Below are positions 1-64,000 of a stretch of 64,000 nucleotides of DNA, piece by piece. Source of the DNA: a virus; the IMG/VR virus record IMGVR_UViG_3300025645_000060, positions 4,947-68,946 of that record, one strand, 5' to 3'. Position numbers and translations under genes: made by a program. How positions within the stretch are numbered: position 1 is the stretch's first letter; each line of letters begins with the position of its first letter. The notes below the pieces were generated by a model. That model worked only from the letters and a program-made list of their open reading frames with translations. It was not told where the DNA came from and searched no databases.

Positions 1-45
1 ATGTCTCCATACCCTCTTAACAGAACATTGTCGCCTTCTTTCATT

Positions 46-360
46 TTACATCATTTTTAAGATAAGGAATACCATCTCTTCTGTATTCTTATTTATAGAG
101 TACGTAACATTCTTACCATCTCGCTTAAACTTAACTAATCCCAACTCTTTCATTAATCCCAATTTACGAGAACACATCGATTGCTCAATACGAAGATTGC
201 AATACAACTCGGTTACTGTCTGTGGAGTTTGGGATAGCCTTAAATATATTGACCTTACCGTAGAGTTTGATAGGGACTTCCCTATTATCTCCATTCGTTT
301 AATTTTCCTTCTGTTAAAGAATATATCGTCTACCGTATCAAATTCTATTACTCTATTCAT
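46..360 (-). CDS. ArsR-like winged-HTH transcriptional regulator
   Basis: TVTELYCNLRIEQSMCSRKLGLMKELGLVKFKRDGKNVTYSIN fits the ArsR HTH-wing pattern. Confidence 0.75.
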   Translation of the reverse strand: MNRVIEFDTVDDIFFNRRKIKRMEIIGKSLSNSTVRSIYLRLSQTPQTVTELYCNLRIEQSMCSRKLGLMKELGLVKFKRDGKNVTYSINKNTEEMVFLILKMM

Positions 361-361
361 T

Positions 362-1351
362 TTATTTGCTTAATTCAGTTAAATAATCGCCAGTAGCTAC
401 CATACTTTCCTTTCTACTAATCTTTACGTCCAATACGGTATCTTTGTATGCTTCTAGCCTTCTTGTGTACTCTATGATCCACTCTGGATCTTTCAGTACC
501 TTCTTTATAATCAGTCTGTCTAATGCTCCAAACTCATCATACTCATCCCCTGCCATGTAGTCGTTCTCATTTAAAGTGAACACCAAGTAAGCAACAGGTT
601 TGTCAAACAGAACCATATATGCCTGCATTTGATGATAATACTCTTTTTGCGCTGCATCCAGGTTCGGATCGCCAGTAGTCCTATCTGTCAACTCGAACGC
701 TCTTTGCTTGTTGAACGTAAATGCATCATACGGATTCTTAATGTCAATAATACAATCAGTTTCATCACACACTATATCTGGCGTTCCTCTAAGAAGTAAG
801 TCACAATCAGTCTTAGTCTCTTCGCACTTCTTAAAGTTTCTTCCTGTAACTGCATTCAACTGAGTAATACTAAATGGCTCATTCGCTATACCATGATTAG
901 TGTACTTTGAATTAGTGTTCTTCTCTACTTTGTACGACTGAGCAGTAAGAGATTCCTCAATAGCAGTTCTTACAGTCTTGCCTAACTTCGGATTGTCTCT
1001 GCGATCTATAAGGTCTTGTAGTTCAGCCTCCATGTTATCTGTCAATGGCTTATATGGCTTTCCTTTGTCATCTGAAGCAGCAATCATCGCTCCGTTCTTA
1101 CGCTCAAGCAAAGTACTCAGTTTGCTAGACTGAACATCACTCAGCCCAAACTTACCACTCATAAATTTACTAGACGATGAAGCATGGACGAATACCTCCA
1201 TGTCAGCAATATCCTCTGTGTGGCTACCACTTTTCATCTCTGATGACTTCGGCTTCTGAACCTCCATCTCTAGCAGCACATCATACATATCATCGTCTGA
1301 GTCAGAAAGCCCTTGAATGCTATCCATCCATTTATTATCCGTAGATTTCAT
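362..1351 (-). CDS. YqaJ/lambda-exonuclease-like recombination nuclease
   Basis: HGIANEP, GTPDIV, IIDIKNP and YYHQMQAYM motifs; adjacent to an annealing protein. Confidence 0.7.
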   Translation of the reverse strand: MKSTDNKWMDSIQGLSDSDDDMYDVLLEMEVQKPKSSEMKSGSHTEDIADMEVFVHASSSSKFMSGKFGLSDVQSSKLSTLLERKNGAMIAASDDKGKPYKPLTDNMEAELQDLIDRRDNPKLGKTVRTAIEESLTAQSYKVEKNTNSKYTNHGIANEPFSITQLNAVTGRNFKKCEETKTDCDLLLRGTPDIVCDETDCIIDIKNPYDAFTFNKQRAFELTDRTTGDPNLDAAQKEYYHQMQAYMVLFDKPVAYLVFTLNENDYMAGDEYDEFGALDRLIIKKVLKDPEWIIEYTRRLEAYKDTVLDVKISRKESMVATGDYLTELSK

Positions 1352-1907
1352 CAGCCTTGTTGTTTAGTTCTGATCCAAATATCTTACCGATCTTCTTCAC
1401 AGCGTTAGAAAATGCAAAACCCATAGCCGCAGGGACTACTTTGTGCAACCCTGTTGCATTTATACGTTCAAAATCAATAGCATTCCTAGCACCACTAATT
1501 TGCTCTTTTGTCTCTTTGTCGTACTTTGCCGCCTCAAGTTGTATTGGAGCAGCACCAACTCCGCAGTAAGACATCCACCCAAAGAAAGGGTGAAGTACCT
1601 TAACCTCAACGCTCACTACAATACTGTTTCCTAATATCTTAGGCTCTCCTTGCTGAATCACTTGGTGTGCAGGGAACAACTCTCTCAGTAATGACTCTCC
1701 TATTCTAATTGGTACATACTTAATCTTCTGACCAAAAGACTTTTCTTTAATCCACTCCGATTTTGGTGAGTGAGCAATAAGAGCCTTCAGTTCTTCATTT
1801 GTATTGTACTTAGCAACCATGTCGAAACCGCCTTCATCGTTAGATACTTTCCTTTGTGGGAATAATTCATAAGGAACTACTTGCCCTTTGTGTTCTATTA
1901 GTTCCAT
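1335..1907 (-). CDS. Rad52/Sak-like single-strand annealing protein
   Basis: IKYVPIRIGESLLRELF, GVGAAPIQ and AFSNAVKKIGKIFGSELN; overlaps the exonuclease gene. Confidence 0.6.
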   Translation of the reverse strand: MELIEHKGQVVPYELFPQRKVSNDEGGFDMVAKYNTNEELKALIAHSPKSEWIKEKSFGQKIKYVPIRIGESLLRELFPAHQVIQQGEPKILGNSIVVSVEVKVLHPFFGWMSYCGVGAAPIQLEAAKYDKETKEQISGARNAIDFERINATGLHKVVPAAMGFAFSNAVKKIGKIFGSELNNKADEIYG

Positions 1908-1908
1908 A

Positions 1909-2160
1909 TTACTTAGCGTTTTTTAATAGTTCAGAATTAGCCTTTACTACACCCTCTAGTTCGATAACCTTATCGCAAAAACTGGCAACACCAAGGTCGA
2001 TCATAAGGAGGTACACCTGGTTCTTGTGTATCAACCCATCAGATACTCTATCGTATGCTGCTTTATACCGATCACAGAACTCCAAAAGTCCTATTGGCAT
2101 CAAAACAGTCATCCTCTTAGACTCATTATCTTTAAAATTACTCATTCTTAATTCACTCAT
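1909..2160 (-). CDS. hypothetical protein (probable start ATG 2160)
   Basis: ORF; a promoter box at 2197-2204 argues against the longer 2199 start. Confidence 0.55.
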   Translation of the reverse strand: MSELRMSNFKDNESKRMTVLMPIGLLEFCDRYKAAYDRVSDGLIHKNQVYLLMIDLGVASFCDKVIELEGVVKANSELLKNAK

Positions 2161-2196
2161 GATATTCAATTGTTTAGTTAATAATTTATTAGAACT

Positions 2197-2204
2197 CAAA
2201 TATA
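2197..2204 (-). promoter_or_regulatory. Bacteroidota sigma-A -7 box (TATATTTG)
   Basis: Matches TAnnTTTG upstream of the recombination operon; the same box occurs at 2674-2681, 30713-30720, 42157-42164 and 50229-50236. Confidence 0.6.
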
Positions 2205-2256
2205 CAAATAAATTATTCTTTATTGCAACTATTTAATAAATACTTGTGAAATAAAA

Positions 2257-2290
2257 TAAAAAAACACCTACTGAATTAACAATAGGTGTT
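2257..2290 (-). terminator. intrinsic terminator
   Basis: AACACCTA/TAGGTGTT stem followed by a U-tract on the minus strand. Confidence 0.6.
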
Positions 2291-2323
2291 AGGTAATTAC
2301 AAACCAGAATAAAAAAAAGTATA

Positions 2324-2647
2324 TTATTGCGTAGGCTCGTAGTCTTTAGGTACGATTACCTCTAGTTGCTCTATGGCTGCTTTTAGATTGGGTATTGCTC
2401 TTTCTACAATGTCCTCTTGTGCATTTCGCATCTTTGGAATCCTTTCTTCTAAGTCATCCCAGCTTTCTTGCTGCTTGTCTAATGCGTTCTTGAAGTCGTT
2501 TAAGTGAGAATGTGCTATTCTCATAGCTTCTTCTTTGGTTTTTCCTTCCCATCTAGTTTCAGTGGTTGCTCCATCCTCTTTCCTATACGAACTAACTGTC
2601 AAGTTGCAAGTTTCGTCTTTGTTCTCTGTAAATGATACCTTTACCAT
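2324..2647 (-). CDS. hypothetical coiled-coil protein
   Basis: ORF with its own -7 box and terminator. Confidence 0.65.
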   Translation of the reverse strand: MVKVSFTENKDETCNLTVSSYRKEDGATTETRWEGKTKEEAMRIAHSHLNDFKNALDKQQESWDDLEERIPKMRNAQEDIVERAIPNLKAAIEQLEVIVPKDYEPTQ

Positions 2648-2737
2648 ACTTTTTGATTTTAATGATTAAAGGACAAATATACAATAAGTATTGCAATAAA
2701 GCGACATAACACCTTATCGCAATACTTATATGTAATC

Positions 2738-2947
2738 TTATTTAGCATCTTCGATAGCGTGTCTACCTCCGTTCTTTGTAAAACCGTAGATAGTGATAGC
2801 TGCTCCTGCAATAGTCTCGACTGCTGCCCAAATACCGTCTAGATTTTGATTGGCGAACTCAAAAATATCCACGAAGTTGTCTAATCCAAATAAAGTCAAC
2901 ACAGTACCTACCGCAGTAAGGATGTGTCTAATTGCTGATTTTGTCAT
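2738..2947 (-). CDS. small two-TM holin-like protein (phage A copy)
   Basis: Two hydrophobic segments; close paralog of 61031-61243; follows the tail fibre genes. Confidence 0.6.
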   Translation of the reverse strand: MTKSAIRHILTAVGTVLTLFGLDNFVDIFEFANQNLDGIWAAVETIAGAAITIYGFTKNGGRHAIEDAK

Positions 2948-2975
2948 AATAAATATATTTAATGATTAAAAAAAA

Positions 2976-3314
2976 TTATTGTTGATCTCTAATTATTATT
3001 CTGCGTTCTACCTTCCTTTTCATTTTTTTAAAACTTTTCAATTCTTCTTGTAACTGAATAATCATATCGTCAATGTGAATTAAGTTTTCATCTAAACTTG
3101 TGTTAATTCTGTCGTAGACAATTGTCAAGCTATCTTTCAAAAATACTGCGTCTGTTTCTGCCATCGGTTTATATAACGATGTGCGTGTTATGTCGTCGTC
3201 ATATTCAACTATTCTAACTTTACTTTCATCGCCAGACCCTACGATCGATATCGCATACTGAGCCGTAGATGTAAAACTAAACGCCGCTAAAAAAATTATT
3301 AAAATTACTTTCAT
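2976..3314 (-). CDS. signal-peptide coiled-coil protein
   Basis: MKVILIIFLAAFSFTSTA|Q; C-terminal heptads. Confidence 0.65.
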   Translation of the reverse strand: MKVILIIFLAAFSFTSTAQYAISIVGSGDESKVRIVEYDDDITRTSLYKPMAETDAVFLKDSLTIVYDRINTSLDENLIHIDDMIIQLQEELKSFKKMKRKVERRIIIRDQQ

Positions 3315-3333
3315 TTGTTAAAATATTTATTGA

Positions 3334-6300
3334 TTAATTGATTCTATTTAAAATGAGCCTTACATCATTGTATGTATAGTCAGCGTCAGTTGTACTGTCT
3401 AACTCTAAAGATATAGCATCGTTCGCCGATAGGTTCAAATGATACGTATAGGCAATGGCTGAATTTACGTCCGCCGCTTTTATTTTTACAGACCTATCTA
3501 GTGTCCCATTTATTAAAATATTAACAGACAATATTTCGTCGGCCGTATAGCTACCAATATTACCAGAAAAAGACACCTCCCAAATCCCAGCATTAGTAAC
3601 CTCGATATCTTCGCCAGTTGTTATATCTGTGTTAGTATTAATATCTGATCCGAATACCGCATTAAATAAAACTTGTGTCGCCGCCGTAGATGATATAGTA
3701 TTCAATCCAGTTTCAGCACCACCGTAACCAGTAGCGATTAAATCTGTTTCTACGATATGACCATCAGCATCGAACGCAGCATTTTTTGTAGCTGCGCCAA
3801 CAATCCGATCTGAGATTGCCAACGACCCAGTAATCTCCACTTCCTCAGTAACAAAATCACCAAAAATTAATGGTTGGTCTTGATACATCCCGATCGCTAA
3901 TTTATAATTTCCTGCGGCATCTGTTCCATCTGTATATCCTTGACGATAACCTAACAATATCGAATTGTGCAAATTGGCTAGTTCTCCATATCCATTTTCA
4001 TAGCCTATCATAATTGATCGTTTTAGTGACCCCGTGCAATTATATCCGTTCCTAAACCCATGAATGAACGCAGATTCCATATTCCCACCGACATAAGCGT
4101 TCTGGTAACCGCTTAAAAAAGTGTAATCTAAATCAGCAGTTGTGGAGTTAGCCGCATTAAAATAACCTACCGCAAAACTATAATCTGAATCTAATGCTTT
4201 TTCTGCGTTATTTCTTCCGACCATAAAGTTATGCGTCATGTCCGCAGTCGTTGTCGATAAATTTCTATCTCCAGCCAAAAATGAATATGTAATAGAACTG
4301 GCATCCGCTGCGTTCCTATAGCCACTCATAAAATTATACCCAACAGATGTGGCATCTTGTGCATTGTAAGCACCGTTATAAAACTCATAGTAGGAGTTAC
4401 CAGTGTTACTATATGCATTGTTTAGCCCAAACGCAGTACTGCCGTAAATACCTGAATTAGTGTTGTAATAGTTACTGTGACCGCTGATTGTAGCATAGTT
4501 GAGAGTAGCCGTCCCAACATAGCCGTTCCTAAACCCATTGATAAAAGAATAATCTGCATCCGTCGCAGATGGAAAGTTTTGGAGACCATTTACAAAAAGA
4601 TAAGACGATGGAGTAGTCATATTCTTAAAGTTATCTAAACCATTAGAAAACGTATAATTCAGACTTGTCGAACTTTTAAAATTACCTTGTCCTGCCGAAA
4701 AATTATAATTGCCGCTAGTTATTGCCGCCAAATTGTCTATCCCGAAATTAGTATTAGCTAACCCGCTATCTTTTGGAAATTCTTGTGTAAAAACGCCATT
4801 CATCGCTAATGAGTTCTCAACTTCTACCCCGCCTGCCCTATTAAATGCCATTAAGTCGAATAATGATGGCGAACCAGTTGTTGCGTTGTTAGATTCTAAG
4901 TATAACTTATTCCCAATGCCGTCCAACCTAAATCTAAAACCATAGGAAAAAGTGGCACTACTATTTTCGACAAAGTTAATTTCTGCCGCTTGAGATACGT
5001 TTCCACTCCTTCCTAAAAATAAACTTGCGCCGTCTGTTCCATTTGTGTTTGTTAATATCGTCTGACCATCTATGTGTAACTTTGCTTGCGGATTAGTATT
5101 CCCGATCCCAACATTCCCATCAGAATAAACTGCGTCTAATGGATCAGTACCATCTACAAACTTTCCATCAGCCGTAGTCAAATCTACTTCAACTAACTGA
5201 CCGTTAGCGTCAAACGCTGCTGACTTTGTAGCTGCACCGCCTATTCGGTCTGATACGTGCAATTCTCCGTTTACCGTCAATTCATCCGTTGCAAAATCGC
5301 CATAAATTAAAGGCGTCGTCGTATTACTATTATCTATGTATAATTTGTTAGAGCCTGTTTCTAACGAACCCGCATTAAAGCCAAGATATACCCCATAATC
5401 ACCAGCAGCAATCGCCCCTGAGTTATACCCAAAACAAGAGTTACCTATACCACTCGTTTTCCCCGCAAAAGAACCAACTACCGTACTAAAGTCACCGACC
5501 GAAACTGATCCCGCTTCATTCCCAATTACCACCGACCTATCTATGTCTGTGTCTCCATCACCCGCATCATATCCAATTATTACACTTTTCTCGCCAGTGG
5601 TATTAGATACCCCCGCCGATGAACCGATAAACACATTAAACCGTCCGCTTGTATTACCTAATCCAGCCAAATAACCAATAAATGTATTATTGATCCCTGT
5701 ATTAGACTGACCAGCTAAGTGACCAATTGCTAATAGACTACCACCTGTGTTGTTTTTACCCGCCCTATATCCTATCGCCGTAGACGTTCCAGCCGTACCG
5801 TTCATCAAAGCCTCAAAACCGACACCTATATTACTTGCTTGTATATTATTTGCTCCTGCATCCTCCCCGATAAATACACTCTTTGATGTATTTGCAAAAT
5901 CTATATATCCGTTCCCTATGATTAGATCAGCGTATGGACTTAATCCGCTTGTACCGATAGCTGCTTTCCCGTTAACTTCTAGATCACCTACTACATCTAA
6001 AGTTGCGCTAGGTGTGTTCGTTCCGATTCCAATATTTCCACTTGGAAACGAAATGTCTCCAATCGCACTTCGTTCAACCCTCATAAATGTATTTGGTACA
6101 TCGCTTAACACTCTATTAAATACTATATCGTTTTCTGTACTACCTTCAAACCCGATAGAAAAACCCCTTGTTTCATTACTAGCACCCGACATCTTAAATG
6201 GATTAGAATCTATAGTTTCTGCCCTTATCTCTAGTCGTTCATCGGGTGTATTCGTTCCGATACCTACATAACCATCCATATAAACGGCGTCTAATGGATC

Positions 6301-7557
6301 AGTACCATCTACGAATTTACCGCCAGACGAACCACCATTATTTTGAACAAATTCTAATAAACCGACTATGTTAGTAGTATCTTGAATTTCATTTGTCGGA
6401 TCGAAATCTGCGTCGTTTACATCATCGGTGAATGAACCGCCACTATTAGATAACGTGACCGTTTGCCCAACTTTCGATATAGTTTGAATCTCATTCGTAA
6501 TACTACCATCAACTTCCGTTTCCAAGTATCCATTGTTGTCAGCGAAAGCGTCTACTTGTGCCTCTGTCAATTGTGTGTCTGTATCAACAGTCTTAGTCAC
6601 CGAACCTCCACCGTTCGATAAAGTAAATGTCGCTCCGTTATCTGTTAATGTCTGTAATTCATTTGATATGCTACCATCGACTTCTGTTTCCAGGTATCCA
6701 TTATTGTCAGCATAAGCGTCTACTTGAGCCTCTGATAATTGTGTGTCTGTGTTATCCAAATAGGGTTCTAAATCTACTGAATTGCCATTTTCAATCATTA
6801 GCCAATCACTGACTATATCTATCATCTGATCATCTGTGCCGCTATCATCTAAACTCGATAGATCAATAAAATGCGTCGTAGTATTATCACTTAATGATAA
6901 TTTTAGGATGTTATCCAATCCAAAAGAATGGACATCGAATCCCTGTAACTCGTTAGTTGAATCTAGATCATTATCTATACTTATGTGATAATTCCCACTA
7001 GTGTCTGTTCCTATTCCATCCGCTATACTATTGTTTTGCACAAAATCTAATAACCCAACTATTTCGTTTGTGTCTTGGATTTCATTATTTGGGTCGAAAT
7101 CTGCATCATTTGGCGATGTAATATATCCAGCCCCATTAGTTAATTGATTGTTGTTCGTGGGTATAATAGGTAGGTTAGTCAAATCATTATAGTCTTTATC
7201 CCATGCCGAATATATAGGGTCGGTTTCAAAGGCATTAACTTCTGCTTGACTCAGTTGGCTATCATCATCGCCATCTGCTATATCTGTAGGTATACCAACT
7301 ATAGTAGCCCATAACGTAGAGCCTCCGATCTCTACCCATTTAACAGATCCTTTGTAGTAAACGGCATCCTCACTGACAATATATGCTATATGACCATCAT
7401 ACACAAATGGTATAGTAGCAGTATCCGCTAATGTATTTATTTTTGCCCTTAAATCAAGCGGAGAAGAAATATTAGCTTCAAAGCTAGTGTTTATTGTAAT
7501 TTGACTACTAGCAGAAATTGCAAGTAAAGTTAATGCTAAACATAATGTATATCTCAT
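3334..7557 (-). CDS. large tail fibre/adhesin-like protein with signal peptide
   Basis: VGIGTNTP repeats, NTFIGYLAG beta-helix repeats, DTQLTEAQVDA repeats and a C1q/TNF-like C-terminus. Confidence 0.75.
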   Translation of the reverse strand: MRYTLCLALTLLAISASSQITINTSFEANISSPLDLRAKINTLADTATIPFVYDGHIAYIVSEDAVYYKGSVKWVEIGGSTLWATIVGIPTDIADGDDDSQLSQAEVNAFETDPIYSAWDKDYNDLTNLPIIPTNNNQLTNGAGYITSPNDADFDPNNEIQDTNEIVGLLDFVQNNSIADGIGTDTSGNYHISIDNDLDSTNELQGFDVHSFGLDNILKLSLSDNTTTHFIDLSSLDDSGTDDQMIDIVSDWLMIENGNSVDLEPYLDNTDTQLSEAQVDAYADNNGYLETEVDGSISNELQTLTDNGATFTLSNGGGSVTKTVDTDTQLTEAQVDAFADNNGYLETEVDGSITNEIQTISKVGQTVTLSNSGGSFTDDVNDADFDPTNEIQDTTNIVGLLEFVQNNGGSSGGKFVDGTDPLDAVYMDGYVGIGTNTPDERLEIRAETIDSNPFKMSGASNETRGFSIGFEGSTENDIVFNRVLSDVPNTFMRVERSAIGDISFPSGNIGIGTNTPSATLDVVGDLEVNGKAAIGTSGLSPYADLIIGNGYIDFANTSKSVFIGEDAGANNIQASNIGVGFEALMNGTAGTSTAIGYRAGKNNTGGSLLAIGHLAGQSNTGINNTFIGYLAGLGNTSGRFNVFIGSSAGVSNTTGEKSVIIGYDAGDGDTDIDRSVVIGNEAGSVSVGDFSTVVGSFAGKTSGIGNSCFGYNSGAIAAGDYGVYLGFNAGSLETGSNKLYIDNSNTTTPLIYGDFATDELTVNGELHVSDRIGGAATKSAAFDANGQLVEVDLTTADGKFVDGTDPLDAVYSDGNVGIGNTNPQAKLHIDGQTILTNTNGTDGASLFLGRSGNVSQAAEINFVENSSATFSYGFRFRLDGIGNKLYLESNNATTGSPSLFDLMAFNRAGGVEVENSLAMNGVFTQEFPKDSGLANTNFGIDNLAAITSGNYNFSAGQGNFKSSTSLNYTFSNGLDNFKNMTTPSSYLFVNGLQNFPSATDADYSFINGFRNGYVGTATLNYATISGHSNYYNTNSGIYGSTAFGLNNAYSNTGNSYYEFYNGAYNAQDATSVGYNFMSGYRNAADASSITYSFLAGDRNLSTTTADMTHNFMVGRNNAEKALDSDYSFAVGYFNAANSTTADLDYTFLSGYQNAYVGGNMESAFIHGFRNGYNCTGSLKRSIMIGYENGYGELANLHNSILLGYRQGYTDGTDAAGNYKLAIGMYQDQPLIFGDFVTEEVEITGSLAISDRIVGAATKNAAFDADGHIVETDLIATGYGGAETGLNTISSTAATQVLFNAVFGSDINTNTDITTGEDIEVTNAGIWEVSFSGNIGSYTADEILSVNILINGTLDRSVKIKAADVNSAIAYTYHLNLSANDAISLELDSTTDADYTYNDVRLILNRIN
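7174..7311. repeat. 138-bp near-identical repeat, copy 1 (copy 2 at 9050-9187)
   Basis: One mismatch by eye between two adjacent fibre genes. Confidence 0.85.
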
Positions 7558-7558
7558 A

Positions 7559-9436
7559 TTATTCCTTAAATTGGTAACTACCGTTGGCAGTTGTTAAATT
7601 ATTAAGTTTGTATAAAGTGTAGTCGTGAGTCCAATTATTAACCAAACCACTACTACTCACACTTATAGTTGTCTTTGTGAAAGACGATCTAATCTCAAAG
7701 CCATTGGGGTCTAAAATACTACTAAGATCGTCATCAGACCAAGCGGTAGGAGTTAAATAGTATATATAAGCATTACTTCCACTTATTGTCACAGTTTTAT
7801 TACCCTCTGTAGCTACAAGTTTTGTCAAGTCTGCATACGGATCGCCACTACTATTATAGTCCGTTGAACTCATCCCATAAATCACTGGGTAAACCCCTCT
7901 CACCGTTCTTGAGCTACTTGTTGTATTGCCACTATCCCCATTTCTCGTCCAATCTTGGTTAGCTTGGAAAGTGTAAGTCGTTACCGCTGTAGGGGCAAAT
8001 GTCTCACTATGTGAAAAGGTAGTATTCGAGCCAAAAGTAGAAACTACTACTCCGCTTCGTTTTACCTCTCCATTTGACAATGTAGAACCGCCTAAGTTAG
8101 TTACCGTTCCACTATAAGAAATTGATTGGCTTGTTCCTATCTCATAGGTTGCGCTTGTTCCAGAAAATGAGATTGTTGTCTGAGGGTTCTCAACATACCA
8201 CCAATCTAACCACCCATCAACAGTACTAGTGCCTAACACTGCTCCAACCTCTGGCACTCTCAATATGGCTCTATCGCCATCAAAAGCCCCACCACTTCCA
8301 TATGTCTCAACGAACTCTTGTAGTCCATCTATATTAGATGTGTCTTGAATTTCATTTGTGGGATCAAAGTCAGCGTCATTTACTGCATCTGTATACGAAC
8401 CGCCTCCATCTGACAATGTAACTGTAGAGCCAACTTTACTGATCGTTTGTAACTCATTCGTAACACTCCCATCCACCTCAGATTCTAAGTAACCATTATT
8501 ATCTGCAAATGCATCTACTTGTGCCTCAGTTAGTTGCGTGTCGGTGTCTACGGTTTTTACTATAGTACCTCCCCCATCAGATAACGTAAATGTTGCACCG
8601 CCATCTGTTAAAGTTTGTAATTCGTTACTAATGCTTCCATCAACTTCTGTTTCCAGGTAACCATTGTTATCTGCGAAAGCATCTACTTGCGCTTCGGTCA
8701 ATTGAGTATTAGTGTCTACTGTTTTTGTAACTGTTCCACCACCATCAGATAATGTAAATGTTGCCCCGACATCTGTCAATGTTTGAATTTCATTGTCAAT
8801 GCTACCATCGACCTCCGTTAATAAATAGCCATTATTACCAGCATAAGCATCTACTTGTGCCTCTGACAATTGGGTATCTGTATCTACTGTTTTTGTAACT
8901 GAGCCACCGCCATCAGATAACGTAAATGTCGCACCAACATCTGTTAATGTTTGTAATTCATTTGTAGGATCAAAATCTGCATCATTCGGTGACGTAATAA
9001 ATCCACTATCATTAACTAATTCACTTGTATTAGATGGTATGATTGGTAAGTTAGTCAAATCATTATAGTCTTTATCCCATGCCGAATATATAGGGTCGGT
9101 TTCAAAGGCATTAACTTCTGCTTGGCTCAGTTGGCTATCATCATCGCCATCTGCTATATCTGTAGGTATACCAACTATAGTAGCCCACTCCGCTACACCT
9201 CCTACTTCAATCCATTTAACTGAATTTTTGAAATATAAAACATCTTCACTTACTACATAAGCTATACTACCATCATACACAAATGGTATAGTCGCAGTAT
9301 CTGCTAATGTGTTTATTTTAGACCTCAAATCTAAAGGCGCCGCAATGTTTGGTTTAAAATTAGTATTTACTGTAATTTGCGATGCAGCAAACTGCGCAAT
9401 AAATAATCCTAAAAAAATCAATATTGTATTCTTCAT
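7559..9436 (-). CDS. repeat-rich fibre/adhesin-like protein with signal peptide
   Basis: N-terminus paralogous to 3334-7557; ~56-aa tandem repeats; C-terminus paralogous to 9438-10622. Confidence 0.75.
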   Translation of the reverse strand: MKNTILIFLGLFIAQFAASQITVNTNFKPNIAAPLDLRSKINTLADTATIPFVYDGSIAYVVSEDVLYFKNSVKWIEVGGVAEWATIVGIPTDIADGDDDSQLSQAEVNAFETDPIYSAWDKDYNDLTNLPIIPSNTSELVNDSGFITSPNDADFDPTNELQTLTDVGATFTLSDGGGSVTKTVDTDTQLSEAQVDAYAGNNGYLLTEVDGSIDNEIQTLTDVGATFTLSDGGGTVTKTVDTNTQLTEAQVDAFADNNGYLETEVDGSISNELQTLTDGGATFTLSDGGGTIVKTVDTDTQLTEAQVDAFADNNGYLESEVDGSVTNELQTISKVGSTVTLSDGGGSYTDAVNDADFDPTNEIQDTSNIDGLQEFVETYGSGGAFDGDRAILRVPEVGAVLGTSTVDGWLDWWYVENPQTTISFSGTSATYEIGTSQSISYSGTVTNLGGSTLSNGEVKRSGVVVSTFGSNTTFSHSETFAPTAVTTYTFQANQDWTRNGDSGNTTSSSRTVRGVYPVIYGMSSTDYNSSGDPYADLTKLVATEGNKTVTISGSNAYIYYLTPTAWSDDDLSSILDPNGFEIRSSFTKTTISVSSSGLVNNWTHDYTLYKLNNLTTANGSYQFKE

Positions 9437-9437
9437 A

Positions 9438-10622
9438 TTATCTGTTATATATGTATGCTGCTCCAGATGCAGTAGTTAAATTATTTAATTTATATAGCTT
9501 ATAATCTTGCGTCCAGTTATTAACTAAGCCTGTACTTGTAACACTTACGTCATAAGCAGTGAATGATGGCGTAACATCAAATCCGTTAGCGTCTATAATG
9601 CTATTTACAGTGTAGTCACTCCAGCTTTTAGGTATTAAGATGTAAATATACTCATTTGTTCCTGTCATTGTTAATCCAGTTTGGTTTCCTTCTGAAATAA
9701 TCCTCTTAGACCAAATACTGTACGGAACTGAACCTCCATTGTAGACTGTAGCACTCATTCCCCATAACACAGGATGAACACTACTAACTGACCTTGAAGC
9801 CGTTGCCGTACCGCTACTAGACCCTCCAGCCGCACATATACTACCAGTGTTATTCCATGCAGCAGAGGCACTGTAGGTCTTATACTGTGCTGTTGTTGGA
9901 GCAAAAGTTATAGCTTTACTGTAAGATATACCACTCCATGGCGTAGCGTCAACCAACTGCGTTGTAATAGTGTAGTCGCACACATTTGTCAATGTTCCAG
10001 ATAGTGTATAATTATTTGACGTTCCCACCTCTACAACAGTAGGTGAAAAATAATTCATAGTCAATGTTGGGTTGGTTGCGTTGCCGATGTAGTGCCAATC
10101 CAACCATTCTCTAAATGTAGTAGCTTCAAAATTATCGCCTATGTCCATTACCCTTGAGATAACTCTATCTCCATTATATAGGCTATCCATACCGCCCCCT
10201 CCTCCTAAACTCCTATAGTAAGAATCTATACACTGACGGTCACTATCAGTAATACCACTAATTAGGTGAGAAACTAAACTTTCAGTTTCTTGAAGTATGG
10301 CACAAACTCCTGTATTCAACGTAGTGTTCCCTCCTTTGTGTAGTTTTAATGTAATCTCATTGGCGAACAATGATACAAGTTCGGTAACTTCATACCTCTG
10401 GCAATTTTTCCATACAACTATATTCATTGTCTCAGACAAGTCTGTCCCAATAAAGTTGTTACTGAAGTCGGTAATTAGAAAAGTTGCTGTTATTGTATCA
10501 TTGGATTCTGAAGGAGAGGTCGTGATCTGACCTTGAAATCCCGCTAATGGGATTACTGTTTGAGCATAACTGCAAACACTAGTTGTGAATACTGCTAGCA
10601 TCAATATCAATATCTTATTCAT
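9438..10622 (-). CDS. signal-peptide protein sharing a C-terminal domain with 7559-9436
   Basis: MNKILILMLAVFTTSVCSYA|Q; shared GLVNNWTxDYxLYKLNNLTTA ending. Confidence 0.7.
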   Translation of the reverse strand: MNKILILMLAVFTTSVCSYAQTVIPLAGFQGQITTSPSESNDTITATFLITDFSNNFIGTDLSETMNIVVWKNCQRYEVTELVSLFANEITLKLHKGGNTTLNTGVCAILQETESLVSHLISGITDSDRQCIDSYYRSLGGGGGMDSLYNGDRVISRVMDIGDNFEATTFREWLDWHYIGNATNPTLTMNYFSPTVVEVGTSNNYTLSGTLTNVCDYTITTQLVDATPWSGISYSKAITFAPTTAQYKTYSASAAWNNTGSICAAGGSSSGTATASRSVSSVHPVLWGMSATVYNGGSVPYSIWSKRIISEGNQTGLTMTGTNEYIYILIPKSWSDYTVNSIIDANGFDVTPSFTAYDVSVTSTGLVNNWTQDYKLYKLNNLTTASGAAYIYNR

Positions 10623-10641
10623 ACCTTATGTTTATTTTAAA

Positions 10642-11955
10642 TTACGACCTTCCCCCTATATTTATTTCAGTAGTGAGTTCTGCTGTTATGTCATTAGGAT
10701 TGCTCATGTTAGCCACTTGTATCTTAACGTAATCATTTAGATCTAATACTACCCTAGCAGGAAAAGAATAAAACGCTACATCTCTACCTCCAGATAGATT
10801 ATTGACAACCTTCTGCACAGATTTATAATCTACAAAAGTACTAGCAGAATCATCCCATACTACTATCTTCACTCGTATATCGTCATTCGCTACACTATCA
10901 AAAGTTCCAGTAATAAATACGTTATAATCTCTTGGAGTGTCACCTAAATGTCTCAATTGTCCATTAGCAGGACTGTCGAAATGGGACAATGACGATGTAT
11001 CAAAAGTTCCAGCTAAATCAACAAAAGTTCCTTGTGTGCTTATTTCTGTAGCGACTTCTGACGAAACGGTAAGTGTTCCTCCGACAAACGTATTGTGTAT
11101 ACCAATATTATCTTTCCATATACTCTTTGGGTCAGTAGCATCAATATTAGGAGTTATATTGGTGTCAGTGGAATCTAAAACTCCGTTTCTTGTAATAATG
11201 CAACCTGTCAATTGCAATGTAGAGGTATTTATAATATTCGCTGGTGAAAAGTCGAAAAAAGACACACTAGCATTCAGATCTACATTTTGATTAGTTCTAA
11301 ATCTAGAAGCCATTGTAAATGTACCTCCAGCTTTATAAAGCGAATAATTACCATCGGATAACCCTCTGACTATACAAGTGTCTATGAAGTAACCACCGAC
11401 CCACTCACCGTCTAACGTGAGTTCTGGTGTCCCTCCAAACCTTCCAGTACCAGATTCTAACCCTTGTCTATAATTGAAGATAGTACCTAATGATGTACAG
11501 TTGTTCCAGTTTATTCTAGAGACTTCGATAGCACCAAATCCAGTATTACTAGATAAGTCATACACTTGAGATGATGCTCCAGACACATCTACATAAAAGT
11601 CACTTAGGAGTACATTTCCAGATCCTCCTACTGGCGAAGTGAACAAAGTATAGTTGTCTTCCGTAGACACTAAACCAGAAACATCGAAATTGTATCCACT
11701 GATATACAATCCTCCTACTGGCACTTCAATGGAAGTAGATCCCATGTCAATAACGCCATCCAAGAAGTATTCCTTAGTGCTGTCTATAGTTCCAAAATCG
11801 GAGGCTTGTTTAACTATTACTCTATTGTCCAAAACAATAGTCTCTTCTGGATTAGATTCCTCTCCAACAATTACATTTACGCAGCTTGTTATTTCAGAAA
11901 CTACAACCTCCATGTTTTGGCTTGTCTCTTCTATTATTATTATTAACTCACTCAT
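10642..11955 (-). CDS. putative tail/receptor-binding structural protein
   Basis: Beta-rich ORF in the tail module with a jelly-roll-like C-terminus. Confidence 0.55.
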   Translation of the reverse strand: MSELIIIIEETSQNMEVVVSEITSCVNVIVGEESNPEETIVLDNRVIVKQASDFGTIDSTKEYFLDGVIDMGSTSIEVPVGGLYISGYNFDVSGLVSTEDNYTLFTSPVGGSGNVLLSDFYVDVSGASSQVYDLSSNTGFGAIEVSRINWNNCTSLGTIFNYRQGLESGTGRFGGTPELTLDGEWVGGYFIDTCIVRGLSDGNYSLYKAGGTFTMASRFRTNQNVDLNASVSFFDFSPANIINTSTLQLTGCIITRNGVLDSTDTNITPNIDATDPKSIWKDNIGIHNTFVGGTLTVSSEVATEISTQGTFVDLAGTFDTSSLSHFDSPANGQLRHLGDTPRDYNVFITGTFDSVANDDIRVKIVVWDDSASTFVDYKSVQKVVNNLSGGRDVAFYSFPARVVLDLNDYVKIQVANMSNPNDITAELTTEINIGGRS

Positions 11956-12287
11956 ATGCTTACATCTTTTAGTACATTAATTTCTCCGTTCACTATAGTT
12001 GAAATAACGCCATTGGAATAGGTTATTTCTATATCGTAATCATAACAGCCTGCTACACTAAACACAAATGGCTCTAACGTAAAAACTCCAGTAGTGGGAT
12101 CGGACACTGCAATCCCACTGCCTATTGTCTTTGCAATCAGCAATTTGCCCCTCTTGAACGCTACTTTTATTGCAGCCCCTGTTAAGTCCACAGGAGCGTC
12201 TGGAGTAACTGTTTTTACAGTAAAGTCTGTACTTGGCATTGTGTCTCCTCTTGGAATGTCCTTGAAGTTATATTTTCCTATGCTCAT
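11952..12287 (-). CDS. BppU-N-like baseplate adaptor
   Basis: RGDT...PVDLTGA...YDYDIEITY...TIVNGEINV pattern. Confidence 0.6.
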   Translation of the reverse strand: MSIGKYNFKDIPRGDTMPSTDFTVKTVTPDAPVDLTGAAIKVAFKRGKLLIAKTIGSGIAVSDPTTGVFTLEPFVFSVAGCYDYDIEITYSNGVISTIVNGEINVLKDVSI

Positions 12288-12309
12288 CTTTTTATATTGT
12301 TTTGGTTAT

Positions 12310-12984
12310 CTAAAACTTTAAGTGTACCTGCTGAGTACTTGCTATTAAGAAATCTTTTATTGCTATCTCTAAGTCACTGCCATCCCCACCACCAAATGCA
12401 CTGATCCCAACATCTACATTAGCATATCCGTCAGTACTGTATAAGACAGGGCTATTTCTACTCATCGCACCTGTAACTCCACTACCAACAGCCACATTAG
12501 GAAGCAGTAAGTTCTCTACCGCAGAATTAAATCCTCTATCTCCAGCATAATCTAGTAATATATAGTAGTCATTATTTACGTCTAGCGCAGTAGATGACAT
12601 TTTTATTTGGACATCTATTAAATCAACACCAGAAGGTACTGTTACGGTTAGTTCTCCTGCGGCTGCATTCTCTACTATTGTTACTCCTGCTCCTGTAGCC
12701 CACACTTCAACAAAGGTAACTCCGTCCGATAAGGAGTATTGGAAGTTACTATTAGAGCCTACCGCAGTCCAATTGCTATTAGTTCCTATGTCTGACTCTG
12801 GACAAGTGTAAAGTGCATCATTAGTGTAGTCATATATAACCTTCAGTCTAGGCTGAGATGTGATTACTCCGTTTGGATTGCCGTCGCTGTAGTAAATTGA
12901 AACGCTCTGTCCATTTAAAGTTCCTAATATAGTTGGAATAAGTGCCATAATCAGTATTATATTTTTAATTGTTAAGTTTTCCAA
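12310..12984 (-). CDS. signal-peptide protein in the tail module
   Basis: IKNIILIMALIPTILGTLNG|Q; start codon uncertain. Confidence 0.6.
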   Translation of the reverse strand: MENLTIKNIILIMALIPTILGTLNGQSVSIYYSDGNPNGVITSQPRLKVIYDYTNDALYTCPESDIGTNSNWTAVGSNSNFQYSLSDGVTFVEVWATGAGVTIVENAAAGELTVTVPSGVDLIDVQIKMSSTALDVNNDYYILLDYAGDRGFNSAVENLLLPNVAVGSGVTGAMSRNSPVLYSTDGYANVDVGISAFGGGDGSDLEIAIKDFLIASTQQVHLKF

Positions 12985-12992
12985 GAAGTATA

Positions 12993-13766
12993 TTACGCCA
13001 ATATACCTAAATTTGCCGTTATAATTGAGAAGTCTTGCGAATCGCTTAATTCTAATACCATATGGAAGGTTTCTTCTAGGTCTACTTTCTGAACATAACT
13101 AAAGTCTATCGTCATTGGGTTATTTAAGTCAAAAAGCTTAGTTAGTGAGTTGCCATTACTCCCAATGATACTCAGTGTAGCAGAAGTAGGAAACTCCAGT
13201 GCATTTATTGTCACAGAGCCACTAATAGTGACGTACCCTGCAATCAATACTCTTGGCATATTCTCTGCATCAGCATTAGTCTGTACATAATCTACATTTA
13301 AAGGACTCCCTTCTGTAATGTTTAGTGGTATAGTCAGTAGAGATGTGTCAGTGTAACTTATTGACGCTCCAACTTCACCTAGTACCGCTAAATTGCAAGC
13401 CCCTGCGACTTTAGTTGATGGAGATGAATCATTAGTAAGTAATACTACTTTTAGCCATGTTCCGCTGGGATTGTATAGAAACCCAACTTCATCAACTGCT
13501 GTCACAACTCCCCCAAAATTAACCCAAGTTCCTGCCGTATTAAACCAATACTTCTGCCTATCTAGCGCACTAGGTGAATCAGATGCAGGGGTAGTTAGTA
13601 CACCACCGAAATCGTAAGTTCCTACTTGGTCTATAATCTCCTTTCTAAGCAACTGATCCTGCTCGGCAGTTATCTCGTTGTTGTTATTCGTCTTTATGGT
13701 GTTACCAACCGTACTTTTTAATGTTTCCCACATAGTTCTATATATTGTAATCTGCTGAATAATCAT
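12993..13766 (-). CDS. putative minor tail protein
   Basis: TIKTNNNNEITA N-terminal motif typical of Bacteroidota phage tail proteins; position in the module. Confidence 0.55.
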   Translation of the reverse strand: MIIQQITIYRTMWETLKSTVGNTIKTNNNNEITAEQDQLLRKEIIDQVGTYDFGGVLTTPASDSPSALDRQKYWFNTAGTWVNFGGVVTAVDEVGFLYNPSGTWLKVVLLTNDSSPSTKVAGACNLAVLGEVGASISYTDTSLLTIPLNITEGSPLNVDYVQTNADAENMPRVLIAGYVTISGSVTINALEFPTSATLSIIGSNGNSLTKLFDLNNPMTIDFSYVQKVDLEETFHMVLELSDSQDFSIITANLGILA

Positions 13767-15060
13767 CGCTATACTCCCCTCTGAGTGACGATTCCATTGT
13801 TTTATTAGTAGTACTGAATACTGTATCAGAATAATACTCTATTTCTACTTCAGTGTAATTTCTGTCATTCCACTCATTATTCATAGTCATCTTATCTATG
13901 TATATCAGATCGCCATCTTGAGTAAGAACCTCTATGTTGTGGTGTATAGGTATCAGTCTGAATGCCTTAAATTCCTCCTTTCTAAGTACAGTAAAGTGTC
14001 TATGGAAGATTTCTGAGTCCACCCTCTGAACATACTTATACCCATCATTTCGTTTCTCTCTAAATACATACTCTACCTCTTCCCCTCCTACATCATTATT
14101 GATATACCACCAATACTTAAAGCCATCAGCGAAATCTATATGTCTAGGGTTTCTTCTGTCATTGTATGCTATCGGCTCATTGTGCCAATATGTTATCTTC
14201 ACGAAGTTATCTAGGTAGCCTTTTACGCTAAACCATTCACTGTTCCACGATTGGGAATCCCATACAATCTCTAATCTGTATGTTCCATCCGCAATACTTA
14301 ATACGTCCAATCCATCATATTTCAAACTATTGTATCGTCTCCCATCAAAAGCACCGTATAACTTAACTGCTCCATGAGATTGGTCTGTTGCAGCATCTTC
14401 CCAAGTATATACATCTGCGCCTTGGATAACTGTCTTTACATATCGTACTTCATCACCTATACCATTATCTTGTTCATAAAGAGCCTTACTGCTCCCTACT
14501 AAACTAAAAAAACCATTAATACTACTTATTCTTAGAAACTTATTTGTAGCAGAATTGTATGCAGTAGGAAGTTCAAATACCACTTTAGTTGGACTACTGC
14601 TTGATATTATAACTGACTTAGTGACAGTTCTTTGTACAGTACCTACTTTAGCATCCCATATCTCTAACGTAAATGTACTCGGAGTGTAACCAACCACACC
14701 TTGAATCAACAACTCTACATGACTGATTGTATTTGCTTCAGTTCCTATACTGAATCCGTACCCATAAGTATCTCCTAAAACTGAATGCGTGTAATCTGTA
14801 ACTTCTGACCCAGAATACTTGTCAAGAAATTCAACATCTCGCACAGACAGAATAGAAGAAACATCAGTACTAACATCTGCACTATCAATAAGTGTTGCTA
14901 TTGGCGATACTGCTCCGCTACCTACTGAATCTACATTGCAGTTCAATTGAAATGGAAATAGCTTATCACTAACTATCGGCAATAACTTTACTCCTGTCGG
15001 AATACAACCTATCCCATCTGTATTATCCTCTTGAAAAACTATTGGATTAATATTCGTCAT
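13738..15060 (-). CDS. putative tail tip protein
   Basis: Position; C-terminal EYSDDYSADY motif. Confidence 0.55.
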   Translation of the reverse strand: MTNINPIVFQEDNTDGIGCIPTGVKLLPIVSDKLFPFQLNCNVDSVGSGAVSPIATLIDSADVSTDVSSILSVRDVEFLDKYSGSEVTDYTHSVLGDTYGYGFSIGTEANTISHVELLIQGVVGYTPSTFTLEIWDAKVGTVQRTVTKSVIISSSSPTKVVFELPTAYNSATNKFLRISSINGFFSLVGSSKALYEQDNGIGDEVRYVKTVIQGADVYTWEDAATDQSHGAVKLYGAFDGRRYNSLKYDGLDVLSIADGTYRLEIVWDSQSWNSEWFSVKGYLDNFVKITYWHNEPIAYNDRRNPRHIDFADGFKYWWYINNDVGGEEVEYVFREKRNDGYKYVQRVDSEIFHRHFTVLRKEEFKAFRLIPIHHNIEVLTQDGDLIYIDKMTMNNEWNDRNYTEVEIEYYSDTVFSTTNKTMESSLRGEYSDDYSADYNI

Positions 15061-17116
15061 GTCTCAGTTTTATTACAACAACCCCATCATTGTCGATAGT
15101 TACAGAATCTATTTTACCGTTACCCTCTCTAGTACGTATCAGCCCTTGAACGTCACTTATTGGTACACTGTGCGTTATCGTCTCTTCTTTCAGTCTAGCC
15201 CTGCTCTTAGCAGCCCCATAGTTCGTCGTAGAGCCACCTTCTCCATATAAGTGGTACTTTCCTATAGCTTTCGTCATTGCAAGTCCACCATTGATCAATC
15301 TGTCATCAAAGATAATATTGTCGTTTTGATCTACCTCTATCACTAACACCCCATCATTCGACACATCTTGTAACAATATAGTGATTAAATCTATATTCAT
15401 CTTCCCTACTGCCTTATCGTCATTTCCATCTTCTATGTATGGACTATCAGTAATAACAGTAGCTTCGTACAATTCGTTATGTTTATTCTGGAATTTCCAT
15501 ATTTTATTCTTCTTGCTCTCTTCCTTGACAAATGTAAATTCGTCTCCATATATACTTCTGCCGTTCCAAGAGTTGGTTTCGCTTACAAGATCAGTTGTTA
15601 CCTTATCTCCCATATAGCTACCGCCATTGTCAAAAAATGAATAATGTTCAACCCTCAATTCTCCGCCATAAATATCCCAGTAGCAGTTATACACTCGCTC
15701 TAAAAATAGGAGCATATCAGCAATGGTTAATATCTGCTTGGTTGCTGGCTCATCGTAGTTCTTTACTTTTATATTTGATAATGGAGTTAAGTATAATTTT
15801 CTATTATCTTTAAGTGGAGTTAATCCGTTTAGAAAACTTGAATTTACTGTCAGCCCTGTCATATCTGATAATACATCCTCGAAGTCATAAAACAATGCTG
15901 TTTGCTCACCTTGTGCCAAAAGCAATATATCCTTTACTTCATCCTTTAAATTAAAGAAAAGACCTCCGTATTTCCAATAATTATCCATTATAGGTAGTAA
16001 CCCATTTACCCCTATTGGTCTATCAAAGTACTTACCTGCGTAGAGTGGGCTTTGGTCACTGCACAGTCCAAACTCCCCTCTATCATCATCAAAGTCATCT
16101 GAGAAAAACCATATATCGTTAGGAATACTAGAAATGTCAAACCCAAGATTCTGTTTTAATAAATCCCGCTGTTGGTCGTTACTATGTATTAAAGCGTGTG
16201 TGTATGCACTATTCGGCAATGTATCGTCACCATTTAACTCGATAGTACTCCATCCAGGAACTTGCTCTTTTGTTGTAATTATCCTAAACTTAGGATTTAC
16301 ATAAGAATAAATTAGTAACTTATCCGTACTATCGTCTACATTAGACATAACTACAGCATCCCCATATGCCGTACTTTGACTAAACAGTGGGTTATTGTCA
16401 AATGATAAGTCACTCTTATAAAGAGTGGTTACAGTTACAAACTGTATATAGTATTTTCCAGTTTCTTCTTCCCAAACAAGAGTATATGAGGATGGTAACC
16501 CTCCCTCATTTTGTAGTCTTGCCTTAGGATTAGTGCCACCGAAAGATTCTATTGGTATATATATGCCCCCAACAGGATGTAATGGTACAGGATCATCTAG
16601 CTGTTGAACAATGAAACATTTATTCCCAAACAATGAACCTTCTAAGAGTTCGTACCATCCATTTCCTTCCAATGCGCTACTTGAGTCAGACTGAAAAACC
16701 ACTTCATTAGTAATTGAAGATATTATACCGTTACCCCAATAAAACTGCACTATAGGTGCATATGGAATGTTTAGTTCTCTCTTTATATACTTGTTGTCGG
16801 CTATGTTAACCTCTGTATTCAGTTTCCCTTTTACATCAGCGTAGTCTCCAATAACAGTAACCTTTGCCGTTACTACTCTGTCACCTCTTCTTATTACGCA
16901 GTCATTCTTATAGAACTTGTATCTAGTTGTTCCATCCCACAGAATAAACTCAGTCTCATAATCTGCATTAATAATCAAGTCAGCATCACCATTAGAGAAC
17001 TCAACACTATCCAATGTAGTCTCATAGTTAAATGACACATCCTTCTTTATAGTCTTAGTGCCATAAAGAGGGTGCGTTTCATATGTAATGTCATTAAACT
17101 TTAACTGACTAGCCAT
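15047..17116 (-). CDS. putative distal tail/hub protein
   Basis: Directly downstream of the tape measure gene. Confidence 0.55.
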   Translation of the reverse strand: MASQLKFNDITYETHPLYGTKTIKKDVSFNYETTLDSVEFSNGDADLIINADYETEFILWDGTTRYKFYKNDCVIRRGDRVVTAKVTVIGDYADVKGKLNTEVNIADNKYIKRELNIPYAPIVQFYWGNGIISSITNEVVFQSDSSSALEGNGWYELLEGSLFGNKCFIVQQLDDPVPLHPVGGIYIPIESFGGTNPKARLQNEGGLPSSYTLVWEEETGKYYIQFVTVTTLYKSDLSFDNNPLFSQSTAYGDAVVMSNVDDSTDKLLIYSYVNPKFRIITTKEQVPGWSTIELNGDDTLPNSAYTHALIHSNDQQRDLLKQNLGFDISSIPNDIWFFSDDFDDDRGEFGLCSDQSPLYAGKYFDRPIGVNGLLPIMDNYWKYGGLFFNLKDEVKDILLLAQGEQTALFYDFEDVLSDMTGLTVNSSFLNGLTPLKDNRKLYLTPLSNIKVKNYDEPATKQILTIADMLLFLERVYNCYWDIYGGELRVEHYSFFDNGGSYMGDKVTTDLVSETNSWNGRSIYGDEFTFVKEESKKNKIWKFQNKHNELYEATVITDSPYIEDGNDDKAVGKMNIDLITILLQDVSNDGVLVIEVDQNDNIIFDDRLINGGLAMTKAIGKYHLYGEGGSTTNYGAAKSRARLKEETITHSVPISDVQGLIRTREGNGKIDSVTIDNDGVVVIKLRHDEY

Positions 17117-20100
17117 GTATGTATGTTTTAGTGTTTCCGTTTGTAACTATTTCTACTCCATTAGAGTATATAACATTCTTGCCTTTTCTACCTCTGCGAT
17201 CCCTAGACTTAAAGTAATCTAAAAGACCATCATTGTTTACCTCAGTAGTGTTAGTCCAATAGTTAACGTCATTCTCTCTGCTCATGTCCATGTCCATAGG
17301 ATCATAAGTTCCAGATTTCAGTTGCTTAAATAAACTAGGCATTACGTTCTTGTATTTCTTTGTAGCAGACTTAGGTAATATCATCATACTCTCACCTCTC
17401 TCTACTCTTCTCTGTCTACCATCTTTAGTCATTCCTAGAGACATATCATTGCCACTCTTGTGAGAACCACCATAATCAAACTCTTCATACGCACCACCAG
17501 CATACTCTTTAGTTAAGTTGTTCGCTCTGATCTTAGCCGCAGCATACGCACCAAACATCAACCCTACAAGTGGAATAGATATAAATGGATTACCTACTTG
17601 ACTGAATATCTTACTTGCTGCTGTAGCTAAATTGACTGTCTGCTCAATACTCTGAATAGTCTGTTGTTCTTTCTGTGCCGCTTTCTGTTCTTTAAGTGCT
17701 TGCGCTTGTATCTTCTTCTTTGCAGCAAGTTCAGCCTCCGCAGTAGTTACTGAATTGGCAAATCCTGCATTCCTAGCAGCTATCTCTCTATTCAATGCTT
17801 GCTCCGCACTAGCAACCTCTCTGTTGGCTGCCGACACATTCTGATCCGCAACTTGCTTTCTGAAATTGGCAAAGTCTGTCAACTGCTTCTTAGCATAAGC
17901 AAATGCATCACCTACAGCTTGCTTGCTCTTATCGTCTACATCGATTCCTAATAGGTCGTATAAGTCCTTATCTTCTTTCGCCTCTCCTTTTTTCAGTATA
18001 TTCTCTCTCTCCTTGTCTATTTTTGCCAAATTAGCTTTAAATAGTTCAGCATCTGAAGCAGTAAGGTCTTTACTAACGAATGTCCTTTGGAACAAATCAA
18101 ACTCCAGCCTTTTCTTTTCTAGGTCATTATCAGACAAAGCAGTTTCAAATGGCGTAGGGGTTTTTGCTGATTTAGCAAAATTATTCGCCCTTTCAGCTTG
18201 TTGTTTTTTGTCAAATTCAGCTAAATTACTCTCGTAAAGTTTCCTTCTATCTTGTTCCGCTTTCTTAATCCTAGCTAAATTCTCTTTCTCTAGCCTATCC
18301 TCTATTTTCTTTAACCCTCTTGCGTAGAAAGCTAAAATTAACAACTTGTTATCAATGTGCCTTCCAAATACTTCTGTATCTAAATCTAGTTGCTCTCGCT
18401 CTCTTTCTGTACGATCCTCTATAAAGTCAATATTTAGTTGTCTTTGTTTATCTAACTTACCTTGAGCCTTCTTGTCGTACTTCTCTTCGATCTTCTGTAT
18501 CTCACGTTGATACTTCTCTTCTATACCTACCGTACTAACTTTCAACTGCTCAAACTCTCTAATTAGCTTGTCGTTCTTTATTTCTAATAATGCCAACTCA
18601 CGAGTTTCATCATCCTCTATTAATTGCGCTCTCAGTGTTCTACGCTTAAATTCATCTGAAATGGCTTTATCGGCAGCAGCTTTTCTTGCTCTGTCAGCAG
18701 CAATTTCTTCTTTAGAAAGTACTTTTGGCTTATCTTTCCCTCTACCTCCAATGCCCAATCCTAATCTTGCAAGAATCTTATCCCTAGCACTATCGCCTCT
18801 GTCTCCAAAAACCCTGTCAACTTGCGGATCGTCTCTGTACAGTTCGTATAACTCCTTAGTTTTAGTTAGTAATTCATCTTCTTTAGCAAGTTGCTTATCC
18901 AATAATTCGTTATACCTTTTAGCGAAAAGTTCTCTAGTTGTTAAGCCTTCCTCATCTACTGTTCTTGGAGTTCTGCCATTTACTACTCCTGCTCTCTCTA
19001 AAGCACTCAGCCCTTCTGCACCCTCAACTTGAAATCTTACTTGCTTATCTATTATCTTATCCCTCCTTGCTTGAATCTTATCTACCTCTTCTTGCTGTAG
19101 CCTTGCAGCTATGTTTCTTCGAATTGCAGCATTGACATTTTCTTGAGCATTTTCTAAATCTTCTAATCCACTTTTCTCCAAGTCTATATTTTTCAATATA
19201 TCTGGATGCATACGGAGCAACTCTAAGTAAATCTCTTGCCTACGTTCGAGAGGTATATTAAAATCTTTCAGTGCATCAAATAACTGACCTGTCTTTTTCT
19301 TTTCCACTCCCAACTCTATATTCAAATCCTTAACAGATTCTGATAGTTTGTCGTGTACATTTATGGATTCAACCATTGACTCATTCAATGCGTAGACCCC
19401 AATAGCAACAGCGGTTATTACTGTAAGAGCCACACCGAATGGATTTAAAGACATTGCTATACGTAACTCAGTTAAAGACAAAGCCATCGCATTTTGCGCT
19501 CTAGTTGTCGCAATAACACCTAGCTTATATGCCAATAACGCTGGAAGTGCGATCGCAAGTCCTTTTCCTAGCAGCACCAGCGCACCAATATTATCTTTAA
19601 TGGCTTTTGCTCCTGCTGTAAGAGCATCGAAGAAATCCTTAAATACACCTGCTCCATCTAACTCTTTGACCAAGTTTACTATTGCAGTCTCAAACCTTCC
19701 TTGCGCTGCGACAAGATTGTCTACCTTATTTACATTCTCTATTCCATATGTTTTCTCTAACTCTCTAGCAAACTTAGGTAGTGCATCAGAAGCAAGAACC
19801 TCTCCCTTCTTTATCATATCTGCCAACTCCTTAGTTGTAACATTTAAAGCCCTCGCCATGATCTCTACTGAACCTGGTAAACTATCACCTAATTGCTGCC
19901 TAAGTTCCTCTGCTGATACTGTACCCTTTGACATAATCTGCTCGAGCGCATTGAATACCCTATCTGTCTTTGCTGCTTCTAATCCGAGTACAGCCGCAGA
20001 CTTAGCTACAGAGTCAAATATCTGCTGTTGATCTTCCATTGAAAGAGTACTAGATTTAGACGCTGCATTAAACCTCAAGTAAGCCTTACTAAGTACCAGT

Positions 20101-21080
20101 ATGTTTTGACCGTATTTCTCAGCTGTCTCTGCTAAAAACTGCTGCACTTGTGCATTCTCTTGTAGGTTTGGGATAGTCTTTTCAAATGCAAGATTCAGTG
20201 AATCTAACTTCTTAGTATCTGTAAATACCTTTCTGAACAATTCAGCAGCTTGAGTAACTGAAAAGTACACCGCAATTAAATTCCTTAAACTAGCCCCTAC
20301 ACTACGAAGTGACCCAGAATAATTACCTACGGATAAAGTATTTTTGCCAGTCGCCTCTTGCAATCTCTTCATTTGCTCTCTGATCCTAATTGCTTGAGCC
20401 TCCATGTCTCTGCCACTTGCCGTATTCTTGCGCCTAGCTGTACCCATTGCGTTCAGCTTAATTTTTAATAGGTCATACTGAGCCGCTAGTTGATTGTATG
20501 ACCCTACCTCCGCATTATTAATCGTTACTTGTAGTCTAGCTAGGTTAGCTGCCTTCTTCTTTTCTTTATTAGTTAGGTCTATCTCGGCTTTCAGTTTAGC
20601 CATTGTCTTAATCAGCTTCTTCCCAGCCTCACCTGTTGCGTTATTTGCTCGAACTAACTTATCGAAATCGTCCGAAGCTGTTTTAAGCGACTTCTTTAAT
20701 GCTGATATTGAACTTTCGTGAGCTTCGTTAGCCTTCGCTGCCTCTCTAGCTTCTTTTGCCGCTTTAGCAGTTGCCGCAGCAGCCGCCTTCTGTGCCTTAG
20801 TGTAATCGTCTATTGACTTGTCGATGCCCTTTATCTTAGACTCCATCAACTCGTACTGCTTCGTTAATTCAGCAACCTTTGTTAGTAGCTTACCGAACTC
20901 TTCCTTCTGAACACCTAGAACTACATTTGTTTTAGAGAAAGATGATTGGAGATCGCCTGCTTTAGCTACTATATCCTTTTTCACTTCTACATAGGTTTCT
21001 TTTAGGGCTTTCAATTGTTTTATAGCATCATCTATTTCTTGCCCACCTCCATATAAATCTTTTGCCGTTATCTTACTCAT
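17109..21080 (-). CDS. tail tape measure protein
   Basis: 1323 aa, helical; ALEQIMSKGTVSAEELRQQLGDSLPG tape-measure motif. Confidence 0.9.
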   Translation of the reverse strand: MSKITAKDLYGGGQEIDDAIKQLKALKETYVEVKKDIVAKAGDLQSSFSKTNVVLGVQKEEFGKLLTKVAELTKQYELMESKIKGIDKSIDDYTKAQKAAAAATAKAAKEAREAAKANEAHESSISALKKSLKTASDDFDKLVRANNATGEAGKKLIKTMAKLKAEIDLTNKEKKKAANLARLQVTINNAEVGSYNQLAAQYDLLKIKLNAMGTARRKNTASGRDMEAQAIRIREQMKRLQEATGKNTLSVGNYSGSLRSVGASLRNLIAVYFSVTQAAELFRKVFTDTKKLDSLNLAFEKTIPNLQENAQVQQFLAETAEKYGQNILVLSKAYLRFNAASKSSTLSMEDQQQIFDSVAKSAAVLGLEAAKTDRVFNALEQIMSKGTVSAEELRQQLGDSLPGSVEIMARALNVTTKELADMIKKGEVLASDALPKFARELEKTYGIENVNKVDNLVAAQGRFETAIVNLVKELDGAGVFKDFFDALTAGAKAIKDNIGALVLLGKGLAIALPALLAYKLGVIATTRAQNAMALSLTELRIAMSLNPFGVALTVITAVAIGVYALNESMVESINVHDKLSESVKDLNIELGVEKKKTGQLFDALKDFNIPLERRQEIYLELLRMHPDILKNIDLEKSGLEDLENAQENVNAAIRRNIAARLQQEEVDKIQARRDKIIDKQVRFQVEGAEGLSALERAGVVNGRTPRTVDEEGLTTRELFAKRYNELLDKQLAKEDELLTKTKELYELYRDDPQVDRVFGDRGDSARDKILARLGLGIGGRGKDKPKVLSKEEIAADRARKAAADKAISDEFKRRTLRAQLIEDDETRELALLEIKNDKLIREFEQLKVSTVGIEEKYQREIQKIEEKYDKKAQGKLDKQRQLNIDFIEDRTEREREQLDLDTEVFGRHIDNKLLILAFYARGLKKIEDRLEKENLARIKKAEQDRRKLYESNLAEFDKKQQAERANNFAKSAKTPTPFETALSDNDLEKKRLEFDLFQRTFVSKDLTASDAELFKANLAKIDKERENILKKGEAKEDKDLYDLLGIDVDDKSKQAVGDAFAYAKKQLTDFANFRKQVADQNVSAANREVASAEQALNREIAARNAGFANSVTTAEAELAAKKKIQAQALKEQKAAQKEQQTIQSIEQTVNLATAASKIFSQVGNPFISIPLVGLMFGAYAAAKIRANNLTKEYAGGAYEEFDYGGSHKSGNDMSLGMTKDGRQRRVERGESMMILPKSATKKYKNVMPSLFKQLKSGTYDPMDMDMSRENDVNYWTNTTEVNNDGLLDYFKSRDRRGRKGKNVIYSNGVEIVTNGNTKTYIHG

Positions 21081-21081
21081 A

Positions 21082-21366
21082 CTATTTCTTTTTTGGTGGA
21101 GCGTTCTGTTTCTTAATGTTCTCCAATGTTCTATAAAAAGTAAGTGTTGTTACGAGTCTTGGATCACGAGGCATCTCTTTACCTATAATGAAACACATAT
21201 CCTCGAACGCATTAACCGCCTTAACCTCTAGTCCATTAGATCCAGAGTATTTCTTAGGCTTAAAAAGCATAAATAAGTAATCCTCAACTCTCTCTATCTC
21301 TTCATCCACAGAACTACCCTGTATCTTATCCAACTGAAGCATAGCCCTTTTCTTCAAGTTACTCAA
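21082..21366 (-). CDS. tail assembly chaperone, frameshift extension (GT-like)
   Basis: The -1 frame is open from the A10 run at 21428-21437 into this ORF. Confidence 0.7.
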   Translation of the reverse strand: MSNLKKRAMLQLDKIQGSSVDEEIERVEDYLFMLFKPKKYSGSNGLEVKAVNAFEDMCFIIGKEMPRDPRLVTTLTFYRTLENIKKQNAPPKKK

Positions 21367-21392
21367 GTATTCTAAGTTCTTAGTACTAGACC

Positions 21393-21833
21393 CTAACTCT
21401 GGGAAGTAATGAGAGAACTCAAATTCGTTTTTTTTTTAACAGCAGCAAGTATTCTATCTATAAATCCAACCGTCACGTTATTAAGCACATTATCTATCAA
21501 GTCTTGAGCCTTATCATCAGTCATCAGCCCAACCTTCTTACCATTGATAGAGTGAATAATATAGCAAAATGCAATCATCTTTGGTGATATACTCTGCATT
21601 ATAAATGCTAGGTTCTGTCTCAGATTCTCCATCTCCTGCCTAGCCTCTACTTTATTCCCTTTCTCTATGTGAGCAATTATATTGCCCTGTTTGGCGTAGT
21701 AAGCATTCAAATCAGACCCTACACCAGCCTCAATCATTAGATTCTTATTGAAATTCATGTGTTTGTAAGCAGGACGTTCCTCTATGCTGTCATAGATCTC
21801 AATTATCAACCCATTATGTTTCTCTTTTCTCAT
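21393..21833 (-). CDS. tail assembly chaperone (G-like)
   Basis: Upstream of the tape measure gene; ends just after a slippery A10 run. Confidence 0.7.
   Translation of the reverse strand: MRKEKHNGLIIEIYDSIEERPAYKHMNFNKNLMIEAGVGSDLNAYYAKQGNIIAHIEKGNKVEARQEMENLRQNLAFIMQSISPKMIAFCYIIHSINGKKVGLMTDDKAQDLIDNVLNNVTVGFIDRILAAVKKKTNLSSLITSQS
21428..21437 (-). promoter_or_regulatory. programmed -1 ribosomal frameshift site (A AAA AAA / A AAA AAC)
   Basis: GTT AAA AAA AAA ACG; the -1 frame reads NEFEFSHYFPELGSSTKNLEYLSNLKKR with no stop. Confidence 0.75.
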
Positions 21834-21844
21834 TTTATGATATT

Positions 21845-22684
21845 TTATTCCGTAAAGTTAACAAAAAACGGATCATAAATACCTTTAATTTCAATTGTCG
21901 ACTCACTTAAACATAACATTAGGTGAGTTTTACCTCTTTTAAATGTATGTGCATCACCTTTTTTTAAGATAATGCCAGATATTAAGTCTTTAATTGCTCC
22001 ACTCTTAACTTTAAATGTCTCATTAAAGTCTGAGTGATGATGTTTAGCTAATTCTGACAAGGTTGACATCTTACAAACCCCATCCCAAGAACCATCGTTT
22101 TTACTTAATAGTTTAAGCGTAACTCCTTTTGAAAGTTCTACACACTTTCCTGTAGGAAGATTAAGTATATCCTTGTAAGAAACGTCTATATCTAATTCGT
22201 CTCCAAATTTATCTAGTGTAGATTGATACATCCCACTTAATGGCATATGAACCCCAATAACTACCAAAGGATCGTCTCCATCCCATTGAACAACCACACC
22301 ATAGCACAAAACATCTAATACGCCATCGTATTTCTTATGATACCTAACTCGTTGCAAATACTCGTATTCCCCCTTTGATTCAACATGCTTACTAAAATTA
22401 CTGTTAGCCAAAACAGCATCGCACGTAAACATTGTAGACTGCCAAGATAATGGGGTGCTTGGAAAATCGTGTTCTCCCTCGTACTGTAGCGACTCTCTAA
22501 ATTTAGGGGAATACATCTCTACATTACTTTCAATATCCCATACCCAAAACCCTAATGAATTATCATCTAGCCCAGACTTCATTAGTCTCGAAAAAGCTTG
22601 TTCGTAATTTGCTCCATTGATGCTTGATAGCATAAATTGAAGCTTGTGCATTGGAGTCATGTCGCATAATCTATCGTTAATCAT
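21845..22684 (-). CDS. PAS-like plus cupin domain protein
   Basis: GFWVWDIESNVEMYSPKFRESLQY (PAS_3-like); HHHSDFNETF...GKTH (cupin). Confidence 0.6.
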   Translation of the reverse strand: MINDRLCDMTPMHKLQFMLSSINGANYEQAFSRLMKSGLDDNSLGFWVWDIESNVEMYSPKFRESLQYEGEHDFPSTPLSWQSTMFTCDAVLANSNFSKHVESKGEYEYLQRVRYHKKYDGVLDVLCYGVVVQWDGDDPLVVIGVHMPLSGMYQSTLDKFGDELDIDVSYKDILNLPTGKCVELSKGVTLKLLSKNDGSWDGVCKMSTLSELAKHHHSDFNETFKVKSGAIKDLISGIILKKGDAHTFKRGKTHLMLCLSESTIEIKGIYDPFFVNFTE

Positions 22685-22979
22685 TGCTCTTTCTCTTTAT
22701 AAATTCACGAACCTTTAGTATCACATTAGTATATCGACTGTCATCACCAAATTCATCTTCAAACATAGTAAGCATCATGTCCACACCAGTCACTAACTGA
22801 GATGTACGGACTCGCTCGTTAGCAATCTCTACCTCAAGTTTTCGTATTTTTTCTTTACAGCTAACCTCAGATTCAATTTCCTTCTTTTTTATTAAGAAGT
22901 TCCAACCTTCCTTACCCCAAATTGTGGCTATAAAAGTACCTACAGATGCCAAACCCCCAACTATTACACTATTCTCCAT
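22677..22979 (-). CDS. single-TM coiled-coil membrane protein
   Basis: N-terminal hydrophobic helix followed by heptads. Confidence 0.6.
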   Translation of the reverse strand: MENSVIVGGLASVGTFIATIWGKEGWNFLIKKKEIESEVSCKEKIRKLEVEIANERVRTSQLVTGVDMMLTMFEDEFGDDSRYTNVILKVREFIKRKSND

Positions 22980-23005
22980 TACTTATATTTTACAAAAGGG
23001 TATTA

Positions 23006-23578
23006 TTAAATACAAAAAGACAATTTCTCTACTTCTAAATTAAGCCTAAATCCTCCGTATGGTCGCATATGTGATTGCTCCTCCAACTCTTCATAGAAAT
23101 AACCATTGTAAATATCCTCTACCTTATCTTGAAACCCCAAAACCTTTACCTTTGAGTTATTCCATGAATGATTCTTTAGCGCAGACAACACCTCGTACTT
23201 TACGTTCTCACTAGTCTTTATTTCAGAATCGTCTCCGTACACGTCTCTGAAATTAAACCAAAATACTATTCCTATCTCGTATGTAGACTTTACTATTTTA
23301 GCACCTACATCCTTAACGTACTGCCTCTTAAAGTCTATATACGAGAAATTCCCAAGTTCCTCATCTGGGAATAGTTCCAGATAGGTATCATTATCTAATG
23401 CAACGGCAGGATAGAACCTCCTTTTGGTTCTTTCTATGTATTTGTTAGAGCCGAATCCACGTTCCCTCTTCTCAACTTTGCCATATGAAGTCGTTAACCA
23501 AGGAAGTCCGCACTCAAACGCTTCTGCAATCTCGATACAAACAAGATCCGCTAATTTAGGTTCTACTATATTCATCAT
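23006..23578 (-). CDS. putative tail terminator/neck protein
   Basis: Position and size in the head-tail cluster. Confidence 0.5.
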   Translation of the reverse strand: MMNIVEPKLADLVCIEIAEAFECGLPWLTTSYGKVEKRERGFGSNKYIERTKRRFYPAVALDNDTYLELFPDEELGNFSYIDFKRQYVKDVGAKIVKSTYEIGIVFWFNFRDVYGDDSEIKTSENVKYEVLSALKNHSWNNSKVKVLGFQDKVEDIYNGYFYEELEEQSHMRPYGGFRLNLEVEKLSFCI

Positions 23579-24039
23579 CCTAGTATTGATTTTACAAAAT
23601 TATTAATTAATATAGGCTTTACCTTCTCTGCTAATATAGCCTTGTCCTCTTCACTAAGTCCAAATAATTCCCCATCTTCCTCGTACTTAGATAATAACCC
23701 TGCTTGATACTTACTATCAGTATTAATGACTTCAATTGAGCCTCCATCTAAAGAATCTTTGTCATCACGAATCAATTCAAACGATCTTGAAAACGCTCCT
23801 GTTTCATATAAATCTGGCGTATAAGTACCTTTTCTTCGAGCAGTGTATGGATGATAGTTTGGCGTAATAACCTTTCCAGAAACATACATACTTTTCTCGC
23901 TTATCCTATCAGAGTTCATTTTCTTTACCTCTTCATAGAAGCTCTCCATTACTATCGTAAGTGCAGCAGACTGTGGATTAAAATCTTCAAGAGATTCAAT
24001 CAAAGAGTCTATCTTCACTAATGGATCATCTGATTGCAC
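23575..24039 (-). CDS. putative virion morphogenesis/neck protein
   Basis: YHPYTARRKG...DLYETGAFSRSF motif. Confidence 0.55.
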   Translation of the reverse strand: MQSDDPLVKIDSLIESLEDFNPQSAALTIVMESFYEEVKKMNSDRISEKSMYVSGKVITPNYHPYTARRKGTYTPDLYETGAFSRSFELIRDDKDSLDGGSIEVINTDSKYQAGLLSKYEEDGELFGLSEEDKAILAEKVKPILINNFVKSILG

Positions 24040-25237
24040 TGTTTCTCACTTTTTGCTTAACGCAGCCTTGACAAACTCTATCCATGCCACTCAAGTCTAC
24101 GTTTAATGTATTCAGTCTACGATTATACTCATAGACAAGTCCGTTCTTATGTCCATCTGGATTACCTTCTATCGCAAACAGAATCTCATTCTTGTTCCAC
24201 TCCATATTCTTAGTGTGTCGATTAATCTTAACCCCTGCATTGTAAGCCATCTCCTTGAGCATATTTACACCCATTCGATAGTACAGACAATCAGCAAACA
24301 GAATCTTCTGCTCTATAAGGAAGTCAGTAGGGTCGCACGTTACGTTAAATTTGAAGTTAAGTCCAAAGTTACTCTCGTTAGTCCAATCGTTGAAGTCAGT
24401 ATCCCATGTCTCATTAAAACCTTGATCTGCCTTGAATCCAGAAACCTTTACGTAATTACCCATACTCCATGTTCCACCGTAGTAGCTAGTTATGGGTACT
24501 CCACTTATGGCAGATTCATCATATACCAAATAGTACTTAGAGTCTGACTCTAGATCTAAAGATACATCATGCCACTGCTCTTGATTAGGAGTTGTGTACA
24601 CTAGGCTGATTGTTTGAACAGGGAACAGATTGCCAAACTTGAATAGCTTCAAACTCAACGTTTGAGCCTCACTAAAGTGGGTGGCTATCTTGTGTACAGA
24701 AGTCTTTAATCCACTACTGTATGGCAAACTGAAATAATGACCCACAATCTTATCGCTAAGTATATAGTCATCCCCAATCATTATATTGGTAAATAACTTT
24801 CCGTTACCCAATAAATTTCTCGCCCCTAGTGTTTTTGCCCTAAGTGTTTTCCAGTCTGAGATAACATCTCCAATAGCACCCTCAGTTTTCTCTCTAAGCC
24901 ACTCTGTGGCATAATCGTATGCTTTCCAATACAATGTATCACTTGTCGGCTGTGCGCTTACAGAGACGGCTACACGCTTAAATAAAGATCCTCCGTCATC
25001 AACTAAGTCTCCTACCGCATAGTCTACTTTCAACACATCGAACGCTGGGTATACAAATTCACTATCATCTTCTATCAAGCACTCTATATTAGAGTAGGTC
25101 AACATTGGATGGATGTCGTTAAACCACAACCCACTATCGCTAGTGAGCATATCTGTAATCTGCATCCCACTAGGGTTCTTATTCTGCTTCCATCCATTTA
25201 CTGATAGGAAATCTGTCTTGAGTAGCGTTATATCCAT
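24026..25237 (-). CDS. putative head-tail adaptor/structural protein
   Basis: Follows the major capsid gene. Confidence 0.55.
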   Translation of the reverse strand: MDITLLKTDFLSVNGWKQNKNPSGMQITDMLTSDSGLWFNDIHPMLTYSNIECLIEDDSEFVYPAFDVLKVDYAVGDLVDDGGSLFKRVAVSVSAQPTSDTLYWKAYDYATEWLREKTEGAIGDVISDWKTLRAKTLGARNLLGNGKLFTNIMIGDDYILSDKIVGHYFSLPYSSGLKTSVHKIATHFSEAQTLSLKLFKFGNLFPVQTISLVYTTPNQEQWHDVSLDLESDSKYYLVYDESAISGVPITSYYGGTWSMGNYVKVSGFKADQGFNETWDTDFNDWTNESNFGLNFKFNVTCDPTDFLIEQKILFADCLYYRMGVNMLKEMAYNAGVKINRHTKNMEWNKNEILFAIEGNPDGHKNGLVYEYNRRLNTLNVDLSGMDRVCQGCVKQKVRNSAIR

Positions 25238-25251
25238 GATGTTGTTGTATT

Positions 25252-25287
25252 AAAAAAGGGGCTAACCTATAACTAGGCTTGCCCCTT
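25252..25287 (-). terminator. terminator after the major capsid gene
   Basis: AAGGGGC/GCCCCTT stem plus U-tract. Confidence 0.7.
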
Positions 25288-25323
25288 CACCTTAAATATC
25301 AAAATTGAAAAAGAATATCAGTA

Positions 25324-26418
25324 TTAAACTGCAATATCAAACTTAATAATTCCAGATGGTATAGTAGCTGGCGCACTATTGTACTTTGTGAATAACGCAA
25401 TATCAAATGCGAAATCAACTACTTCCATAGCAGTTCTAGTTAAGTACTCAGTTCCTGCTCCTAGATCGTTTGCTTCTCCATCTCCAAGAGAAACTACATC
25501 GTCATACTCGTAAGTACCTACGTTGAAGTTTATTCCAGGAAGATTTACTTGCCCCCATCTGTGACCATCACCAGTAGTAGTTCCATAAATTGAGTCTGGC
25601 TCAACTCTAGTAAGCATACCTAATGTTCCATCCTCGATAGCATAAGCTGTCGCAGATTTCCCTGTTGCGTTTGTGATCGCATTAGAGAAAGACCAATTAT
25701 AGCCATCAAGAAGATACGCTCTGTTCTCACTATTGTAAGCACCAAATCCTTCCATTCTACTAGCGATAGATCTTAAACCTTGATTACCAACAATGTCCAT
25801 GCGGTTAGGCTCGAAGTCATTAGAAATCATCATTGATCCCAAATCGTGAAGTATAACTGAGTCTTTCAGTTTCGCACCAACACCTACTTCAGATACAACA
25901 TCTTCTTCCCACTCGTGACCACCTACAGTAGTTACTCCAGAAGCTGCTGCACCTCCTTCTACTCCACCGATAATCTGAGTCTTTCCTGCATCTAACGCAG
26001 TAACAGCCATCCCATCAAGTGTAGACATCAACTTAGAGATGAATGCTCTCATCTTGTGGTTGAAATCCATCTGATAGTCAATATCGTTGTTGAAGTGTTG
26101 TCTAGGATACATTCTAAAGCCATAAGCTAAAGTTGTAAACACTACAGTATAGAATGCTGAAGTATTCTCGTCAGCAGCTATAGTAATTGGTCTAGTAGAC
26201 CTAATCGTCACATCCTTGTAATTAAGGACTGGCATCTTCAATGCTCTACCCATACTAACTCCTGCCTTTTGGCGTAAGTCCTCTGTGATAAATGACATTG
26301 CTCCTTGCGACTGTCTTGCAAATGTGTTGAAAGCCCCTGCTCTCGTAATTTTAATTTCGTTGCTATCAAATTCGGGGTTTGCTGATCGAAATTCTTGTGA
26401 TAATGTTGCTAATAACAT
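25324..26418 (-). CDS. major capsid protein
   Basis: 364 aa, after the scaffold and before a terminator; ENTSAFYTVVFTTLAYGF...NNDIDYQMDF recalls B40-8-type capsids (from memory). Confidence 0.8.
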   Translation of the reverse strand: MLLATLSQEFRSANPEFDSNEIKITRAGAFNTFARQSQGAMSFITEDLRQKAGVSMGRALKMPVLNYKDVTIRSTRPITIAADENTSAFYTVVFTTLAYGFRMYPRQHFNNDIDYQMDFNHKMRAFISKLMSTLDGMAVTALDAGKTQIIGGVEGGAAASGVTTVGGHEWEEDVVSEVGVGAKLKDSVILHDLGSMMISNDFEPNRMDIVGNQGLRSIASRMEGFGAYNSENRAYLLDGYNWSFSNAITNATGKSATAYAIEDGTLGMLTRVEPDSIYGTTTGDGHRWGQVNLPGINFNVGTYEYDDVVSLGDGEANDLGAGTEYLTRTAMEVVDFAFDIALFTKYNSAPATIPSGIIKFDIAV

Positions 26419-26491
26419 AGTATCAAGTATTTATTGATTAAAAAAAATATTTCGCAGTAATGACCCCTTTTACTTGTTGCGTGTTCATTGT

Positions 26492-27406
26492 TTATTGCAT
26501 TGGTAAGGCTTTCACCTCTGGCGTATTATACATCTCTGTGAAAGCTGCTTGGTATTTGTCTCCACCTTTGGCAATTCCTCTACTCGCCAAGTCAGCCTCA
26601 ATAGCTATTCTTGCCTCGTCTTTAGTACTTGCTGATCCAAGACTCTGAGTTTTTGACTCTGCTCCCTTCACTCCTGTACCGTTACTCTTTTTCCCTGCAT
26701 CAACATAGTTGCCAACCTCTCTCATAATCAACTCTTTAGTCGAGTATGGGTTATTGGCATTCTGTGGATTAACAAGTAACTTTCCTGCTTTATCTCTCCA
26801 TTGGTATATAGGCTCTGTTGCCGTACCAATATTCTCTACATCGTGCGTCTGTAGCAACCTGTCAGTTTTCATCTGCACTATATCAAGAAACTCGTCCTCT
26901 CCATAGCCAGACTTAGGCTTTAGCCCTGCCGTTGCTCCACTTATCTCACTGTTTAGACCTAGCATTAATGTCGCCTTGTCTCTATCGGCAAGTTGCGTTG
27001 CAAAATCAGCCTCAAGAGTAGAGATTTGAGAATTAAATGCCTCTATCTTTGTATTGGCATCAATCAACTCTTGTTTTGTCGCCTCAAACTGAGCAGCAGA
27101 AACCTTGTCCCCACTTCCATCAGCTAACTGTGCTGCTAGAGTTTCATTCTTACTAGAGAGAGTGTCTATCTGACCTTTGTATTCGGCATAAGCCCTTTTC
27201 ATATAGTCATAATATTTCTCTCCTTGATTCTTTGGGATGCCTGTAGCTTCAAGCACATCAGTTTCTATACCTTGTGCATCTCTTCCAGTTTTCTCTCCCA
27301 ATACGATATCTTCATCATTTTTAGATAATGTCTCAATCGCACTAATTTGTTCAGCAGTAAGGTCTTTCAATACTTCTTGCTGTAATATGATATCCTTCTT
27401 TAACAT
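26492..27406 (-). CDS. capsid scaffolding protein
   Basis: Acidic coiled-coil protein between portal and capsid. Confidence 0.7.
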   Translation of the reverse strand: MLKKDIILQQEVLKDLTAEQISAIETLSKNDEDIVLGEKTGRDAQGIETDVLEATGIPKNQGEKYYDYMKRAYAEYKGQIDTLSSKNETLAAQLADGSGDKVSAAQFEATKQELIDANTKIEAFNSQISTLEADFATQLADRDKATLMLGLNSEISGATAGLKPKSGYGEDEFLDIVQMKTDRLLQTHDVENIGTATEPIYQWRDKAGKLLVNPQNANNPYSTKELIMREVGNYVDAGKKSNGTGVKGAESKTQSLGSASTKDEARIAIEADLASRGIAKGGDKYQAAFTEMYNTPEVKALPMQ

Positions 27407-27432
27407 TGACTCTTTATGTTTGGTTAATAATA

Positions 27433-27747
27433 TTATCTACTCTTAGTTTTCTTCGGCTTCAATCCTTCTAAGTACTCTGCGTGATCAAACTTTATTCGAT
27501 CTGGCATAGAGGTAACCTTTACTATCGTAAGCCCTTGTGTACGGTGGTACTTTAAAAAGTTTGTCTCAAACGCCCTTGCGTCAGTAATAAACTCATACGG
27601 CTTAGACTTCTTCGTTGGTGGATCAATGCCATTAGATGGCTCATATTCAATCCTCTCTATCTGAAGGATAACCTTGTCAGAAGTATTCTTCTCAACTACT
27701 GGCGCAGCCTTTTTGACTACTTTCTTTACAACTTTTTCATCACTCAT
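27433..27747 (-). CDS. hypothetical head-associated protein
   Basis: ORF overlapping the end of the portal gene. Confidence 0.6.
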   Translation of the reverse strand: MSDEKVVKKVVKKAAPVVEKNTSDKVILQIERIEYEPSNGIDPPTKKSKPYEFITDARAFETNFLKYHRTQGLTIVKVTSMPDRIKFDHAEYLEGLKPKKTKSR

Positions 27748-29539
27748 TTACTGTGTTATTTAATGGTTCTTCAATAATGATTGGCTTCGGATCTCCAATG
27801 TATGTTTTAATCACATCTCGAATCTTAGCTATTTTTCTGTCAAAAGACAATTTAATTCCATCTTCGTCATATGCTTGACTCGCAAAGTGAGTAACATCAC
27901 CATTCTCTCTCTCGAATCTCTTTATATAACTTGTCAAGTTAACCTTTGTCATGTAATCCTTAAAGTCTATATATCCCATAGAATACATACTCGTAACAGC
28001 ATCTTCCCATAAGTGCCTAAAAGGATCAATATGACTAATGATCATCTCTCTTTGTATCTTCTCTGGAGCGTGCCTATGCTTTGTCTCGTAGTACTGATCT
28101 AACAACCCATCTAGTATAGTACCATCAAGTTTCTTAGCCCTAGCCTCTATATAAAGATTCAACATCATGTCTGCACTTACCATAAAGAACTCAGTTCCAT
28201 AATTCACACTGCAATTCGTAAAGAAACTTCCGTATCTAAGCTCGCATATAGTAGTATCAACCCATTGGTGGGCTTGCTCTAAAGAACGCTTAACTTTCAA
28301 TATGGCAGCTTTACCTTGCTCCATCAGACTCATTACTTGAGTAACATTCACCGCCTGGTCACTTGTAACCTCTATCGGATTTCCTGTAACCGCAGTAATG
28401 AACTGTCTCCTTCTCCTTGTTTCCTCTTCCACAAGATACTTTAGAGTAAGTACGTCAGTCTGAATAATGCCTGCTGGTGGCGTAATCATGGGATCATCCT
28501 TACTACTCGGTGGATCTACCTCAATTAAACTCCCTGCTCCTGTAAGGCTGCTTTCAGCACATACTGGGCATTTCTCTGGCGAATTACCTCGCATGACGTT
28601 GATGCCATCATTTGTCTTTAAGTACCCACCGCTACAACTAGCATTGTCATGATCCCTAGTAAAGTCGCACTCTTGCGTATACTGCCAATAGATAGGAAAA
28701 CTACCATGACTGTCAGCAATCTTCTTGCTAGTCATAATAAATTGCAAGTAGTCTAAATTACCAACCTCTCCACTAATGGGTGATCGCATCACGCCCTTTT
28801 CTCCGTCTTTCAAATGATCACTAAGGAAGAATCTAGCAGGACATCTGCCTAATCCATGCTCTGAACTTGACAACTCTTTAGCATACAAGTCTCCAACAAA
28901 CATATCAAACACTTGAAAGTGGGTTTCATCTACATGGACATACTTATTATCTCCAATGCTATACACCAACCAATCAAACTGCTCGTCTGCTCCACCGTAA
29001 TCTACAACACTCGTAACGTCAACGAAATAAACATATGGCTCTGGTCGTAGACCCTCTTGCTCCGCAGGCAAATCAACAACCATTACGCTATTGTGCCTAC
29101 TCTTCAGTTTACTCCATGCGTCTCTACGCCAGAATGTCTTACTATCTAAAGTATCTATACGATACCTCATCCAATCCTCTTCAACATCTTTGTCAGTAAA
29201 GTGACAATGGTAAACAGGATCACGCCCATCATAAACTTTCTCTAATAGATTAAATGATTCACCTGTAAGTGAAACTGTATCTATAGGGAAATCTAAATAA
29301 GCCCTAAAGTTCTGAGCCTTATCTTTCGGCAGCCTTCTATCGACACTTTTTAAGAATCGTTTTAAGGCATGACTCTGACTAGACTCTTGCTGTGCATCTA
29401 CATGAAATCTTACCCTTTCTTCATGTCTAGATGCTCTCTGTAGAGCCAACTTGTTCTTTGGACTCTCCAGTTTCGCCTTGAGTTGATTTACTGTTACCAT
29501 CTTTCTTAGCTTTTGGTTGAATCCACTCAAATCCTCCAT
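27740..29539 (-). CDS. portal protein (start may be ATG 29500)
   Basis: ~590 aa; HGLGRCPARFF motif; precedes scaffold and capsid. Confidence 0.8.
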   Translation of the reverse strand: MEDLSGFNQKLRKMVTVNQLKAKLESPKNKLALQRASRHEERVRFHVDAQQESSQSHALKRFLKSVDRRLPKDKAQNFRAYLDFPIDTVSLTGESFNLLEKVYDGRDPVYHCHFTDKDVEEDWMRYRIDTLDSKTFWRRDAWSKLKSRHNSVMVVDLPAEQEGLRPEPYVYFVDVTSVVDYGGADEQFDWLVYSIGDNKYVHVDETHFQVFDMFVGDLYAKELSSSEHGLGRCPARFFLSDHLKDGEKGVMRSPISGEVGNLDYLQFIMTSKKIADSHGSFPIYWQYTQECDFTRDHDNASCSGGYLKTNDGINVMRGNSPEKCPVCAESSLTGAGSLIEVDPPSSKDDPMITPPAGIIQTDVLTLKYLVEEETRRRRQFITAVTGNPIEVTSDQAVNVTQVMSLMEQGKAAILKVKRSLEQAHQWVDTTICELRYGSFFTNCSVNYGTEFFMVSADMMLNLYIEARAKKLDGTILDGLLDQYYETKHRHAPEKIQREMIISHIDPFRHLWEDAVTSMYSMGYIDFKDYMTKVNLTSYIKRFERENGDVTHFASQAYDEDGIKLSFDRKIAKIRDVIKTYIGDPKPIIIEEPLNNTVNE

Positions 29540-29636
29540 CAGTATTCTTCGCCATTATTCTTTCGGCATGAATCTTATTAGTAATACAATCCCCTTGTAT
29601 CGGATGAGTTAGTAAAAATTTTATTTTTTTAGTCAT
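29427..29636 (-). CDS. small hypothetical protein overlapping the portal start
   Basis: ORF between the major tail and portal genes. Confidence 0.5.
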   Translation of the reverse strand: MTKKIKFLLTHPIQGDCITNKIHAERIMAKNTDGGFEWIQPKAKKDGNSKSTQGETGESKEQVGSTESI

Positions 29637-29645
29637 GTTTAACTA

Positions 29646-30308
29646 TTATACGTAAGTAAGTAAGTCAAAATCAGTAAAGTCTGAGGCTGGTATTACCGCA
29701 ACTGTATTCGACCAATTATCTAGAAGCTGAAAAGAAATGGCATTGTAATCTACATCGTCATAACCTCCAGCTACCTTGTTACCTACGTTAAATTGCTGAA
29801 TTGGAATAGGTGCTATAGTTCCAACATTTGTAACATCATCTACTGCTGCCATCAGCTTCCCATCGGCAGATATCATATATACACCAAGATTAGTGAAATC
29901 CTCATTTCTTAAAGTCTTTAGTGCAGTAATTACATCTTGTCTTGCACTTAGCACTTGAGCCTCAAATTCTGTCGGCTCGTAACCTAGACTGATTGGTACA
30001 CCACCATAAGAATCATTACCGCCTCTAGCAGTCCTAACTGTACCATCTGTAAATGCTGGTGATTCTGTGAATGGGCTAAACTGAGCCTTAGTTCCATCAA
30101 CCGCTGCTGTCAATCCATCCCATGTGGCTACAACTCCGAAACCTCCTACCCCAATACCTGCTACAATAGTATTAGGAGTTCCATCAACTTGCAATCTTTG
30201 AAAGATCAATCGCTGAACTTTTCCGAAATGTTCACAAGATGAAGAAGGGATGTCTGGAATTACTGTATTTGTCGCTCCACAGAGTATTAATGTGCTGAAA
30301 TTAATCAT
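29646..30308 (-). CDS. major tail tube protein
   Basis: CEHFGKVQRLIFQR motif typical of Bacteroidota siphovirus tail tubes (from memory). Confidence 0.6.
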   Translation of the reverse strand: MINFSTLILCGATNTVIPDIPSSSCEHFGKVQRLIFQRLQVDGTPNTIVAGIGVGGFGVVATWDGLTAAVDGTKAQFSPFTESPAFTDGTVRTARGGNDSYGGVPISLGYEPTEFEAQVLSARQDVITALKTLRNEDFTNLGVYMISADGKLMAAVDDVTNVGTIAPIPIQQFNVGNKVAGGYDDVDYNAISFQLLDNWSNTVAVIPASDFTDFDLLTYV

Positions 30309-30368
30309 CGTAAGTAAAATTTAATTTTTTATAAATAACTATCTCCTACCCATCGAAGCTATGAAATA

Positions 30369-30376
30369 CAAAGATA
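30369..30376 (-). promoter_or_regulatory. -7 box (TATCTTTG) of the structural operon
   Basis: TAnnTTTG about 60 bp upstream of the first structural gene. Confidence 0.55.
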
Positions 30377-30560
30377 TAACAATATTTTACACTTAAAATG
30401 ATCTTAGTGACAGAATCTTATTTTGAATATAAAAATAGTTGCGTAATTGTAATGAGATAAAGATATTTTATATTACATTTGTTTTATATTAAAAAACCCC
30501 TACCAACTAGTGATAGGGGCTAGATAGACCTAATGCTCACCTCAGAAGCGGATGGTTAGT

Positions 30561-30707
30561 CTAATAGTTCTTGAAATCTCTCCTATAATACTCTTCTAGA
30601 GCATCTTCGTCGCATTCAATAGACGATTCAGCGTATGGTTTAGCTTTGAAAAAGACAGATACTAGTGTAGCGGAAGTGATAGCTAGAGATATAGTTAGTA
30701 AATACAT
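30561..30707 (-). CDS. 48-aa membrane peptide (not in ORF track)
   Basis: MYLLTISLAITSATLVSVFFKAKPY...; -7 box 5 nt upstream; hairpin at ~30491-30520 downstream. Confidence 0.5.
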   Translation of the reverse strand: MYLLTISLAITSATLVSVFFKAKPYAESSIECDEDALEEYYRRDFKNY

Positions 30708-30745
30708 AGTCACAAATATATTAAATTGAAACTAAATAAAAGAAT

Positions 30746-31126
30746 ATGAGAATAAACAATTCAAAAGCCACCGTAAGAGGTGAAGAGATCATCCTAGAAG
30801 GGATGCCAAATGTAAATATTGAGACTTTAGCCTACTTAAACAGAGCATTTAATCATGAGCATAGAAAGAAGATAATAAGTGTCATACTAGAGAATGATAA
30901 CAAATTGTCTGTTAAAGAGATATTCGTTCTGTCTGGATCATACTCTCAACCTGCCACATCTCAACACCTAGCAATACTGAGAGCGGCAAACTTGGTCACA
31001 TCTAAAAGAGGCGAGTACTCTATACTGAATGGTTCTTTTAACTACTACTCCGTAAATGTTGATTATCTAAATCGTGTGGCTAATGCACTAGAAAGTATTT
31101 CTGAACCATTTAAAACTGAATCATGA
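30746..31126 (+). CDS. ArsR-family HTH regulator
   Basis: RAFNHEHRKKII...SQPATSQHLAILRAANLV. Confidence 0.85.
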   Translation: MRINNSKATVRGEEIILEGMPNVNIETLAYLNRAFNHEHRKKIISVILENDNKLSVKEIFVLSGSYSQPATSQHLAILRAANLVTSKRGEYSILNGSFNYYSVNVDYLNRVANALESISEPFKTES

Positions 31127-31335
31127 AAATAAAAACTGAAAATTACTGGGCGTGTATACGCTGTAAAGCAAACTCACTAGAACCAACGCAGAAAATGATC
31201 CCATGCCCCAGAGGTGGCTGCGAAGCTAGGATTAATGGCAAAATAACCACAGAACTTAGGCTATTTGACAAAAATGAGTTCGAGGTAGCGAATAATGAAG
31301 AAATAACACCTTATACCTTTAAAACTAAAAACTGA
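31123..31335 (+). CDS. small Cys-motif protein
   Basis: CIRC...CPRGGC. Confidence 0.55.
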   Translation: MKIKTENYWACIRCKANSLEPTQKMIPCPRGGCEARINGKITTELRLFDKNEFEVANNEEITPYTFKTKN

Positions 31336-31340
31336 AAATC

Positions 31341-31607
31341 ATGACAGAAAAACAACTAGACAAAGGAAATGAAACATTCCAAGCAATAATGGATTGCGAA
31401 TATGATATAGCGGAACTGAATAACCTCTATGAACACGTGAGCAATAAAGGAAGTGTAGTGCTAGATGTAAAAGGAAATACAGCAGAATATGGTAAGCCTA
31501 TGGCAATAACCCTAGATACCAAAGGATTTCTAGATTTCTACAAGACACATCTAAGACGCCTAAGAGATAAACAGGAGACACTGAATCAAGAATTTAAAAA
31601 CATATAA
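31341..31607 (+). CDS. hypothetical protein
   Basis: ORF in a compact operon. Confidence 0.6.
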   Translation: MTEKQLDKGNETFQAIMDCEYDIAELNNLYEHVSNKGSVVLDVKGNTAEYGKPMAITLDTKGFLDFYKTHLRRLRDKQETLNQEFKNI

Positions 31608-31622
31608 CAAAAATACAATATC

Positions 31623-31943
31623 ATGAACACAGAAAGAGAAACAAGAACAAAAGACGTAAGCCTATACTTTGATTGGGATGGTGGAGTGGAAATATCTCAA
31701 ATGAAGAAAGATCTAGATGACGCACTGAAGCTAGGAGCAACCCATATGTATATAGGAATAGAAGAAGGATGGGATGAGGATACCAGTATGCTAGAAGTGT
31801 CAGCAACATACGAAGAATTAGAGACAGATGAGCAGTACGAACAAAGAATAGCCCTACTGAAACAGGGAGAAGAAAAGGCAAAAGCCTACGACCTCAGAAT
31901 TCTAGCTGAACTGAAAGCTAAATACGAAACTGAAATTCAATAA
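31623..31943 (+). CDS. hypothetical protein
   Basis: ETDEQYEQRI...LAELKAKYE, a common phage protein ending. Confidence 0.65.
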   Translation: MNTERETRTKDVSLYFDWDGGVEISQMKKDLDDALKLGATHMYIGIEEGWDEDTSMLEVSATYEELETDEQYEQRIALLKQGEEKAKAYDLRILAELKAKYETEIQ

Positions 31944-31965
31944 TCAAACCCAAAAAATCTCAGAC

Positions 31966-31998
31966 GCCCTACCGAATTATATTTGGTGGGGCATTTTT
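31966..31998 (+). terminator. intrinsic terminator
   Basis: GCCCTACCGAA/TTTGGTGGGGC stem plus T-tract. Confidence 0.7.
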
Positions 31999-32321
31999 AT
32001 ACATCCCTCGCAATAATTAGCCCAAATTCCCATATAACGGAATACCTGGCAAATACACCCCAAAATATATAATTCCAACTAATTAAGCGAACGCAGTATT
32101 ATATTCTGAATACACTGAATATAGCAGTACAACCTCAACACACACCCCTTTTTTACCCCTACCCTTTTTGGAAATGAATCAGAAAAAATTTTAGGATGGG
32201 GTAAAGGGCGATAGATCTTTTCTTGAGGTATCAACACCCCAAAACAAGAGTAATAAGGTCTTTATATAGGGTTATATGGCGACCACACCGTATTATTATG
32301 ATGTGATCGCCAGGTATTGCC

Positions 32322-32705
32322 CTATTTTGTTCTGTTTGAACATTCTCGGTATGCATTTAATACCTTGTTTTGACTACTTATTAATCTATCTTGAGCACTT
32401 CGGTCGTTTGATAGTTCTAGTATTCGCCATGCATACCTTTCATTTTCTTGCTTCAGTCTGCTAATTGTGGCGTCTCTTTTGCTTATCTTATCGCTTAATA
32501 TATCTATGTCATCTTCTAGCACTTCTATATTATCATTTCTTTCTTGTATCAATGCATTAAGACTACTTACCTCTGCATTTCTATATCTTAGCGTCTTAGT
32601 CAGCTGCGCCTCTGACTTAGATAGTAGAGTGTTTTCTCTCTGAAGTTCTTGTATCTTACTACTTATGTTTGTTAGTTCCTCAATTACTTGCTTGATTATA
32701 TTCAT
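32322..32705 (-). CDS. coiled-coil hypothetical protein
   Basis: Heptad-rich ORF. Confidence 0.6.
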   Translation of the reverse strand: MNIIKQVIEELTNISSKIQELQRENTLLSKSEAQLTKTLRYRNAEVSSLNALIQERNDNIEVLEDDIDILSDKISKRDATISRLKQENERYAWRILELSNDRSAQDRLISSQNKVLNAYRECSNRTK

Positions 32706-32761
32706 TGTATTGTTTATTTAGTTGTTAATTAATTGATTGTTAGGTTATTGTATGCGGTCAG

Positions 32762-32959
32762 TTAATCAACTGCTATATGTGTAACTTGGCTTCCTGCTAG
32801 TTCACATAATACCACCGTTACATCATACGCTTTTCTTGCCTTAAAGAGTCTTGCAGCCTTATCTCTAGCTTGTATGCTAGTACTAGCATATACGTCAAGC
32901 GTTTTGCCCTTATAGAATGCCTTGTATCCGTTTAAGTTGTTATTGTCTGTATTAGTCAT
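32762..32959 (-). CDS. small phage early protein
   Basis: NGYKAFYKGK...VYA...KAARLFK...VTVVL. Confidence 0.6.
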   Translation of the reverse strand: MTNTDNNNLNGYKAFYKGKTLDVYASTSIQARDKAARLFKARKAYDVTVVLCELAGSQVTHIAVD

Positions 32960-33497
32960 ATTAGTAATTTTTTGAAAAATGAAAATTTGTTTTCTTGTGT
33001 AAATTCTTACATATACCCTTATTAATTAAATTGTATTGTGTGTTATATAGGTGGTGTGTATACTCTTTATGGTTGTGTATTGTCTTATAGTACTGTGGTA
33101 TTCATTTTGCGCTATATATGGACTCCGTTGTATTCTTATTATTGTACTTGTATTGTATACATTGTTATCTGTTACCGTTTCCCTTGTATTGTAGGAGTAT
33201 CTATCTTTTATATGTATTGTTTCTCCCTTAGGTAGTTTTGAACAGCATTCTTTTCAGTTTTTACCCTTTTTTTTCTCTAATTTGTCAAAGTTTACCTTTA
33301 TTTCATTCAACCATGCTAATTTCTCTATTTGTAACTCGAGTATAGCGCTATCTATTTGTTTTATACGCTCTTTTGATATGGTAATTTGTGCCCTAATTAA
33401 TATGTTATTTTCCATTTTTTCACTTATTTTTGATTATTAGATAAATTGGTACGAATATTAAAAATAGTATTATATCCATGTTTTTAAATTTAATAGG

Positions 33498-34148
33498 TTA
33501 ATTGATTAGATATTGGTTATTTTGTGCGGATAGCCATATGATTGCTTGGTACTCAAAACCATAAATCCCGATTTTTTCAGCCTTTTTAATGGTTAATTTC
33601 TTAATTTGGTCATATGCTAACTTCCCTATTGCTGCGGATTTTATACTTTTTAATTCTAATAAACAAGCTCTAATATGCCAAATATCCACAGTAACATTAG
33701 TACTATCTAAGTGTGCAATATTTCTAACAAAATTATAAGTCTTTCGGCTATCTTCAGTTATTGCAATTTCTCCACGTCCTAAAGCGAATGCCTTAAATTT
33801 ATTTTTATGGAAAGTGCATACTTTCACATCTTCAGCATTCTTTCCCTCTTTTATAGCCTCTAAGACTGTAATAGCATCTTTTAAGTTTTGTATCCATTTG
33901 TTACGTGGTGAAAGTGATGATACTATAGAGGCTACTATTAATGGTGTCGTATTGTATATTTTCGCATTCTCTACACAAAATTGATTCGCTTGCTCATACC
34001 ATTTCTTGCCATTCGCTTGATCTTCTAATGTAGATGCGTTAAATATTATATCTAAGTTTTTAGATATTTTTGATAATTCGTATTTTGTTAGTTTTTTCAT
34101 ATCCTTTCTTTTTATGTTCTTTTTTTTATGACTGGTAAAAACTCCCAA
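33498..34148 (-). CDS. DUF7178-like protein (possible HhH-glycosylase-like fold)
   Basis: GKKWY...SSLSPRNKW.QN...KTYNF...VTVDIWH...QAIIW. Confidence 0.55.
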   Translation of the reverse strand: MGVFTSHKKKNIKRKDMKKLTKYELSKISKNLDIIFNASTLEDQANGKKWYEQANQFCVENAKIYNTTPLIVASIVSSLSPRNKWIQNLKDAITVLEAIKEGKNAEDVKVCTFHKNKFKAFALGRGEIAITEDSRKTYNFVRNIAHLDSTNVTVDIWHIRACLLELKSIKSAAIGKLAYDQIKKLTIKKAEKIGIYGFEYQAIIWLSAQNNQYLIN

Positions 34149-34581
34149 TCTTTACATACATTTCTGCTTTCATTTTCCTATATTCTTTTTTCTGGTAATT
34201 TGTACCAATTTGGTTAGTTGGTATATATATTGTTTTTTTATTATCTATATTGTATATGGCTTCTTGGTTATTTTCCATACCTTGAATTATTGCCGTCTTA
34301 AGATCCTGTATATTTGTAGAAATATCAAAAATACATATTTCTTTATCTATCCAAAGACCAAAATATTTATCTTTTTTTAAGTTGTAAGCATACTTAAAAA
34401 TGTAACTCTTTAGTAAAGGTTTAACATCTTCAATAGATGTTATTAATTCGCTACCCTTATCGCTCACCATATACCCACTTTTAGGCACTAAATAGTTACC
34501 TTTTGCGTCGATTAAATTAGGATTAAATGATATACCCTTATTGTCAATGATGTACTTTGCTACTTGTTTTAAATTCCTCAT
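34126..34581 (-). CDS. hypothetical phage protein
   Basis: GYMVS...FGLW...FDIS...NQEAIY. Confidence 0.6.
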   Translation of the reverse strand: MRNLKQVAKYIIDNKGISFNPNLIDAKGNYLVPKSGYMVSDKGSELITSIEDVKPLLKSYIFKYAYNLKKDKYFGLWIDKEICIFDISTNIQDLKTAIIQGMENNQEAIYNIDNKKTIYIPTNQIGTNYQKKEYRKMKAEMYVKIGSFYQS

Positions 34582-34914
34582 TTTTAAAAGTTTTATAAAT
34601 TAGCTAACTACCAATTATAATTCAAATATCGTATTAATATCTGATATATTCTAGTTATTGCGAAAAAAAGATATATTTTTATTATTGTAATATGTTTTGA
34701 TCATATACACTATATAAAGGAACACACACGCACGTAACTAAAATTTTCACATATGCAAATATTTCTTTGCCTAAATTTTGCCGTTAACACATATGAATTT
34801 ATACAATATGATGAATCCAATCTACTTAGTGTACATTTGACACTATCCTTAGTGTAGATCTCACACGAACCTGGTTGTCCTAGTATCTCTATCGTCAGAA
34901 AATGCAGCCTCGTT

Positions 34915-35021
34915 TTCCCTAGAAAGCCCATTGGGCAAATTCCCTAGAAATCGCTCTGGGCAAATTTCCCTAGAAAGTCCGTTGGGCAAATTTTATTTCC
35001 CTAGAGATCGCATTGGGCAAA
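34915..35021. repeat. four 25-bp tandem repeats TTCCCTAGA(A/G)A-N6-TGGGCAAA
   Basis: Units start at 34915, 34940, 34966 and 34997. Confidence 0.9.
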
Positions 35022-35390
35022 AGTTTGTTTTTGTTATTTTATTACTATATTTACACAATAAACAACATAAAATTAATTGAGATGAAAAGAAATATAACGG
35101 TAGAACACTTCGATCACGTATACTTAGAGTTAGTTGGAAGTGCGTATTACGGTAACGATTGGGATAGTCTGTTCTACTTTAGAGTTCCTATAGATAAGAT
35201 TGAGTGTTGGTTAGTTGGTAAGGGTCTGGTAGGTTCTGTTTCAGTTGATGCTCTGAACGACGATGGTGATCACACTACTTACGAATCTGTTGTTACTATG
35301 GGTGACTATATGGATGAATACTTTGATGATTCTGTTCTCTCTGAGTACTTGAGTGAGCATAATATTCAGACTGTGATACCTAGCGAGTGA
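35013..35390 (+). CDS. acidic hypothetical protein (real start likely the downstream ATG, MKRNIT)
   Basis: ORF; weak similarity to 54954-55253. Confidence 0.55.
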   Translation: MGKSLFLLFYYYIYTINNIKLIEMKRNITVEHFDHVYLELVGSAYYGNDWDSLFYFRVPIDKIECWLVGKGLVGSVSVDALNDDGDHTTYESVVTMGDYMDEYFDDSVLSEYLSEHNIQTVIPSE

Positions 35391-35581
35391 TTCTAGCGAT
35401 GTTATGCCAAAACATATACTATCATGCCACAGAACACAAGAAAGCCCCTTAGATCGTGTCTGAGAGGCTCAATTGATGTTTGCTGTGAGTGAATGGTTGC
35501 TATCTTTGTCTTGTGTGTATGGTATTAGTGTTTGTTTGTTACTAACATATGGTTCAGTTTACCATACTCTCTAGAAAATCG

Positions 35582-35699
35582 AGTTTGCAAATATTTTCCA
35601 GTTTGCAATTTTTTTCTGGTTTGCAAAATAATTCCAGTTTGCAAATCTTTTTCAGTTTCCAATTTATTCTCAGTTTGAAAACCTAGTTTGAAAATTATT
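35582..35699. repeat. 18-bp-period tandem repeats AGTTTG(C/A)AA
   Basis: Units start at 35582, 35600, 35618, 35636, 35654, 35672 and 35685. Confidence 0.85.
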
Positions 35700-35703
35700 C
35701 CCG

Positions 35704-35970
35704 CTAGAACTTCCACTTTCCATTATGACCCTCTTCCTCTAGGTCGAATACCTCCGCAGGGTTGGTTAGGTCTACTTCCTTAATCTTATAGGCTATAGGC
35801 ATTTTTAAATGCGTATCAGATAGATCTTTTGGATCAAGTTCTGCCAACCATGTCTTGCAAAATCGTTTAGCTGGAGTACCTAGACATATCATTCCATCAT
35901 TATCCCTAGAATTTGAGATCACTTTGAATAGGTTCTCTAGTACTTCCTGGTTTACTGTTACTCTTTTCAT
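35704..35970 (-). CDS. hypothetical protein
   Basis: ORF. Confidence 0.55.
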   Translation of the reverse strand: MKRVTVNQEVLENLFKVISNSRDNDGMICLGTPAKRFCKTWLAELDPKDLSDTHLKMPIAYKIKEVDLTNPAEVFDLEEEGHNGKWKF

Positions 35971-36028
35971 TTCAGTTTATTGTTTAATTGATTATCGTGC
36001 CTAGAGGCGATAAAATTCAGTTTGAAAA

Positions 36029-36412
36029 TTATTTTATAAGTTTTAATTCCTCACCAGTTAGTGCGAAGTATAGGTTTTGTAGTTGGTGTATGTATTTGAG
36101 CCTCATCAAATAGTTCCCATCAAGGAAGTATTTTTCTCCATCTGGACTTACTGTTAGTTCTCTTGATGACTCCCCTAGTATGTACGATGGTTCTATTTCC
36201 ATTGTTATCTTGTAGCCCACCCCAAAAAACCGATTTTGTGTTACAAGCCCAAACTTCAATAGCCAATCTTTAGTAATGGGTATTGGTTCATAGAGTTGAG
36301 ATGGCTCACCTAAAGTGTAACATATATTACTTATTGTCTTAGGGGATACGGTTAAAGTACTCCCCATAAATTTAATTTTATTCCCTATCCTTAATTCTGT
36401 TGCTTTAATCAT
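36029..36412 (-). CDS. Bacteroidota phage YopX-like protein
   Basis: ATELRIGN...EPIPIT..WLLKFG...YIHQLQNLYFALTGEEL. Confidence 0.7.
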   Translation of the reverse strand: MIKATELRIGNKIKFMGSTLTVSPKTISNICYTLGEPSQLYEPIPITKDWLLKFGLVTQNRFFGVGYKITMEIEPSYILGESSRELTVSPDGEKYFLDGNYLMRLKYIHQLQNLYFALTGEELKLIK

Positions 36413-36451
36413 GAGTTCCTATATTCTATTTTGAGTTTGAAAATTATTTGT

Positions 36452-36486
36452 AAAAAACGGAGCGCAGGGCAAACCATACACGCTCC
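36452..36486 (-). terminator. intrinsic terminator
   Basis: GGAGCG/CGCTCC stem plus U-tract. Confidence 0.6.
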
Positions 36487-36534
36487 TAGAAAACTACATT
36501 AATCAATCTCAATGATTAATAAATCTTATATTTC

Positions 36535-36819
36535 TTACTGACCATCATGCCATCCCTTATCATACGCATCATCCATATCTTTCTCAGAGTATCGGATCTT
36601 ATATTTCTTAGCCCATTTTCTAACGACATCTTCTCTTAGTACTGACCTGTGAGGCGTGTACAATCCTCCAAAATCTGGCTCTAAAAACCTTTTCTTTACT
36701 TGTGGAATCCAAGAAAAACGAAGCTGATGGTAATGTTCTAACATCGTTATAGTCTCCAAGTCTCCTTCTTCCCTTGCTTTCCTTATTCTTGCGTTTACTT
36801 CCTTTGTGGTTGGGTACAT
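36535..36819 (-). CDS. hypothetical protein
   Basis: ORF. Confidence 0.55.
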   Translation of the reverse strand: MYPTTKEVNARIRKAREEGDLETITMLEHYHQLRFSWIPQVKKRFLEPDFGGLYTPHRSVLREDVVRKWAKKYKIRYSEKDMDDAYDKGWHDGQ

Positions 36820-36900
36820 AGTTCAGTTTTTAATACATATCATCGTCAAAAAACATGGCGAAGAATGCTATGATAAAAATCAATTGTATCAATTCAATCA

Positions 36901-37062
36901 TTAGTTCTGCAATTTAAGGTTCTCGGACTGAACCATACCCTTCTCGTCAATGAGATGTCCATACTTCTTGTATATAGCTTCATATGTTACGTCATATACT
37001 TGACATAACTTATGTACGTGTACTTCGTTTGTGTATACTCTTAATTTTGAATTAGATGCCAT
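36901..37062 (-). CDS. 53-aa protein (not in ORF track), paralog of 53436-53633
   Basis: Both contain YKKYGHLIDEKGMV. Confidence 0.75.
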   Translation of the reverse strand: MASNSKLRVYTNEVHVHKLCQVYDVTYEAIYKKYGHLIDEKGMVQSENLKLQN

Positions 37063-37067
37063 AATTT

Positions 37068-37553
37068 TCAGTTTTTAGGGTTTTTAATATTAGTTAAGTT
37101 TATGTACAAGTCAGAATCTATTGGCGACCAACTACCATCTAGCTTCTTGCACTCCATCCCAACAGAACCAACCAAGCTAAATGTCTCTCCTATATCAGAA
37201 AAGCCGCCTTGCACAATGTTGCCCCATGGGGAAACTACTCCACCTTCTCCACATTCAGAATTAATCGTGTTGATATTGTACTCGTGTATTCCTAATTCCA
37301 TAGATTCGTCTAAATCATCTGCAATTAACACGAAGCTAACTTTATTGCCATCTGGCATTATTCCTTCGACATTCACTTTGAATCGGTAACCACCATAACA
37401 AAACACTTTTTCCTCTGCGTATACAATTGGATCATAAATGGTGTCTCCAGCGACATAAATAAAGTTGTCTTCTAGGTGATCATTATTTACACATGACGAC
37501 ATATTGATAACAAACCATGAGGCTAGGAATATTGTAATAAATAATTTTCTCAT
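37068..37553 (-). CDS. lipoprotein
   Basis: MRKLFITIFLASWFVINMSS|C lipobox. Confidence 0.7.
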   Translation of the reverse strand: MRKLFITIFLASWFVINMSSCVNNDHLEDNFIYVAGDTIYDPIVYAEEKVFCYGGYRFKVNVEGIMPDGNKVSFVLIADDLDESMELGIHEYNINTINSECGEGGVVSPWGNIVQGGFSDIGETFSLVGSVGMECKKLDGSWSPIDSDLYINLTNIKNPKN

Positions 37554-37595
37554 TTCTTTAGTTTTTTAAGTAAATAATCATCTACACTTATTTTA

Positions 37596-38165
37596 TTATG
37601 ACCAAGGATCAATTGGAAATCCTTGATGCTGTAATTCTTCTCTTTGCTCGTCTGTCATTTCAACGCCATTGTATTCAGCATATGAGATGTAAGAATCCTC
37701 AACCTCTCCATCATTCGATATTTCGACATTCTGAACCAAAGACCAATCGTACTTGTTATTCTCACTTACATACTTGTCAATCCATGACTTCTCCGCATCG
37801 TTTACTTCATATACAGAAACTTCTACCTTCTCAGAACCTGCACCAATAGTATGACCCTTTAGAGTCTTTCTAGACCACTCCTTGCAGAAGTTCTCCGCTT
37901 GTTTTATAGTTTGAAAAATTAATTTGGCAGTTGAATGTGTTTCCTTTTTTACTTTCATCGCATCCCATCCGTTATTTACAGCAACGTCACTCCAGAACGC
38001 ATTCTTCTCTTCAGTTTCTGACCAATTAAATGCGCCAGACAAAACATCGCCTAAATTATCACGTAAACTTGGTGCATCTAATGTACCTTCTGCTCTTGAG
38101 TAATATATTGCTCTTCCACTTAACTCTTGTGGCAATTCTAGTAACCAATCTTTAACCGTTTTCAT
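37596..38165 (-). CDS. hypothetical protein, likely a fusion of small domains
   Basis: ORF with AFNWSET...FW and DSYISYAEYNG..MTDEQ motifs. Confidence 0.6.
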   Translation of the reverse strand: MKTVKDWLLELPQELSGRAIYYSRAEGTLDAPSLRDNLGDVLSGAFNWSETEEKNAFWSDVAVNNGWDAMKVKKETHSTAKLIFQTIKQAENFCKEWSRKTLKGHTIGAGSEKVEVSVYEVNDAEKSWIDKYVSENNKYDWSLVQNVEISNDGEVEDSYISYAEYNGVEMTDEQREELQHQGFPIDPWS

Positions 38166-38249
38166 AACTCTTAGTTGTTTAGTGAGTTGTAAATATAGTA
38201 TAAGTTTTCACTTTATCCTAACTTTTAAACAAAAAAGATGCAAAAAACA

Positions 38250-39593
38250 TTAATTTCTTCTTCTAAGACCTACTTTTCTTTTAACTAATCTTCTGAATCC
38301 GTATCGTGAGGCATCAAGCAAGTGATTCCATGTGTCAATTGGAATATCACTTTTCTTATCGTTCCACTCGTAGTTATTTAATTCAGATTTTAGATTATTG
38401 GAGTTGGGGTCTACAATTATCAAGTATTGCTTCATCTCTCTTATGTCCTCTACAATGATGTTTTTGACCGCTTTCTGTATGTTATACCCACTCTTTTGTA
38501 TTCTTTTTATAGTCCTCCCTTCATTCGTGTCACATACAATCAATGAAACCTTACTTATACCTACCTTGTGAAGTTGGTTCTCTACCTCGTCCAACTCAGT
38601 TTCGTAGATATATTCTTTAAGATAAATCTTCCTCTGCCTTCTATCTACAGCAACTCGGACTACTGCTAAAGGGTCTGCATAGCCAAAATCTAGTCCATAC
38701 ACAGATGGTATTCGTTCATTAAATTTTCCTTCTATCCAATTGTCAAATATCACCCCTTCAGCCCTTTCCCTCCATCCACCTATATAATTCTTGTAGTAGT
38801 GGCTATCGTGCCGTATGATATTCAGTTCATTGATTAGTTCAATTTCACTCCTTACCCATTCATCTTTGGACTTAGCTAACCTCTCGTTTAGTTCCTCTAA
38901 GTAGCTGTTCGCTTTACTTAACCAATCTTTAGGTAAGTAACCCAGTTCCTCTGCAATATGATAAGTAGTGTGTATGTGTTCAACGGATGGGTCATTTGAC
39001 ATTGTGACATTAAACCCATGCACAACCTTTTGTTTGCTCTTAGGTCTTATCCATTTCTGATATATGAAGTGTTCTTTGGTAGTAGGATTCATTATCCATA
39101 TAACTCTGTTCTGTTTTTCTGAAGAACGAACCGAATCATCAATAATGTTAAATTTAGCTTCATCCTTGAAATCCTCACCTTCCTCTACTACCCATGTTGT
39201 TATACCATGTATAGACTTTAGGTTTGCAGTCTGATCACCACTAGATGTATTAATACCCCTAAATAGGATAAATGATCCATTGGTCTTATTGGTCGCTCGG
39301 TCTGCTGTTATGTGGAAGTCTCCCTCTACCCCTAACCTTTGTACACAAGCCCTAAATTCTGGTATAATAGAATCATTCGCTGAACGGAGTATGTACCTGG
39401 TAAACAAGATACCATGCCCAGCCTCATATGATAGTCGGACGACAAAATCATGCGTTGTGGACGACTTCAAACTACCCCTACCACCAGTAAGTAATATATA
39501 CCTACGTTTTGTAGTATACATAGGCTTAAATGATATATGGATAGGTATTGTCTTTACATCATTCTCTTCTGTAAGCAGTGGATCATATCCCAT
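38250..39593 (-). CDS. terL: terminase large subunit, PBSX family (phage A)
   Basis: GGRGSLKS Walker A, WVVEEG Walker B, MNPT, GLDFGYADP and NHLLDASRY. Confidence 0.95.
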   Translation of the reverse strand: MGYDPLLTEENDVKTIPIHISFKPMYTTKRRYILLTGGRGSLKSSTTHDFVVRLSYEAGHGILFTRYILRSANDSIIPEFRACVQRLGVEGDFHITADRATNKTNGSFILFRGINTSSGDQTANLKSIHGITTWVVEEGEDFKDEAKFNIIDDSVRSSEKQNRVIWIMNPTTKEHFIYQKWIRPKSKQKVVHGFNVTMSNDPSVEHIHTTYHIAEELGYLPKDWLSKANSYLEELNERLAKSKDEWVRSEIELINELNIIRHDSHYYKNYIGGWRERAEGVIFDNWIEGKFNERIPSVYGLDFGYADPLAVVRVAVDRRQRKIYLKEYIYETELDEVENQLHKVGISKVSLIVCDTNEGRTIKRIQKSGYNIQKAVKNIIVEDIREMKQYLIIVDPNSNNLKSELNNYEWNDKKSDIPIDTWNHLLDASRYGFRRLVKRKVGLRRRN

Positions 39594-40201
39594 TATTCCT
39601 CTTCTTCTGTTTCACCGCCAATCCAAGAGATTAATGGTATGTTCTGTTTGCCTTTTGTGAGTTCTCCTGCATCCTTTCTCCAATGTTCGTCATCATTCTC
39701 TAGCCTGCGAGTAATAAGCCCCTCAGATGGCTTAATATACTGTTGAGCGATTTTCACTTCCTGGGCTACCCACTCTTCCTCTCCCTTCATGTTTAGGACT
39801 TTCACCATCTTCTTAGACTCCAAGTCAACAAAGTAACCTTCCATTAGTCTCTGGGCAGAGCTTCTTGCTGTATTGCGCTCAGTTTGCATCCTCAACTCTT
39901 TCTTCTGCGACTGAGCATCCTCAATCATCCTTGCAATCTCTTTATTGTCTCGCTTCCAATGATGCAATGTTGATCTTTGAAAATTCATTTTAGATGCGGC
40001 ACTATCCATACTTTCTCCATCAGATAAGTATATAGCCACAAATGCCTCTACAACCTCTTTCTTGTGATCATTAGACAGGGTTATACCTTTGCATGGCATT
40101 GGAATCCTAACACCCTCAGTTGTAGGCAATCCATCATTACTTATAGATGGTACTTGTACGGTATACCTTCTTACCGTTTTTCTCTTATATTTCTTAGCCA
40201 T
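39593..40201 (-). CDS. terS: terminase small subunit (phage A)
   Basis: HTH (FQRSTLHHWKRDN); coupled to terL. Confidence 0.75.
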   Translation of the reverse strand: MAKKYKRKTVRRYTVQVPSISNDGLPTTEGVRIPMPCKGITLSNDHKKEVVEAFVAIYLSDGESMDSAASKMNFQRSTLHHWKRDNKEIARMIEDAQSQKKELRMQTERNTARSSAQRLMEGYFVDLESKKMVKVLNMKGEEEWVAQEVKIAQQYIKPSEGLITRRLENDDEHWRKDAGELTKGKQNIPLISWIGGETEEEE

Positions 40202-40216
40202 ACACTTAAAGCTTTT

Positions 40217-40474
40217 TTAATTCATACTGTACGTTACACCACCATCGTAATATATCTTGTACAATGAAGATAATTGATCGTAATCTTCGTTAACTATTAG
40301 CACTGTATCATCTCTTAATACTAATTTACAGTACTCCAACTCATCAGATAGTGGCATATTTAAAGATGGCATATACTCTTGCACACTTAACACATCAGAC
40401 ATATGCATAACCAATCTGTTGGAATACACATTGTTTAAATCATCCCAACTCATATTAACAACTTCAATTACCAT
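40217..40474 (-). CDS. hypothetical protein
   Basis: ORF. Confidence 0.6.
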   Translation of the reverse strand: MVIEVVNMSWDDLNNVYSNRLVMHMSDVLSVQEYMPSLNMPLSDELEYCKLVLRDDTVLIVNEDYDQLSSLYKIYYDGGVTYSMN

Positions 40475-40479
40475 ATTAA

Positions 40480-40683
40480 TTATTTGTCTGAACGAAATAA
40501 ATTTATAATCCTCAACATAAGCTTACCTAACTTTATCCACTTAGATAAACTAAACCACCTCAATGGGCTATACTTCCCTCCAGGGAACACAATGACAACA
40601 CCTTCCATTACTATATTAAGTACCAACACGAATAAAGTATCCTTCTCTAAAGGTGACATTTCATCTACTTTCCTATATTTCAT
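40480..40683 (-). CDS. small amphipathic protein, paralog of 60009-60227
   Basis: FPGGKY...W..LGKL shared; overlaps the stop of the upstream gene. Confidence 0.7.
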   Translation of the reverse strand: MKYRKVDEMSPLEKDTLFVLVLNIVMEGVVIVFPGGKYSPLRWFSLSKWIKLGKLMLRIINLFRSDK

Positions 40684-41108
40684 ATTTCTATTATTGTTAT
40701 AGTTGTTTTATTTACGTTCATATCCTCCATTACCTTCTGCATCCTAACTTTAGTAGCCATCGAGTTCCTTACGTCTGGTTCATTATCATCATCTATCTTG
40801 ATATGCATATCTCCAACAAGTATACATCCTTCTATCTGTCTAAAGAAATTACCTTGATGTATCTTAACCTCAGACCTATTGGGTACTTGCTTCAGTTCCC
40901 AAGAATACCCAAATTTAGGGGAGTACTCCAATACAATTGGATAAGTTCCTTCTGGCACACAAGAAATGTCCTTCCTATTGTTTCTCCACGCTAATTCTAA
41001 TGTTTTGCACTTAAACAGTATCTTCGCTCCATGCATTATATATAGATTACCCAACTTTTGATGTGGATGATCCTCTGATCTAACTAATAAGAATTGTGTT
41101 ACCTCCAT
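40680..41108 (-). CDS. DUF5675-like putative peptidoglycan-acting enzyme
   Basis: CKTLELAW..N....SCVPEGTY...VPNRSEVKIHQGN...EGCILVG. Confidence 0.75.
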   Translation of the reverse strand: MEVTQFLLVRSEDHPHQKLGNLYIMHGAKILFKCKTLELAWRNNRKDISCVPEGTYPIVLEYSPKFGYSWELKQVPNRSEVKIHQGNFFRQIEGCILVGDMHIKIDDDNEPDVRNSMATKVRMQKVMEDMNVNKTTITIIEI

Positions 41109-41140
41109 TTTGTGATGATTTTATTCCGTAAAACTACAAA

Positions 41141-41365
41141 TTATAACTCACTTACACAAGATTGGCATAGATTCCTACCCTTACCAGATGTATCTATTGC
41201 ATAACTAACAGTTTTTGTCGCTGTATCATTCCACACCCTTTTGCATCCATCACACTTAGTCTTGCAAGGCAATCCTCTATAACACATCTTAAATTCTGAT
41301 ATGCCATACCTATCCACCCATACCTTACTAGAGTCTATTTGAAAATCTTCGTAACCCATTTCCAT
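41141..41365 (-). CDS. small Cys-rich protein
   Basis: CDGC...CQSC. Confidence 0.5.
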   Translation of the reverse strand: MEMGYEDFQIDSSKVWVDRYGISEFKMCYRGLPCKTKCDGCKRVWNDTATKTVSYAIDTSGKGRNLCQSCVSEL

Positions 41366-41673
41366 GTTTTTTTAACGATAGAACCTATAACACTATCGGT
41401 TTTTCGTATGTAATTATCATTACTTTCTTTTGCTAAAGCCAACCTCTCGGCTATAATCTTATTTATCTCAGCATTGTCAGCATTGATCTTATCGAGATTA
41501 TCCATAACGCTCTTACAGTAGTCCACTACAGCATCCTCTCCTTTAATTCTGTATATCTTCTTCATTTGACGATACCTACAGTTTGCATGGGGAAATCCAT
41601 TCTTGTCGATACTTATGTCTAATGGCATTGAGTTTGCCAAGTCTCTAAACTGCTTTAATTTTTGCTTCTTCAT
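41335..41673 (-). CDS. hypothetical protein
   Basis: ORF. Confidence 0.55.
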   Translation of the reverse strand: MKKQKLKQFRDLANSMPLDISIDKNGFPHANCRYRQMKKIYRIKGEDAVVDYCKSVMDNLDKINADNAEINKIIAERLALAKESNDNYIRKTDSVIGSIVKKTWKWVTKIFK

Positions 41674-41756
41674 ATTCGTTATACTGATCCGTTAAAGAAT
41701 TGTGGTCTATTTTTCCCATTATTCCATATAAAAACAACCATAATTAGTATTGTACC

Positions 41757-42137
41757 CTAACATCGCCTTACTTTAGAGCAGTTTTCACTAAAAGTTATCC
41801 ATTGTATATTCCCTATTAAATACCCTTTCTCTGGGTCTATCCTATCTATACTAGGGCATATTCTCCTTTCGTAGCTTACAGATTCCCACTTATCAAATAA
41901 CACATTAAATTCATTACTATTTAATGAAAATTCATAGAATAAATCTTTATCTAGTATTTCCAAGCCTAAATAAAGATGATTTTTATTCTTAGTCACACCC
42001 GTAACTCTGCTTTTCATATTCCTATAACACCTAACTAAAAACCCTTTCTTTGTTTTTTCGTATTTCTTAGTGTTTTTATTGTTGTCTTTAACTCTTCTTA
42101 ATCTTTGCTTTTTGTTTTCAATTTCTCGTTTTGTCAT
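41757..42137 (-). CDS. HNH-like (homing-type) endonuclease
   Basis: PSIDRIDPEKGYLIGNIQWITFSEN; has its own -7 box. Confidence 0.7.
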   Translation of the reverse strand: MTKREIENKKQRLRRVKDNNKNTKKYEKTKKGFLVRCYRNMKSRVTGVTKNKNHLYLGLEILDKDLFYEFSLNSNEFNVLFDKWESVSYERRICPSIDRIDPEKGYLIGNIQWITFSENCSKVRRC

Positions 42138-42188
42138 ATCTTATATGTTTAAGATACAAATATACAAAACAATCATGTTAATCACGAA

Positions 42189-43457
42189 TCATTTCCACTT
42201 AAAATAATAAGGGTGCGAATGGTAGCAATCTTCCTTAAAATTGAAATTATAAAAACCGCTTATACCTTTTTTGAAATTAGTTTGAACCCAATTAGATGAA
42301 GGACTAAAAGCAGGGAAATTCCAATATTTGAATTTTTGAGATGTGGAGTTATCAAATATATCTTGATGGCTATCTCCTTTAATAAAGTATATTTCTAAAT
42401 CTTTACTAACTAAATTGTTATCATATAGATAGTTCTCTATTTTTTCAATCTGAATAGCATCTAATTTAGGCTTAAACCCAAACTTTAAATTTTTGCCATC
42501 CTTACCATGAGTAGATACAAATACTTTATTACCGTACACGTAATGATTTATAAATTTACGTTGGTTAGTTATGTTTACATTATTATACTTATACTCTATA
42601 AACTTCTTAAATGATGAATTAACCACATAAGAAAAGCTTCCAGAATGGTTGTCATCACAAATATTTATAACATCAATCTGTGAGTAATGCTTTACTAATT
42701 CGTCAATTAATCGAACCTTAAAAGATAACCCAACATCGAAAGCTTTTTCGTTATCCATGTTTTGAGGTAACTCATGCCCTTTACGTACCGTTTCGCCATC
42801 CCATCCATCCATGAAATCACCTAAATCAAATAAAATTAATTTATTAGACTTCTTATTTTCTATTATTTTACTTGCGTAAATAGATAACCTTTCTTCAACT
42901 TCGTACTCATCCCATTTACCCCCATATAAACCGTACCCATTAGGATTTGGATTCATTGCAATATGGGTATCAGTAAAGACAGAAACATCAAAAAGATAAC
43001 TACTATCAATATCTTTGACAGTTGTTTTAATAGGTTTCGTTCCTTTATATAACTCCTCTATTGATTCGCTTAACAAATTAACTAAATCAGGTTCTTTGTT
43101 ATCTGTTGTGTTTTCTCTAAATAGTATATTGAAAAACGGTGTTCCAGTATGAGATACTAACTTATAACTCTTAACATCCTCTCTAGGTAAGCTGTAAAAC
43201 TCGCAATACTCATCTATATCAAGCATCTTACCTGTCACGAAATTCCAAGCACTTAATACAAATGGTTTCGGATCATCAACTACCTTAGTAGACTTTGCTT
43301 TTTTGACAGATTTCTTCTTTCGATCTGAAATACCAATAAAATCTCTTTGCTCTTGAGTAATATAATACCTAGCAGTATCCCTACCTTCATCGTTACTCTT
43401 TACTTCTAAACCCAAAGACTTCGCTTCCTCTGGCATTAACCTAGTTCTTACTTTCAT
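42189..43457 (-). CDS. calcineurin-like metallophosphoesterase (phage A)
   Basis: DTH, GDFMD, DNH, HG and GDSH motifs. Confidence 0.75.
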   Translation of the reverse strand: MKVRTRLMPEEAKSLGLEVKSNDEGRDTARYYITQEQRDFIGISDRKKKSVKKAKSTKVVDDPKPFVLSAWNFVTGKMLDIDEYCEFYSLPREDVKSYKLVSHTGTPFFNILFRENTTDNKEPDLVNLLSESIEELYKGTKPIKTTVKDIDSSYLFDVSVFTDTHIAMNPNPNGYGLYGGKWDEYEVEERLSIYASKIIENKKSNKLILFDLGDFMDGWDGETVRKGHELPQNMDNEKAFDVGLSFKVRLIDELVKHYSQIDVINICDDNHSGSFSYVVNSSFKKFIEYKYNNVNITNQRKFINHYVYGNKVFVSTHGKDGKNLKFGFKPKLDAIQIEKIENYLYDNNLVSKDLEIYFIKGDSHQDIFDNSTSQKFKYWNFPAFSPSSNWVQTNFKKGISGFYNFNFKEDCYHSHPYYFKWK

Positions 43458-43624
43458 TAACTTCAGTTTTTTTGTATGAAATAACAGACACTAACCCTAA
43501 TTTGAATGGCTTGGTGAGTTATATCTAATTCACTTTGTATACTTTTTTAGACTTATCTAGTACCCCAACTTCTTGCTCGTGGTCAATGATACGAACTAAT
43601 ACGTGAGGAATACCATTTAAGTAC

Positions 43625-44032
43625 TTAATTCTCTTCCTCTTTGCCATATATATCTTCTTTAAATTCTTCATAACGTATAAAATATCTTATATTCTGAAAA
43701 TCTGAGCCAAAACCTCCATTGTACATCATCACCAACTGACTCTCAGTCGGCTCAAATCCATACTCTCTAGTAAATCTAGTATGTAGTATCTTTAAATACC
43801 CCTCTGCAACCACATAAGCCTTCTTGTAGTCAAGCATTTCTTCGTGTTGATAACAGTAGCCGTAAGTGTCGTTAACGTCTTGTAGTGCCGCCCTATGTAT
43901 CTGAAATGCCCCAATAGCATCAAAGTCGCAACTGTACTTGTTCCAATCTCCCATTGCACATGGATCACTATTACTTTCAATTACAGAAATCACAGAAAGT
44001 ATTATTGGTATTAATTTAATCATTTCTCTCAA
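43625..44032 (-). CDS. lysozyme/SLT-like muralytic enzyme
   Basis: VIES...AIGAFQI...YNGG; hydrophobic N-terminus. Confidence 0.65.
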   Translation of the reverse strand: MREMIKLIPIILSVISVIESNSDPCAMGDWNKYSCDFDAIGAFQIHRAALQDVNDTYGYCYQHEEMLDYKKAYVVAEGYLKILHTRFTREYGFEPTESQLVMMYNGGFGSDFQNIRYFIRYEEFKEDIYGKEEEN

Positions 44033-44133
44033 ATCTATTTATTTAGAAAGCGCATATGCAATAAGCATCCATAACGCCAATTGACTTAACACTAAAAATT
44101 CCATCATATTGTTTTATATTTTAGTTAAAAAAA

Positions 44134-44191
44134 AGATAACAGCCGATAAGATTCAACGCTAAAAAGCGCAGAACTTATCTATTCGTTTTTT
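44134..44191 (+). mobile_element. attC-like site 1 (A-tract class)
   Basis: GATAAC...GATAAG(A)TTC-CGCT/AGCG-GAACTTATC...CGTT hairpin. Confidence 0.65.
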
Positions 44192-44279
44192 TGCCTTCAA
44201 CACGTGCTTATAGAATCGGCACAAAGCCTGTTCATATCTTTGCTTTGCTGAACTATTAGCATAAGTACCATAAAAGTTT

Positions 44280-44474
44280 TCATTTCTTAAAATTTTCAAT
44301 TAAGTAATCTCCTACTGATACTTCGTGCGGCTTTCCACTATTTCTTCCGTACCTTTCTTTATATTCTTTAATAATCTGATTCGCTTTTGCTTCGAGATTT
44401 TTATTGCCGATTATTTCCTCTAGTATATCTAATAATTTAATATACTTTTCTTTCAATCTGTTTTTTAGTTTCAT
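44280..44474 (-). CDS. hypothetical protein, possible cassette cargo (MKLKNRL...)
   Basis: Lies between attC-like sites 1 and 2; the longer ORF call runs through site 2 and another gene. Confidence 0.5.
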   Translation of the reverse strand: MKLKNRLKEKYIKLLDILEEIIGNKNLEAKANQIIKEYKERYGRNSGKPHEVSVGDYLIENFKK

Positions 44475-44499
44475 TGTATTTATAGTTGAGTTTGTGAAA

Positions 44500-44556
44500 A
44501 AATAACAGTCGAAGATCATGCCATCGGAAAGGACGGCAGATTTCTTAGCGTTGTGT
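44500..44556 (+). mobile_element. attC-like site 2 (A-tract class)
   Basis: AATAACAGTC-GAAGATC-TGCC...GGCA-GATTTC...CGTTGTGT. Confidence 0.7.
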
Positions 44557-44562
44557 GTAATA

Positions 44563-44772
44563 CTAGCAACTACCATATCTGAAACTACCAAATCCTTCAC
44601 CATCGCATTCCTCATCTACAAAGAATCCAAGTTTATCAAGTTCTTCAATATCTTCCTTACTTACTAATTCAGGGTTTATATCTACATAAAAGTAGTCGTG
44701 TTCACAATGGCTTGGGTTTCTTGGGTTGCCATATTTTAAAAGGATTTGTAATGCTTTAATTAAATCTTCCAT
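44563..44772 (-). CDS. cassette cargo, small acidic protein
   Basis: Fills cassette 44551-44898. Confidence 0.7.
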   Translation of the reverse strand: MEDLIKALQILLKYGNPRNPSHCEHDYFYVDINPELVSKEDIEELDKLGFFVDEECDGEGFGSFRYGSC

Positions 44773-44809
44773 CTTATTTATTTAGTTTGTGGCTTAAATT
44801 CCGTACTAC

Positions 44810-44904
44810 ACACAACAATGTATATAGTTTATAAGCCAATTAATATTTGTTTTCAATTGTAATTTTCTGCTATGGCTTACAAAACCATATACTCAACGTT
44901 AGTA
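44810..44904 (+). mobile_element. attC-like site 3
   Basis: ACACAAC-AAT-GTATATAGTTTATAAGCCA...TGGCTTACAAAACCATATAC-TCAAC-GTTAGTA. Confidence 0.85.
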
Positions 44905-44943
44905 ACAATTATTTTTTTTTGCCACCAAGCAGTACGCACTTAC

Positions 44944-45411
44944 TCAATCGTTATTATAATGCTTTAAATAAGGCTGTTCTTTTTTGGTACATTTCTTTTT
45001 CCATCGTTTGTCTAAAAAGATTATATATCTAAATTGTCTTAGTGTTTCTTTTGTGGCTTTCTCTTTAAAACCACGCCTTTCCAACTCAGCCTTTTTATTT
45101 CGGTTGTTATTCGTTATTAAACTATTATGGTATGTTTTCCCCTCAAAGTTCCAGAAAGTACTTGTATGCTCACCAAAATAACTAAAATTAGCCGCTTGGT
45201 AAACAATACCTAAACCTCCACACCGTTCATCTGCAAAACTTTGAATCCACTTAACAGTCTTGTATTTACCTTTAATGTATTTTATGCTATAACTTATGGC
45301 TTTACTTTCTGTATTTTTAACAGCCTTATCATCAAACCACATTCTATTAAGTTCCTTGTATTGGTTTAGTTTCGTTCCTGTAACTAAAGAGCCTCCGCTT
45401 TGTGGGTTCAT
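44944..45411 (-). pseudogene. Mom-like/GNAT DNA-modification protein, apparently 5'-truncated
   Basis: ELNRMWFDD...ESKAIS...IQSFADERCG..GIVYQAANF; the N-terminal part and a closing attC are missing. Confidence 0.55.
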
Positions 45412-45555
45412 AGCATTATGCCGTTTACCTCAGTCATGTATTCTTTAAAAGTCATATTCTCGTTATTTATACCGCCTCAGACGGTGTTTAGCTTTTTCGT
45501 TATCACATAAGTTAACAAACATAAATTAATGTAAACATATCTGACTACATTTTGA

Positions 45556-45655
45556 AATGGAGTAGCGATTAAAGTTTCACCTCAATAACCACCACTCCAA
45601 ATAACCTGCCTTGGTAGCGACTCCAGAACATCAAATGATGCAACGACAGCAGCGA
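45556..45655 (-). ncRNA. candidate structured RNA, copy 1
   Basis: Homologous to 59911-60012; G.U-containing stem around GAGGTGAAAC. Confidence 0.65.
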
Positions 45656-45660
45656 CTCAG

Positions 45661-46053
45661 CTAAGAGTCGATATCTTTAAATATATTTTCCAAGTCTTTC
45701 TTTAAATACTCGTAGTTCAGTGCAGTATATCTAAGAACCTTCCATCCTAGTATAGCTGCGTTATTGTACTTTTCGCAATCTTTACTGTAGCCTGTAATGG
45801 AAGTGTGTCGGCTCTTATGTCCTACAATTCCCTCATACTCTATAGCCACATTGATACTCAGTATAGCAACATCAAATCTCCATCGCCTAGTCTTGTGGAA
45901 TCTATGTTCTTCTACGTAGGCTATTTCCATCTCGTCAAGTATGTTCAGTATATTAACCAAACCAACAGGTCTATTGTCAACTAGATCTTCCGCTCCTTTT
46001 ACTCTGCGCCCTTTATTCTTTAACTTCTCTACATCCTTTTTAGTCCATTTCAT
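45661..46053 (-). CDS. PD-(D/E)XK nuclease (DUF559-like)
   Basis: EHRFHKTRRWRFDVA...AIEYEG...KYNNAAILGWKVLR. Confidence 0.8.
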   Translation of the reverse strand: MKWTKKDVEKLKNKGRRVKGAEDLVDNRPVGLVNILNILDEMEIAYVEEHRFHKTRRWRFDVAILSINVAIEYEGIVGHKSRHTSITGYSKDCEKYNNAAILGWKVLRYTALNYEYLKKDLENIFKDIDS

Positions 46054-46075
46054 GTAACAAAAATACTAAAAAAAA

Positions 46076-46134
46076 AAATAACAGTCGATGAAGATTCAAC
46101 GATAAGAATCGCAGAACTTATCTCTTCGTTGTGC
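46076..46134 (+). mobile_element. attC-like site 4 (A-tract class; head of the main array)
   Basis: Near copy of site 1; ends CGTTGTGC. Confidence 0.75.
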
Positions 46135-46139
46135 GCAAT

Positions 46140-46367
46140 TTAAGCAACATCTGCACTTTTATAGTCAGAAGGCTCAAATCCTGCGTTCCAAAAAAATAGT
46201 GTACCTCTTTTTAGTTTCTTTTTTGTGTCTTGATGCTCACATTCTACTTTCCTTTTTTCAATCGGTTTTTCGCACCTCTCACCATCTGAATTGATGAAGT
46301 AAACCAAGTCGCCTTCTTTTACTTCTTTACCATTTGATAATTTTGTCTTTTTAAATAATCCGAACAT
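46140..46367 (-). CDS. cassette cargo, paralog of 47324-47554
   Basis: Cassette 46129-46503; FINSDGERCE...GTLFFWN. Confidence 0.75.
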   Translation of the reverse strand: MFGLFKKTKLSNGKEVKEGDLVYFINSDGERCEKPIEKRKVECEHQDTKKKLKRGTLFFWNAGFEPSDYKSADVA

Positions 46368-46378
46368 AATAAAACTGC

Positions 46379-46509
46379 GCACAACATTGTATATAAATCA
46401 GTGGCGTTGTACGTCTTTTTAACCACTTTTAGCTGTTTTATTTAGTTTAAGCGTGTTGGCAATCTATCAGCTATTAATCGCCACCGCTTCATATACTTAG
46501 CCGTTATCT
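46379..46509 (+). mobile_element. attC-like site 5
   Basis: GCACAAC-ATT-GTATATAAATCAGTGGCG...CGCCACCGCTTCATATAC-TTAGCC-GTTATCT. Confidence 0.85.
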
Positions 46510-46516
46510 ACAATAT

Positions 46517-46705
46517 CTATTTTGCCGCCCTCTTATATGTATTCACCCACACAAACCTTCTGCATATATAACAAAATACCTGTGTATTGCCCGTTTTAAT
46601 TTGCTTGTCTGCCCAATCGAACCATTGGTTATAACCATCTGGTTCTTTCATCTGATGTTTTATATGTGGGTGTACACATATTGTGTCTTTCTTTTTAAAG
46701 CACAT
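46517..46705 (-). CDS. cassette cargo, small Cys/His protein
   Basis: Cassette 46504-47028; EPDGYNQWFDWA...CYIC. Confidence 0.65.
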   Translation of the reverse strand: MCFKKKDTICVHPHIKHQMKEPDGYNQWFDWADKQIKTGNTQVFCYICRRFVWVNTYKRAAK

Positions 46706-46925
46706 ATTTATATACTATATATTCATTTATAAACTTGTACATATGGTCTAATCTCCAACCACCTTTAGTTTTCCATAGCCATGTAGTATAATCTTTTAGT
46801 ATTTCAATTTCTTTTTTTTTGTATTTACCTTCTACTATATTGATAATCTCGTCAATATCGCCTTGTAATAAGGTGACATTATGATTGTCTGCCATATAGT
46901 CAAATAGGTCTTGATTTTCCTCCAT
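46695..46925 (-). CDS. cassette cargo, hypothetical protein
   Basis: Second gene of cassette 46504-47028. Confidence 0.65.
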   Translation of the reverse strand: MEENQDLFDYMADNHNVTLLQGDIDEIINIVEGKYKKKEIEILKDYTTWLWKTKGGWRLDHMYKFINEYIVYKYVL

Positions 46926-46978
46926 AATTTGATTTTTTTAATTTTAAAAAAGCTCCGCAGCTAAAAAATAGATACTGT

Positions 46979-47034
46979 AGATAACAGTAGATACGATGTC
47001 ATACGAGTACGACACATATCATCTGCCGTTACCA
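46979..47034 (+). mobile_element. attC-like site 6
   Basis: AGATAAC...GATA-TGTC-TAC/GTA-GACA-TATC...CGTTACCA. Confidence 0.8.
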
Positions 47035-47040
47035 ATAATA

Positions 47041-47223
47041 CTAAATTTTAGTACTATCAATTAACTCGTTGTATTCTTCAATCCACTCAATAGGTATTTT
47101 CATACTTGCATCGTAGTATCTTACAATTGCACCTCTTACTTCTTGTAGCCTTTCAAGTCTATTTACAAACTTAGGTTTCAATCCTATTGGTGGCATTTCT
47201 ACTTTTTCGTGTTCTTTTTTCAT
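47041..47223 (-). CDS. cassette cargo, small phage protein
   Basis: Cassette 47029-47313; PPIGLKP...IPIEWIEEYNEL. Confidence 0.7.
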   Translation of the reverse strand: MKKEHEKVEMPPIGLKPKFVNRLERLQEVRGAIVRYYDASMKIPIEWIEEYNELIDSTKI

Positions 47224-47264
47224 CTTTTCTATTTATTAAGTTATTTCTATTTAATCCGTACTAT

Positions 47265-47319
47265 TGGTAACAACACCTATACGCCATACAAATACAGGCG
47301 CATAGCCAAACCGTTATGC
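47265..47319 (+). mobile_element. attC-like site 7
   Basis: TGGTAAC...CTATACGCC...GGCGCATAG...CGTTATGC. Confidence 0.8.
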
Positions 47320-47323
47320 GCAA

Positions 47324-47554
47324 TTAAACAATAAACGCATTCTTGTAATCTGAAATATTAAATCCAATATTCCAGAAAAACAAAGTTCCTTTTTTCAGCC
47401 TTTCACCAGTATCATTGTGTGTTGTCTTAAATTTCCTACATTGTATTAAACCTTCGCATCTTTCACCATCTGAGTTTATAAAAGCAATCTTATCGCCTTC
47501 TTTTACCTCAGTACCATTAAATAGTTTTGTTTTTCTTTGCTTAAATAAGTTCAT
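47324..47554 (-). CDS. cassette cargo, paralog of 46140-46367
   Basis: Cassette 47314-47660. Confidence 0.75.
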   Translation of the reverse strand: MNLFKQRKTKLFNGTEVKEGDKIAFINSDGERCEGLIQCRKFKTTHNDTGERLKKGTLFFWNIGFNISDYKNAFIV

Positions 47555-47572
47555 AATCAACCAATTAACGGC

Positions 47573-47666
47573 ACACAACATTGTATATAGTTAATGCGCC
47601 AATGAAGTTGAGTGCTTAATTCAATCGTTTGTTGTAGGCGCACTAACCATATACCTACCGTTGTAC
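47573..47666 (+). mobile_element. attC-like site 8
   Basis: ACACAAC-ATT-GTATATAGTTAATGCGCC...GGCGCACTAACCATATAC-CTACC-GTTGTAC. Confidence 0.85.
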
Positions 47667-47670
47667 GCCA

Positions 47671-47934
47671 TTAAAGCCTACTCCCCCAATAATCATCCCA
47701 CAACTCTTGGTAATATTCATAGCTTTCTTGTTGGCAGTATTTGCAACCTATTGCATAATTGCTTTCTTCATCTACATAAGCAGTATTCATTCTGTACCTT
47801 TTGGGGTATAAAAACCATCCATGCAAGGGGCAGTATCCCAACGCCCACCACACAAAACGGCGTACAACAATAAATAAACGCAATTGTTTACGCTCTTTCT
47901 GTTGCTTATGTGTTATATTTTCAAAGTCTTTCAT
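47671..47934 (-). CDS. cassette cargo whose 5' part overlaps attC site 9
   Basis: Cassette 47661-47973; probable ATG in the attC loop. Confidence 0.6.
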   Translation of the reverse strand: MKDFENITHKQQKERKQLRLFIVVRRFVWWALGYCPLHGWFLYPKRYRMNTAYVDEESNYAIGCKYCQQESYEYYQELWDDYWGSRL

Positions 47935-47979
47935 TTTATCAAATTTAGTGTTCAACTGCGTTTATTATCAACGTTACCT
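47862..47979 (+). mobile_element. attC-like site 9 (abuts the terS stop codon)
   Basis: GTACAAC...AATAAACGCAATTG...CAACTGCGTTTATT-ATCAAC-GTTACCT. Confidence 0.85.
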
Positions 47980-48361
47980 ACAGATCGTCACCAGCTTCAT
48001 CTATTACATTATTCTTTGCTGCTGCCGCATCTAGTAACTTTCTATCTTTTGGACTCAACCCAAAAAGACTAGATAGTTTAATGATATTCGCTATTGCTTT
48101 ATTTCGGATCGCCACCTCTGGTCTAGCTTGTCTGTAATCATTACCAGCTATAAATGTCAGGCCATCTTCTAATGCTTCATTACATATGTTAACAGTGTTT
48201 ATCGCTTGCGCTAAAAGTGATAATGATATTTGATCTTTTTGCAGATCAATAGACCCTTCCAGGTTAATTAATATTTGATCATATATTCTTTGATCTTCTT
48301 GCGCTCTTTTTATTAATTCCGCTTCGGTTGGTTTGTTTGATTTCAATTTTTTTAATGCCAT
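47978..48361 (-). CDS. terS: terminase small subunit, P27 family (phage B)
   Basis: EDGLTF...RPEVAIRNKA...LSSLFGLSPKDRKLL. Confidence 0.85.
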   Translation of the reverse strand: MALKKLKSNKPTEAELIKRAQEDQRIYDQILINLEGSIDLQKDQISLSLLAQAINTVNICNEALEDGLTFIAGNDYRQARPEVAIRNKAIANIIKLSSLFGLSPKDRKLLDAAAAKNNVIDEAGDDL

Positions 48362-48372
48362 TTTTTAAATTT

Positions 48373-48609
48373 TTAAAAAGATAATATTACAAAATCTTTA
48401 TGTAAACCATATTTTTCACAATTTTTTAATATATATTTAATTTTTACTTTTATTTTTTTATTTGTGTAAAATTCGTTTTTAATTTCATGTAAAGTAATAT
48501 AATCTCCAATTTTATAATTTTTAGAATTTTTTCTTAATTCAAAATTTTTATTTCCGTTTTTTATTTCTTTAAAATATTTAGATAAAATATCAAGATCGTG
48601 GTTTTTCAT
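48373..48609 (-). CDS. DUF3850/ASCH(PUA)-domain protein
   Basis: HDLDILSKYFKEIKNGNKNFELRKN...YKIGD.ITLHE. Confidence 0.8.
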   Translation of the reverse strand: MKNHDLDILSKYFKEIKNGNKNFELRKNSKNYKIGDYITLHEIKNEFYTNKKIKVKIKYILKNCEKYGLHKDFVILSF

Positions 48610-48610
48610 T

Positions 48611-49780
48611 TTAAAAAATTGATAATTGATTTTGAGCAATTTCTTTATAAGCATCAGCATTAAAAGTAATTAAATTTGTATTTGTTTCATTTTTATCACC
48701 AATAAATTTGTAAGATTTAGATATTCTTGTTGAAGTTTTAAATGTACCTGTAGAAGCAATTTTTTTCGATTGCATCATTTCTGCTTTTTTTTCTCCGTTG
48801 GTTCCCGATGTGAATAACCAATTATTAGATCTTTCAAATGATTTCCACAAAGCTGGATTTGATGTTTTTATATAAATAGTTTTATTGTCGTTTTTATAAA
48901 CTTGACCAAACCAATTTACAAATTTAAAACCAATACCCATTCCCTGAAAATCTGGCAAAACTACCACTCTAGAAATCCTATATCCGTTTTTTATATTACC
49001 ATGAGGAAAAGGAAGAATAGCCATAAAAGCTATTGGTTTATCATTATACAAACTTACAAAATTTTTAGCTGCTTTATTTAAATTTTCAGTTAGATAGTGA
49101 TGTTGCTTGAATATATCCCAAGTTTCATATCTACATCGAAATATCTGTAATTCAATTTTTGGTTTTCCTTGCCGAAGATAGTCCGTCTTCTCTAGACGGC
49201 CTTTTAGTGGAGAATAAGTCCAATCAGGTTGCAACCATTCCATAATGTCAAAATGACAAGAAGCAAGAATTATTTTTTTGTTATTTCGCCGAATATATTT
49301 TTGTAAAGCGTTAGACATAGCTTTAGCGACATCTCTATCTACTACGGATGTAAATTCATCTATCAATATTATATCTCCATTTTTTGCTTTTCCTACTTTA
49401 TATGCTAATGAAGCTCTATATTGTTCTCCGTTTGATAATAAATTAAATGGTCTTAACCATGTTGGAACAGAAGCCAAACCCATAGCAGATAATAAAAAAG
49501 TAGCTTCTTTTGGTTCTAACCAATCAAAATTAGATATTAATGGTTTTTGTTCATCAAATTTATCAATATTCAAATTTCCAAATTCTTTCAATAAAGTTGT
49601 TTTCCCAGTACCAGACCCACCATATATAACTCCTATATTCCAATCAAAAGTTTTACATTCAGAAAAATTTATAGGAATTTTTACAATTGTTTCTTTTTTG
49701 TTTTGAATATCAAAAGCTTCATATATGTATTCAGTATACTTATCATTTATTATTTTATTTCTTTTTTCAATGTATTTCAT
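48611..49780 (-). CDS. ABC-type ATPase fused to a GNAT acetyltransferase
   Basis: GGSGTGKT, LSNGEQYR, IDEFTS, then SRVVVLPDFQGMGIG. Confidence 0.85.
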   Translation of the reverse strand: MKYIEKRNKIINDKYTEYIYEAFDIQNKKETIVKIPINFSECKTFDWNIGVIYGGSGTGKTTLLKEFGNLNIDKFDEQKPLISNFDWLEPKEATFLLSAMGLASVPTWLRPFNLLSNGEQYRASLAYKVGKAKNGDIILIDEFTSVVDRDVAKAMSNALQKYIRRNNKKIILASCHFDIMEWLQPDWTYSPLKGRLEKTDYLRQGKPKIELQIFRCRYETWDIFKQHHYLTENLNKAAKNFVSLYNDKPIAFMAILPFPHGNIKNGYRISRVVVLPDFQGMGIGFKFVNWFGQVYKNDNKTIYIKTSNPALWKSFERSNNWLFTSGTNGEKKAEMMQSKKIASTGTFKTSTRISKSYKFIGDKNETNTNLITFNADAYKEIAQNQLSIF

Positions 49781-49876
49781 AATTTTTATTTATTAAATTT
49801 TTGTTTTAAGCTCCCCTATAGTCAAAAAAGATAAAAAATGTGTGTGTGTTTATGCAGCCGTTTACACTGCCTCTCG

Positions 49877-50227
49877 CTAATTGCATTTCCAAGACGACCC
49901 CCTATGTGGAATTAATTCTTGGTCTATGTTCTTAACGCTTGTTATGTATATATCTCTTGATTCATCGCTGGATTTCTTCGCATGACAACCATTGCACAAT
50001 GCTTGATGGTTGCGGATGTCCCAGAATGATCCGCCAATTCTTACTGGGATAATATGATCTACACATCTTGACTGGCCACCACATCCAACACATTTAGGAT
50101 TGTCCAATCTATATTGTTTACTATGCTTTCTCCAATCCATCGAATGATATACGCTTGTATCATGGTTGGCTTTACGTTTTGTTTGCTTTGGTTTAGTCCT
50201 TCTTGACCGCTTGTTCATTGATGGCAT
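49877..50227 (-). CDS. HNH endonuclease (terminase-associated type)
   Basis: CVGC...VDHIIP...GG...NHQALCNGCHAKKS. Confidence 0.9.
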   Translation of the reverse strand: MPSMNKRSRRTKPKQTKRKANHDTSVYHSMDWRKHSKQYRLDNPKCVGCGGQSRCVDHIIPVRIGGSFWDIRNHQALCNGCHAKKSSDESRDIYITSVKNIDQELIPHRGSSWKCN

Positions 50228-50267
50228 ACAAATATAACTATTTATTATTTAATGTCTTTTTCGCTTA

Positions 50268-50486
50268 ATGTGTACATAGTGTACATGATGTACGTTGAAA
50301 TCTCTATTAGTATATAGAACTGTATATGTATATATATATATATATACATACGCTTTATTATATAAATATATATAGAAAAGGTATGTACACTATGTACACA
50401 TTAGCTTATAGCTATATATACAAGGCGTTTCAAGGTGTACATACCTTAGATTCAACTATGTACAAGGTATGTACACTATGTACACT
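50268..50486. repeat. putative replication origin: TGTACAC iterons around a (TA)n tract
   Basis: AAGGTATGTACACTATGTACAC at 50378-50399 and 50464-50485; inverted copies near 50270 and 50435. Confidence 0.7.
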
Positions 50487-50493
50487 TTTAGCC

Positions 50494-52869
50494 TTAAAAT
50501 GGCATATCTTCATCAATATCACTAATATCTGTCTGTTCTGCTTTAAAATCTGTCTGATAAGATGTAAGATTTGGATCAACTCTTTTAATTTTCCAGCAAC
50601 TTACCGGAACATTATTACCAGTTATAGATTTAAATCTCTTCCTTTTACCCTTCTCAAATCCTATTTCATTTAGTTTTATTCCTAATAATTGACCACTACA
50701 TTCATATTTGTGCAGACCTAATAACTCCTTTATCTCATAAGTTGCACTAACATGATCCTCACTAGACTCAAAATTCTCTATCAAAAACTCCTTAACCAAA
50801 TCAACTTCTTTTAATTCATCTCTTGTGGATAGGTATTCCATCTCTTCATTGGTCGTACTGGTCAACATCGTCTTATCTTTAGCGTTATCATATATATACT
50901 TTAATTCAGACCATAAATTATCTATACCGCTTTCTTGTATCTTATCAAATGCTTCCTGGTCTCTATCATCTACTTTAAGCGGAAATACTCGCCTATTATC
51001 ACGCTCATCGCTTCCTAACACGTTATTATCATTGGTTGTGGCACATAGTACCGCATATCGTCTGTGTGTGTCTGTACTGCGCTGATATGGCGCTCTAAAC
51101 GTTAATGTCTCAGAAGATAATACTGACTTAATCCAATCTTTGTCCTTGCTGCCAGTTCCAGTAATATCATCACGCAATACTAAAATATTCTCGCACATCA
51201 TCGCTTTTGCATCCTCATCCTTGCGAGGAAAATCTTTAATAGTTATAAAATATTTATCTAATGATTTAGGCAATAGGTTTTTAAAAAAGTAAGTCTTTCC
51301 GTTGTTCATCTTGCCGGTCAATACCAACATTAGTTCGGCCGCTGATACTTGATAACCAGATGTAAGAAATTGCAATAGCCATTTTGTAAATAGACCAAAA
51401 CAAAGTTTCTTTTCATCTTCATTATCAAACTCTACATTTAGCGAATCAAACAATTTGTAAATTGTTGACTGTTTGCCTACTGGCTCAATTGCAGTTAGTG
51501 AATCAAAATATTTTTCAAATGGATGATAGCTAGGCAAACGATCAGATTCTATATAATCATAAACTAACTGCTTACTGATTTTTGGATTGTCCTTAACTAT
51601 ATCTAAATAAATAGAAACATAATCTCTTTCTTTCAATTGTATCAATTCTTTAGTTTCAACCCTATTTGTCATTAAATTAGTAACCAATCCAATCTTCTCA
51701 ATATGTTGCTCAATAGTATCATATTGTTTATTATCTGCCTTTGTCTTTTCTTTTTTAAAAGCATCTTTGCCAGCATTAATGATCTGTCGCTGATCGGTTG
51801 AATCTGTTGAGTAAGCAGATAAATCAATTGCCATTAAGTCCATGATAGTATCATGTGATGCAGTTGGAATTTCAGCATATTTAGTTTTTATCCTTTCTAT
51901 TAAACTACTCGCTCCGGCATCCCATTGCTCGCCGTATCCATCATTATATAAATCTTTCGCATTACTAGTCATACTGTCTTTAGAAGTATCACCATAGCGC
52001 ACCAAACATCTTAAAGCTGATGGAGAATAAGGTTGTTCTGGCTCAAATACTGTCGATGATGAAAACACCTTAAAAAGCCGCTTTTCTTTGTGGAAATTTC
52101 CGCTATACTTTGCATCTGTTTCCCCAGGGCGCAACCAATACGATCTTTGGTTATCTTCATATACAAAGCTAAAACCAGCCGTATCCAATTCGTTCATCCA
52201 ATCATCTTTCGCATTGTAATCTGTCCACGATGTTAGACGATAATCTTTGTCTGTTCTTGGTATATATGTCGGCTCAGATTTCTTAACGCTTGGCGCTTGA
52301 TATTCGTTAAAATCTTTAGCAATATCAAATATGGCTTTTCTATCAAACCTTGACCAATTAGGAATATTATCTAAGCTTGCGTTATACATTACAGAATAGT
52401 TTGGCGATGGTGGAGCAATTACATAACCGCCTTGTCCTCTTGTTTCTATCCTAACCGGAATTACATTATTGGCTTTCTTCTTTTGCGCTAGCTTTAAATT
52501 TCCGCAACTAATATCATCTGGCGGATTATTCATATCAAAATCATTCCTAAAATAAATATGATATCCTTTTCTTGTTTTAATGGTTAAAATCATATGACCA
52601 TTGCCATCAAAGTAATTTAGTATGGCATCATAAAATTGCGGAAATACGCTGGCATCATCAATATCAATCACTTCTAAGTTATCGCTAATTGACCCGCAGA
52701 TAACACCAATCATTTCCGATTTACCAAAATATTGAACTACTTCCGTTTCGCTCATTTTAGCTTTTTGATATTTCTTCCAACTAGGCAAAGCTGGTTTTTT
52801 CTTTAAATCGCAAGGAATTACAGAAAGATTTTTATCAATAAATTGCTGCGCTTGTTTTTGTTGTATCAT
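50494..52869 (-). CDS. bifunctional primase-polymerase fused to a VirE/VapE-type helicase
   Basis: VIDID, GYHIYF, ETRGQGGYVIAPPS; GKMNNGKT; FRAPY; NRRVFP. Confidence 0.9.
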   Translation of the reverse strand: MIQQKQAQQFIDKNLSVIPCDLKKKPALPSWKKYQKAKMSETEVVQYFGKSEMIGVICGSISDNLEVIDIDDASVFPQFYDAILNYFDGNGHMILTIKTRKGYHIYFRNDFDMNNPPDDISCGNLKLAQKKKANNVIPVRIETRGQGGYVIAPPSPNYSVMYNASLDNIPNWSRFDRKAIFDIAKDFNEYQAPSVKKSEPTYIPRTDKDYRLTSWTDYNAKDDWMNELDTAGFSFVYEDNQRSYWLRPGETDAKYSGNFHKEKRLFKVFSSSTVFEPEQPYSPSALRCLVRYGDTSKDSMTSNAKDLYNDGYGEQWDAGASSLIERIKTKYAEIPTASHDTIMDLMAIDLSAYSTDSTDQRQIINAGKDAFKKEKTKADNKQYDTIEQHIEKIGLVTNLMTNRVETKELIQLKERDYVSIYLDIVKDNPKISKQLVYDYIESDRLPSYHPFEKYFDSLTAIEPVGKQSTIYKLFDSLNVEFDNEDEKKLCFGLFTKWLLQFLTSGYQVSAAELMLVLTGKMNNGKTYFFKNLLPKSLDKYFITIKDFPRKDEDAKAMMCENILVLRDDITGTGSKDKDWIKSVLSSETLTFRAPYQRSTDTHRRYAVLCATTNDNNVLGSDERDNRRVFPLKVDDRDQEAFDKIQESGIDNLWSELKYIYDNAKDKTMLTSTTNEEMEYLSTRDELKEVDLVKEFLIENFESSEDHVSATYEIKELLGLHKYECSGQLLGIKLNEIGFEKGKRKRFKSITGNNVPVSCWKIKRVDPNLTSYQTDFKAEQTDISDIDEDMPF

Positions 52870-52934
52870 AGTCTAATCCTCTTTAAAAAATAATGTAAAA
52901 AATAAAATCGCAAAAAGTATTTGAAGAAACAAAA

Positions 52935-53327
52935 TCATATTGCTACTTTTTTAATTTCTTGATGAATCTTTGCGGCCCATGATAATGGTTTAATGTTATC
53001 CGGCTTTGAGTATGTTGGCCTAATTATTTTTTTTAAATTCTTTTTAGCACAATAATTCCGAACATAATGAACTTTAACATTAAGATCAAATGATATTTCT
53101 TTATAAGTTTTTGACAAATAATTATCTTCGATATATTGTTTATCATCATCATGCAAGACAGTATATATCTCAAGATTATTTCTTTTGAAATAAGCTCTAA
53201 CAGTTGGTCCTGGTCTATTTATTTTTTTGGCAATTTGATTGACCGGCATTGTAGTTCGGTTTTCTAGCATAAAAGCTATATCGCTTTCTGATAGTTTTTT
53301 GTTCTTTCTTCCAGTTTTTGTTTTCAT
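52935..53327 (-). CDS. tandem-HTH DNA-binding protein
   Basis: Two repeats of the type IAKKINR.GPTV / ISFDLNVKVHYV. Confidence 0.6.
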   Translation of the reverse strand: MKTKTGRKNKKLSESDIAFMLENRTTMPVNQIAKKINRPGPTVRAYFKRNNLEIYTVLHDDDKQYIEDNYLSKTYKEISFDLNVKVHYVRNYCAKKNLKKIIRPTYSKPDNIKPLSWAAKIHQEIKKVAI

Positions 53328-53435
53328 AATTTAGTTTTAAACTTTTAAAAAAATGCGGTGTAATGTCTTAAATTCGGTTTCACTACACCGCTCCATATAT
53401 CAGCGCAAAGCATACATATAGGATTAAAAAGTATT

Positions 53436-53633
53436 TTACAATTTCAATTCATCTCTATCCACCATTCCTTTTTCATCTATCAGATGGCCATATTTTTTAT
53501 ATGCTTTTTGATAAGTTAGATTATACATTTGAATCAGCTTATGAATATGAATTGAACGATTAAGATATCTATTAGCATCTTTTGGTATTGGTTTTGCAGA
53601 TATTCTTCTTGAACTTATTTTACTTCTTGGCAT
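53436..53633 (-). CDS. small basic protein, paralog of 36901-37062
   Basis: YKKYGHLIDEKGMV. Confidence 0.7.
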   Translation of the reverse strand: MPRSKISSRRISAKPIPKDANRYLNRSIHIHKLIQMYNLTYQKAYKKYGHLIDEKGMVDRDELKL

Positions 53634-53844
53634 TACTTATTCTTTATTTTTTTAGAAAAGTTGAGAGCCGGAGTTTCGACCCTCCAGCCGCTCTCAACGA
53701 AACTACACTATCAAATTCGATACTTTTATCAAAATTGATAAACTTCTTTATGCTCCCATATTGATGAACCACCACAATGCCAGGATTACAAATATTTGTA
53801 ATTTTAGCAAGTCAATAAATTTAATTTTTGGATTTTGCATAGTT

Positions 53845-54105
53845 TTAGTTTTTATTATTTATTGATTCTAAAAAATGTTCTTCATCATCGAAACCTAATA
53901 ATTGACAAATATAATCTGAGTTAAACCAAAATAAATCATTTATTTCTGTTTCAGTTGGTATATAACCACCGCCGCCATCTTTATATTCTTCTTCTAAAAA
54001 AACATCTAATATTTCTAATTGATTATAAGTTAATTTATCAGCTAACGATTTAGCGCCGGCCCAAAATTTAAATTCTTTTAAAGAAGTATTTGTAGTGTAA
54101 ATCAT
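53845..54105 (-). CDS. small acidic phage protein
   Basis: FKFWAGA...TETEINDLFWF. Confidence 0.7.
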   Translation of the reverse strand: MIYTTNTSLKEFKFWAGAKSLADKLTYNQLEILDVFLEEEYKDGGGGYIPTETEINDLFWFNSDYICQLLGFDDEEHFLESINNKN

Positions 54106-54128
54106 AATTTTTAGTTTAAAATGTGAGA
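54103..54128 (-). promoter_or_regulatory. duplicated 26-bp leader TCTCACATTTTAAACTAAAAATTATG (second copy at 54435-54460)
   Basis: Identical sequence ending in the ATG of two consecutive genes. Confidence 0.75.
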
Positions 54129-54176
54129 TTAAAAAGAGGACTTATTTTTGTGCCTCTGTAGGTTTTTATTTGTTCC

Positions 54177-54437
54177 TCATGTCCATTCTAAACGCTTTTG
54201 GGTATTTTTTATACATGATGAACCAAGATAAAAAATACCTTGTGACGCTTCTCCTATCGCCGCCATATCTTCTTCTGTAATGTGTGCTTCAACTACTTTT
54301 GGTCCTTCTATTGTATTAACTGCACAATCTTTATTCTCTAATGGTTTTCCGCAGCAAGCACAAGTGTTGTCGTTGTAACCATATTTATAGATGTTTCTAT
54401 CAAAAGAAGCCGTTTGAATAAAATCTAATGTTTTCAT
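54177..54437 (-). CDS. small Cys-motif protein
   Basis: CACCGKP...GSSC. Confidence 0.6.
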   Translation of the reverse strand: MKTLDFIQTASFDRNIYKYGYNDNTCACCGKPLENKDCAVNTIEGPKVVEAHITEEDMAAIGEASQGIFYLGSSCIKNTQKRLEWT

Positions 54438-54916
54438 AATTTTTAGTTTAAAATGTGAGATATTTAATTAATTTAATGCAATATACAGCCAATAACTAAT
54501 TGCTTGTATATTTTTTTGGCGATTATTTGAAAAAATATTGTAATTATCATAAAAACCGATGTTCTTGACTGAAAACATTATGCTAAAATCAGCAAGATAC
54601 CAATACCATTTTTTCTTTTAATACCATGACCAATAGCATATATCAAAGCGCTGTCCTCATTTGATCTATGGGTAATTCACCTTGTGAAGTGATGAAAATC
54701 TGTAATAATTGCGGAAAAAGACATAATAATATAATGATACTCATATTAGTTTAATTGTAATGATAAGTAAATCCCATAATCGTTTCGGTTTGATCTTCAT
54801 TAAAACATACGAGCAACACAGTTTCGTATAGCTTATATTCGACATAATCAATAATAAATACATCCATAATAGTTTGTTACATTTTGTACTTTACAAATGT
54901 AATAATAATTATTTTA

Positions 54917-54924
54917 TATATTTG
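54917..54924 (+). promoter_or_regulatory. -7 box (TATATTTG) of the rightward operon
   Basis: TAnnTTTG 30 bp upstream of 54954. Confidence 0.6.
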
Positions 54925-54953
54925 CAACATACAATTAAACTAAAATCTCAACT

Positions 54954-55253
54954 ATGAACAAAATCAAGAACATCAATTTCCGACTTACACCTTACGAGCA
55001 TAAGATTATAATCTCTTATGAAAACCAATACAATAAGACTATTGTATTAACGCCTAATTACAATGATGTCTATGAATACGCCAAAATGAATAGCTGGCTT
55101 GAATGGATCGAAGATGATATCCGAGATGGCGATTTCATACAAAGCTATCGTTCAATCACATTCCAACAATTATTGCAAGATCAAGATTTAGCAGATCAGT
55201 TATTTCATGATTACATCAATAAAATCTGCAAAGAAAACACTTGTCTATCCTAA
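54954..55253 (+). CDS. hypothetical protein
   Basis: ORF with promoter and terminator. Confidence 0.6.
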   Translation: MNKIKNINFRLTPYEHKIIISYENQYNKTIVLTPNYNDVYEYAKMNSWLEWIEDDIRDGDFIQSYRSITFQQLLQDQDLADQLFHDYINKICKENTCLS

Positions 55254-55265
55254 AAGTAGGATAAC

Positions 55266-55298
55266 CGGCGCAGTTTGTTCTATGGCTGCGCCGTTTTT
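55266..55298 (+). terminator. intrinsic terminator
   Basis: CGGCGCAG/CTGCGCCG plus TTTTT. Confidence 0.75.
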
Positions 55299-55336
55299 AA
55301 ATCAATTAATTATTTAATTTAAAAAAACTTATTACT

Positions 55337-55762
55337 ATGAGTAAATTATTAGAAAATGAAGTTACTGGATTAGAAATCTTTAATCCATCAAATTTAAAAG
55401 GTGTAAATTTAGCCGATTTGGAAGTTAGCCAAGTCAGCGACAATTCCGCTTATTGGTCACCAGTTGAAAAAGGCGAAACAAAATTAGTATTCTTTGATTC
55501 AATGACAGTTGAAACTATATCAGATTTAGAATCTGGAGAGGAAAAACTTTTGCCAACTGTACATCTTTGGGAGCAATCAGATAAAGGCGAACTTTCAAGA
55601 GTTTCAAATAGTTCTGCCAGACTTGTTGGCTTATTTGAGCGAATGAACTACAGACAAGGAACGCCGTTAAAAATTACTTTTGCCGGAAAAGAAAAGAATA
55701 AGAACAATTCGTACCAATCCGATTCGTGGGATGTGCGCCAATTGTATCCAAAGAATTCATAG
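55337..55762 (+). CDS. putative OB-fold ssDNA-binding protein
   Basis: YWSP...KITFAGKEKNKNN; sits among recombination genes. Confidence 0.45.
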   Translation: MSKLLENEVTGLEIFNPSNLKGVNLADLEVSQVSDNSAYWSPVEKGETKLVFFDSMTVETISDLESGEEKLLPTVHLWEQSDKGELSRVSNSSARLVGLFERMNYRQGTPLKITFAGKEKNKNNSYQSDSWDVRQLYPKNS

Positions 55763-55778
55763 TTTTAGTTTTAGGTTA

Positions 55779-55816
55779 GCCGGTTGACTTGTGAGATTGT
55801 CAACCGGCATTTTTTT
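55779..55816 (+). terminator. intrinsic terminator
   Basis: GCCGGTTGAC/GTCAACCGGC plus T7. Confidence 0.8.
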
Positions 55817-56030
55817 AATTAATTTATAAAATTTAAACATGAAGTTTCTAAAATATATAGTTGTTAAATTCGATGGCGAACTTGAAATGCGCTTAATGAG
55901 ATTAACTGAACCTATCAATATAGATAATAGCTACAACTATAGATTTGTAAGGGTAAAAAAAGAAAAATATCCTCATGAACTTATAGTTAAAGTAGACTGC
56001 ATTCAATACGGCGAATAATAATAATAAACT

Positions 56031-56828
56031 ATGAACACAAGTATAAACCTATCAGAAATGATAACAGACGAACCGATCCTCACCGCTGATAGAGTAATAG
56101 ATAATACTGTTACTTATCATTTTAGTATTGCTCAGAATACCCCAGAATGGGATGAAATAAGGAAAGGAAAAATTACGGCCTCACCGGCGAAATGCTTGTT
56201 AGTACATTCGGTTTTAAAAAGCGGAAAATCAGCAGTTGGATCAGTAGGAACTTTGGCAAAGGGCGCTATTACTTACGCCGAAAAAATAGCAAAACAAAGA
56301 TACGCGCCGCGTTCAGGCGATGGTGATTTTAAGTTCTATTCGCAAGACATGGAGCGAGGACATGAGACTGAAGCGGCAGCCAATGAACTATTTCAAGAAC
56401 GCACCGGGATCAAAACACAAGAGGTCGGATTCCTTAGTCGGAAATTAAAAGAGGTTGATCGGTTAATTGGATGCAGTCCAGATAGAATCATAATGGACGA
56501 GGAAACGTCCCTCATTAAAAGCGGATTAGAAATGAAGTCAGCTAACTCTGATATTCATTGGGCGAGATTACGCAATCCTCAACTGTTAGTTGATGAACAT
56601 ATGGCGCAAGTGCAGTTTCAGATGTTTATATCAGGTGCAGGTAGCTGGTACTTGACAAGCTATAACGCTAGTTATGACAGGCCAGAGGATAGACTTATAA
56701 TATGTAAGATACTAAGAGATGATTTTATTATTGATAGATTCCATAATCAAGTGATTGAGATGGAGAGTTACATTAATGATGTTTTATTCGATATAAATCA
56801 TTTAGCAGAAATCGAAAAAGTATGGTAG
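56031..56828 (+). CDS. YqaJ viral recombinase/exonuclease (phage B)
   Basis: QNTPEW...RKGKITAS...MERGHETE...GCSPD...LEMK...QVQFQM. Confidence 0.9.
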   Translation: MNTSINLSEMITDEPILTADRVIDNTVTYHFSIAQNTPEWDEIRKGKITASPAKCLLVHSVLKSGKSAVGSVGTLAKGAITYAEKIAKQRYAPRSGDGDFKFYSQDMERGHETEAAANELFQERTGIKTQEVGFLSRKLKEVDRLIGCSPDRIIMDEETSLIKSGLEMKSANSDIHWARLRNPQLLVDEHMAQVQFQMFISGAGSWYLTSYNASYDRPEDRLIICKILRDDFIIDRFHNQVIEMESYINDVLFDINHLAEIEKVW

Positions 56829-58093
56829 AATTAAGATCGTATCAAAGCCAAGCGGTATCGGATGGGCTGGAATTATTGCGAACAAATAAAATTGTTTGTT
56901 TGTCAATGGAAGTTCGGACAGGCAAGACATTAACCGCGTTAGCGTTGGCCGAAAAATACGGCGCTAAAAAAGTTTTATTCGTATCAAAAAAGAAAGCGAT
57001 AGTAGAAGGGTCGATAAAAAAGGACTACGAACTATTAAAACCAGATTACGATATCGCTTTTTGGAATTATGCGTCTTTACATAAAGTAGTTGGAAAGTTT
57101 GACATTGTGATTGTTGACGAAAGTCATTCCATTGCCGCTTTCCCCAAGCCAAGCAAAAGAGCGAAAATGCTCAAAGTCATTTGCAAAAATACTCCTATTA
57201 TATATTTGTCCGGAACATTTACACCGGAATCATATAGTCAATTATACCATCAATTTTGGATATCTTCACACTCGCCTTTTATAGCTTACTCTAATTTCTA
57301 CAAATGGGCCAAAGATTATGTTTATGTCTACCAGAAAAGAATTGGCGCTTATAAAGTAAATAATTACGAGCGAGCAAACAAAACAAAAATAGATGCCAGA
57401 ACAAAGCATTTGTTTTTATCTGTTAGCCAAGAAACTGCTGGATTCATACAACCGATTAAAGAAATATTTTTGCAAGTTCCGATGAACTCAGTTCAGAAAG
57501 AAATGATTACTAATATTGATCAACGTGGATTCACTTCGTATGCCGGCGAGTTATGTATTCCAGCCAATGGCGCAATCAAGCTAAGTAAGAAAGCGCAGAT
57601 TAGCGGAGGAACTTGTATTATGGATGATGGTAGTGTGGCAGTTGTATCTAAGAATAAGGTTAATTATATATATGACAGATTCCAAAAACCTAATAAAAGC
57701 GATACATCAGATAGATACAATGAATATAAGATTGCAATATTATATGTATACCAAGCGGAAGGAGATTTGCTAAAAGAAAAATTTACTAATTGGACATCTA
57801 ACGAAGATATATTTAGAGAAAATGATGATGTTGTTTTTATTGCTCAGATTCGTTCTGCTCGTGAAGGAGTAGATTTATCTTCTGCGGATTGCTTAGTTAT
57901 GTATTCAATTGATTTTTCTGCCACATCATATTTTCAAGGTAAAGCAAGAATACAATCCAAGAACAGAACAAAGCCAGCCAGATTGTATTGGATATTCAGC
58001 GATGGAGGAATTGGTCCTTATGTATATTCAGCCGTAAGTAAGAAAAAGAACTTTACACAATCTTATTATAATCAAGCGAAATATAATAAATGA
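56822..58093 (+). CDS. SF2 (SNF2-like) helicase
   Basis: LRSYQ, VRTGKT, DESH, LSGT, EGVDL and ARI motifs. Confidence 0.85.
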   Translation: MVELRSYQSQAVSDGLELLRTNKIVCLSMEVRTGKTLTALALAEKYGAKKVLFVSKKKAIVEGSIKKDYELLKPDYDIAFWNYASLHKVVGKFDIVIVDESHSIAAFPKPSKRAKMLKVICKNTPIIYLSGTFTPESYSQLYHQFWISSHSPFIAYSNFYKWAKDYVYVYQKRIGAYKVNNYERANKTKIDARTKHLFLSVSQETAGFIQPIKEIFLQVPMNSVQKEMITNIDQRGFTSYAGELCIPANGAIKLSKKAQISGGTCIMDDGSVAVVSKNKVNYIYDRFQKPNKSDTSDRYNEYKIAILYVYQAEGDLLKEKFTNWTSNEDIFRENDDVVFIAQIRSAREGVDLSSADCLVMYSIDFSATSYFQGKARIQSKNRTKPARLYWIFSDGGIGPYVYSAVSKKKNFTQSYYNQAKYNK

Positions 58094-58416
58094 GCGAATC
58101 AGCTATTCAAAAAATCATAGCCAAAAAATTAAGGAAAGCTGGTTTCCTTGTGACGACAATGCCAGCACCATCTGGATGGCCAGACATAAGAGCATTCGGT
58201 GGTTTGAGAACTATATTAATCGAAGTAAAGCGAGAAAGCAAAAAGGCATCTCCGCTGCAAGAGGTAATGATGCAGAAATTTAAAGATGCTGGAGCAGAGG
58301 TGTACTTGATGGACAATATTTATATGGTTGATGATGTAATCTCTATGACATTATCAGATGTGGTAGAGATGAGAATGAATGAGATATCAGACAATAATAC
58401 CGATATGGACACTTAG
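58090..58416 (+). CDS. VRR-NUC domain nuclease
   Basis: ESAIQ...GWPDI...IEVK...SPLQ. Confidence 0.85.
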   Translation: MSESAIQKIIAKKLRKAGFLVTTMPAPSGWPDIRAFGGLRTILIEVKRESKKASPLQEVMMQKFKDAGAEVYLMDNIYMVDDVISMTLSDVVEMRMNEISDNNTDMDT

Positions 58417-58454
58417 TGCATCGTATAATGTACAATAAATACTAAAAATAACCA

Positions 58455-59645
58455 ATGGCTAAGAAAACCAGAACAAGACTCAAGTCTATACAAGCAGAGG
58501 TTCTAGGATTAAAAGTAAAAAAGAATGATAAAGGTAGAGACTCCGCTAGATACTATCTTAATGAATCGCAACGGATTGAGCTAGGTCTGCCAGCTATACC
58601 TAAAGAGCGTAGATTCGTAGAGATGATTAAAAAGTTCGATAAGAATGATAATATCATTTCAAGGACTGAGAAGCTACAGAGCGAGCCGATAGATGTGCCT
58701 GATAATTTTGAAGTGACTCAAATAAGTACCAATACTACAAGTGGTATACAATGGATAAGAACACGACCAAAAAAGGGCGTAGCAGGGGAGAATGATATAA
58801 AAGAGCTGCATGATAAATTCATAAAAGAAGTTAAAAAATACGCTTTTAAGTACCCTACTTTTAAAAGATCTAAATCAAAAGAAAGTCATTGCTTAGTTTT
58901 TGATCCTGCAGACATTCACATAGGTAAGATATGCAGCAGTTTTGAAACTGGAGAGACTTACAACAGCCAAATCGCAGTAAAAAGAGTAAAGGAAGGACTA
59001 CATGGTATCTTAGATAAATCTAAAGGGTATAAAATAGATAAAATTATCTTTATCGCTGGAAATGACATACTACACGTAGATAATGCACACAGCACGACTA
59101 CAAGTGGAACTGGTCAAGACACAGATCAGATGTGGTATGATAACTACAATATGGCTAAGAAGTTGCTTGTTCAAATAATAGAAACGCTTTTAATTGTAGC
59201 GGATGTAGAGGTAGTATACAACCCAAGTAACCATGACTTTACACATGGATTTATGTTATTGGATAGCATAAGCTCATGGTTCCACAATTGCAAGCAAGTA
59301 AAGTTTAATAACGACATGAGCCATAGAAAATACACCGTTTATGGAAAAAACTTAATAGGCAGTACACATATGGATGGTGCTAAAGTGGACAAGCTGCATG
59401 GGTTAATGGCTGAAGAAGCAAGTCAATTTTGGCATGGTTGTAAGCATAGGTATATTTATGGGCATCATGTTCATCATAAAACATCTAAAGACATATTCAG
59501 TGTTTGCATAGAGACTTTAAGGAGTCCAAGTGGCACGGATAGCTGGCATCATAGAAAAGGTTTTCAACATGCACCGCAAGCTATAGAAGGATTTATACAC
59601 CACAAAGAGCATGGGCAAATAGCACGATTGACACACATATTTTAA
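58455..59645 (+). CDS. calcineurin-like metallophosphoesterase (phage B)
   Basis: ADIH, GND.LH, NHD and GHHVHH motifs. Confidence 0.8.
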   Translation: MAKKTRTRLKSIQAEVLGLKVKKNDKGRDSARYYLNESQRIELGLPAIPKERRFVEMIKKFDKNDNIISRTEKLQSEPIDVPDNFEVTQISTNTTSGIQWIRTRPKKGVAGENDIKELHDKFIKEVKKYAFKYPTFKRSKSKESHCLVFDPADIHIGKICSSFETGETYNSQIAVKRVKEGLHGILDKSKGYKIDKIIFIAGNDILHVDNAHSTTTSGTGQDTDQMWYDNYNMAKKLLVQIIETLLIVADVEVVYNPSNHDFTHGFMLLDSISSWFHNCKQVKFNNDMSHRKYTVYGKNLIGSTHMDGAKVDKLHGLMAEEASQFWHGCKHRYIYGHHVHHKTSKDIFSVCIETLRSPSGTDSWHHRKGFQHAPQAIEGFIHHKEHGQIARLTHIF

Positions 59646-59649
59646 CTAG

Positions 59650-59910
59650 ATGCGGACAAAAAAAGAAATCCAAGAACTAGGAATGAATATAGTAGAATCT
59701 GCCAAGAATGTAAGTTGGAAAAATGCAGAGCAACTCCATCGAATAACTAAGAATATCTACTACCTCGAACGCTCTATTCAGTTACTAGACCAGTATCCAT
59801 CAAAAATAGATCTACTATTCTTAAAAGCTCAACTAGCAACATCAAAAGATAAAGCAGACAAAACAACTGTTGATTGTATTAATTACATTCTAAAGATATC
59901 GGCTCATTGA
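59650..59910 (+). CDS. hypothetical protein
   Basis: ORF. Confidence 0.55.
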   Translation: MRTKKEIQELGMNIVESAKNVSWKNAEQLHRITKNIYYLERSIQLLDQYPSKIDLLFLKAQLATSKDKADKTTVDCINYILKISAH

Positions 59911-60012
59911 GCTGGTGCTGTCGTTGCAGCATTTTGATGTTCTGGAACGCTACCAATTAGGCAGCTTTATGTGGGGAGATGATCACGAGGTGAAACGTGG
60001 TTGTTTCCCTAT
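59911..60012 (+). ncRNA. candidate structured RNA, copy 2
   Basis: Homologous to 45556-45655; 16-bp G.U-rich stem around AGGTGAAA. Confidence 0.65.
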
Positions 60013-60227
60013 TTTCTATCCATAATAACCTTAATTAAAGAATAGAATAACTTACCAAGCGCAATCCATCTATTGAATTGATACCATTTAATCTGTTTGT
60101 ATATCCCATTAGGAAACAAGATGAATGTAGCTTCTGTTAGTTTATTGAATAACATAATAATAATAGACTCCTTCTCTAGCTGATCTAGGTTGGTTGTAAT
60201 TTTCTTTTCGTAATTTCTTAGGATCAT
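60009..60227 (-). CDS. small amphipathic protein, paralog of 40480-40683
   Basis: FPNGIY...W..LGKL; overlaps the endolysin stop. Confidence 0.7.
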   Translation of the reverse strand: MILRNYEKKITTNLDQLEKESIIIMLFNKLTEATFILFPNGIYKQIKWYQFNRWIALGKLFYSLIKVIMDRK

Positions 60228-60751
60228 ATTAAATCTAAATTGAACGGAGTGTATCCGTTTCCGTTGGTAAATAAAGTTGTCTTTTGTTTGTTTTTAATTG
60301 GATCGGTACTATACGACACATGAACCCATCTAGGAGAGCTTAATCCTTTAACTGTCGGATGGTCATCATATTCCCATATCAACTTATAGTAATCCATATT
60401 CCGTAGTATATAAAGGAATATATCTCTATTATAAACTCCTAGTTTTTGTGAATATGAATCATCTATATCTATAGCGGCCACATCACTTGTCACCATATGG
60501 TCAGATGTCTTTGATCCTCCTATCATTTTATTTAATTGCTTCGATCTATAGAAGCTATTAATTTTTAATGGGACACCCATATTAAGTCTTAGCGGCTGAA
60601 AGAAATCTTTAGCTAGATGCTTGATCACTACCATCTGCCTGAAGTTTGGCTTGTTTTCTATACCTTGCCTCGTGGCTGTTTGTGACCTCACCACTTCATT
60701 CCATGATACATTATCGGAAATTCTACTGTCCATCTCTATTAGTATTTTCAT
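60224..60751 (-). CDS. peptidase M15 family endolysin
   Basis: INSFYRS..LN..IGGS..SDH...AIDI...WVHVS. Confidence 0.9.
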   Translation of the reverse strand: MKILIEMDSRISDNVSWNEVVRSQTATRQGIENKPNFRQMVVIKHLAKDFFQPLRLNMGVPLKINSFYRSKQLNKMIGGSKTSDHMVTSDVAAIDIDDSYSQKLGVYNRDIFLYILRNMDYYKLIWEYDDHPTVKGLSSPRWVHVSYSTDPIKNKQKTTLFTNGNGYTPFNLDLI

Positions 60752-60753
60752 AA

Positions 60754-60969
60754 TTAATGATCACAATTTATTTGCTCGATCTTGAATTCTAGCACTAAAA
60801 TCTGATGCTGTAGATCAGCTATTAACTCATTACATTCTACATATCTAGTTATATAGGAGTCCTGTCTTTCTATTGATAAGTTCCATACACCTAATATCTC
60901 TCCTACTAATCCAGTAGACACAATAGTAGCTAATATAGCCAACCAATTACTTTTTATTTTTTCCCTCAT
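60754..60969 (-). CDS. single-TM lysis-associated protein
   Basis: N-terminal TM plus coiled coil; next to the endolysin. Confidence 0.55.
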   Translation of the reverse strand: MREKIKSNWLAILATIVSTGLVGEILGVWNLSIERQDSYITRYVECNELIADLQHQILVLEFKIEQINCDH

Positions 60970-60989
60970 ATCTAAGTTTCTATGTACTT

Positions 60990-61024
60990 AAAAAAATTCA
61001 CCCAGCAGATATTCCGCTGGGTGA
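60990..61024 (-). terminator. intrinsic terminator
   Basis: TCACCCAGC/GCTGGGTGA plus U-tract. Confidence 0.7.
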
Positions 61025-61030
61025 TATTAC

Positions 61031-61243
61031 TTACTTAATTGGTTCGTCAATTACGTGCCTCTCTGGATTCTTAATGAACCCATAAATAGTTAAAGCAAAA
61101 CCTATTATAGTTTGTACTGCTCCCCATATAGAGTCTAGGTTCTGGTTCACGAAGCTAAAGATATCTACAAAATTATCCAATCCAAACAAAGTTAGTACTG
61201 TACCAACTGCTGTTAAGATATGTCTCAATGCACTTTTTTTCAT
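61031..61243 (-). CDS. small two-TM holin-like protein (phage B copy)
   Basis: Close paralog of 2738-2947. Confidence 0.65.
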   Translation of the reverse strand: MKKSALRHILTAVGTVLTLFGLDNFVDIFSFVNQNLDSIWGAVQTIIGFALTIYGFIKNPERHVIDEPIK

Positions 61244-61286
61244 GATCTTATTTATTTAATGATTAAAAAATTATTGTTATTTTTGA

Positions 61287-64000
61287 TTAATACGCTCGTT
61301 TTACTGTTAATTTTAAATCGTTATATTCATAATCTGTATCGGTAACACTATCGAGTTTTAGTTCTATGTATTCTCCAGCATTGATTTCTATGTCATCTGT
61401 AAAATTAATGGGAAAAACCGATTCAATCGCTTTAAATTTATGCTGCTCAACTTGTACACCATTTACCCATATCTCCAGTTGTAACATTTCATCTAATGTG
61501 TACCCTGTAATGTCTCCCCTAACTAGTACCGTATACATTGCCGTACTGTCAACGGTGATTCTCTCCGAAGTAGTTGATGCTGTTGTGTTTATCTCTTCGC
61601 CCCACTTATTACTGAAATTCACTGTGGTAGCAGATGTGGTAGATATCGTTTGAAAATTGGATTCCAGACCACCATAAGCAACATTCAGATTAATAGTATT
61701 GCCATCACTAATAGCCAAGGTCGAAGATGTTAATGTAAGTGTTTGATCGTCTAATGCTGCATCAACCCACCCCATACCTCCTGTCACCTTACTCCACACT
61801 TGACCATTAACTGGTGCTGCTCCTACGCCTAGAAATGTAGTGCCATCAAAATAGGCATTACCGCCTTCCATGTGCAGTTCAAAAATAGGATCACTAAGTC
61901 CTATTCCTACATATTTGTTATCTACGTAAACTACACCAAGTAAAGTACTCCATGATATACTGGGTATAAGTGGTTGATCTGTTAAATCATCATATGAGCC
62001 GCTAAAAGGTAATGACGTTGTTACTAATTGATCGTTAGCATCTACTCCTACACCGTTTACGGCTGTGCCGCCTGTAAGGTCTGTTACTTTTAAAGAGCCG
62101 TTTATTTCTATTATATCATTATCAAACTCACCGTATATCAATGGAGTGGCTGTCGTTGAATTATCTATATATAATCGGTTGTCCGATGTATTATTTCTTC
62201 CTGCGTTGTGACCTATTGAGACAGAACCTTCTGTGCCTACATACCCCGCAAATGCCCCAATTGAGACCGAACTACCACTAGAGCCATAGCCGCTATAGAA
62301 ACCTATGCCTGTATTATAATCTCCGCTTGCATTGCCTAATGCTAATGTACCCATAGATATATTATGGGTTGATGCTGGGTCTATACTGCCCGCTGATCTA
62401 TATCCTATTGCTACATTATTAGTGCCGATGGTTAATTCTTCCAATGATCTTGGCCCCATAGCAAAATTATCCGACCCAGATGTTAATGCCTGTAAGCTTT
62501 CGTAACCTAACCCCAAATTTTTAGACCCCGATGTTAATGCTTCAAAAGAGGCTGTACCTATTCCGATGTTGTTACTTCCAGTAAATGTTGTATTGCCAGC
62601 TCTATTGATAAATAGATTATCTAGCCCAGCGTCAAAATATACACTCCCTACTACGTGTAGGTTACTTCCGTATGCTGGCGAACTTATGCCTATACCCACA
62701 TCACCATCCATATAAACAGCATCTAATGGATCAGTACCATCCACAAACTTTCCATCAGCCGTAGTCAAATCTACTTCAACTAACTGACCGTTAGCATCAA
62801 ATGCCGCTGACTTTGTTGCTGCGCCTCCGATTCGGTCTGATATTCTTACATCACCAACTACATCTAGTTTGGCTGCTGGTGTGTTCGTTCCGATGCCAAC
62901 ACCAGACGACTTAATCACGAAGTCATTGGTTAGGTAATTATCGCCAGTAATGTCGACAAAAAATTTATCTGCTACTTGTCCATTACCAGTTGCTCCGTAA
63001 CTCACCTTATAGTCGGATAATCCTACTGCTCCAGTTGGTACAACACCACCAAGCACCCTAGCCCATCCACCAATATAAGATGATGGATACTCTAAGGAAT
63101 AGCCATAATAGGGAGCACCATTAGACATTACTAGATTAAATTGAGCAGAATTATCCCCTACTCTTATCTGTTCTGCGTTATCTAATTGCAATGTGCCTCC
63201 TATCCCTACATCGAACGCATAATCTATGCCGCCAACCACATAATCCCATTGCTCACCGTCAACTAGTTGTCCATTAGCATCAAATGCCGCTTGCTCAATT
63301 GGAGTGCTCCCAATTCTATCTGACACTCGCAAGTCTCCATTTATATCTACAGTTGCCGATGGATCAGTTTTCATAAATCCCACTTTACCATCACTTTTGA
63401 TCCTTACTTTTTCCGACAGAACCTCTTCATAACTTGTACCGAATGCTAAGTCTGAACTCCAATCCCCATCTGACTTCACCCCAAAAGCATTGACGTTGAT
63501 TGTTGAAATTCTTGGCGTTGTTTCATAAGTCCCATCTATTGCTAACCCACTTGAGAAAGTTGTGTTAAGACTTGGTGTTCGGAATAAATACCCAGCACCA
63601 GATAGTGAACCAAACTCCACACCAGCAGTAGATGTAATTTGGTAAGAAAAAGGGTCTGTGGCAGTAGTATACGATGGAATATCTTCCCCATGTTGTTGAA
63701 CAAATTCTAATAAACCGACTATGTTAGTAGTATCTTGGATTTCATTTGTGCTGCTTGTGTCATTGTCTATACTTATGTGATAAGTGCCACTCGTATCTGT
63801 ACCGATCCCATCTGCACCGTACTGCTGTACATAAGTGAGCAACCCATCAATATTACTAGTGTCTTGATTGTCTGTATTATCTAGATATGGCAATAGGTCA
63901 ACAAAGTTTCCATCTTCAATATATAATGTATTGCTAGATATATTAATAGTCTGGTCATCTGTGTTAGTATAGCCACTTAAATCTACACTATTACCCTCTG
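61287..64000 (-). CDS. tail fibre/adhesin-like protein, 5'-partial (frame open to the window edge)
   Basis: Shares modules with 3334-7557; no stop between 63893 and 64000. Confidence 0.8.
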   Translation of the reverse strand, partial: EGNSVDLSGYTNTDDQTINISSNTLYIEDGNFVDLLPYLDNTDNQDTSNIDGLLTYVQQYGADGIGTDTSGTYHISIDNDTSSTNEIQDTTNIVGLLEFVQQHGEDIPSYTTATDPFSYQITSTAGVEFGSLSGAGYLFRTPSLNTTFSSGLAIDGTYETTPRISTINVNAFGVKSDGDWSSDLAFGTSYEEVLSEKVRIKSDGKVGFMKTDPSATVDINGDLRVSDRIGSTPIEQAAFDANGQLVDGEQWDYVVGGIDYAFDVGIGGTLQLDNAEQIRVGDNSAQFNLVMSNGAPYYGYSLEYPSSYIGGWARVLGGVVPTGAVGLSDYKVSYGATGNGQVADKFFVDITGDNYLTNDFVIKSSGVGIGTNTPAAKLDVVGDVRISDRIGGAATKSAAFDANGQLVEVDLTTADGKFVDGTDPLDAVYMDGDVGIGISSPAYGSNLHVVGSVYFDAGLDNLFINRAGNTTFTGSNNIGIGTASFEALTSGSKNLGLGYESLQALTSGSDNFAMGPRSLEELTIGTNNVAIGYRSAGSIDPASTHNISMGTLALGNASGDYNTGIGFYSGYGSSGSSVSIGAFAGYVGTEGSVSIGHNAGRNNTSDNRLYIDNSTTATPLIYGEFDNDIIEINGSLKVTDLTGGTAVNGVGVDANDQLVTTSLPFSGSYDDLTDQPLIPSISWSTLLGVVYVDNKYVGIGLSDPIFELHMEGGNAYFDGTTFLGVGAAPVNGQVWSKVTGGMGWVDAALDDQTLTLTSSTLAISDGNTINLNVAYGGLESNFQTISTTSATTVNFSNKWGEEINTTASTTSERITVDSTAMYTVLVRGDITGYTLDEMLQLEIWVNGVQVEQHKFKAIESVFPINFTDDIEINAGEYIELKLDSVTDTDYEYNDLKLTVKRAY

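Follow-up and report, generated by a model that had tools for sequence, protein, structure and literature searches.

What is a row of nine hairpins, spaced by small genes, doing in a phage genome with no recognised integrase, and are these genes moved as cassettes in the manner of an integron? The window analysed here, 64,000 nucleotides, is part of a 68.9-kb viral contig (IMG/VR record IMGVR_UViG_3300025645_000060). The best explanation, which we hold to be very probable, is an integrase-less array (CALIN) of integron-type sites of the Bacteroidota kind, located in the accessory region of a Flavobacteriia-type phage and exchanged unit by unit.

All nine imperfect AAC...GTT hairpins that a preliminary description of this DNA had reported are present, each where it had been placed. 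They are given below with their scores against R1, a covariance model of 20 base pairs (14 with compensatory changes) trained only on 22 sites beside IntI-like genes, from four Bacteroidota regions.

44138..44187, minus strand: site 1, type A (AACG..TGTT on minus), 14 stem pairs, T-run after; final array site in the coding direction; no R1 match
44504..44552, minus strand: site 2, type A hairpin, 13 pairs; no R1 match
44814..44900, minus strand: site 3, type B attC-like, L boxes GTATAT/ATATAC; 50.8 bits, E 3.9e-10
46080..46130, minus strand: site 4, type A; 7.5 bits, E 4.7, not significant
46383..46505, minus strand: site 5, 123-nt attC-like site; 63.8 bits, E 3.9e-13
46983..47030, minus strand: site 6, short attC-like site; 18.8 bits, E 0.011
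47269..47315, minus strand: site 7, short attC-like site; 41.3 bits, E 6.4e-8
47577..47662, minus strand: site 8, type B attC-like site; 50.6 bits, E 4.5e-10
47866..47975, minus strand: site 9, immediately past the stop of the terminase-small-subunit-like gene; 30.7 bits, E 1.8e-5

R1 matches six of the nine sites (5, 3, 8, 7, 9 and 6), all on the minus strand, at E 4e-13 to 0.011, and picks out nothing else in the 64-kb window below E 0.4 (next match E 0.43), which upholds the attC-like reading first given. At site 8 the plus strand scores only 10.9 bits against 50.6 on the minus strand. The type A sites 1, 2 and 4 are not recognised by R1; each precedes a T-run and could be a terminator. Judged by the model, the window sites and those next to integron-integrase-like genes in Bacteroidota chromosomes form one family, and IntI-like genes adjoin arrays of this family in five of the six bacterial regions fetched. 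A structural scan for AACG..TGTT with an inner stem returned 13 minus-strand and 2 plus-strand rows, ten shuffles giving 0 to 5. Nine of the 13 are eight of the nine array sites, site 7 being counted twice, and site 4 (12 pairs) was not recovered. The Polaribacter phage P12002L has nine R1 matches, and its sites were also found by the structural scan.

The minus (coding) strand folds better at seven of the nine window sites; at two of the three type A sites its fold is no better than that of the plus strand, the two being about equal at site 2. More widely, the strand bearing AACG..TGTT folds better at 91% of 340 viral sites (mean 6.0 kcal/mol) and 94% of 248 bacterial sites (mean 6.7 kcal/mol). 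Sites 5 and 8 are 90% and 94% identical to sites of two other viral stretches (L069 and L111, respectively), with differing left arms in both cases. Site 1 is similar in sequence to the final array site of a relative, L002, and the loop of site 9 contains the ATG of the next ORF.

The sites separate eight small accessory-gene units, as follows.

44186..44550, minus strand: cassette 1, 64-aa ORF (44280-44474) and site 2
44551..44898, minus strand: cassette 2, 69-aa ORF (44563-44772) and site 3
44899..46128, minus strand: interval 3, Mom-like gene (44944-45411), 250 nt without ORF, next ORF, site 4
45661-46053, minus strand: second ORF of interval 3, endonuclease-like, 130 aa
46129..46503, minus strand: cassette 4, ORF of 76-80 aa (46140-46382) and site 5
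46504..47028, minus strand: cassette 5, two ORFs (62 and 76 aa), then site 6
47029..47313, minus strand: cassette 6, 60-aa ORF (47041-47223) and site 7; 285 nt
47314..47660, minus strand: cassette 7, 85-aa ORF (47324-47581) and site 8
47661..47973, minus strand: cassette 8, 87-aa ORF (47671-47934) and site 9; 313 nt
47978..48361, minus strand: Terminase_4-family gene (Pfam 4.1e-9), the array boundary, upstream in the coding direction

All array genes lie on the minus strand, a placement that the preliminary description did not state. The unit length of 285 to 525 bp given there fits seven of the eight intervals and fails for 44899-46128, which measures 1230 bp. The Mom-like gene of this interval matches Pfam Mom at 2.5e-46, and PHROGs matches are phrog_1384 and phrog_503; no PHROGs family was found for the ORF of cassette 1, and the ORFs of cassettes 4 and 7 are paralogues. 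Behind the Terminase_4-family gene the relatives L003-L005 have no array and L002 has one of different content. A 242-nt stretch of cassette 2 (44549-44790) is 99.2% identical to L002 8861-9102, the adjoining terminase gene being only 74% identical. Cassette 6 is 84% identical to L096 177-423, and the homology spans GTT to AAC.

Five pairs of arms, in which the bases after one GTT complement the arm of the next hairpin, had been quoted, and all five are real. They are observed in cassette 2 (GTTGTGTGTAATAC / GTACTACACACAAC; 14 nt at 93%, I15), cassettes 4 and 6 (each 14 nt at 93%; I17 and I20), cassette 5 (21 nt at 95%, I1) and, as the fifth pair, confirmed by the word search that follows, cassette 8. 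Clean complementary arms are missing in three of the eight intervals: those of cassette 1 are complementary only in part (A/T runs), those of interval 3 mismatch, and those of cassette 7 match poorly and are not complementary. When the 68.9-kb contig was searched for GTT+N7 words with an exact reverse complement within 2.5 kb, 12 were found, against 3 to 9 in 20 shuffles. Only the five array pairs extend past 10 nt, each after a single mismatch at base 11 (A against G); the remaining seven, all AT-rich, end at 10 nt. Consecutive sites match at six or more of the seven positions in 68 of 173 viral pairs (3.2 when re-paired) and 74 of 116 bacterial pairs (2.0 when re-paired). In these matching pairs the base after N7 is non-complementary in 66 of 68 viral and 72 of 74 bacterial cases, T opposite G being the commonest combination in both.

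Variation among present-day phages was followed in assembled public metagenome contigs, not raw reads. Contigs of runs X1, X3 and X4, which come from two studies, lack exactly one cassette. In one variant cassette 6 is lost (285 nt, 47026-47310), 47025 being joined to 47311 within a shared CCGTTA; since sites 6 and 7 have unlike hairpins, homologous recombination does not explain this joint. In the other, cassette 8 is lost (313 nt, 47659-47971) and 47658 is joined to 47972 within a shared CGTT, although the shorter side has only 25-26 letters and the intervening stretch is marked as not known. At least three different sequences continue after the GTT of site 3, and contig pieces end at the GTTs at 44901, 46501, 47031, 47311 and 47972. 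In run X2, 46496-47031 (cassette 5) stands between unlike flanks on a contig of 2455 nt. The first 119 bases of the viral contig itself repeat 46912-47030, including a duplicate of site 6 at bases 72-119, and the identity stops at ccGTTA. No excised cassette circle was seen in these assembled contigs. The footprint of cassettes exchanged at G|TT, taken as established by the preliminary description, is supported by these exact one-unit deletions, alternative continuations and the repeat at the contig start.

The site system is widespread: at least 120 viral stretches carry it. Where orientation could be decided, the hairpin stands ahead of the gene on the coding strand in 90 viral intervals against 3, and in 6 bacterial intervals against 65; in the orientation of genes relative to sites, phage arrays are mirror images of bacterial ones. 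The integron likeness claimed earlier holds for the site family and the footprint and must be amended here, the genes lying on the strand opposite to that of the classical integron layout. The viral cargo comprises 288 ORFs with a median of 80 aa, which fall into 246 clusters. Among non-syntenic pairs drawn from 333 viral sites, a conserved hairpin was paired with a conserved downstream arm in 39 cases and with a conserved upstream arm in 2. The preceding hairpin was kept with the downstream gene in 9 of 22 pairs, the following hairpin with the upstream gene in none of 11. Gene and arm were conserved with a different hairpin in 13 of the 22, and hairpin and arm were conserved with an unlike downstream stretch in 30 pairs; some breaks therefore fall beside the arm or at the opposite hairpin end, beyond what one crossover point alone would predict. 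Where the homology takes in 120 nt or more beyond a site, its ends cluster at AAC (left ends, 32 of 634; right ends, 18 of 653), against 2 right ends at GTT.

A mechanism may be inferred from these data; its chemistry, its enzyme and the use of the folded strand as substrate are all inferences. Each site would fold on the minus strand into a 10-bp outer box, in which N7+AAC pairs with GTT+N7 in the free cassette; further inward would come a spacer without pairing and then an inner stem, imperfect and with G.T pairs. An Xer/IntI-like tyrosine recombinase would cut the folded hairpin at its 5' end (AA|C), equivalent to G|TT on the plus strand of the window. Recombination between two sites would free or insert one unit of the form C-G-hairpin-GTT-arm-gene-arm'-AA, so that the gene would travel with the hairpin in front of it. 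The phage order, hairpin to gene, is the reverse of that in bacterial integrons (gene to hairpin).

The preliminary description had looked to a recombinase supplied in trans or encoded outside the window. On the full contig, which is 72% complete, neither a tyrosine recombinase nor an attI or integrase was recognised. With no recombinase found on the contig, and no PF00589 match in 47 of the 50 related viral records that carry these sites, no enzyme can be tied to the window phage, the host of which is unknown. A recombinase in trans or off the contig remains plausible because the sites belong to the family of IntI-adjacent Bacteroidota sites; we infer that it is most likely a host array-associated recombinase and less likely one encoded by the phage in the 28% of its genome that is missing. 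An unlikely but tenable alternative gives this second possibility the whole role: the phage's own small Xer-like tyrosine recombinase, encoded in the missing part, would run the array with no need of a host enzyme. Apart from the incompleteness of the contig, it draws on the viral locus L052, where a gene for a 271-aa tyrosine recombinase starts about 60 nt after the array's last arm'-AAC, on the same strand; its best family is NF040815 ('tyrosine recombinase/integron integrase'), and a bacterial recombinase adjoining an array shares 26% identity with it. Yet only three of the 50 records have a PF00589 match, only one of the 15 estimated to be at least 90% complete does, and of the three genes only that of L052 was seen adjoining an array.

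It is improbable that the hairpins act chiefly in transcripts, as terminators, processing sites or stabilisers between genes, with cassette differences arising through homologous or microhomology-mediated recombination on the model put forward for the promoter-stem-loop cassettes of T4-type phages. The stable fold lies on the coding strand, and hence a hairpin is present in the mRNA; T-runs follow the type A sites, and hairpins 90-94% conserved between phages with differing neighbour genes could act as homology patches. In X3 alone, a 1575-nt deletion fuses two type A sites that resemble each other, the joint lying in a stretch of 16 shared letters. The 285-nt deletion, however, joins unlike hairpins with a 6-letter overlap that includes the conserved GTT, and the linkage is strongly one-sided. 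Moreover, arm complementarity and the fixed non-complementary base are common to bacterial arrays beside integrase-like genes, where the genes lie on the other strand and the fold is consequently absent from their mRNA sense. That the array is an inert remnant of a host integron, acquired accidentally by the phage and no longer exchanging, can scarcely be maintained: the contig has no integrase, and Qi et al. (2023; PMC9892861) consider illegitimate or off-target recombination as one way for attC clusters to enter phages, but orientation is reversed in 90 of the 93 decided viral intervals, only 2 of the 288 viral ORFs match the 120 bacterial loci, cassette-loss variants and alternative junctions occur in present-day samples, and the 242-nt unit is nearly unchanged beside a much diverged backbone gene.

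The preferred reading, a CALIN exchanged unit by unit, is not without precedent. The preliminary description knew of no characterised phage system of this kind; integrase-less attC clusters in phages are, however, already published. There, 17 CALINs were found in 10,705 phage genomes and are read as a route for bacterial cassettes; in the virulent phage P12002L, which has a Flavobacteriia host, attC sites lie between DNA methyltransferase genes, two predicted sites being in 'divergent directions'. When IntI1 was supplied in E. coli, one attC of this phage recombined with attI1, through the bottom strand only, and the junction was at G|TT (Qi et al., 2023; PMC9892861). P12002L carries the site family of the window, and we infer that the sites of that paper are those detected here in P12002L. 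The parts of the paper available contain neither the mirror orientation nor the extended arms, arrays of 9-21 sites or the frequency in uncultured phages; the wide spread and mirror-image orientation were not found in print.

Compared with integron arrays and CALINs in general, the phage array shares the folded imperfect hairpins with AAC/GTT outer boxes, unpaired spacer, variable loop and one better-folding strand, the complementarity between the arm after GTT and the arm before the next site's AAC, unit loss exactly at G|TT, and a very diverse, mostly small cargo. It differs in having its genes on the folding strand, with the hairpin preceding the gene, and in an outer box of 10 bp closed by a fixed mispair, whereas the published attC outer-box consensus is the 7-bp RYYYAAC/GTTRRRY. 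The bacterial recombinases associated with these arrays, at 199 and 216 bits, also miss the curated integron-integrase cut-off of 265 and have no match to model positions 181-238.

The promoter-stem-loop mobile regulatory cassettes of T4-type phages are alike in that repeated stem-loops bracket small accessory genes and related phages vary by gene insertion, deletion and replacement (Arbiol et al., 2010; PMC2839356). Unlike them, the sites here are common to bacterial arrays adjoining tyrosine recombinases. The T4-type exchanges are reportedly ascribed to homology between repeats, whereas here unlike hairpins recombine at a fixed GTT and arms are complementary across each gene. In Treponema-type 'reverse integrons', finally, the integrase gene is inverted. 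The recombinase gene likewise shares the direction of the cassette genes in the Bacteroidota regions fetched; in the Treponema type, however, the inversion concerns the integrase gene only, whereas the phage arrays reverse the cassette genes relative to the sites.

The contig that carries the array (68,946 bp; CheckV completeness 72%) belongs to a tailed phage and encodes a large terminase, a Terminase_4-family protein, a primase-polymerase/VapE, a YqaJ exonuclease, a helicase and an M15 peptidase. The closest cultured relatives are Cellulophaga and Nonlabens phages, with weak DNA matches only. Between 44.1 and 48.0 kb the genes lie on the minus strand throughout, and all nine hairpins claimed in the preliminary description are present where it had placed them, separating eight units or cassettes. 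Each site starts with AAC and ends with GTT, and the minus strand reads AACG...TGTT in all nine. On that strand every site follows the same plan: T-N7-AAC-G, spacer, imperfect stem, loop, stem, spacer, T-GTT-N7-G. The N7 flanks outside the core are termed arms here.

Sites of the window array and their matches to R1, a covariance model made from 22 sites in four Bacteroidota chromosomal regions beside IntI-like genes (whole window searched, filters off)
Site 1, 44138-44187, minus strand: type A, T-run follows; unrecognised by R1
Site 2, 44504-44552, minus strand: type A, T-run follows; unrecognised by R1
Site 3, minus strand: type B, inner boxes GTATAT/ATATAC; 50.8 bits, E 3.9e-10
Site 4, 46080-46130, minus strand: type A, T-run follows; unrecognised by R1 (7.5 bits, E 4.7)
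Site 5, minus strand: type B, inner boxes GTATAT/ATATAC; 63.8 bits, E 3.9e-13
Site 6, minus strand: neither type; 18.8 bits, E 0.011
Site 7, minus strand: neither type; 41.3 bits, E 6.4e-8
Site 8, minus strand: type B, inner boxes GTATAT/ATATAC; 50.6 bits, E 4.5e-10
Site 9, minus strand: neither type; 30.7 bits, E 1.8e-5

The type A sites, together with one at 10759-10810 of the related phage contig L002, have the motifs AAGTTCTG and GAATCTT in common, and GTTAT with a T-run comes after every one of them. Type A is also the last site in both the window array and the L002 array. A second role of these sites as terminators is possible, as is one as markers of the array's fixed end. A possible terminal arm'-AAC half-site, TAGATATAAC, beyond the ORFs downstream of site 1, was considered; it mismatches the arm of site 1 and no attI is claimed.

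Reverse-complementary arms bracket five of the eight intervals. In the whole contig, 12 GTT+N7 words have an exact reverse complement no more than 2.5 kb away, compared with 3-9 in 20 shuffles, and pairing continues past ten bases only in the five array pairs, in each case after one mismatch at the same position. Folding of every AAC..GTT span of up to 175 nt was swamped by long coding stretches and uninformative, and a two-arm cofold scan was too noisy (82 minus-strand and 41 plus-strand matches versus 33 and 47 in two shuffles). A structural scan for AACG..TGTT with an inner stem was used in their place. In the window's contig it returned 13 rows on the minus strand and two on the plus strand, with 0-5 in shuffles, and nine of the 13 correspond to eight of the nine array sites. 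The minus strand folds more stably at seven of the nine sites, both exceptions being type A. No relevant Rfam match was obtained for window 43000-49000 at E up to 5.

The consensus of the 22 bacterial sites consists of an AAC/GTT box, a spacer of 7 nt versus 3 nt and a bulged stem of 16 bp. All 22 sites keep one G.U pair, and compensatory changes affect 14 of 20 pairs. A custom covariance model had been proposed as a check of the array, and R1 bears it out for six of the nine sites, on the minus strand only, the next match anywhere in the window having an E of 0.43.

A short pattern derived from the type B sites was found in at least 120 viral stretches and at least 120 stretches of bacterial genomes. 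These numbers give no prevalence, and by a rough estimate tens of chance pattern matches are possible in collections of such size. The bacterial matches listed are overwhelmingly from Bacteroidota (Saprospiraceae, Flavobacteriaceae, Cyclobacteriaceae and others); the few from other groups, such as Clostridia, Alicyclobacillus and Enterovibrio, are probably chance. The structural scan of the viral loci among the matches listed (1.14 Mb) found 418 sites versus 83 in shuffles, with a maximum of 21 in one locus (L049), and the bacterial loci among the matches listed hold up to 11 sites per 8 kb. Viral and bacterial sites among the matches listed resemble each other in length, which is bimodal (40-59 and 120-129 nt), and in the better folding of the AACG..TGTT strand (91% of 340 viral and 94% of 248 bacterial sites). 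Again among the matches listed, arms are complementary between consecutive sites in 68 of 173 viral cases (3.2 when re-paired) and in 74 of 116 bacterial cases (2.0 when re-paired). The base beside N7 on the side upstream of AAC is T in both sets and stands opposite G, T or C; an A in that position is almost never found (2/68 viral and 2/74 bacterial pairs among the matches listed). Since this T almost never faces A in either set, the single mismatch already apparent in the arms of the preliminary description is a fixed trait of the site family. This fixed mispair limits the outer box to 10 bp.

The preliminary description had seen no integrase and suggested a search of the full contig. This revealed no PF00589 match for a tyrosine recombinase on the 68.9 kb at E up to 10, and the array is therefore at most a CALIN (a cluster of attC sites lacking an integron integrase). 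As the contig is only 72% complete, this does not show that the phage lacks one. In five of six bacterial regions fetched, a TIGR02249-like gene adjoins an array of the same sites. The best TIGR02249 match in each of the five bacterial genomes tested is a protein with a frame open for 301-394 aa, which matches in two stretches of about 116-129 and 86-93 bits. The alignment omits model positions of about 181-238, which we take to be the IntI-specific extra segment. With 199 and 216 bits, the array-adjacent Bacteroidota recombinases remain below the TIGR02249 cut-off of 265 and do not meet the canonical IntI score criterion. They reach 232 and 214 bits with NF040815, 'tyrosine recombinase/integron integrase' (cut-off 220; only 232 is above), and about 190 bits with XerC/XerD. 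Tools requiring the IntI-specific segment would probably file these Bacteroidota arrays as CALINs. The array-adjacent recombinases at L262:9814-10950 and L260:7598-8455, both from Bacteroidota, are oriented like cassette genes. Bacteroidota are listed among the phyla with integrons in a review (PMC8618304).

Among the matches listed, a PF00589 match is present in three of 50 viral records with these sites and in one of 15 site-bearing viral records that are at least 90% complete. One of the three is the viral locus L052, where the last arm'-AAC of an array is followed, with no change of strand, by a gene for a 271-aa recombinase. This protein fits NF040815 best and shares 26% identity with a recombinase that adjoins a bacterial array. 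From the contig without a recombinase and the three of 50 viral records with PF00589, we favour a host enzyme as the one acting on the window array, which is most likely but not shown. The second option, likewise not shown, is a recombinase of the phage itself, encoded in the part of the genome that the contig lacks.

Movement of units was followed in assembled contigs of public metagenome runs, compared with window 43000-49000; those of X3 and X4 do not cover 43000-44004. Runs X5, X6 and X7 are outside this comparison, and the small shares of X6 and X7 (0.06) carry no evidential weight. Two deletions were found; each spans the interval between the GTTs of neighbouring sites and removes exactly one unit.

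Deletion joints in the metagenome contigs
47025->47311: 285 nt skipped; X1, X3 and X4, from two studies; the joint divides one 385-nt contig into 103 and 282 letters; CCGTTA fits both sides
47658->47972: 313 nt skipped; X1, X3 and X4; shorter side only 25-26 letters; CGTT fits both sides

The joints 47100->47180 and 44970->45177 are within genes, look like divergent relatives and were not counted as cassette events. In T4-type promoter-stem-loop cassettes, an early promoter is joined to a stem-loop and exchange is ascribed to homology of the repeats; the 285-nt deletion speaks against exchange by homology alone, because hairpins 6 and 7 are unlike and the joint between them cannot be so explained.

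Contig pieces of these runs also start or stop at array GTTs, site 3 has at least three different continuations after its GTT, and a 2455-nt metagenome contig holds 46496-47031 with unlike flanks. In the window's own contig, bases 1-119 are an exact copy of window 46912-47030, which comprises the 5' end of a 76-aa ORF and site 6. The identity stops at ccGTTA, after which a different gene (116-aa ORF) follows. Either the genome has this cassette a second time elsewhere, or the contig start reflects a variant in the population; the duplicate of site 6 probably explains why the assembly stopped at the contig start.

A first tally of homology ends in the viral loci consisted mostly of hairpin-to-hairpin matches, silent on cassettes, and was redone with at least 120 nt outside the sites. 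Among the matches listed, the ends then pile up at AAC (32 of 634 left and 18 of 653 right ends), with two right ends at GTT, and 39 non-syntenic pairs conserve the hairpin together with the arm downstream of it, compared with two that conserve it with the upstream arm. In the same viral loci, 22 left ends lie 10-11 nt before GTT, and a conserved gene is preceded by a different hairpin in 13 of 22 pairs; therefore, exchange at the other end of the hairpin, or replacement of the hairpin, also happens. The comparison of segments between viral site pairs was ungapped and probably undercounts conserved downstream genes, because the 5' leaders carry indels. For this reason the figure of 30 pairs with conserved hairpin and arm but an unlike downstream stretch is soft.

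Array content differs between the window and its relative L002, the kind of comparison that the preliminary description had recommended. L002 (Terminase_4 gene 82% identical in protein and 74% in DNA) has an array of at least seven sites in the same place; three other relatives (L003-L005) have no array at the matching place. The only unit common to window and L002 is that of a 69-aa ORF, 99.2% identical over 242 nt and ending at AAC-G. The unit of the 60-aa ORF is 84% identical to one in the viral locus L096, with homology from GTT to AAC. At 5742-10163 of L002, five reading frames in a row contain DNA methyltransferase motifs and each is bounded by sites. This is a reading of the sequence only, without a family search, and the array looks like a stockpile against restriction systems.

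In the window array, seven of ten small ORFs tested are without a family in Pfam and PHROGs, and the only cargo with one is a Mom-like protein and an endonuclease-like ORF. A 250-nt ORF-free stretch between these two, inside the array, contains one copy of an inverted repeat of about 120 nt (45574-45688), for which Rfam gave nothing. The other copy (59881-59996; 77% identity) separates the M15 peptidase gene from a 396-aa ORF. Loose ends of several metagenome contigs fall at 45411, 45622 and 45651. A small structured RNA is one possible explanation of the repeat, and a footprint left by a mobile endonuclease is another. The minus-strand gene at 48611-49780 encodes a 389-aa fusion of an ATPase domain and a GNAT acetyltransferase domain, and the annotation of Nonlabens phage P12024S includes a similar gene.

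Viral cargo among the matches listed falls into 246 highly diverse clusters with a median of 80 aa, and the biggest clusters resemble DNA methyltransferases, judged by motifs alone. Only two of 288 viral cassette ORFs among the matches listed match the 120 bacterial loci; although the sample is small, such an overlap fits putatively separate phage and bacterial cassette pools.

The strand of each gene was compared with the AACG..TGTT reading of its flanking sites for the viral and bacterial intervals among the matches listed.

Gene strand relative to flanking sites (intervals among the matches listed)
Viral intervals: 90 same strand, 3 opposite; loci by majority, 45 same, 2 opposite
Bacterial intervals: 6 same strand, 65 opposite; loci by majority, 1 same, 34 opposite

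Bacterial arrays thus have the classical layout, the gene first and the site after it, whereas in phage arrays the hairpin stands ahead of its gene. The 285-nt deletion indeed removes the 60-aa ORF along with the hairpin that precedes it. Gene starts within the hairpin loop occur, as at site 9 and in L052.

We consider it an even call whether Bacteroidota phages keep a mirror-image integron system of their own, with a separate cassette pool rich in DNA methyltransferases and other likely counter-defence genes. In such a system an attC-type hairpin would head each cassette on the coding strand, and exchange of cassettes would rest on the array-associated Xer-like recombinase of the host, with a few phages using a copy of their own. 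Reversal of the gene would place the recombining strand on the non-template strand, a position that may favour folding and fast turnover, and would separate the phage pool from the bacterial one. Phage arrays and host systems would both be largely missed by standard integron finders.

The preliminary description knew of no characterised phage system. This is wrong in general, because phage CALINs have been reported by Qi et al. 2023 (PMC9892861) and Polaribacter phage P12002L has the same site family. In that study, 17 CALINs were found in a screen of 10,705 phage genomes, that of P12002L has two methyltransferase genes, and one P12002L site was integrated into attI1 under IntI1, by the bottom strand only. 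We find the site family at at least seven places in P12002L by structural scan, and R1 also matches other cultured phages.

R1 matches in cultured phages
Polaribacter phage P12002L: nine
Cellulophaga phage phi46:3: four
Cellulophaga phage phi19:1: two
Cellulophaga phage phi10:1: one
Nonlabens phage P12024S: two

In phi46:3 there is no array beside the homologue of the 422-aa gene, where the region is non-syntenic; its R1 sites are elsewhere in the genome. The top R1 site of P12002L (14495-14632, plus strand, 61.5 bits) is alone among structural genes and adjoins a lone opposite-strand ORF, gp24, bracketed by complementary arms. The arrangement resembles one cassette inserted away from the main arrays. 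No account of a reversed, phage-specific attC layout was found in the literature searched, which excluded subscription journals; nor, within the same limits, any description of how abundant such arrays are or of extended arms that carry a fixed mispair.

Integrons are the textbook example of a device with which bacteria store and exchange genes, and contact of phages with them had been regarded as accidental only. If phages of a major bacterial phylum run a reversed version with the host's enzyme, the movement of single genes between unrelated backbones would be explained, as for the 242-nt unit that is 99% identical where a backbone gene is 74% identical. The moving genes would be small accessory and counter-defence genes, and a simple sequence rule would be at hand for cataloguing phage accessory genes from metagenomes. 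Surveys that require a canonical IntI and the classical orientation would undercount such systems. The idea can be tested in cultured phage-host pairs, as P12002L, phi46:3, phi19:1, phi10:1 and P12024S carry sites.

Measured against known systems, the window array does not meet the criterion of a complete integron, which is intI and attI beside the array. In a classical cassette the gene precedes its attC, with the hairpin 3' of the gene; this is not met in the window, where all ORFs lie on the AACG..TGTT strand. The outer attC boxes AAC...GTT (R''/R') are present in 9/9 sites, and the inner imperfect repeat (L''/L') with unpaired spacer and bulged bases is met by the folds and by alignment of 6/9 sites to the R1 consensus. 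Crossover in attC is at G|TT, and the bases after GTT belong to the next cassette; without biochemical data, this is met by the arm pairs of 5/8 intervals, the deletion joints and the end of the internal repeat. The integron-like cassette interpretation is supported by the site family, the deletions at GTT and the arms. The region is a phage CALIN, a new member of a published class, and its array belongs to a reversed, apparently phage-adapted variant with a wide distribution among uncultured phages of Bacteroidota.

Follow-up and report, generated by a model that had tools for sequence, protein, structure and literature searches.

Integrons are the textbook example of recombination guided by the structure of DNA and not its sequence. 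Their attC sites form imperfect hairpins, about 57-141 bp long and framed by AAC and GTT triplets, and the choice of strand is attributed to bulged bases that are recognized by an insert specific to integron integrases.

The sites in the 64 kb stretch of phage DNA analyzed here (the window) resemble the classical sites attCaadA7 and the Vibrio repeats, as characterized in the available text of Nivina et al. (2016; PMC5027507), in forming an imperfect hairpin on one strand with R-box AAC/GTT and exchange in or at GTT, in having an unpaired central spacer, an inner (L) stem and a variable loop, and in a cassette-specific R pairing that is regained in the circle. According to the same text, classical attC recombination favors the bottom strand. 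Phage arrays are reported in a Front Microbiol 2023 study (PMC9892861), the accessible portion of which gives 17 CALINs in 10,705 phage genomes, two sites in Polaribacter phage P12002L, and recombination of a P12002L attC site with attI1 under IntI1 on the bottom strand only. The window array is similar in being a recombinase-less cassette array within a lytic-type phage genome; an extended stem, a non-pair at position 11, gene inversion and phage-encoded recombinases are not described in that portion. The P12002L genome (L105) carries arms with the signature defined below at 30952/31120 and 14622/15197, and the site assayed with IntI1 is possibly not one of these. In the excerpts of the literature at hand, Bacteroidota are portrayed as almost integron-free.

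We assign a probability of about 0.75 to the reading that the arms in the window are the R stems of attC-like recombination sites in mobile cassettes. By their signature, these sites form a distinct attC-like family. The same signature apparently marks an integron-like gene-capture system in Bacteroidota bacteria and phages that has been overlooked.

The window array and its arms

All GTT/AAC pairs 100-2500 nt apart in the 64 kb window were scanned for ungapped complementarity of at least 12 nt with no more than one mismatch. The scan yielded ten pairs, five of which lie in the reported region: 44550/44816 (14 nt), 46128/46385 (14 nt), 46503/46985 (21 nt), 47028/47271 (14 nt) and 47660/47868 (13 nt). 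Each has its single mismatch at position 11 (counting from the C of AAC), with A on the left arm and C on the right arm of the + strand, which reproduces the original observation of five cassettes with 13-21 nt arms and a sole mismatch of C against A. A more degenerate cassette had also been said to keep the C; this unit (47313/47579) is mismatched at positions 4, 7, 10 and 11 and retains A/C at 11. The start of the last cassette, previously implied to be at about 47651, is placed at 47660 by the scan. The other five pairs are unrelated 12-13 nt arm pairs. A further pair with A/C at position 11 (49430/51430) was taken as a chance match, lying within coding genes, starting with GTTT and having no adjoining hairpin. 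The array is laid out as follows.

43482-44552, + strand: left array part, with further AAC-hairpin-GTT sites at about 43482-43520, 44137-44192 and 44503-44552
44550-44563, + strand: cassette A, left arm (GTT plus 11 nt, A at position 11); pairs over 14 nt with 44803-44816, the sole mismatch being position 11
44563-44772, - strand: cassette A, gene (69 aa, no family)
44803-44816, + strand: cassette A, right arm (AAC end, C at position 11)
44814-44900, + strand: cassette A, attC-like hairpin (AAC, 81 nt, GTT; its GTT opens the next cassette)
44898-46130, + strand: middle stretch lacking matched arms; it holds a Mom-family gene (44944-45411), a second gene (45661-46053) and a hairpin site (46081-46130)
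46128-46141, + strand: cassette B, left arm
46140-46382, - strand: cassette B, gene (80 aa, homologue of the cassette E gene)
46372-46385, + strand: cassette B, right arm
46383-46505, + strand: cassette B, attC-like hairpin (117 nt from AAC to GTT)
46503-46523, + strand: cassette C, left arm (21 nt)
46517-46925, - strand: cassette C, two small ORFs (62 and 76 aa)
46965-46985, + strand: cassette C, right arm (21 nt)
46983-47030, + strand: cassette C, attC-like hairpin (42 nt from AAC to GTT)
47028-47312, + strand: cassette D, whole (arms 47028-47041 and 47258-47271)
47041-47223, - strand: cassette D, gene; the cassette D hairpin runs to 47315
47313-47662, + strand: cassette E, whole (degenerate arms 47313-47325 and 47567-47579)
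47324-47581, - strand: cassette E, gene; cassette E hairpin 47577-47662
47660-47975, + strand: cassette F, whole (arms 47660-47672 and 47856-47868, hairpin 47866-47975)
minus strand: cassette F, gene ending at 47671, with an uncertain start (GTG 47853 or ATG 47934)

Ten AAC-hairpin-GTT sites are present in the window between 43482 and 47975. Arms have lost their pairing in at least three window cassettes, and the left array part (43482-44552) holds two cassettes with arms that are no longer paired. The right arm of cassette E pairs better with the left arm of the next cassette than with its own.

All six window sites carry the AAC and GTT triplets around an imperfect hairpin, and the family shares the unpaired central spacer. 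R-box pairing is restored in the circular form, and joints and homology end within GTT, as expected for exchange between G and TT. The classical consensus, RYYYAAC (R'') and GTTRRRY (R'), is not followed except as Y-AAC/GTT-R, and the R stem, 7 bp in classical attC, here reaches 14 bp and has position 11 as an obligatory non-pair. The spacers are unequal (3 nt versus 5-6 nt), whereas the available text of PMC5027507 gives 5-6 nt per arm. No bulged extrahelical bases were seen in the L'' arm; A·C/T·G oppositions 10 and 15 nt from AAC were found instead in a heuristic alignment. Unlike classical attC cassettes, the phage cassettes with the signature have their genes on the bottom strand. There is no adjacent integrase with the IntI-specific insert that would make this a complete integron; with at least two sites and no integrase nearby the array is a CALIN, provided that its sites count as attC-like. 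Rfam gave no matches in the window.

The mismatch recurs beyond the window. In a set of 994,291 bases made up of the window's own record, one named phage and 104 viral loci, 169 arm pairs reach 13 nt or more, and 98 of these have a position-11 mismatch as A/C or as G/T, the latter being A/C seen from the opposite strand. Three shuffles gave 151 pairs in total, 18 of them with a position-11 mismatch of any kind.

Stem architecture and covariation

Cassettes of relatives were delimited by a hairpin detector, with pairing demanded at positions 1-9 only; both the detector and the fold energies used below are heuristics made for this analysis. The comparison set consists of 58 distinct arm pairs, 43 viral and 15 from bacterial or MAG contigs. 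Watson-Crick pairs occur among the viral arms in 36/43 at position 10, 1/43 at position 11, 39/43 at position 12, 40/43 at position 13 and 39/43 at position 14, dropping to 15/43 at position 15. The outer stem (R stem) is thus composed of 10 bp, one non-pair and then 3 bp; the usual stem is 14 bp long, and the 21 bp stem is an outlier. The oppositions at position 11 are A·C (37), A·A (3), A·G (1), G·T (1) and A·T (1) in the viral pairs and A·C (11), A·A (3) and A·G (1) in the 15 bacterial or MAG pairs, none of which is paired there.

The two arms covary at positions 4-10 and 12-14, with position 11 staying unpaired, in keeping with the original proposal of a conserved structural determinant. 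Position 4 is the sole constrained one (R on the GTT arm); positions 5-9 are free and accept any base across the 58 arm pairs. The partner at position 11 varies (C, A or G) and is hardly ever T, which suggests selection against pairing. Its role may lie in strand choice or in marking the site for a recombinase.

The inner stems align without indels across ten positions in the heuristic alignment; spacers most often measure 3 nt on the 5' side and 5-6 nt on the 3' side. An A on the 5' side opposes a C on the 3' side 10 nt past the C of AAC in 28/43 viral and 12/15 bacterial-contig sites, and 15 nt past it in 30/43 and 7/15, respectively; G·T or T·G on that same strand is almost absent (3 and 3 cases). 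Together with position 11, these two additional conserved A·C/T·G positions make a set of three marks.

Recombinases beside the signature arrays

A PF00589 search for tyrosine recombinases returned no candidates in the window's phage record (68,946 bases; CheckV completeness 72%), and a 93 kb relative rated 100% complete by CheckV likewise has none. Since its record encodes no recombinase, the window array is a recombinase-less cluster that would need the enzyme of a host or co-infecting phage.

For comparison across loci, the signature was defined as pairing at ten positions, then A/C or G/T at position 11, then pairing at positions 12-13. It was found in 11/23 arm pairs beside long Xer-like recombinases of Bacteroidota, in 42/162 beside short recombinases on viral contigs and in 92/307 in viral loci located via the hairpin motif, but in 0/86 beside canonical integron integrases, where position 11 is Watson-Crick in 67/86. 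These counts favor the earlier suggestion of a distinct attC family. The further suggestion that pairing past 7 bp sets the family apart did not hold: canonical-integrase arrays (TIGR02249 over the cut-off) of the same GTDB phylum also have cassette-specific GTT/AAC arms well past 7 bp, with uninterrupted arms of 11-16 bp (46 arm pairs with at least 11 uninterrupted pairs versus six in five shuffles). Examples of canonical-integrase arrays are found on a Melioribacteraceae chromosome (G008) and at L135; the sites of an example array are about 270 nt long and its genes lie on the top strand.

In Bacteroidota genomes, recombinases of 374-396 aa are followed on their 3' side by a palindrome, 5-7 nt, GTT and then the signature cassettes. 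In viral loci with a recombinase of 266-277 aa, signature arrays lie immediately upstream in 21/80. The array-linked recombinases contain PF13495 and PF00589, match NF040815 ('site-specific tyrosine recombinase/integron integrase') with 215-233 bits for the bacterial and 170-198 bits for the phage proteins, and reach about 200 and 145-163 bits against TIGR02249, which has a cut-off of 265 bits. In comparison with XerA/XerCD-type recombinases and IntI4 (PDB 4a8e and 2a3v), they align colinearly with XerA and lack the IntI4 segment 183-246, whose 64 residues are matched by just 21. The bacterial form has an additional ~100 N-terminal residues with no Pfam match. Judged by sequence, the recombinases associated with signature arrays are not canonical integron integrases.

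These results bear on the possibility that the sites are ordinary attC sites of canonical integron integrases and that the position-11 mismatch is a neutral mark inherited within a lineage. The AAC/GTT ends, the unpaired spacer, the inner stem, the variable loop and the distance between triplets (37-120 nt in the 58 sites) are all as this would have it, canonical integrases are common in the wider phylum (114/401 genomes sampled), and the P12002L site worked with IntI1 in the experiment reported in the accessible portion of PMC9892861. We nevertheless consider it unlikely, given that the signature is missing beside canonical integrases and that the adjoining recombinases lack the integron-specific segment; persistence in at least 58 distinct arm pairs with compensated neighbors would also be unexpected of a neutral mark.

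Strand asymmetry and cassette exchange

The circular-form sites were reconstructed and both strands were folded with DNA parameters. The bottom (T·G) strand gives the more stable fold in 41/43 viral and 15/15 bacterial-contig sites (56/58 overall), with the same preference in all six window cassettes. Best folds of the T·G and A·C strands contain 155 versus 44 G·T pairs in the viral sites and 57 versus 6 in the bacterial sites. The full R stem forms in the circular sites and is lost in the hybrid sites within the array.

Genes occupy the G·T strand in 92/98 phage cassettes and in 41/42 cassettes that adjoin a phage recombinase. With bacterial recombinases as neighbors, 8/11 cassettes code on the A·C strand (the other three have only ORFs of 37-56 aa), and the polarity of the wobble is constant, with A/C on the recombinase strand in 11/11. 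This arrangement weighs on an explanation at the RNA level, by which the mRNA would form a G·U-wobble stem, the hairpins would act as terminators, processing sites or stabilizers, and shuffling would be a by-product of recombination at hairpins. The start and stop codons do adjoin the arms, and G·U pairs would be present in transcripts of the window and of the 92/98 phage cassettes with coding G·T strands; in the 8/11 bacterial cases the mRNA would instead carry A·C mismatches. The T·G strand folds better whichever strand codes, which argues that single-stranded DNA is read, and not RNA, and agrees with the earlier idea of reading on one folded strand. The RNA explanation also leaves the linkage to tyrosine recombinases unaccounted for and does not fit the exact position of homology breaks and contig joints at GTT; we regard it as very unlikely.

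Cassette gain or loss falls exactly at GTT. The cassette A gene (69 aa) recurs with the same arms in other contexts (loci L007/L102 and L020), its homology stopping at GTT on either side, and the homology of cassette B with 47313-47662 (cassette E) starts at the left GTT. Further joints were seen in assembled contigs of public runs from two studies and two samples, one of which is possibly the window's own source; some have short sides (23-30 nt) and the resolution is 4-6 shared letters. In runs X1-X4, contigs continuing past 44900/44901 enter three other cassettes through GTT, seven free bases and then A-T. In X1, X3 and X4, cassette D is missing from some contigs (joint 47025 to 47311, 285 nt skipped, six shared letters, CCGTTA), as is cassette F (joint 47658 to 47972, 313 nt skipped, four shared letters, CGTT, with sides of only 25-26 nt).

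Inverted repeats of 13-21 nt with a conserved starting triplet flank each gene, as terminal repeats would if the units were small transposons or MITE-like elements mobilized by a transposase. The units, however, abut via shared hairpins and their joints have GTT in common; Pfam scans of 30 window ORFs found no transposase, and no target-site duplication was seen at the joints. The arms differ between units and covary, pointing to recognition of structure and not sequence, so that such elements are highly improbable here. Chance complementarity in AT-rich intergenic DNA, for which one might cite the 36% G+C of the window and the five unrelated pairs in its scan, has a negligible claim against the 98/169 recurrences of one mismatch at one position (18/151 of any kind in shuffles) and the empty control loci (0/86).

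For the preferred reading of the arms as R stems of attC-like sites, a cassette would begin with the TT of one GTT and end with the G of the following one. Upon excision as a circle or folding of a single strand, its ends would pair as a 14 bp stem beside the hairpin, with A opposite C at position 11 on the + strand of the window and T opposite G on the other. Since only the T·G strand folds well, the wobbles most likely confine folding and recombination to this strand (the integron 'bottom' strand); they most likely also mark the site for a tyrosine recombinase by structure, and would stand in for the bulged extrahelical bases of classical attC. The recombinase would act on the folded bottom strand and cut in AAC.

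A broader proposal, which we find plausible and evenly poised, is a separate integron-like cassette system of Bacteroidota and their phages that standard finders miss. Its Xer/XerA-like enzyme without the IntI insert would exist in two forms, a long one in bacteria, encoded upstream of the cassettes and in their orientation, and one of 266-277 aa in phages. Three T·G wobbles, one at 10 nt on each side of the AAC/GTT pair and one at 15 nt, would make only the bottom strand recombinogenic, and phages would keep an 'inverted' cassette pool of their own, with genes on the bottom strand, shuffling small ORFans among unrelated phages. The large natural attC-like family seen here has no bulges, has fixed wobbles in both stems and has neighboring recombinases that lack the insert; it would offer a second, independently evolved answer to the strand-selection problem of integrons and a mechanism for the shuffling of small ORFans between phages. 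It also bears on the range of integrons: among the genomes sampled in a single class, 81/301 have homologues of the array-linked recombinase, and viral contigs often carry signature arrays.

The 98 cassette proteins fall into 91 blastp clusters and unrelated genes often lie within identical arms and hairpin, a combination that exchange at GTT alone does not explain. One contig of run X3 links 44495 to 46071, skipping 1575 nt.

Cassette array of the phage record

The virus record is linear, with 68,946 bases (the window being bases 4947–68946), a G+C content of 36% and a CheckV completeness of 72%. Nearly all window genes lie on the minus strand, and they encode, among others, a large terminase, a Mom-family protein, a small-terminase-like protein, a primase/VapE helicase, an HNH endonuclease and a YqaJ-type exonuclease. 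The phage host is likely to belong to the Bacteroidota, since the nearest relatives of the terminase are those of Riemerella phages (44% identity). Between ∼43480 and 47975, small minus-strand ORFs follow one another in a row, separated by hairpins, every one with a left-hand AAC and a right-hand GTT. Neither Pfam nor PHROGs assigned a function to eight of the ten cassette proteins scanned, no Rfam family was found in the window at gathering thresholds and the array DNA has almost no similarity to named phages (four records, 2% cover each). The tyrosine recombinase family PF00589 has no match in the window or the remaining record, even at E ≤ 1; the window array would need a recombinase supplied in trans. 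The Mom-family ORF (window 44944–45480) matches only profile positions 51–200 of 202 with its residues 1–148; as its N-terminal part seems absent or shifted to a different frame, the gene may have undergone truncation or a frameshift. Elsewhere, at window 50263–50492, perfect 21-nt inverted repeats (50266–50286 and 50383–50403, with a third copy at 50469–50492) surround an AT-rich palindrome (50300–50373) between the HNH and primase genes; a possible role is that of an origin of replication or an operator.

The arms were located with a script that compares every GTT/AAC pair and accepts ungapped complementarity of at least 12 nt with at most one mismatch. It returned ten pairs from the window, five of them in the reported array region. 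The arms of these five are 14, 14, 21, 14 and 13 nt long and their sole mismatch is at position 11 (counted from GTT/AAC), with A on the left arm and C on the right, which agrees with the original prediction of 13–21 bp of complementarity broken only at the 11th base. The degenerate unit 47313/47579 has four mismatches and retains A/C at position 11, also as foreseen; its right arm pairs better with the left end of the next cassette. Matching arms were absent from the array cassettes 43518–44139 and 44190–44505 and from the stretch 44898–46130, which holds the Mom gene. A general repeat search of the window recovered only the 21-nt pair of the arms, amid AT-rich noise, and a scan for AAC…GTT in which the best fold had to close on the triplets proved too strict, the unrelated hairpins at 59838–59941 and 60941–61044 being dropped. 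The pair 49430/51430 has 13-nt GTT/AAC arms with A/C at position 11 and covers 2 kb of coding sequence (a GNAT/ATPase gene, the HNH gene and the beginning of the primase gene). Because it starts with GTTT and has no hairpin alongside, this pair was taken as a chance match.

A 14-bp stem with an obligatory non-pair

A 16-letter motif, made from a single right arm and the first part of its hairpin, retrieved 104 viral contigs with ∼45 true hairpin relatives. The count of arm pairs covered 994,291 bases: these 104 loci plus one named phage and the record that contains the window. Among 169 pairs of at least 13 nt, 98 have an A/C or, on the other strand, G/T mismatch at position 11, 12 are free of mismatches and 59 are mismatched in other ways; among the 151 pairs that three shuffles yielded together, 18 are mismatched at position 11, whatever the bases. 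As the count of 98/169 favours pairs with few mismatches, a second set was made from cassettes bounded by a hairpin detector (which, like the stem alignments and fold comparisons, is a script of our own). This set was noisy at first (394 and 112 candidate cassettes, with only ∼40% paired per position) and was made usable by demanding pairing at positions 1–9 only.

The 43 distinct viral arm pairs of this set are Watson–Crick paired at position 10 in 36 cases, at position 11 in one and at position 12 in 39; further out, positions 13, 14 and 15 are paired in 40, 39 and 15. At position 11 the combinations are A·C (37), A·A (three) and A·G, G·T and A·T (one each). None of the 15 pairs from bacterial or metagenome-assembled (MAG) contigs is paired there (11 A·C, three A·A, one A·G). 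The mismatch is thus not randomly placed in the larger set. The left-arm base is A in 42/43 viral and 15/15 bacterial/MAG pairs, and its partner is C, A or G and almost never the complementary T, which fits selection for non-pairing and not for one particular pair. Positions 5–9 accept any base, with compensation by the partner, so that the cores do differ in sequence while position 11 stays unpaired, and the conservation implied by the proposed structural determinant holds. From the per-position counts and the compensation, the family has GTT-R-N5-M-A-T-W as the form of its left arm and W-A-C-K-N5-Y-AAC as that of its right arm; together they make a stem of 14 bp in which one position is obligatorily unpaired.

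Canonical integrons served as a control. Of 401 genomes sampled in the GTDB phylum of a Melioribacteraceae chromosome that carries an integron integrase, 114 have such an enzyme scoring over the TIGR02249 cut-off; this is far above the rate given for the Bacteroidetes/Chlorobi group in the integron surveys consulted. Their flanks have long uninterrupted arms, and the signature (ten paired positions, A/C or G/T at position 11, positions 12–13 paired) is present in 0/86 pairs, which upholds the assignment to a distinct attC family. In the accessible text of Nivina et al. (2016; PMC5027507), classical attC sites have a 7-nt R box, a spacer of 5–6 nt per arm and extrahelical bases, and the words `wobble' and `mismatch' do not occur; the family sites differ in having a 14-bp stem with a non-pair and no bulges. 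According to a 2023 study (PMC9892861), 10,705 phage genomes contain 17 integrase-less attC clusters, and IntI1 activity was demonstrated on a site of P12002L. Signature arms are present in the P12002L genome. For Bacteroidetes, the IntegronFinder papers record integrases without cassettes (In0) only, plus one complete integron in Salinibacter, and a 2024 preprint lists Bacteroidota with clades earlier found without integrons. Full-text searches of the open literature yielded no account of an extended stem with a fixed non-pair, of arrays linked to Xer/IntI-like recombinases or of inverted phage cassettes.

Mobile unit and strand bias of folding

Cassettes 46128 and 47313 share homology that sets in at the left GTT, covers the gene and reaches the first part of the hairpin on the right, with no likeness left of the GTT, and the 69-aa window cassette recurs in three other contigs in which the left neighbours and the post-GTT sequence differ. 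On these grounds the mobile unit is GTT, arm, gene, arm, AAC and hairpin, up to the G of the next GTT, which is the same extent as an integron cassette. Further evidence comes from public metagenome assemblies X1–X4 (two samples, two studies; X1 may be the source of the window), the joints of which, being in contigs and not reads, show that variants exist and not their frequency: 47025 is joined to 47311 in X1, X3 and X4, skipping the 285 nt of the cassette starting at 47028 with six shared letters (best case a 385-nt contig with a shorter side of 103 nt); 47658 is joined to 47972, skipping the 313 nt of the cassette starting at 47660 with four shared letters and sides of only 25–26 nt; and one X3 contig joins 44495 to 46071. 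Contigs matching up to 44900/44901 run on into three other cassettes with the family left-arm start. Crossover at position 11/12 and gene insertion into the AT…AC loops that many short hairpins have were dropped, because the left arm pairs with the right arm of its own cassette, and GTT is where both homology and joints stop. Cassettes that agree in arms and hairpin usually contain unrelated genes (91 blastp clusters among 98 proteins of the viral contigs L001–L104, e.g. L095, L049 and L070), for which GTT exchange alone is an insufficient explanation.

In these viral cassettes the start codons lie 17–35 nt from the right arm and the stop codons in or beside the left arm. Many short inter-cassette hairpins (also 30905–30952 of P12002L) have an apical loop C-ATTAAAAC-G, with an A…C non-pair and then a T-A pair, the arrangement also seen at arm positions 11–12. 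A 29-nt `empty' unit, with arms joined by a loop of this type, is found downstream of sites in L095 and L070.

Each site was rebuilt in its circular form and both strands were folded with DNA parameters. For every one of the six window cassettes, the minus strand gives the more stable fold (e.g. −24.2 versus −18.9 kcal/mol); in the in-array hybrid sites of the window the R stem (the outer arm stem) is gone. More widely, the bottom (T·G-bearing) strand is the more stable in 41/43 viral and 15/15 bacterial/MAG sites, and the best folds of bottom and top strands contain 155 versus 44 G·T pairs (viral) and 57 versus 6 (bacterial/MAG). The inner stem has an A(5′)·C(3′) non-pair 10 nt past the C of AAC in 28/43 and 12/15 sites and 15 nt past it in 30/43 and 7/15; non-pairs of the opposite kind are almost absent and no bulged bases were seen in the inner-stem alignments. 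Most of the unpaired spacers measure 3 nt on one side and 5–6 nt on the other. A two-fold symmetry between the position-11 and inner-stem wobbles was kept as an observation only, because their distances, equal in nucleotides on one strand, are unequal in base pairs from the spacer.

The wobble stems might instead act in RNA, as the bottom strand is the coding strand in 92/98 phage cassettes. However, where arrays adjoin bacterial recombinases, 8/11 cassettes carry their genes on the opposite strand (the remaining three have only 37–56-aa ORFs), yet the polarity of the wobble with respect to the site stays the same in 11/11. Thus, the constraint is tied to the site and not to the transcript, and the proposal that the sites are read as a folded single strand is supported.

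Linked recombinases and proposed mechanism

A gapped hairpin motif, searched on one-genome-per-species contigs, identified 20 stretches, mostly from Bacteroidota and many with signature arms. Robiginitalea aurantiaca M39 has a 374-aa tyrosine recombinase (contig L129, 1171–2295) with the site 1.5 kb downstream of it, and the order is recombinase gene, short palindrome, a few bases, GTT and two same-strand cassettes, each ending in a family hairpin; the layout recurs in Prolixibacteraceae and Eudoraea genomes. Homologues of the recombinase (E ≤ 1e-60) occur in 81/301 genomes of the same GTDB class, including the unpublished G104, which was left out of later comparisons. About 15 are at least 49% identical over their full length and are followed by a palindrome–spacer–GTT site and signature arms wherever the sequence is long enough; for many homologues the contig ends 100–300 bases off on the 3′ side.

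Sites downstream of bacterial recombinases, by contig
L142, L143, L145, L148, L155 (twice): palindrome–spacer–GTT site with signature arms
L149, L153, L114: variant arms mismatched at positions 10 and 11

The bacterial array-linked recombinases match PF13495 and PF00589 and score 215–233 bits with NF040815 (cut-off 220) and ∼200 bits with the integron-integrase model (cut-off 265). Their ∼100 N-terminal residues have no Pfam match and are conserved (1171–1490 of the Robiginitalea array contig L129 and its homologues, alignment A2). These enzymes align colinearly with XerA, whereas IntI4 has 64 residues (183–246) where they have 21; we take this segment of IntI4 to be the region of the integron-specific insert.

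A single bacterial recombinase as query found nothing in viral contigs; an alignment of 14 found 80 viral loci. Signature arrays are present in 21 of these, every one directly upstream of a 266–277-aa recombinase that does not have the ∼100-residue N-terminal stretch. G/T is on the recombinase strand in 42/42 arm pairs, and 41/42 ORFs of these arrays are co-directional. In both layouts, relative to site polarity, the recombinase is at the end where attI would be.

Signature sites, with their 14-bp cassette-specific stem, obligatory non-pair and two inner-stem non-pairs, are therefore linked to Xer/IntI-like recombinases; their folding is strongly biased to one strand and their exchange points are inside GTT. 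In the mechanism that we propose, the recombinase would bind the bottom strand in its folded state, two monomers occupying the 14-bp R stem and the inner stem, respectively, and would cut in AAC in the manner of integron integrases. Wobbles of the T·G kind would make the top strand, with A·C in their place, less prone to fold, and may also be structural marks, standing in for the extrahelical bases that canonical integrases would read with the insert absent from these enzymes.

Further opposite-strand tyrosine recombinase genes lie just past short bacterial arrays in contigs L114 (3660–4916) and L137 (5564–7637 and 11468–13538). Those of L137 comprise two near-identical ORF pairs (390 + 305 aa and 389 + 305 aa) with the same 9-nt arm pair on their flanks, which suggests another mobile element inserted in or beside the array.

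Follow-up and report, generated by a model that had tools for sequence, protein, structure and literature searches.

A repeated element of about 135 bases in an aquatic phage contig, in which two covarying RNA hairpins flank an almost unchanging core

Genes and repeat copies at the two loci

The window analysed here is a 64,000-nt stretch of an aquatic phage contig (positions 4947-68946 of an IMG/VR record of 68,946 nt that is rated 72% complete), and it holds two copies of an element of about 135 bases, copy A on the minus strand and copy B on the plus strand (Table 1). The order of parts is the same in each: a first hairpin, P1, which involves the stop codon of the upstream open reading frame (ORF); a core; a second hairpin, P3; and finally a short run of U. 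Both copies lie on the coding strand of their surroundings, and each closes a gene unit.

Copy A follows a gene for a 130-aa protein that is likely a small endonuclease. Besides the PHROG match given in Table 1, the protein has weaker matches to homing-endonuclease and HNH-endonuclease PHROGs (E about 6e-6), and DUF559 occurs in 10-16% of the members of the nearest Atlas clusters, which we treat as a lead only. Searches of Pfam, NCBIfam and PDB sequences returned no match for it, and a single-sequence AlphaFold model has a mean pLDDT of 53. Downstream of copy A lies a gene for a Mom-like DNA modification protein, which covers only positions 51-200 of the 202-position Pfam profile, the first 50 being missing. 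This mom cassette is flanked by a second repeat (E2) and is absent from the four relatives of copy A that we call the C type. In these relatives homology ends right after the core (45592) and restarts at 44040, which points to insertion of the mom-like cassette at the element. One contig from another sample joins 44495 to 46071 and has neither the endonuclease gene nor copy A nor mom. The window contains 106 instances of the octamer TAnnTTTG, which we take to be the -7 promoter motif of Bacteroidota, where shuffled sequence gives 77.4 +/- 8.3 (106 was reached in 0 of 100 shuffles); they often stand just before start codons. The match TATTTTTG, upstream of the 130-aa ORF, is the probable promoter from which the short unit closing with copy A would be transcribed, and the match TATGTTTG, between copy A and the mom-like gene, is a second candidate for promoter activity.

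Copy B follows an 86-aa ORF at the end of a plus-strand unit that also encodes a RecE-like exonuclease, a helicase, a resolvase-like protein and an exonuclease. The copy adjoins the end of a convergent lysis cassette and has no same-strand gene downstream; the final 4 nt of its P3 overlap the end of the convergent ORF 60009-60227 (minus strand). The block that the B locus has in common with a metagenome contig, L239 (98.5% identical), starts at 59641 and not at the element.

The first-pass annotation of this DNA had noticed the repeat. The strings it quoted were located where it had placed them, and a BLAST of the window against itself pairs 45574-45688 with 59996-59881 (76.9% over 121 nt, E 1.1e-12). 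Its statement that the upstream genes are unrelated is borne out too, since BLASTP gives no alignment between the two kinds of upstream ORF at E<=100. Its statement that both copies start right after the stop codons was wrong: the shared sequence begins 12-16 nt before them, at AAGATATCG, as it does in 7 of the 7 copies now in hand. Because this shared start precedes the stop codon, and the stop codon itself lies in or at a further hairpin (P1), the element measures about 135 nt and not 100. The shared letters are read in different frames at the two loci (GAT ATC GAC TCT TAG in A, AAG ATA TCG GCT CAT TGA in B) and the upstream ORFs are unrelated, so the conservation is not at the protein level; small-ORF or read-through readings of the element are likewise not alike in A and B. 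A covariance model built on the seven copies (R1), run on the whole window with filters off, matched only copies A and B, and the third-ranked hit scored 9.7 bits (E 2.2).

Table 1. Features at the two loci, in coordinates of the 64,000-nt window
Feature	Position	Strand	Basis or detail
Copy A, whole element (P1, core, P3, U run)	45547..45681	-	R1 138.8 bits, E 6.8e-28, model positions 1-143
Copy A P1	45648..45676	-	RNAalifold consensus, pair counts, single-sequence folds, ORF end at 45661
Copy A core, TGCTGTCGTTGCATCATTTGATGTTCTGGAGTCGCTACCAAGGCAG	45606..45651	-	46 nt; 43 of 45 aligned bases same as in B
Copy A P2a, small hairpin in core	GCAUC 45641-45637, loop AUUU, GAUGU 45632-45628	-	Alignment consensus
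Copy A P3, 14-bp stem (3 G.U)	45558..45599	-	GAGGTGAAAC at top (45583-45574); then UUU (45557-45555)
Upstream ORF of copy A, 130 aa, likely small endonuclease	45661..46053	-	phrog_503, E 2.5e-25 (function unknown)
TATTTTTG, TAnnTTTG match	46058..46065	-	5 nt upstream of start codon of 130-aa ORF
TATGTTTG, TAnnTTTG match	45516..45523	-	35 nt past P3 end of copy A, 105 nt before mom-like start
Mom-like DNA modification protein, 155 aa, downstream of copy A	44944..45411	-	PF25680, E 2.5e-46; phrog_1384, E 1.2e-36
Copy B, whole element	59889..60023	+	R1 111.9 bits, E 3.7e-22
Copy B P1	59894..59919	+	CGGCUC (59900-59905) with GAGCUG (59909-59914)
Copy B core, TGCTGTCGTTGCAGCATTTTGATGTTCTGGAACGCTACCAATTAGGCAG	59916..59964	+	49 nt; aligned with A
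Copy B P3, 17-bp stem (6 G.U)	59971..60012	+	Loop AGGUGAAA within GAGGTGAAAC (59987-59996)
Upstream ORF of copy B, 86 aa, no family	59650..59910	+	Last gene of plus-strand unit 54954-59910

Helices, core and strand

P3 is a selected helix. It forms a hairpin of 42 nt in both copies, followed by the tail UUUC in A and UUUCUAU in B, and the first-pass annotation had already observed that its stem letters differ while the pairing is kept. Since the MAFFT alignment is not in structural register for P3 or for an ambiguous part of the core, we counted the P3 pairs by script in the homology register. Six of the 14 homologous pairs are unchanged between A and B, four are changed on one side and four on both sides, and none is broken. 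Of 200,000 shuffles of the 3' arm of copy B, 21 left every one of the 14 pairs standard, and when the partner was slid by 1-3 positions, only 6-9 of the 14 remained paired. The earlier reading of the G.U pairs as marking the sense strand agrees with these counts (3 of the 14 pairs in A and 6 of the 17 in B) and with the fold energies of P3, which are -20.4 (A) and -22.5 (B) kcal/mol in the sense orientation as against -5.9 and -9.4 kcal/mol in antisense.

The top of P3, GAGGTGAAAC, had been described as invariant, and this holds for copies A and B and for the B-type copy of L239 (3 of the 7); the four C-type copies carry GGTAAAAT, GGTGAAAT, GATGAAAT or GATGAATT instead. Their P3 is a helix at the same place that is longer and different, with a top that varies among four otherwise near-identical copies. 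As a terminator, P3 is an uneven candidate. The terminator scan called that of copy B terminator-like (17 pairs, 6 of them G-C, a loop of 8 and the tail TTTCTATCCA) and did not call that of copy A, because only three U follow it. The U runs are weak, with three U in A and three to four in the C-type copies, and next to the clear terminators of the same contig (61024-60998, minus strand; 55266-55293, plus strand) P3 is longer and poorer in G-C.

The core, which spans TGCTGTCG to GGCAG, is kept as sequence, and its constraint is far above that of its surroundings. Copies A and B have the same base at 43 of 45 core positions and at 10 of 10 in the P3 loop; their stems agree less well, at 16 of 28 bases (P3) and 9 of 12 (P1). 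When A is set beside the C type, one difference (two for the C-type copy L220) is seen over the 51 nt that reach from P1 to GTTCTGGA. The ORF adjoining copy A is, by contrast, 78-79% identical to its C-type counterparts overall, and at third codon positions the figure is 49-54%. The binomial probability of such conservation over 51 nt is 5e-5 at an identity of 0.78 and 2e-14 at 0.5. The helices have diverged, so the unvarying core cannot be put down to a recent duplication of the element as a whole. Within the core, the small hairpin P2a appears in the single-sequence folds of six of the seven copies. The exception is copy B, in which a G at 59929 disrupts one pair; the B-type copy of L239 has T there, and the pair re-forms. 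Two further, weak pairings can be drawn in all three sequence types, CUGUC with GGCRG around P2a or a GCU/GGC hairpin with a variable loop, and these are indistinguishable. We folded the core as a duplex with each strand of the 68.9-kb record (13,782 windows, mean -15.2 kcal/mol, sd 4.4), and this singled out its own antisense only, with no outstanding target and a best value of -35.7 kcal/mol.

P1 brings the stop codon of the upstream gene into the fold. Its inner stem in copy A pairs CGACUC (45670-45665) with GAGUCG (45658-45653), and the loop UUAGCU contains the TAG stop of the upstream ORF (45663-45661), with an outer extension of AG.AU with GCU.. below it. In copy B the TGA stop of the 86-aa ORF (59908-59910) falls where the loop meets the 3' arm. 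The C type resembles A in having TAG in the loop. From A to B, one A-U pair becomes G-C and one G-C pair becomes G.U. RNAalifold extends this 6-bp helix by four outward pairs formed between the conserved AGAYA and UGCU. Over the seven copies, 100% of the cells pair, compared with 19-62% in slid registers; one pair is A-U in four copies, G.U in one (L220) and G-C in two, and two other pairs vary on one side. A shuffle control on P1 and P2a together was not significant, the observed score being reached in 79 of 500 shuffles, because the distinct sequences are so few.

Folded as a whole in the sense orientation, the element reaches -39.9 kcal/mol in A (z -2.87) and -45.0 in B (z -3.91); in antisense the values are -23.9 (z -1.46) and -28.5 kcal/mol (z -3.17).

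Distribution and genomic setting

The family consists of seven copies in three sequence types, all of them from closely related aquatic phage contigs. Five copies beyond A and B came from pattern scans, one in IMG/VR (L003) and four in metagenomes (L237, L204, L220 and L239). L003, L237, L204 and L220 make up the C type, which follows the same 130-aa ORF as copy A and scarcely differs from it in P1 and core; L239 is of the B type and almost identical to copy B. Among the matches listed in the exact-pattern scans of IMG/VR, L003 was the one true additional locus. An nhmmer screen of the IMG/VR pattern stretches (at least 120 from one scan and 64 from another) scored, again among the matches listed, only L003/L004 and the window's own loci. 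Another IMG/VR pattern match, L033, is a high-GC chance match. The metagenome scan yielded four true copies among 55 stretches. The species-genome scan yielded none among 56, most of which were one high-GC actinobacterial sequence, and since the core turned up in no species genome in that scan, we reject for now the reading of the element as an attP site or a host-gene fragment.

Searches further afield gave the same narrow picture. BLASTN found no match for A or B among isolate phages or for B among plasmids, and R1 found none in a first Bacteroidia genome or in a sample of 151. Loci that carry the exonuclease gene adjoining copy B (56-72% identity) have the element in 0 of 34 cases and the 86-aa ORF in none, so the phage group at large does not need the element. 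Relatives of the 130-aa ORF were seen at three loci, and from the two distant ones the element is absent. With gathering scores as the cut-off, Rfam 15 had no match anywhere in the 64-kb window, and a search at E<=10 of the 251 nt around each copy was likewise empty, in keeping with the first-pass annotator's failure to recognise a known family. This search covered hammerhead, twister, pistol, hatchet and HDV-like ribozymes, riboswitches, HEARO, group I and II introns and pRNA, and none reached the threshold. A 2023 survey (PMC10690425) describes 8,495 candidate structured RNAs from IMG/VR 3.0, for which at least three matching regions were required, and the element may already be among them as an unnamed DNAVirus_X candidate.

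The first-pass annotation also had the element present once in each phage. Copies A and B share a single record of 68,946 nt; a relative of 48,765 nt that is rated 98% complete (G001, the record in which L003 lies) has exactly one copy, both by the pattern with up to three mismatches and by R1. Two joined genomes of about 50 kb may lie behind the two-copy record, or one genome of about 96 kb. On the L237 contig (49,949 nt), the start of the 130-aa ORF runs directly into the equivalent of record position 105; in relatives, therefore, record 105-50999 (about 51 kb) forms a unit that closes on itself. The other 18 kb is similar to L239, a separate contig, and includes an endolysin and tail-fibre set that is the second on the record and is related to the first. 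The primase and helicase encoded at window 46-60 kb are missing from G001. On the opposite side, run X1, possibly the source sample, includes a 1,119-nt contig that spans the junction at 46054 without a difference, and the longest record of run X3 has 95,867 nt, near the roughly 96 kb that a rating of 72% complete implies. One copy per phage is plausible. The window is found in runs labelled as freshwater metagenomes, and one metagenome contig has a TARA name. The nearest isolate relatives of the 791-aa primase/helicase are in Nonlabens, Cellulophaga and Flavobacterium phages; together with the TAnnTTTG enrichment, they suggest a host in the Bacteroidota.

Interpretation and comparison with known systems

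The element is a conserved structured RNA module at phage gene ends, real and under selection, with a narrow known range and a putative function. Compensated drift of helices around unchanging letters is the classic signature of a working RNA, and the first-pass proposal of a functional RNA is to this extent upheld by the constrained sense-strand structure (compensation in P3 and P1) and the constrained core; the specific roles it listed, small RNA (sRNA), protein decoy or ribozyme, are not particularly indicated.

The reading we favour, tentatively, is a cis-acting RNA module at the 3' ends of transcription units, in which a factor tunes termination or decay through the core. Strand and location both suggest it, each copy closing a gene unit, as do the inclusion of the stop codon in P1 and the U run behind a terminal hairpin; that the helices keep their pairing while the core keeps its letters indicates a specific partner for the core. 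The element would be transcribed as the 3' end of a gene unit, starting in the last codons of the preceding ORF. P1 would form with the stop codon in its loop, the core of about 46 nt would be presented, and the long, G.U-rich P3 would close the structure, P3 and the U run then terminating the transcript or protecting its 3' end. The core, joined in the A and B types by the P3 loop, would be the putative binding site of a sequence-specific factor, for which a phage protein, a host protein and RNA polymerase itself are candidates, and which would set how far transcription stops or how long the upstream mRNA lives, thereby insulating one transcription unit from the next. The part of the P3 loop in such binding is weakened by its variation among the four near-identical C-type copies. 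Counting against the reading as a whole are the weak U runs, the contrast between P3 and the clear G+C-rich terminators of the contig, the smallness of the family and the lack of the element in relatives that have the exonuclease gene. A ribosome terminating in the P1 loop would presumably melt P1, in which case the fold could respond to translation of the upstream ORF.

The same parts can be read as an RNA that acts elsewhere. A piece of about 130 nt, from P1 to the U run, might be freed from the upstream mRNA 3' end by processing or by an internal promoter, and its core might pair with targets as a trans-acting sRNA or soak up a host protein as a sponge or decoy. The sRNAs derived from 3' untranslated regions end in a hairpin and U run, directly preceded by a conserved stretch without pairing, and the layout here is like theirs; a core conserved in sequence while the helices covary would suit such a role, as would the same RNA at two unrelated loci, which indicates that the RNA itself is kept and not its neighbours. 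Against this, the duplex search brought out no outstanding target of the core in the phage record (best -35.7 kcal/mol), we noticed no promoter-like motif just upstream of P1 within the ORFs, and the start inside an ORF and the stop codon in the P1 loop would be left without explanation, so that we consider this role unlikely. The selection might also act on DNA, the hairpins being ordinary terminators and the core a recombination substrate or putative DNA-binding site, as in a terminator cassette for homologous exchange or the footprint of a small mobile unit. The homology break behind the core, where the mom cassette has its border at copy A, the 44495-46071 join in another sample, the E2 repeats around the cassette and the TAnnTTTG that follows copy A all lend themselves to such an account; the PeSLs of T4-type phages are described in PMC4122927 as terminator/promoter composites that mediate exchange. 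Exchange would keep the whole element alike, though, and here the stems have diverged (57-75% identity) with compensation around a core that is the same at 43 of 45 positions; the G.U pairs and strand asymmetry indicate RNA, there are only two copies per record, and the block shared at the B locus begins at 59641. A module acting chiefly at the DNA level is quite improbable.

Covarying helices around invariant unpaired nucleotides are also typical of riboswitches and self-cleaving ribozymes, with P3 serving here as expression platform and the core as active site or ligand pocket, and a mom-like gene does lie downstream of copy A. A riboswitch sits in the 5' leader of the gene it controls, but copy B is followed by a convergent gene and has no same-strand gene downstream, what follows copy A is not what follows the C-type copies, and no Rfam 15 model, ribozyme models included, matches the element at E<=10; this reading is very unlikely. 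Hardly more credible is a functionless duplicated remnant accompanied by two ordinary terminators. The narrow distribution and the absence from more distant relatives would fit a remnant, yet the core is 98% identical against some 50% third-position identity in the adjoining ORF, and two helices show compensatory changes.

A more ambitious reading, which we think rather unlikely, takes the core between its two covarying helices as the binding or catalytic centre of a new class of phage RNA: a factor-dependent signal for termination or antitermination in Bacteroidota phages, a device for capturing a host protein, or a partner of the DUF559-like nuclease, whose gene adjoins the element in five of the seven copies. 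If the favoured reading of a cis-acting 3'-end module is right, the element would offer, as a portable RNA module, a handle on the ending, insulation or timing of transcription units in Bacteroidota phages, here in an aquatic group without catalogued RNA families, and a possible part for engineering such phages. This significance is limited by the very narrow distribution known so far.

Several known systems invite comparison. The nutL and nutR sites of lambda and the putL and putR sites of HK022 are cis-acting antitermination RNAs that alter RNA polymerase at terminators; they lie near early promoters, depend on N protein or RNA polymerase and have no U run of their own. The element resembles them in having two copies of opposite orientation on the record, each on the sense strand of a diverging unit, and in combining a conserved linear stretch with a hairpin whose stem varies and whose loop, in the A and B types, is kept. 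It differs in ending its unit, about 0.5 kb (A) and 5 kb (B) from the predicted promoter, in being twice as long, and in showing no sequence similarity to nut or put; no N-like protein was identified. The RNase III hairpins between the early genes of T7 are long and irregular, follow stop codons and leave a protective 3' hairpin. Long hairpins after stop codons, repeated along a phage genome, are common to both systems; there is no sequence likeness, P3 has 14-17 bp and a conserved loop, and cleavage of the element could be proposed by analogy only. An omega RNA, the guide of a transposon-type nuclease whose ORF it overlaps at the 3' end, would have a neighbour of TnpB or IscB size and a variable unpaired guide segment, and the element has neither. 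The neighbour of copy A is a 130-aa DUF559-like protein, copy B has no nuclease directly upstream, and the variable parts of the element are paired stems.

Closer in form are the modules that phages place between genes. The PeSLs of T4-type phages are described in PMC4122927 as composite terminator/promoter motifs that mediate exchange between unrelated sequences, and the element shares with them the character of a short conserved intergenic stem-loop module, repeated in the genome, bordering variable cassettes and marked by a break in homology. PeSLs occur in many copies per genome and consist of an early promoter and a stem-loop. The element has two copies in the window and one in G001; a TAnnTTTG lies 35 nt past P3 in copy A, and copy B has no same-strand downstream gene. 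Moreover, its invariant core of 46 nt is not recognisable as a promoter, and its stems covary where those of PeSLs would be kept by exchange. Rho-independent terminators, G+C-rich hairpins with a U-rich tract directly behind them at which transcripts end, and with them the 1,241 of the 8,495 viral candidates that, as reported in PMC10690425, have a predicted terminator, are like the element in placing a hairpin and U run at gene ends; an ordinary terminator has neither the 46-nt invariant core upstream nor a hairpin over the stop codon, and the element has both. It is not clearly a member of the nut/put sites, the T7 RNase III sites, the PeSLs or the terminator-containing candidates, and what links it to them would be a resemblance in kind: a structured RNA, set at the ends of phage genes.

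Composition of the record

Either the record stems from a single genome of about 96 kb whose two halves have diverged, or it may combine two phages joined together. In the relatives, a unit of about 51 kb closes on itself, and L237, a metagenome locus carrying the element after the same 130-aa ORF as copy A, joins the equivalents of record positions 50999 and 105. The corresponding junction lies at window position 46054 (record position about 51000) and is spanned by a contig of X1, a public DNA sequencing run that may be the source sample. One contig of run X3 is 95,867 nt long. Over its final 18 kb the window holds a second lysis and tail-fibre set, related to the first, and only there are the primase and helicases of the record found. 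The two exonuclease-like genes (phrog_22398 / phrog_704) are paralogues, one per half of the record.

Features of the window
Feature	Window position	Strand	Details
Exonuclease-like gene	42189-43457	minus
Exonuclease-like gene	58455-59645	plus
Second intergenic repeat, two direct copies	44127-44187; 46069-46130	minus
Mom-like gene	44944-45411	minus	155 aa, Pfam positions 51-200 of 202
Perfect 28-nt repeat	54102-54129; 54434-54461
Exchanged block	59641-61913		86-aa ORF, copy B, endolysin, small ORFs

The exchanged block at copy B

The block that carries copy B of the structured RNA element is a module exchanged in the recent past. Its identity to L239, a metagenome locus with a near-identical B-type copy, reaches 98.5%, whereas the flanks are about 74% identical, and in run X4 loose contig ends fall at exactly its two boundaries. 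At L239, a homologue of the minus-strand exonuclease-like gene occupies the place of the window's plus-strand one.

The cassette around copy A

The second intergenic repeat (62 nt, 88.7% identity between copies) encloses a cassette of an endonuclease gene, copy A, the mom-like gene and two small ORFs. Its inner hairpin shows a compensated change (GCGCU/AGCGU versus GCGAU/AUCGU), the repeat finishes with a run of 8-11 T, and its upstream copy leads into a promoter-like box, TATTTTTG. By appearance the repeat is a composite terminator/promoter. The 130-aa ORF in the window has its own repeat and promoter-like box upstream, unlike in the C-type relatives, where its start overlaps the stop of a preceding HNH-like ORF (ATGA; L003 270-290, L237 6195-6215) and it is therefore translationally coupled.

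The mom-like gene is short, and a longer reading is barred by an in-frame TGA at 45430-45432; a 15-codon ORF precedes it, overlapping its start (ATGA). Contig depth over 44768-45401 is several-fold above the flanks in all four runs, and related mom genes are therefore probably common in those samples.

Promoter motif and short repeat

The 28-nt repeat lies at the starts of neighbouring 86-aa ORFs (53845-54105 and 54177-54437, both minus), a pair adjoining the divergent control region 54437-54954. The motif TAnnTTTG occurs 106 times in the whole window (77.4 +/- 8.3 expected), often 5-35 nt from start codons, as at 46058, 50229, 54917, 30369 and 42157. This excess and closeness to starts are consistent with Bacteroidota-type promoters and short leaders.
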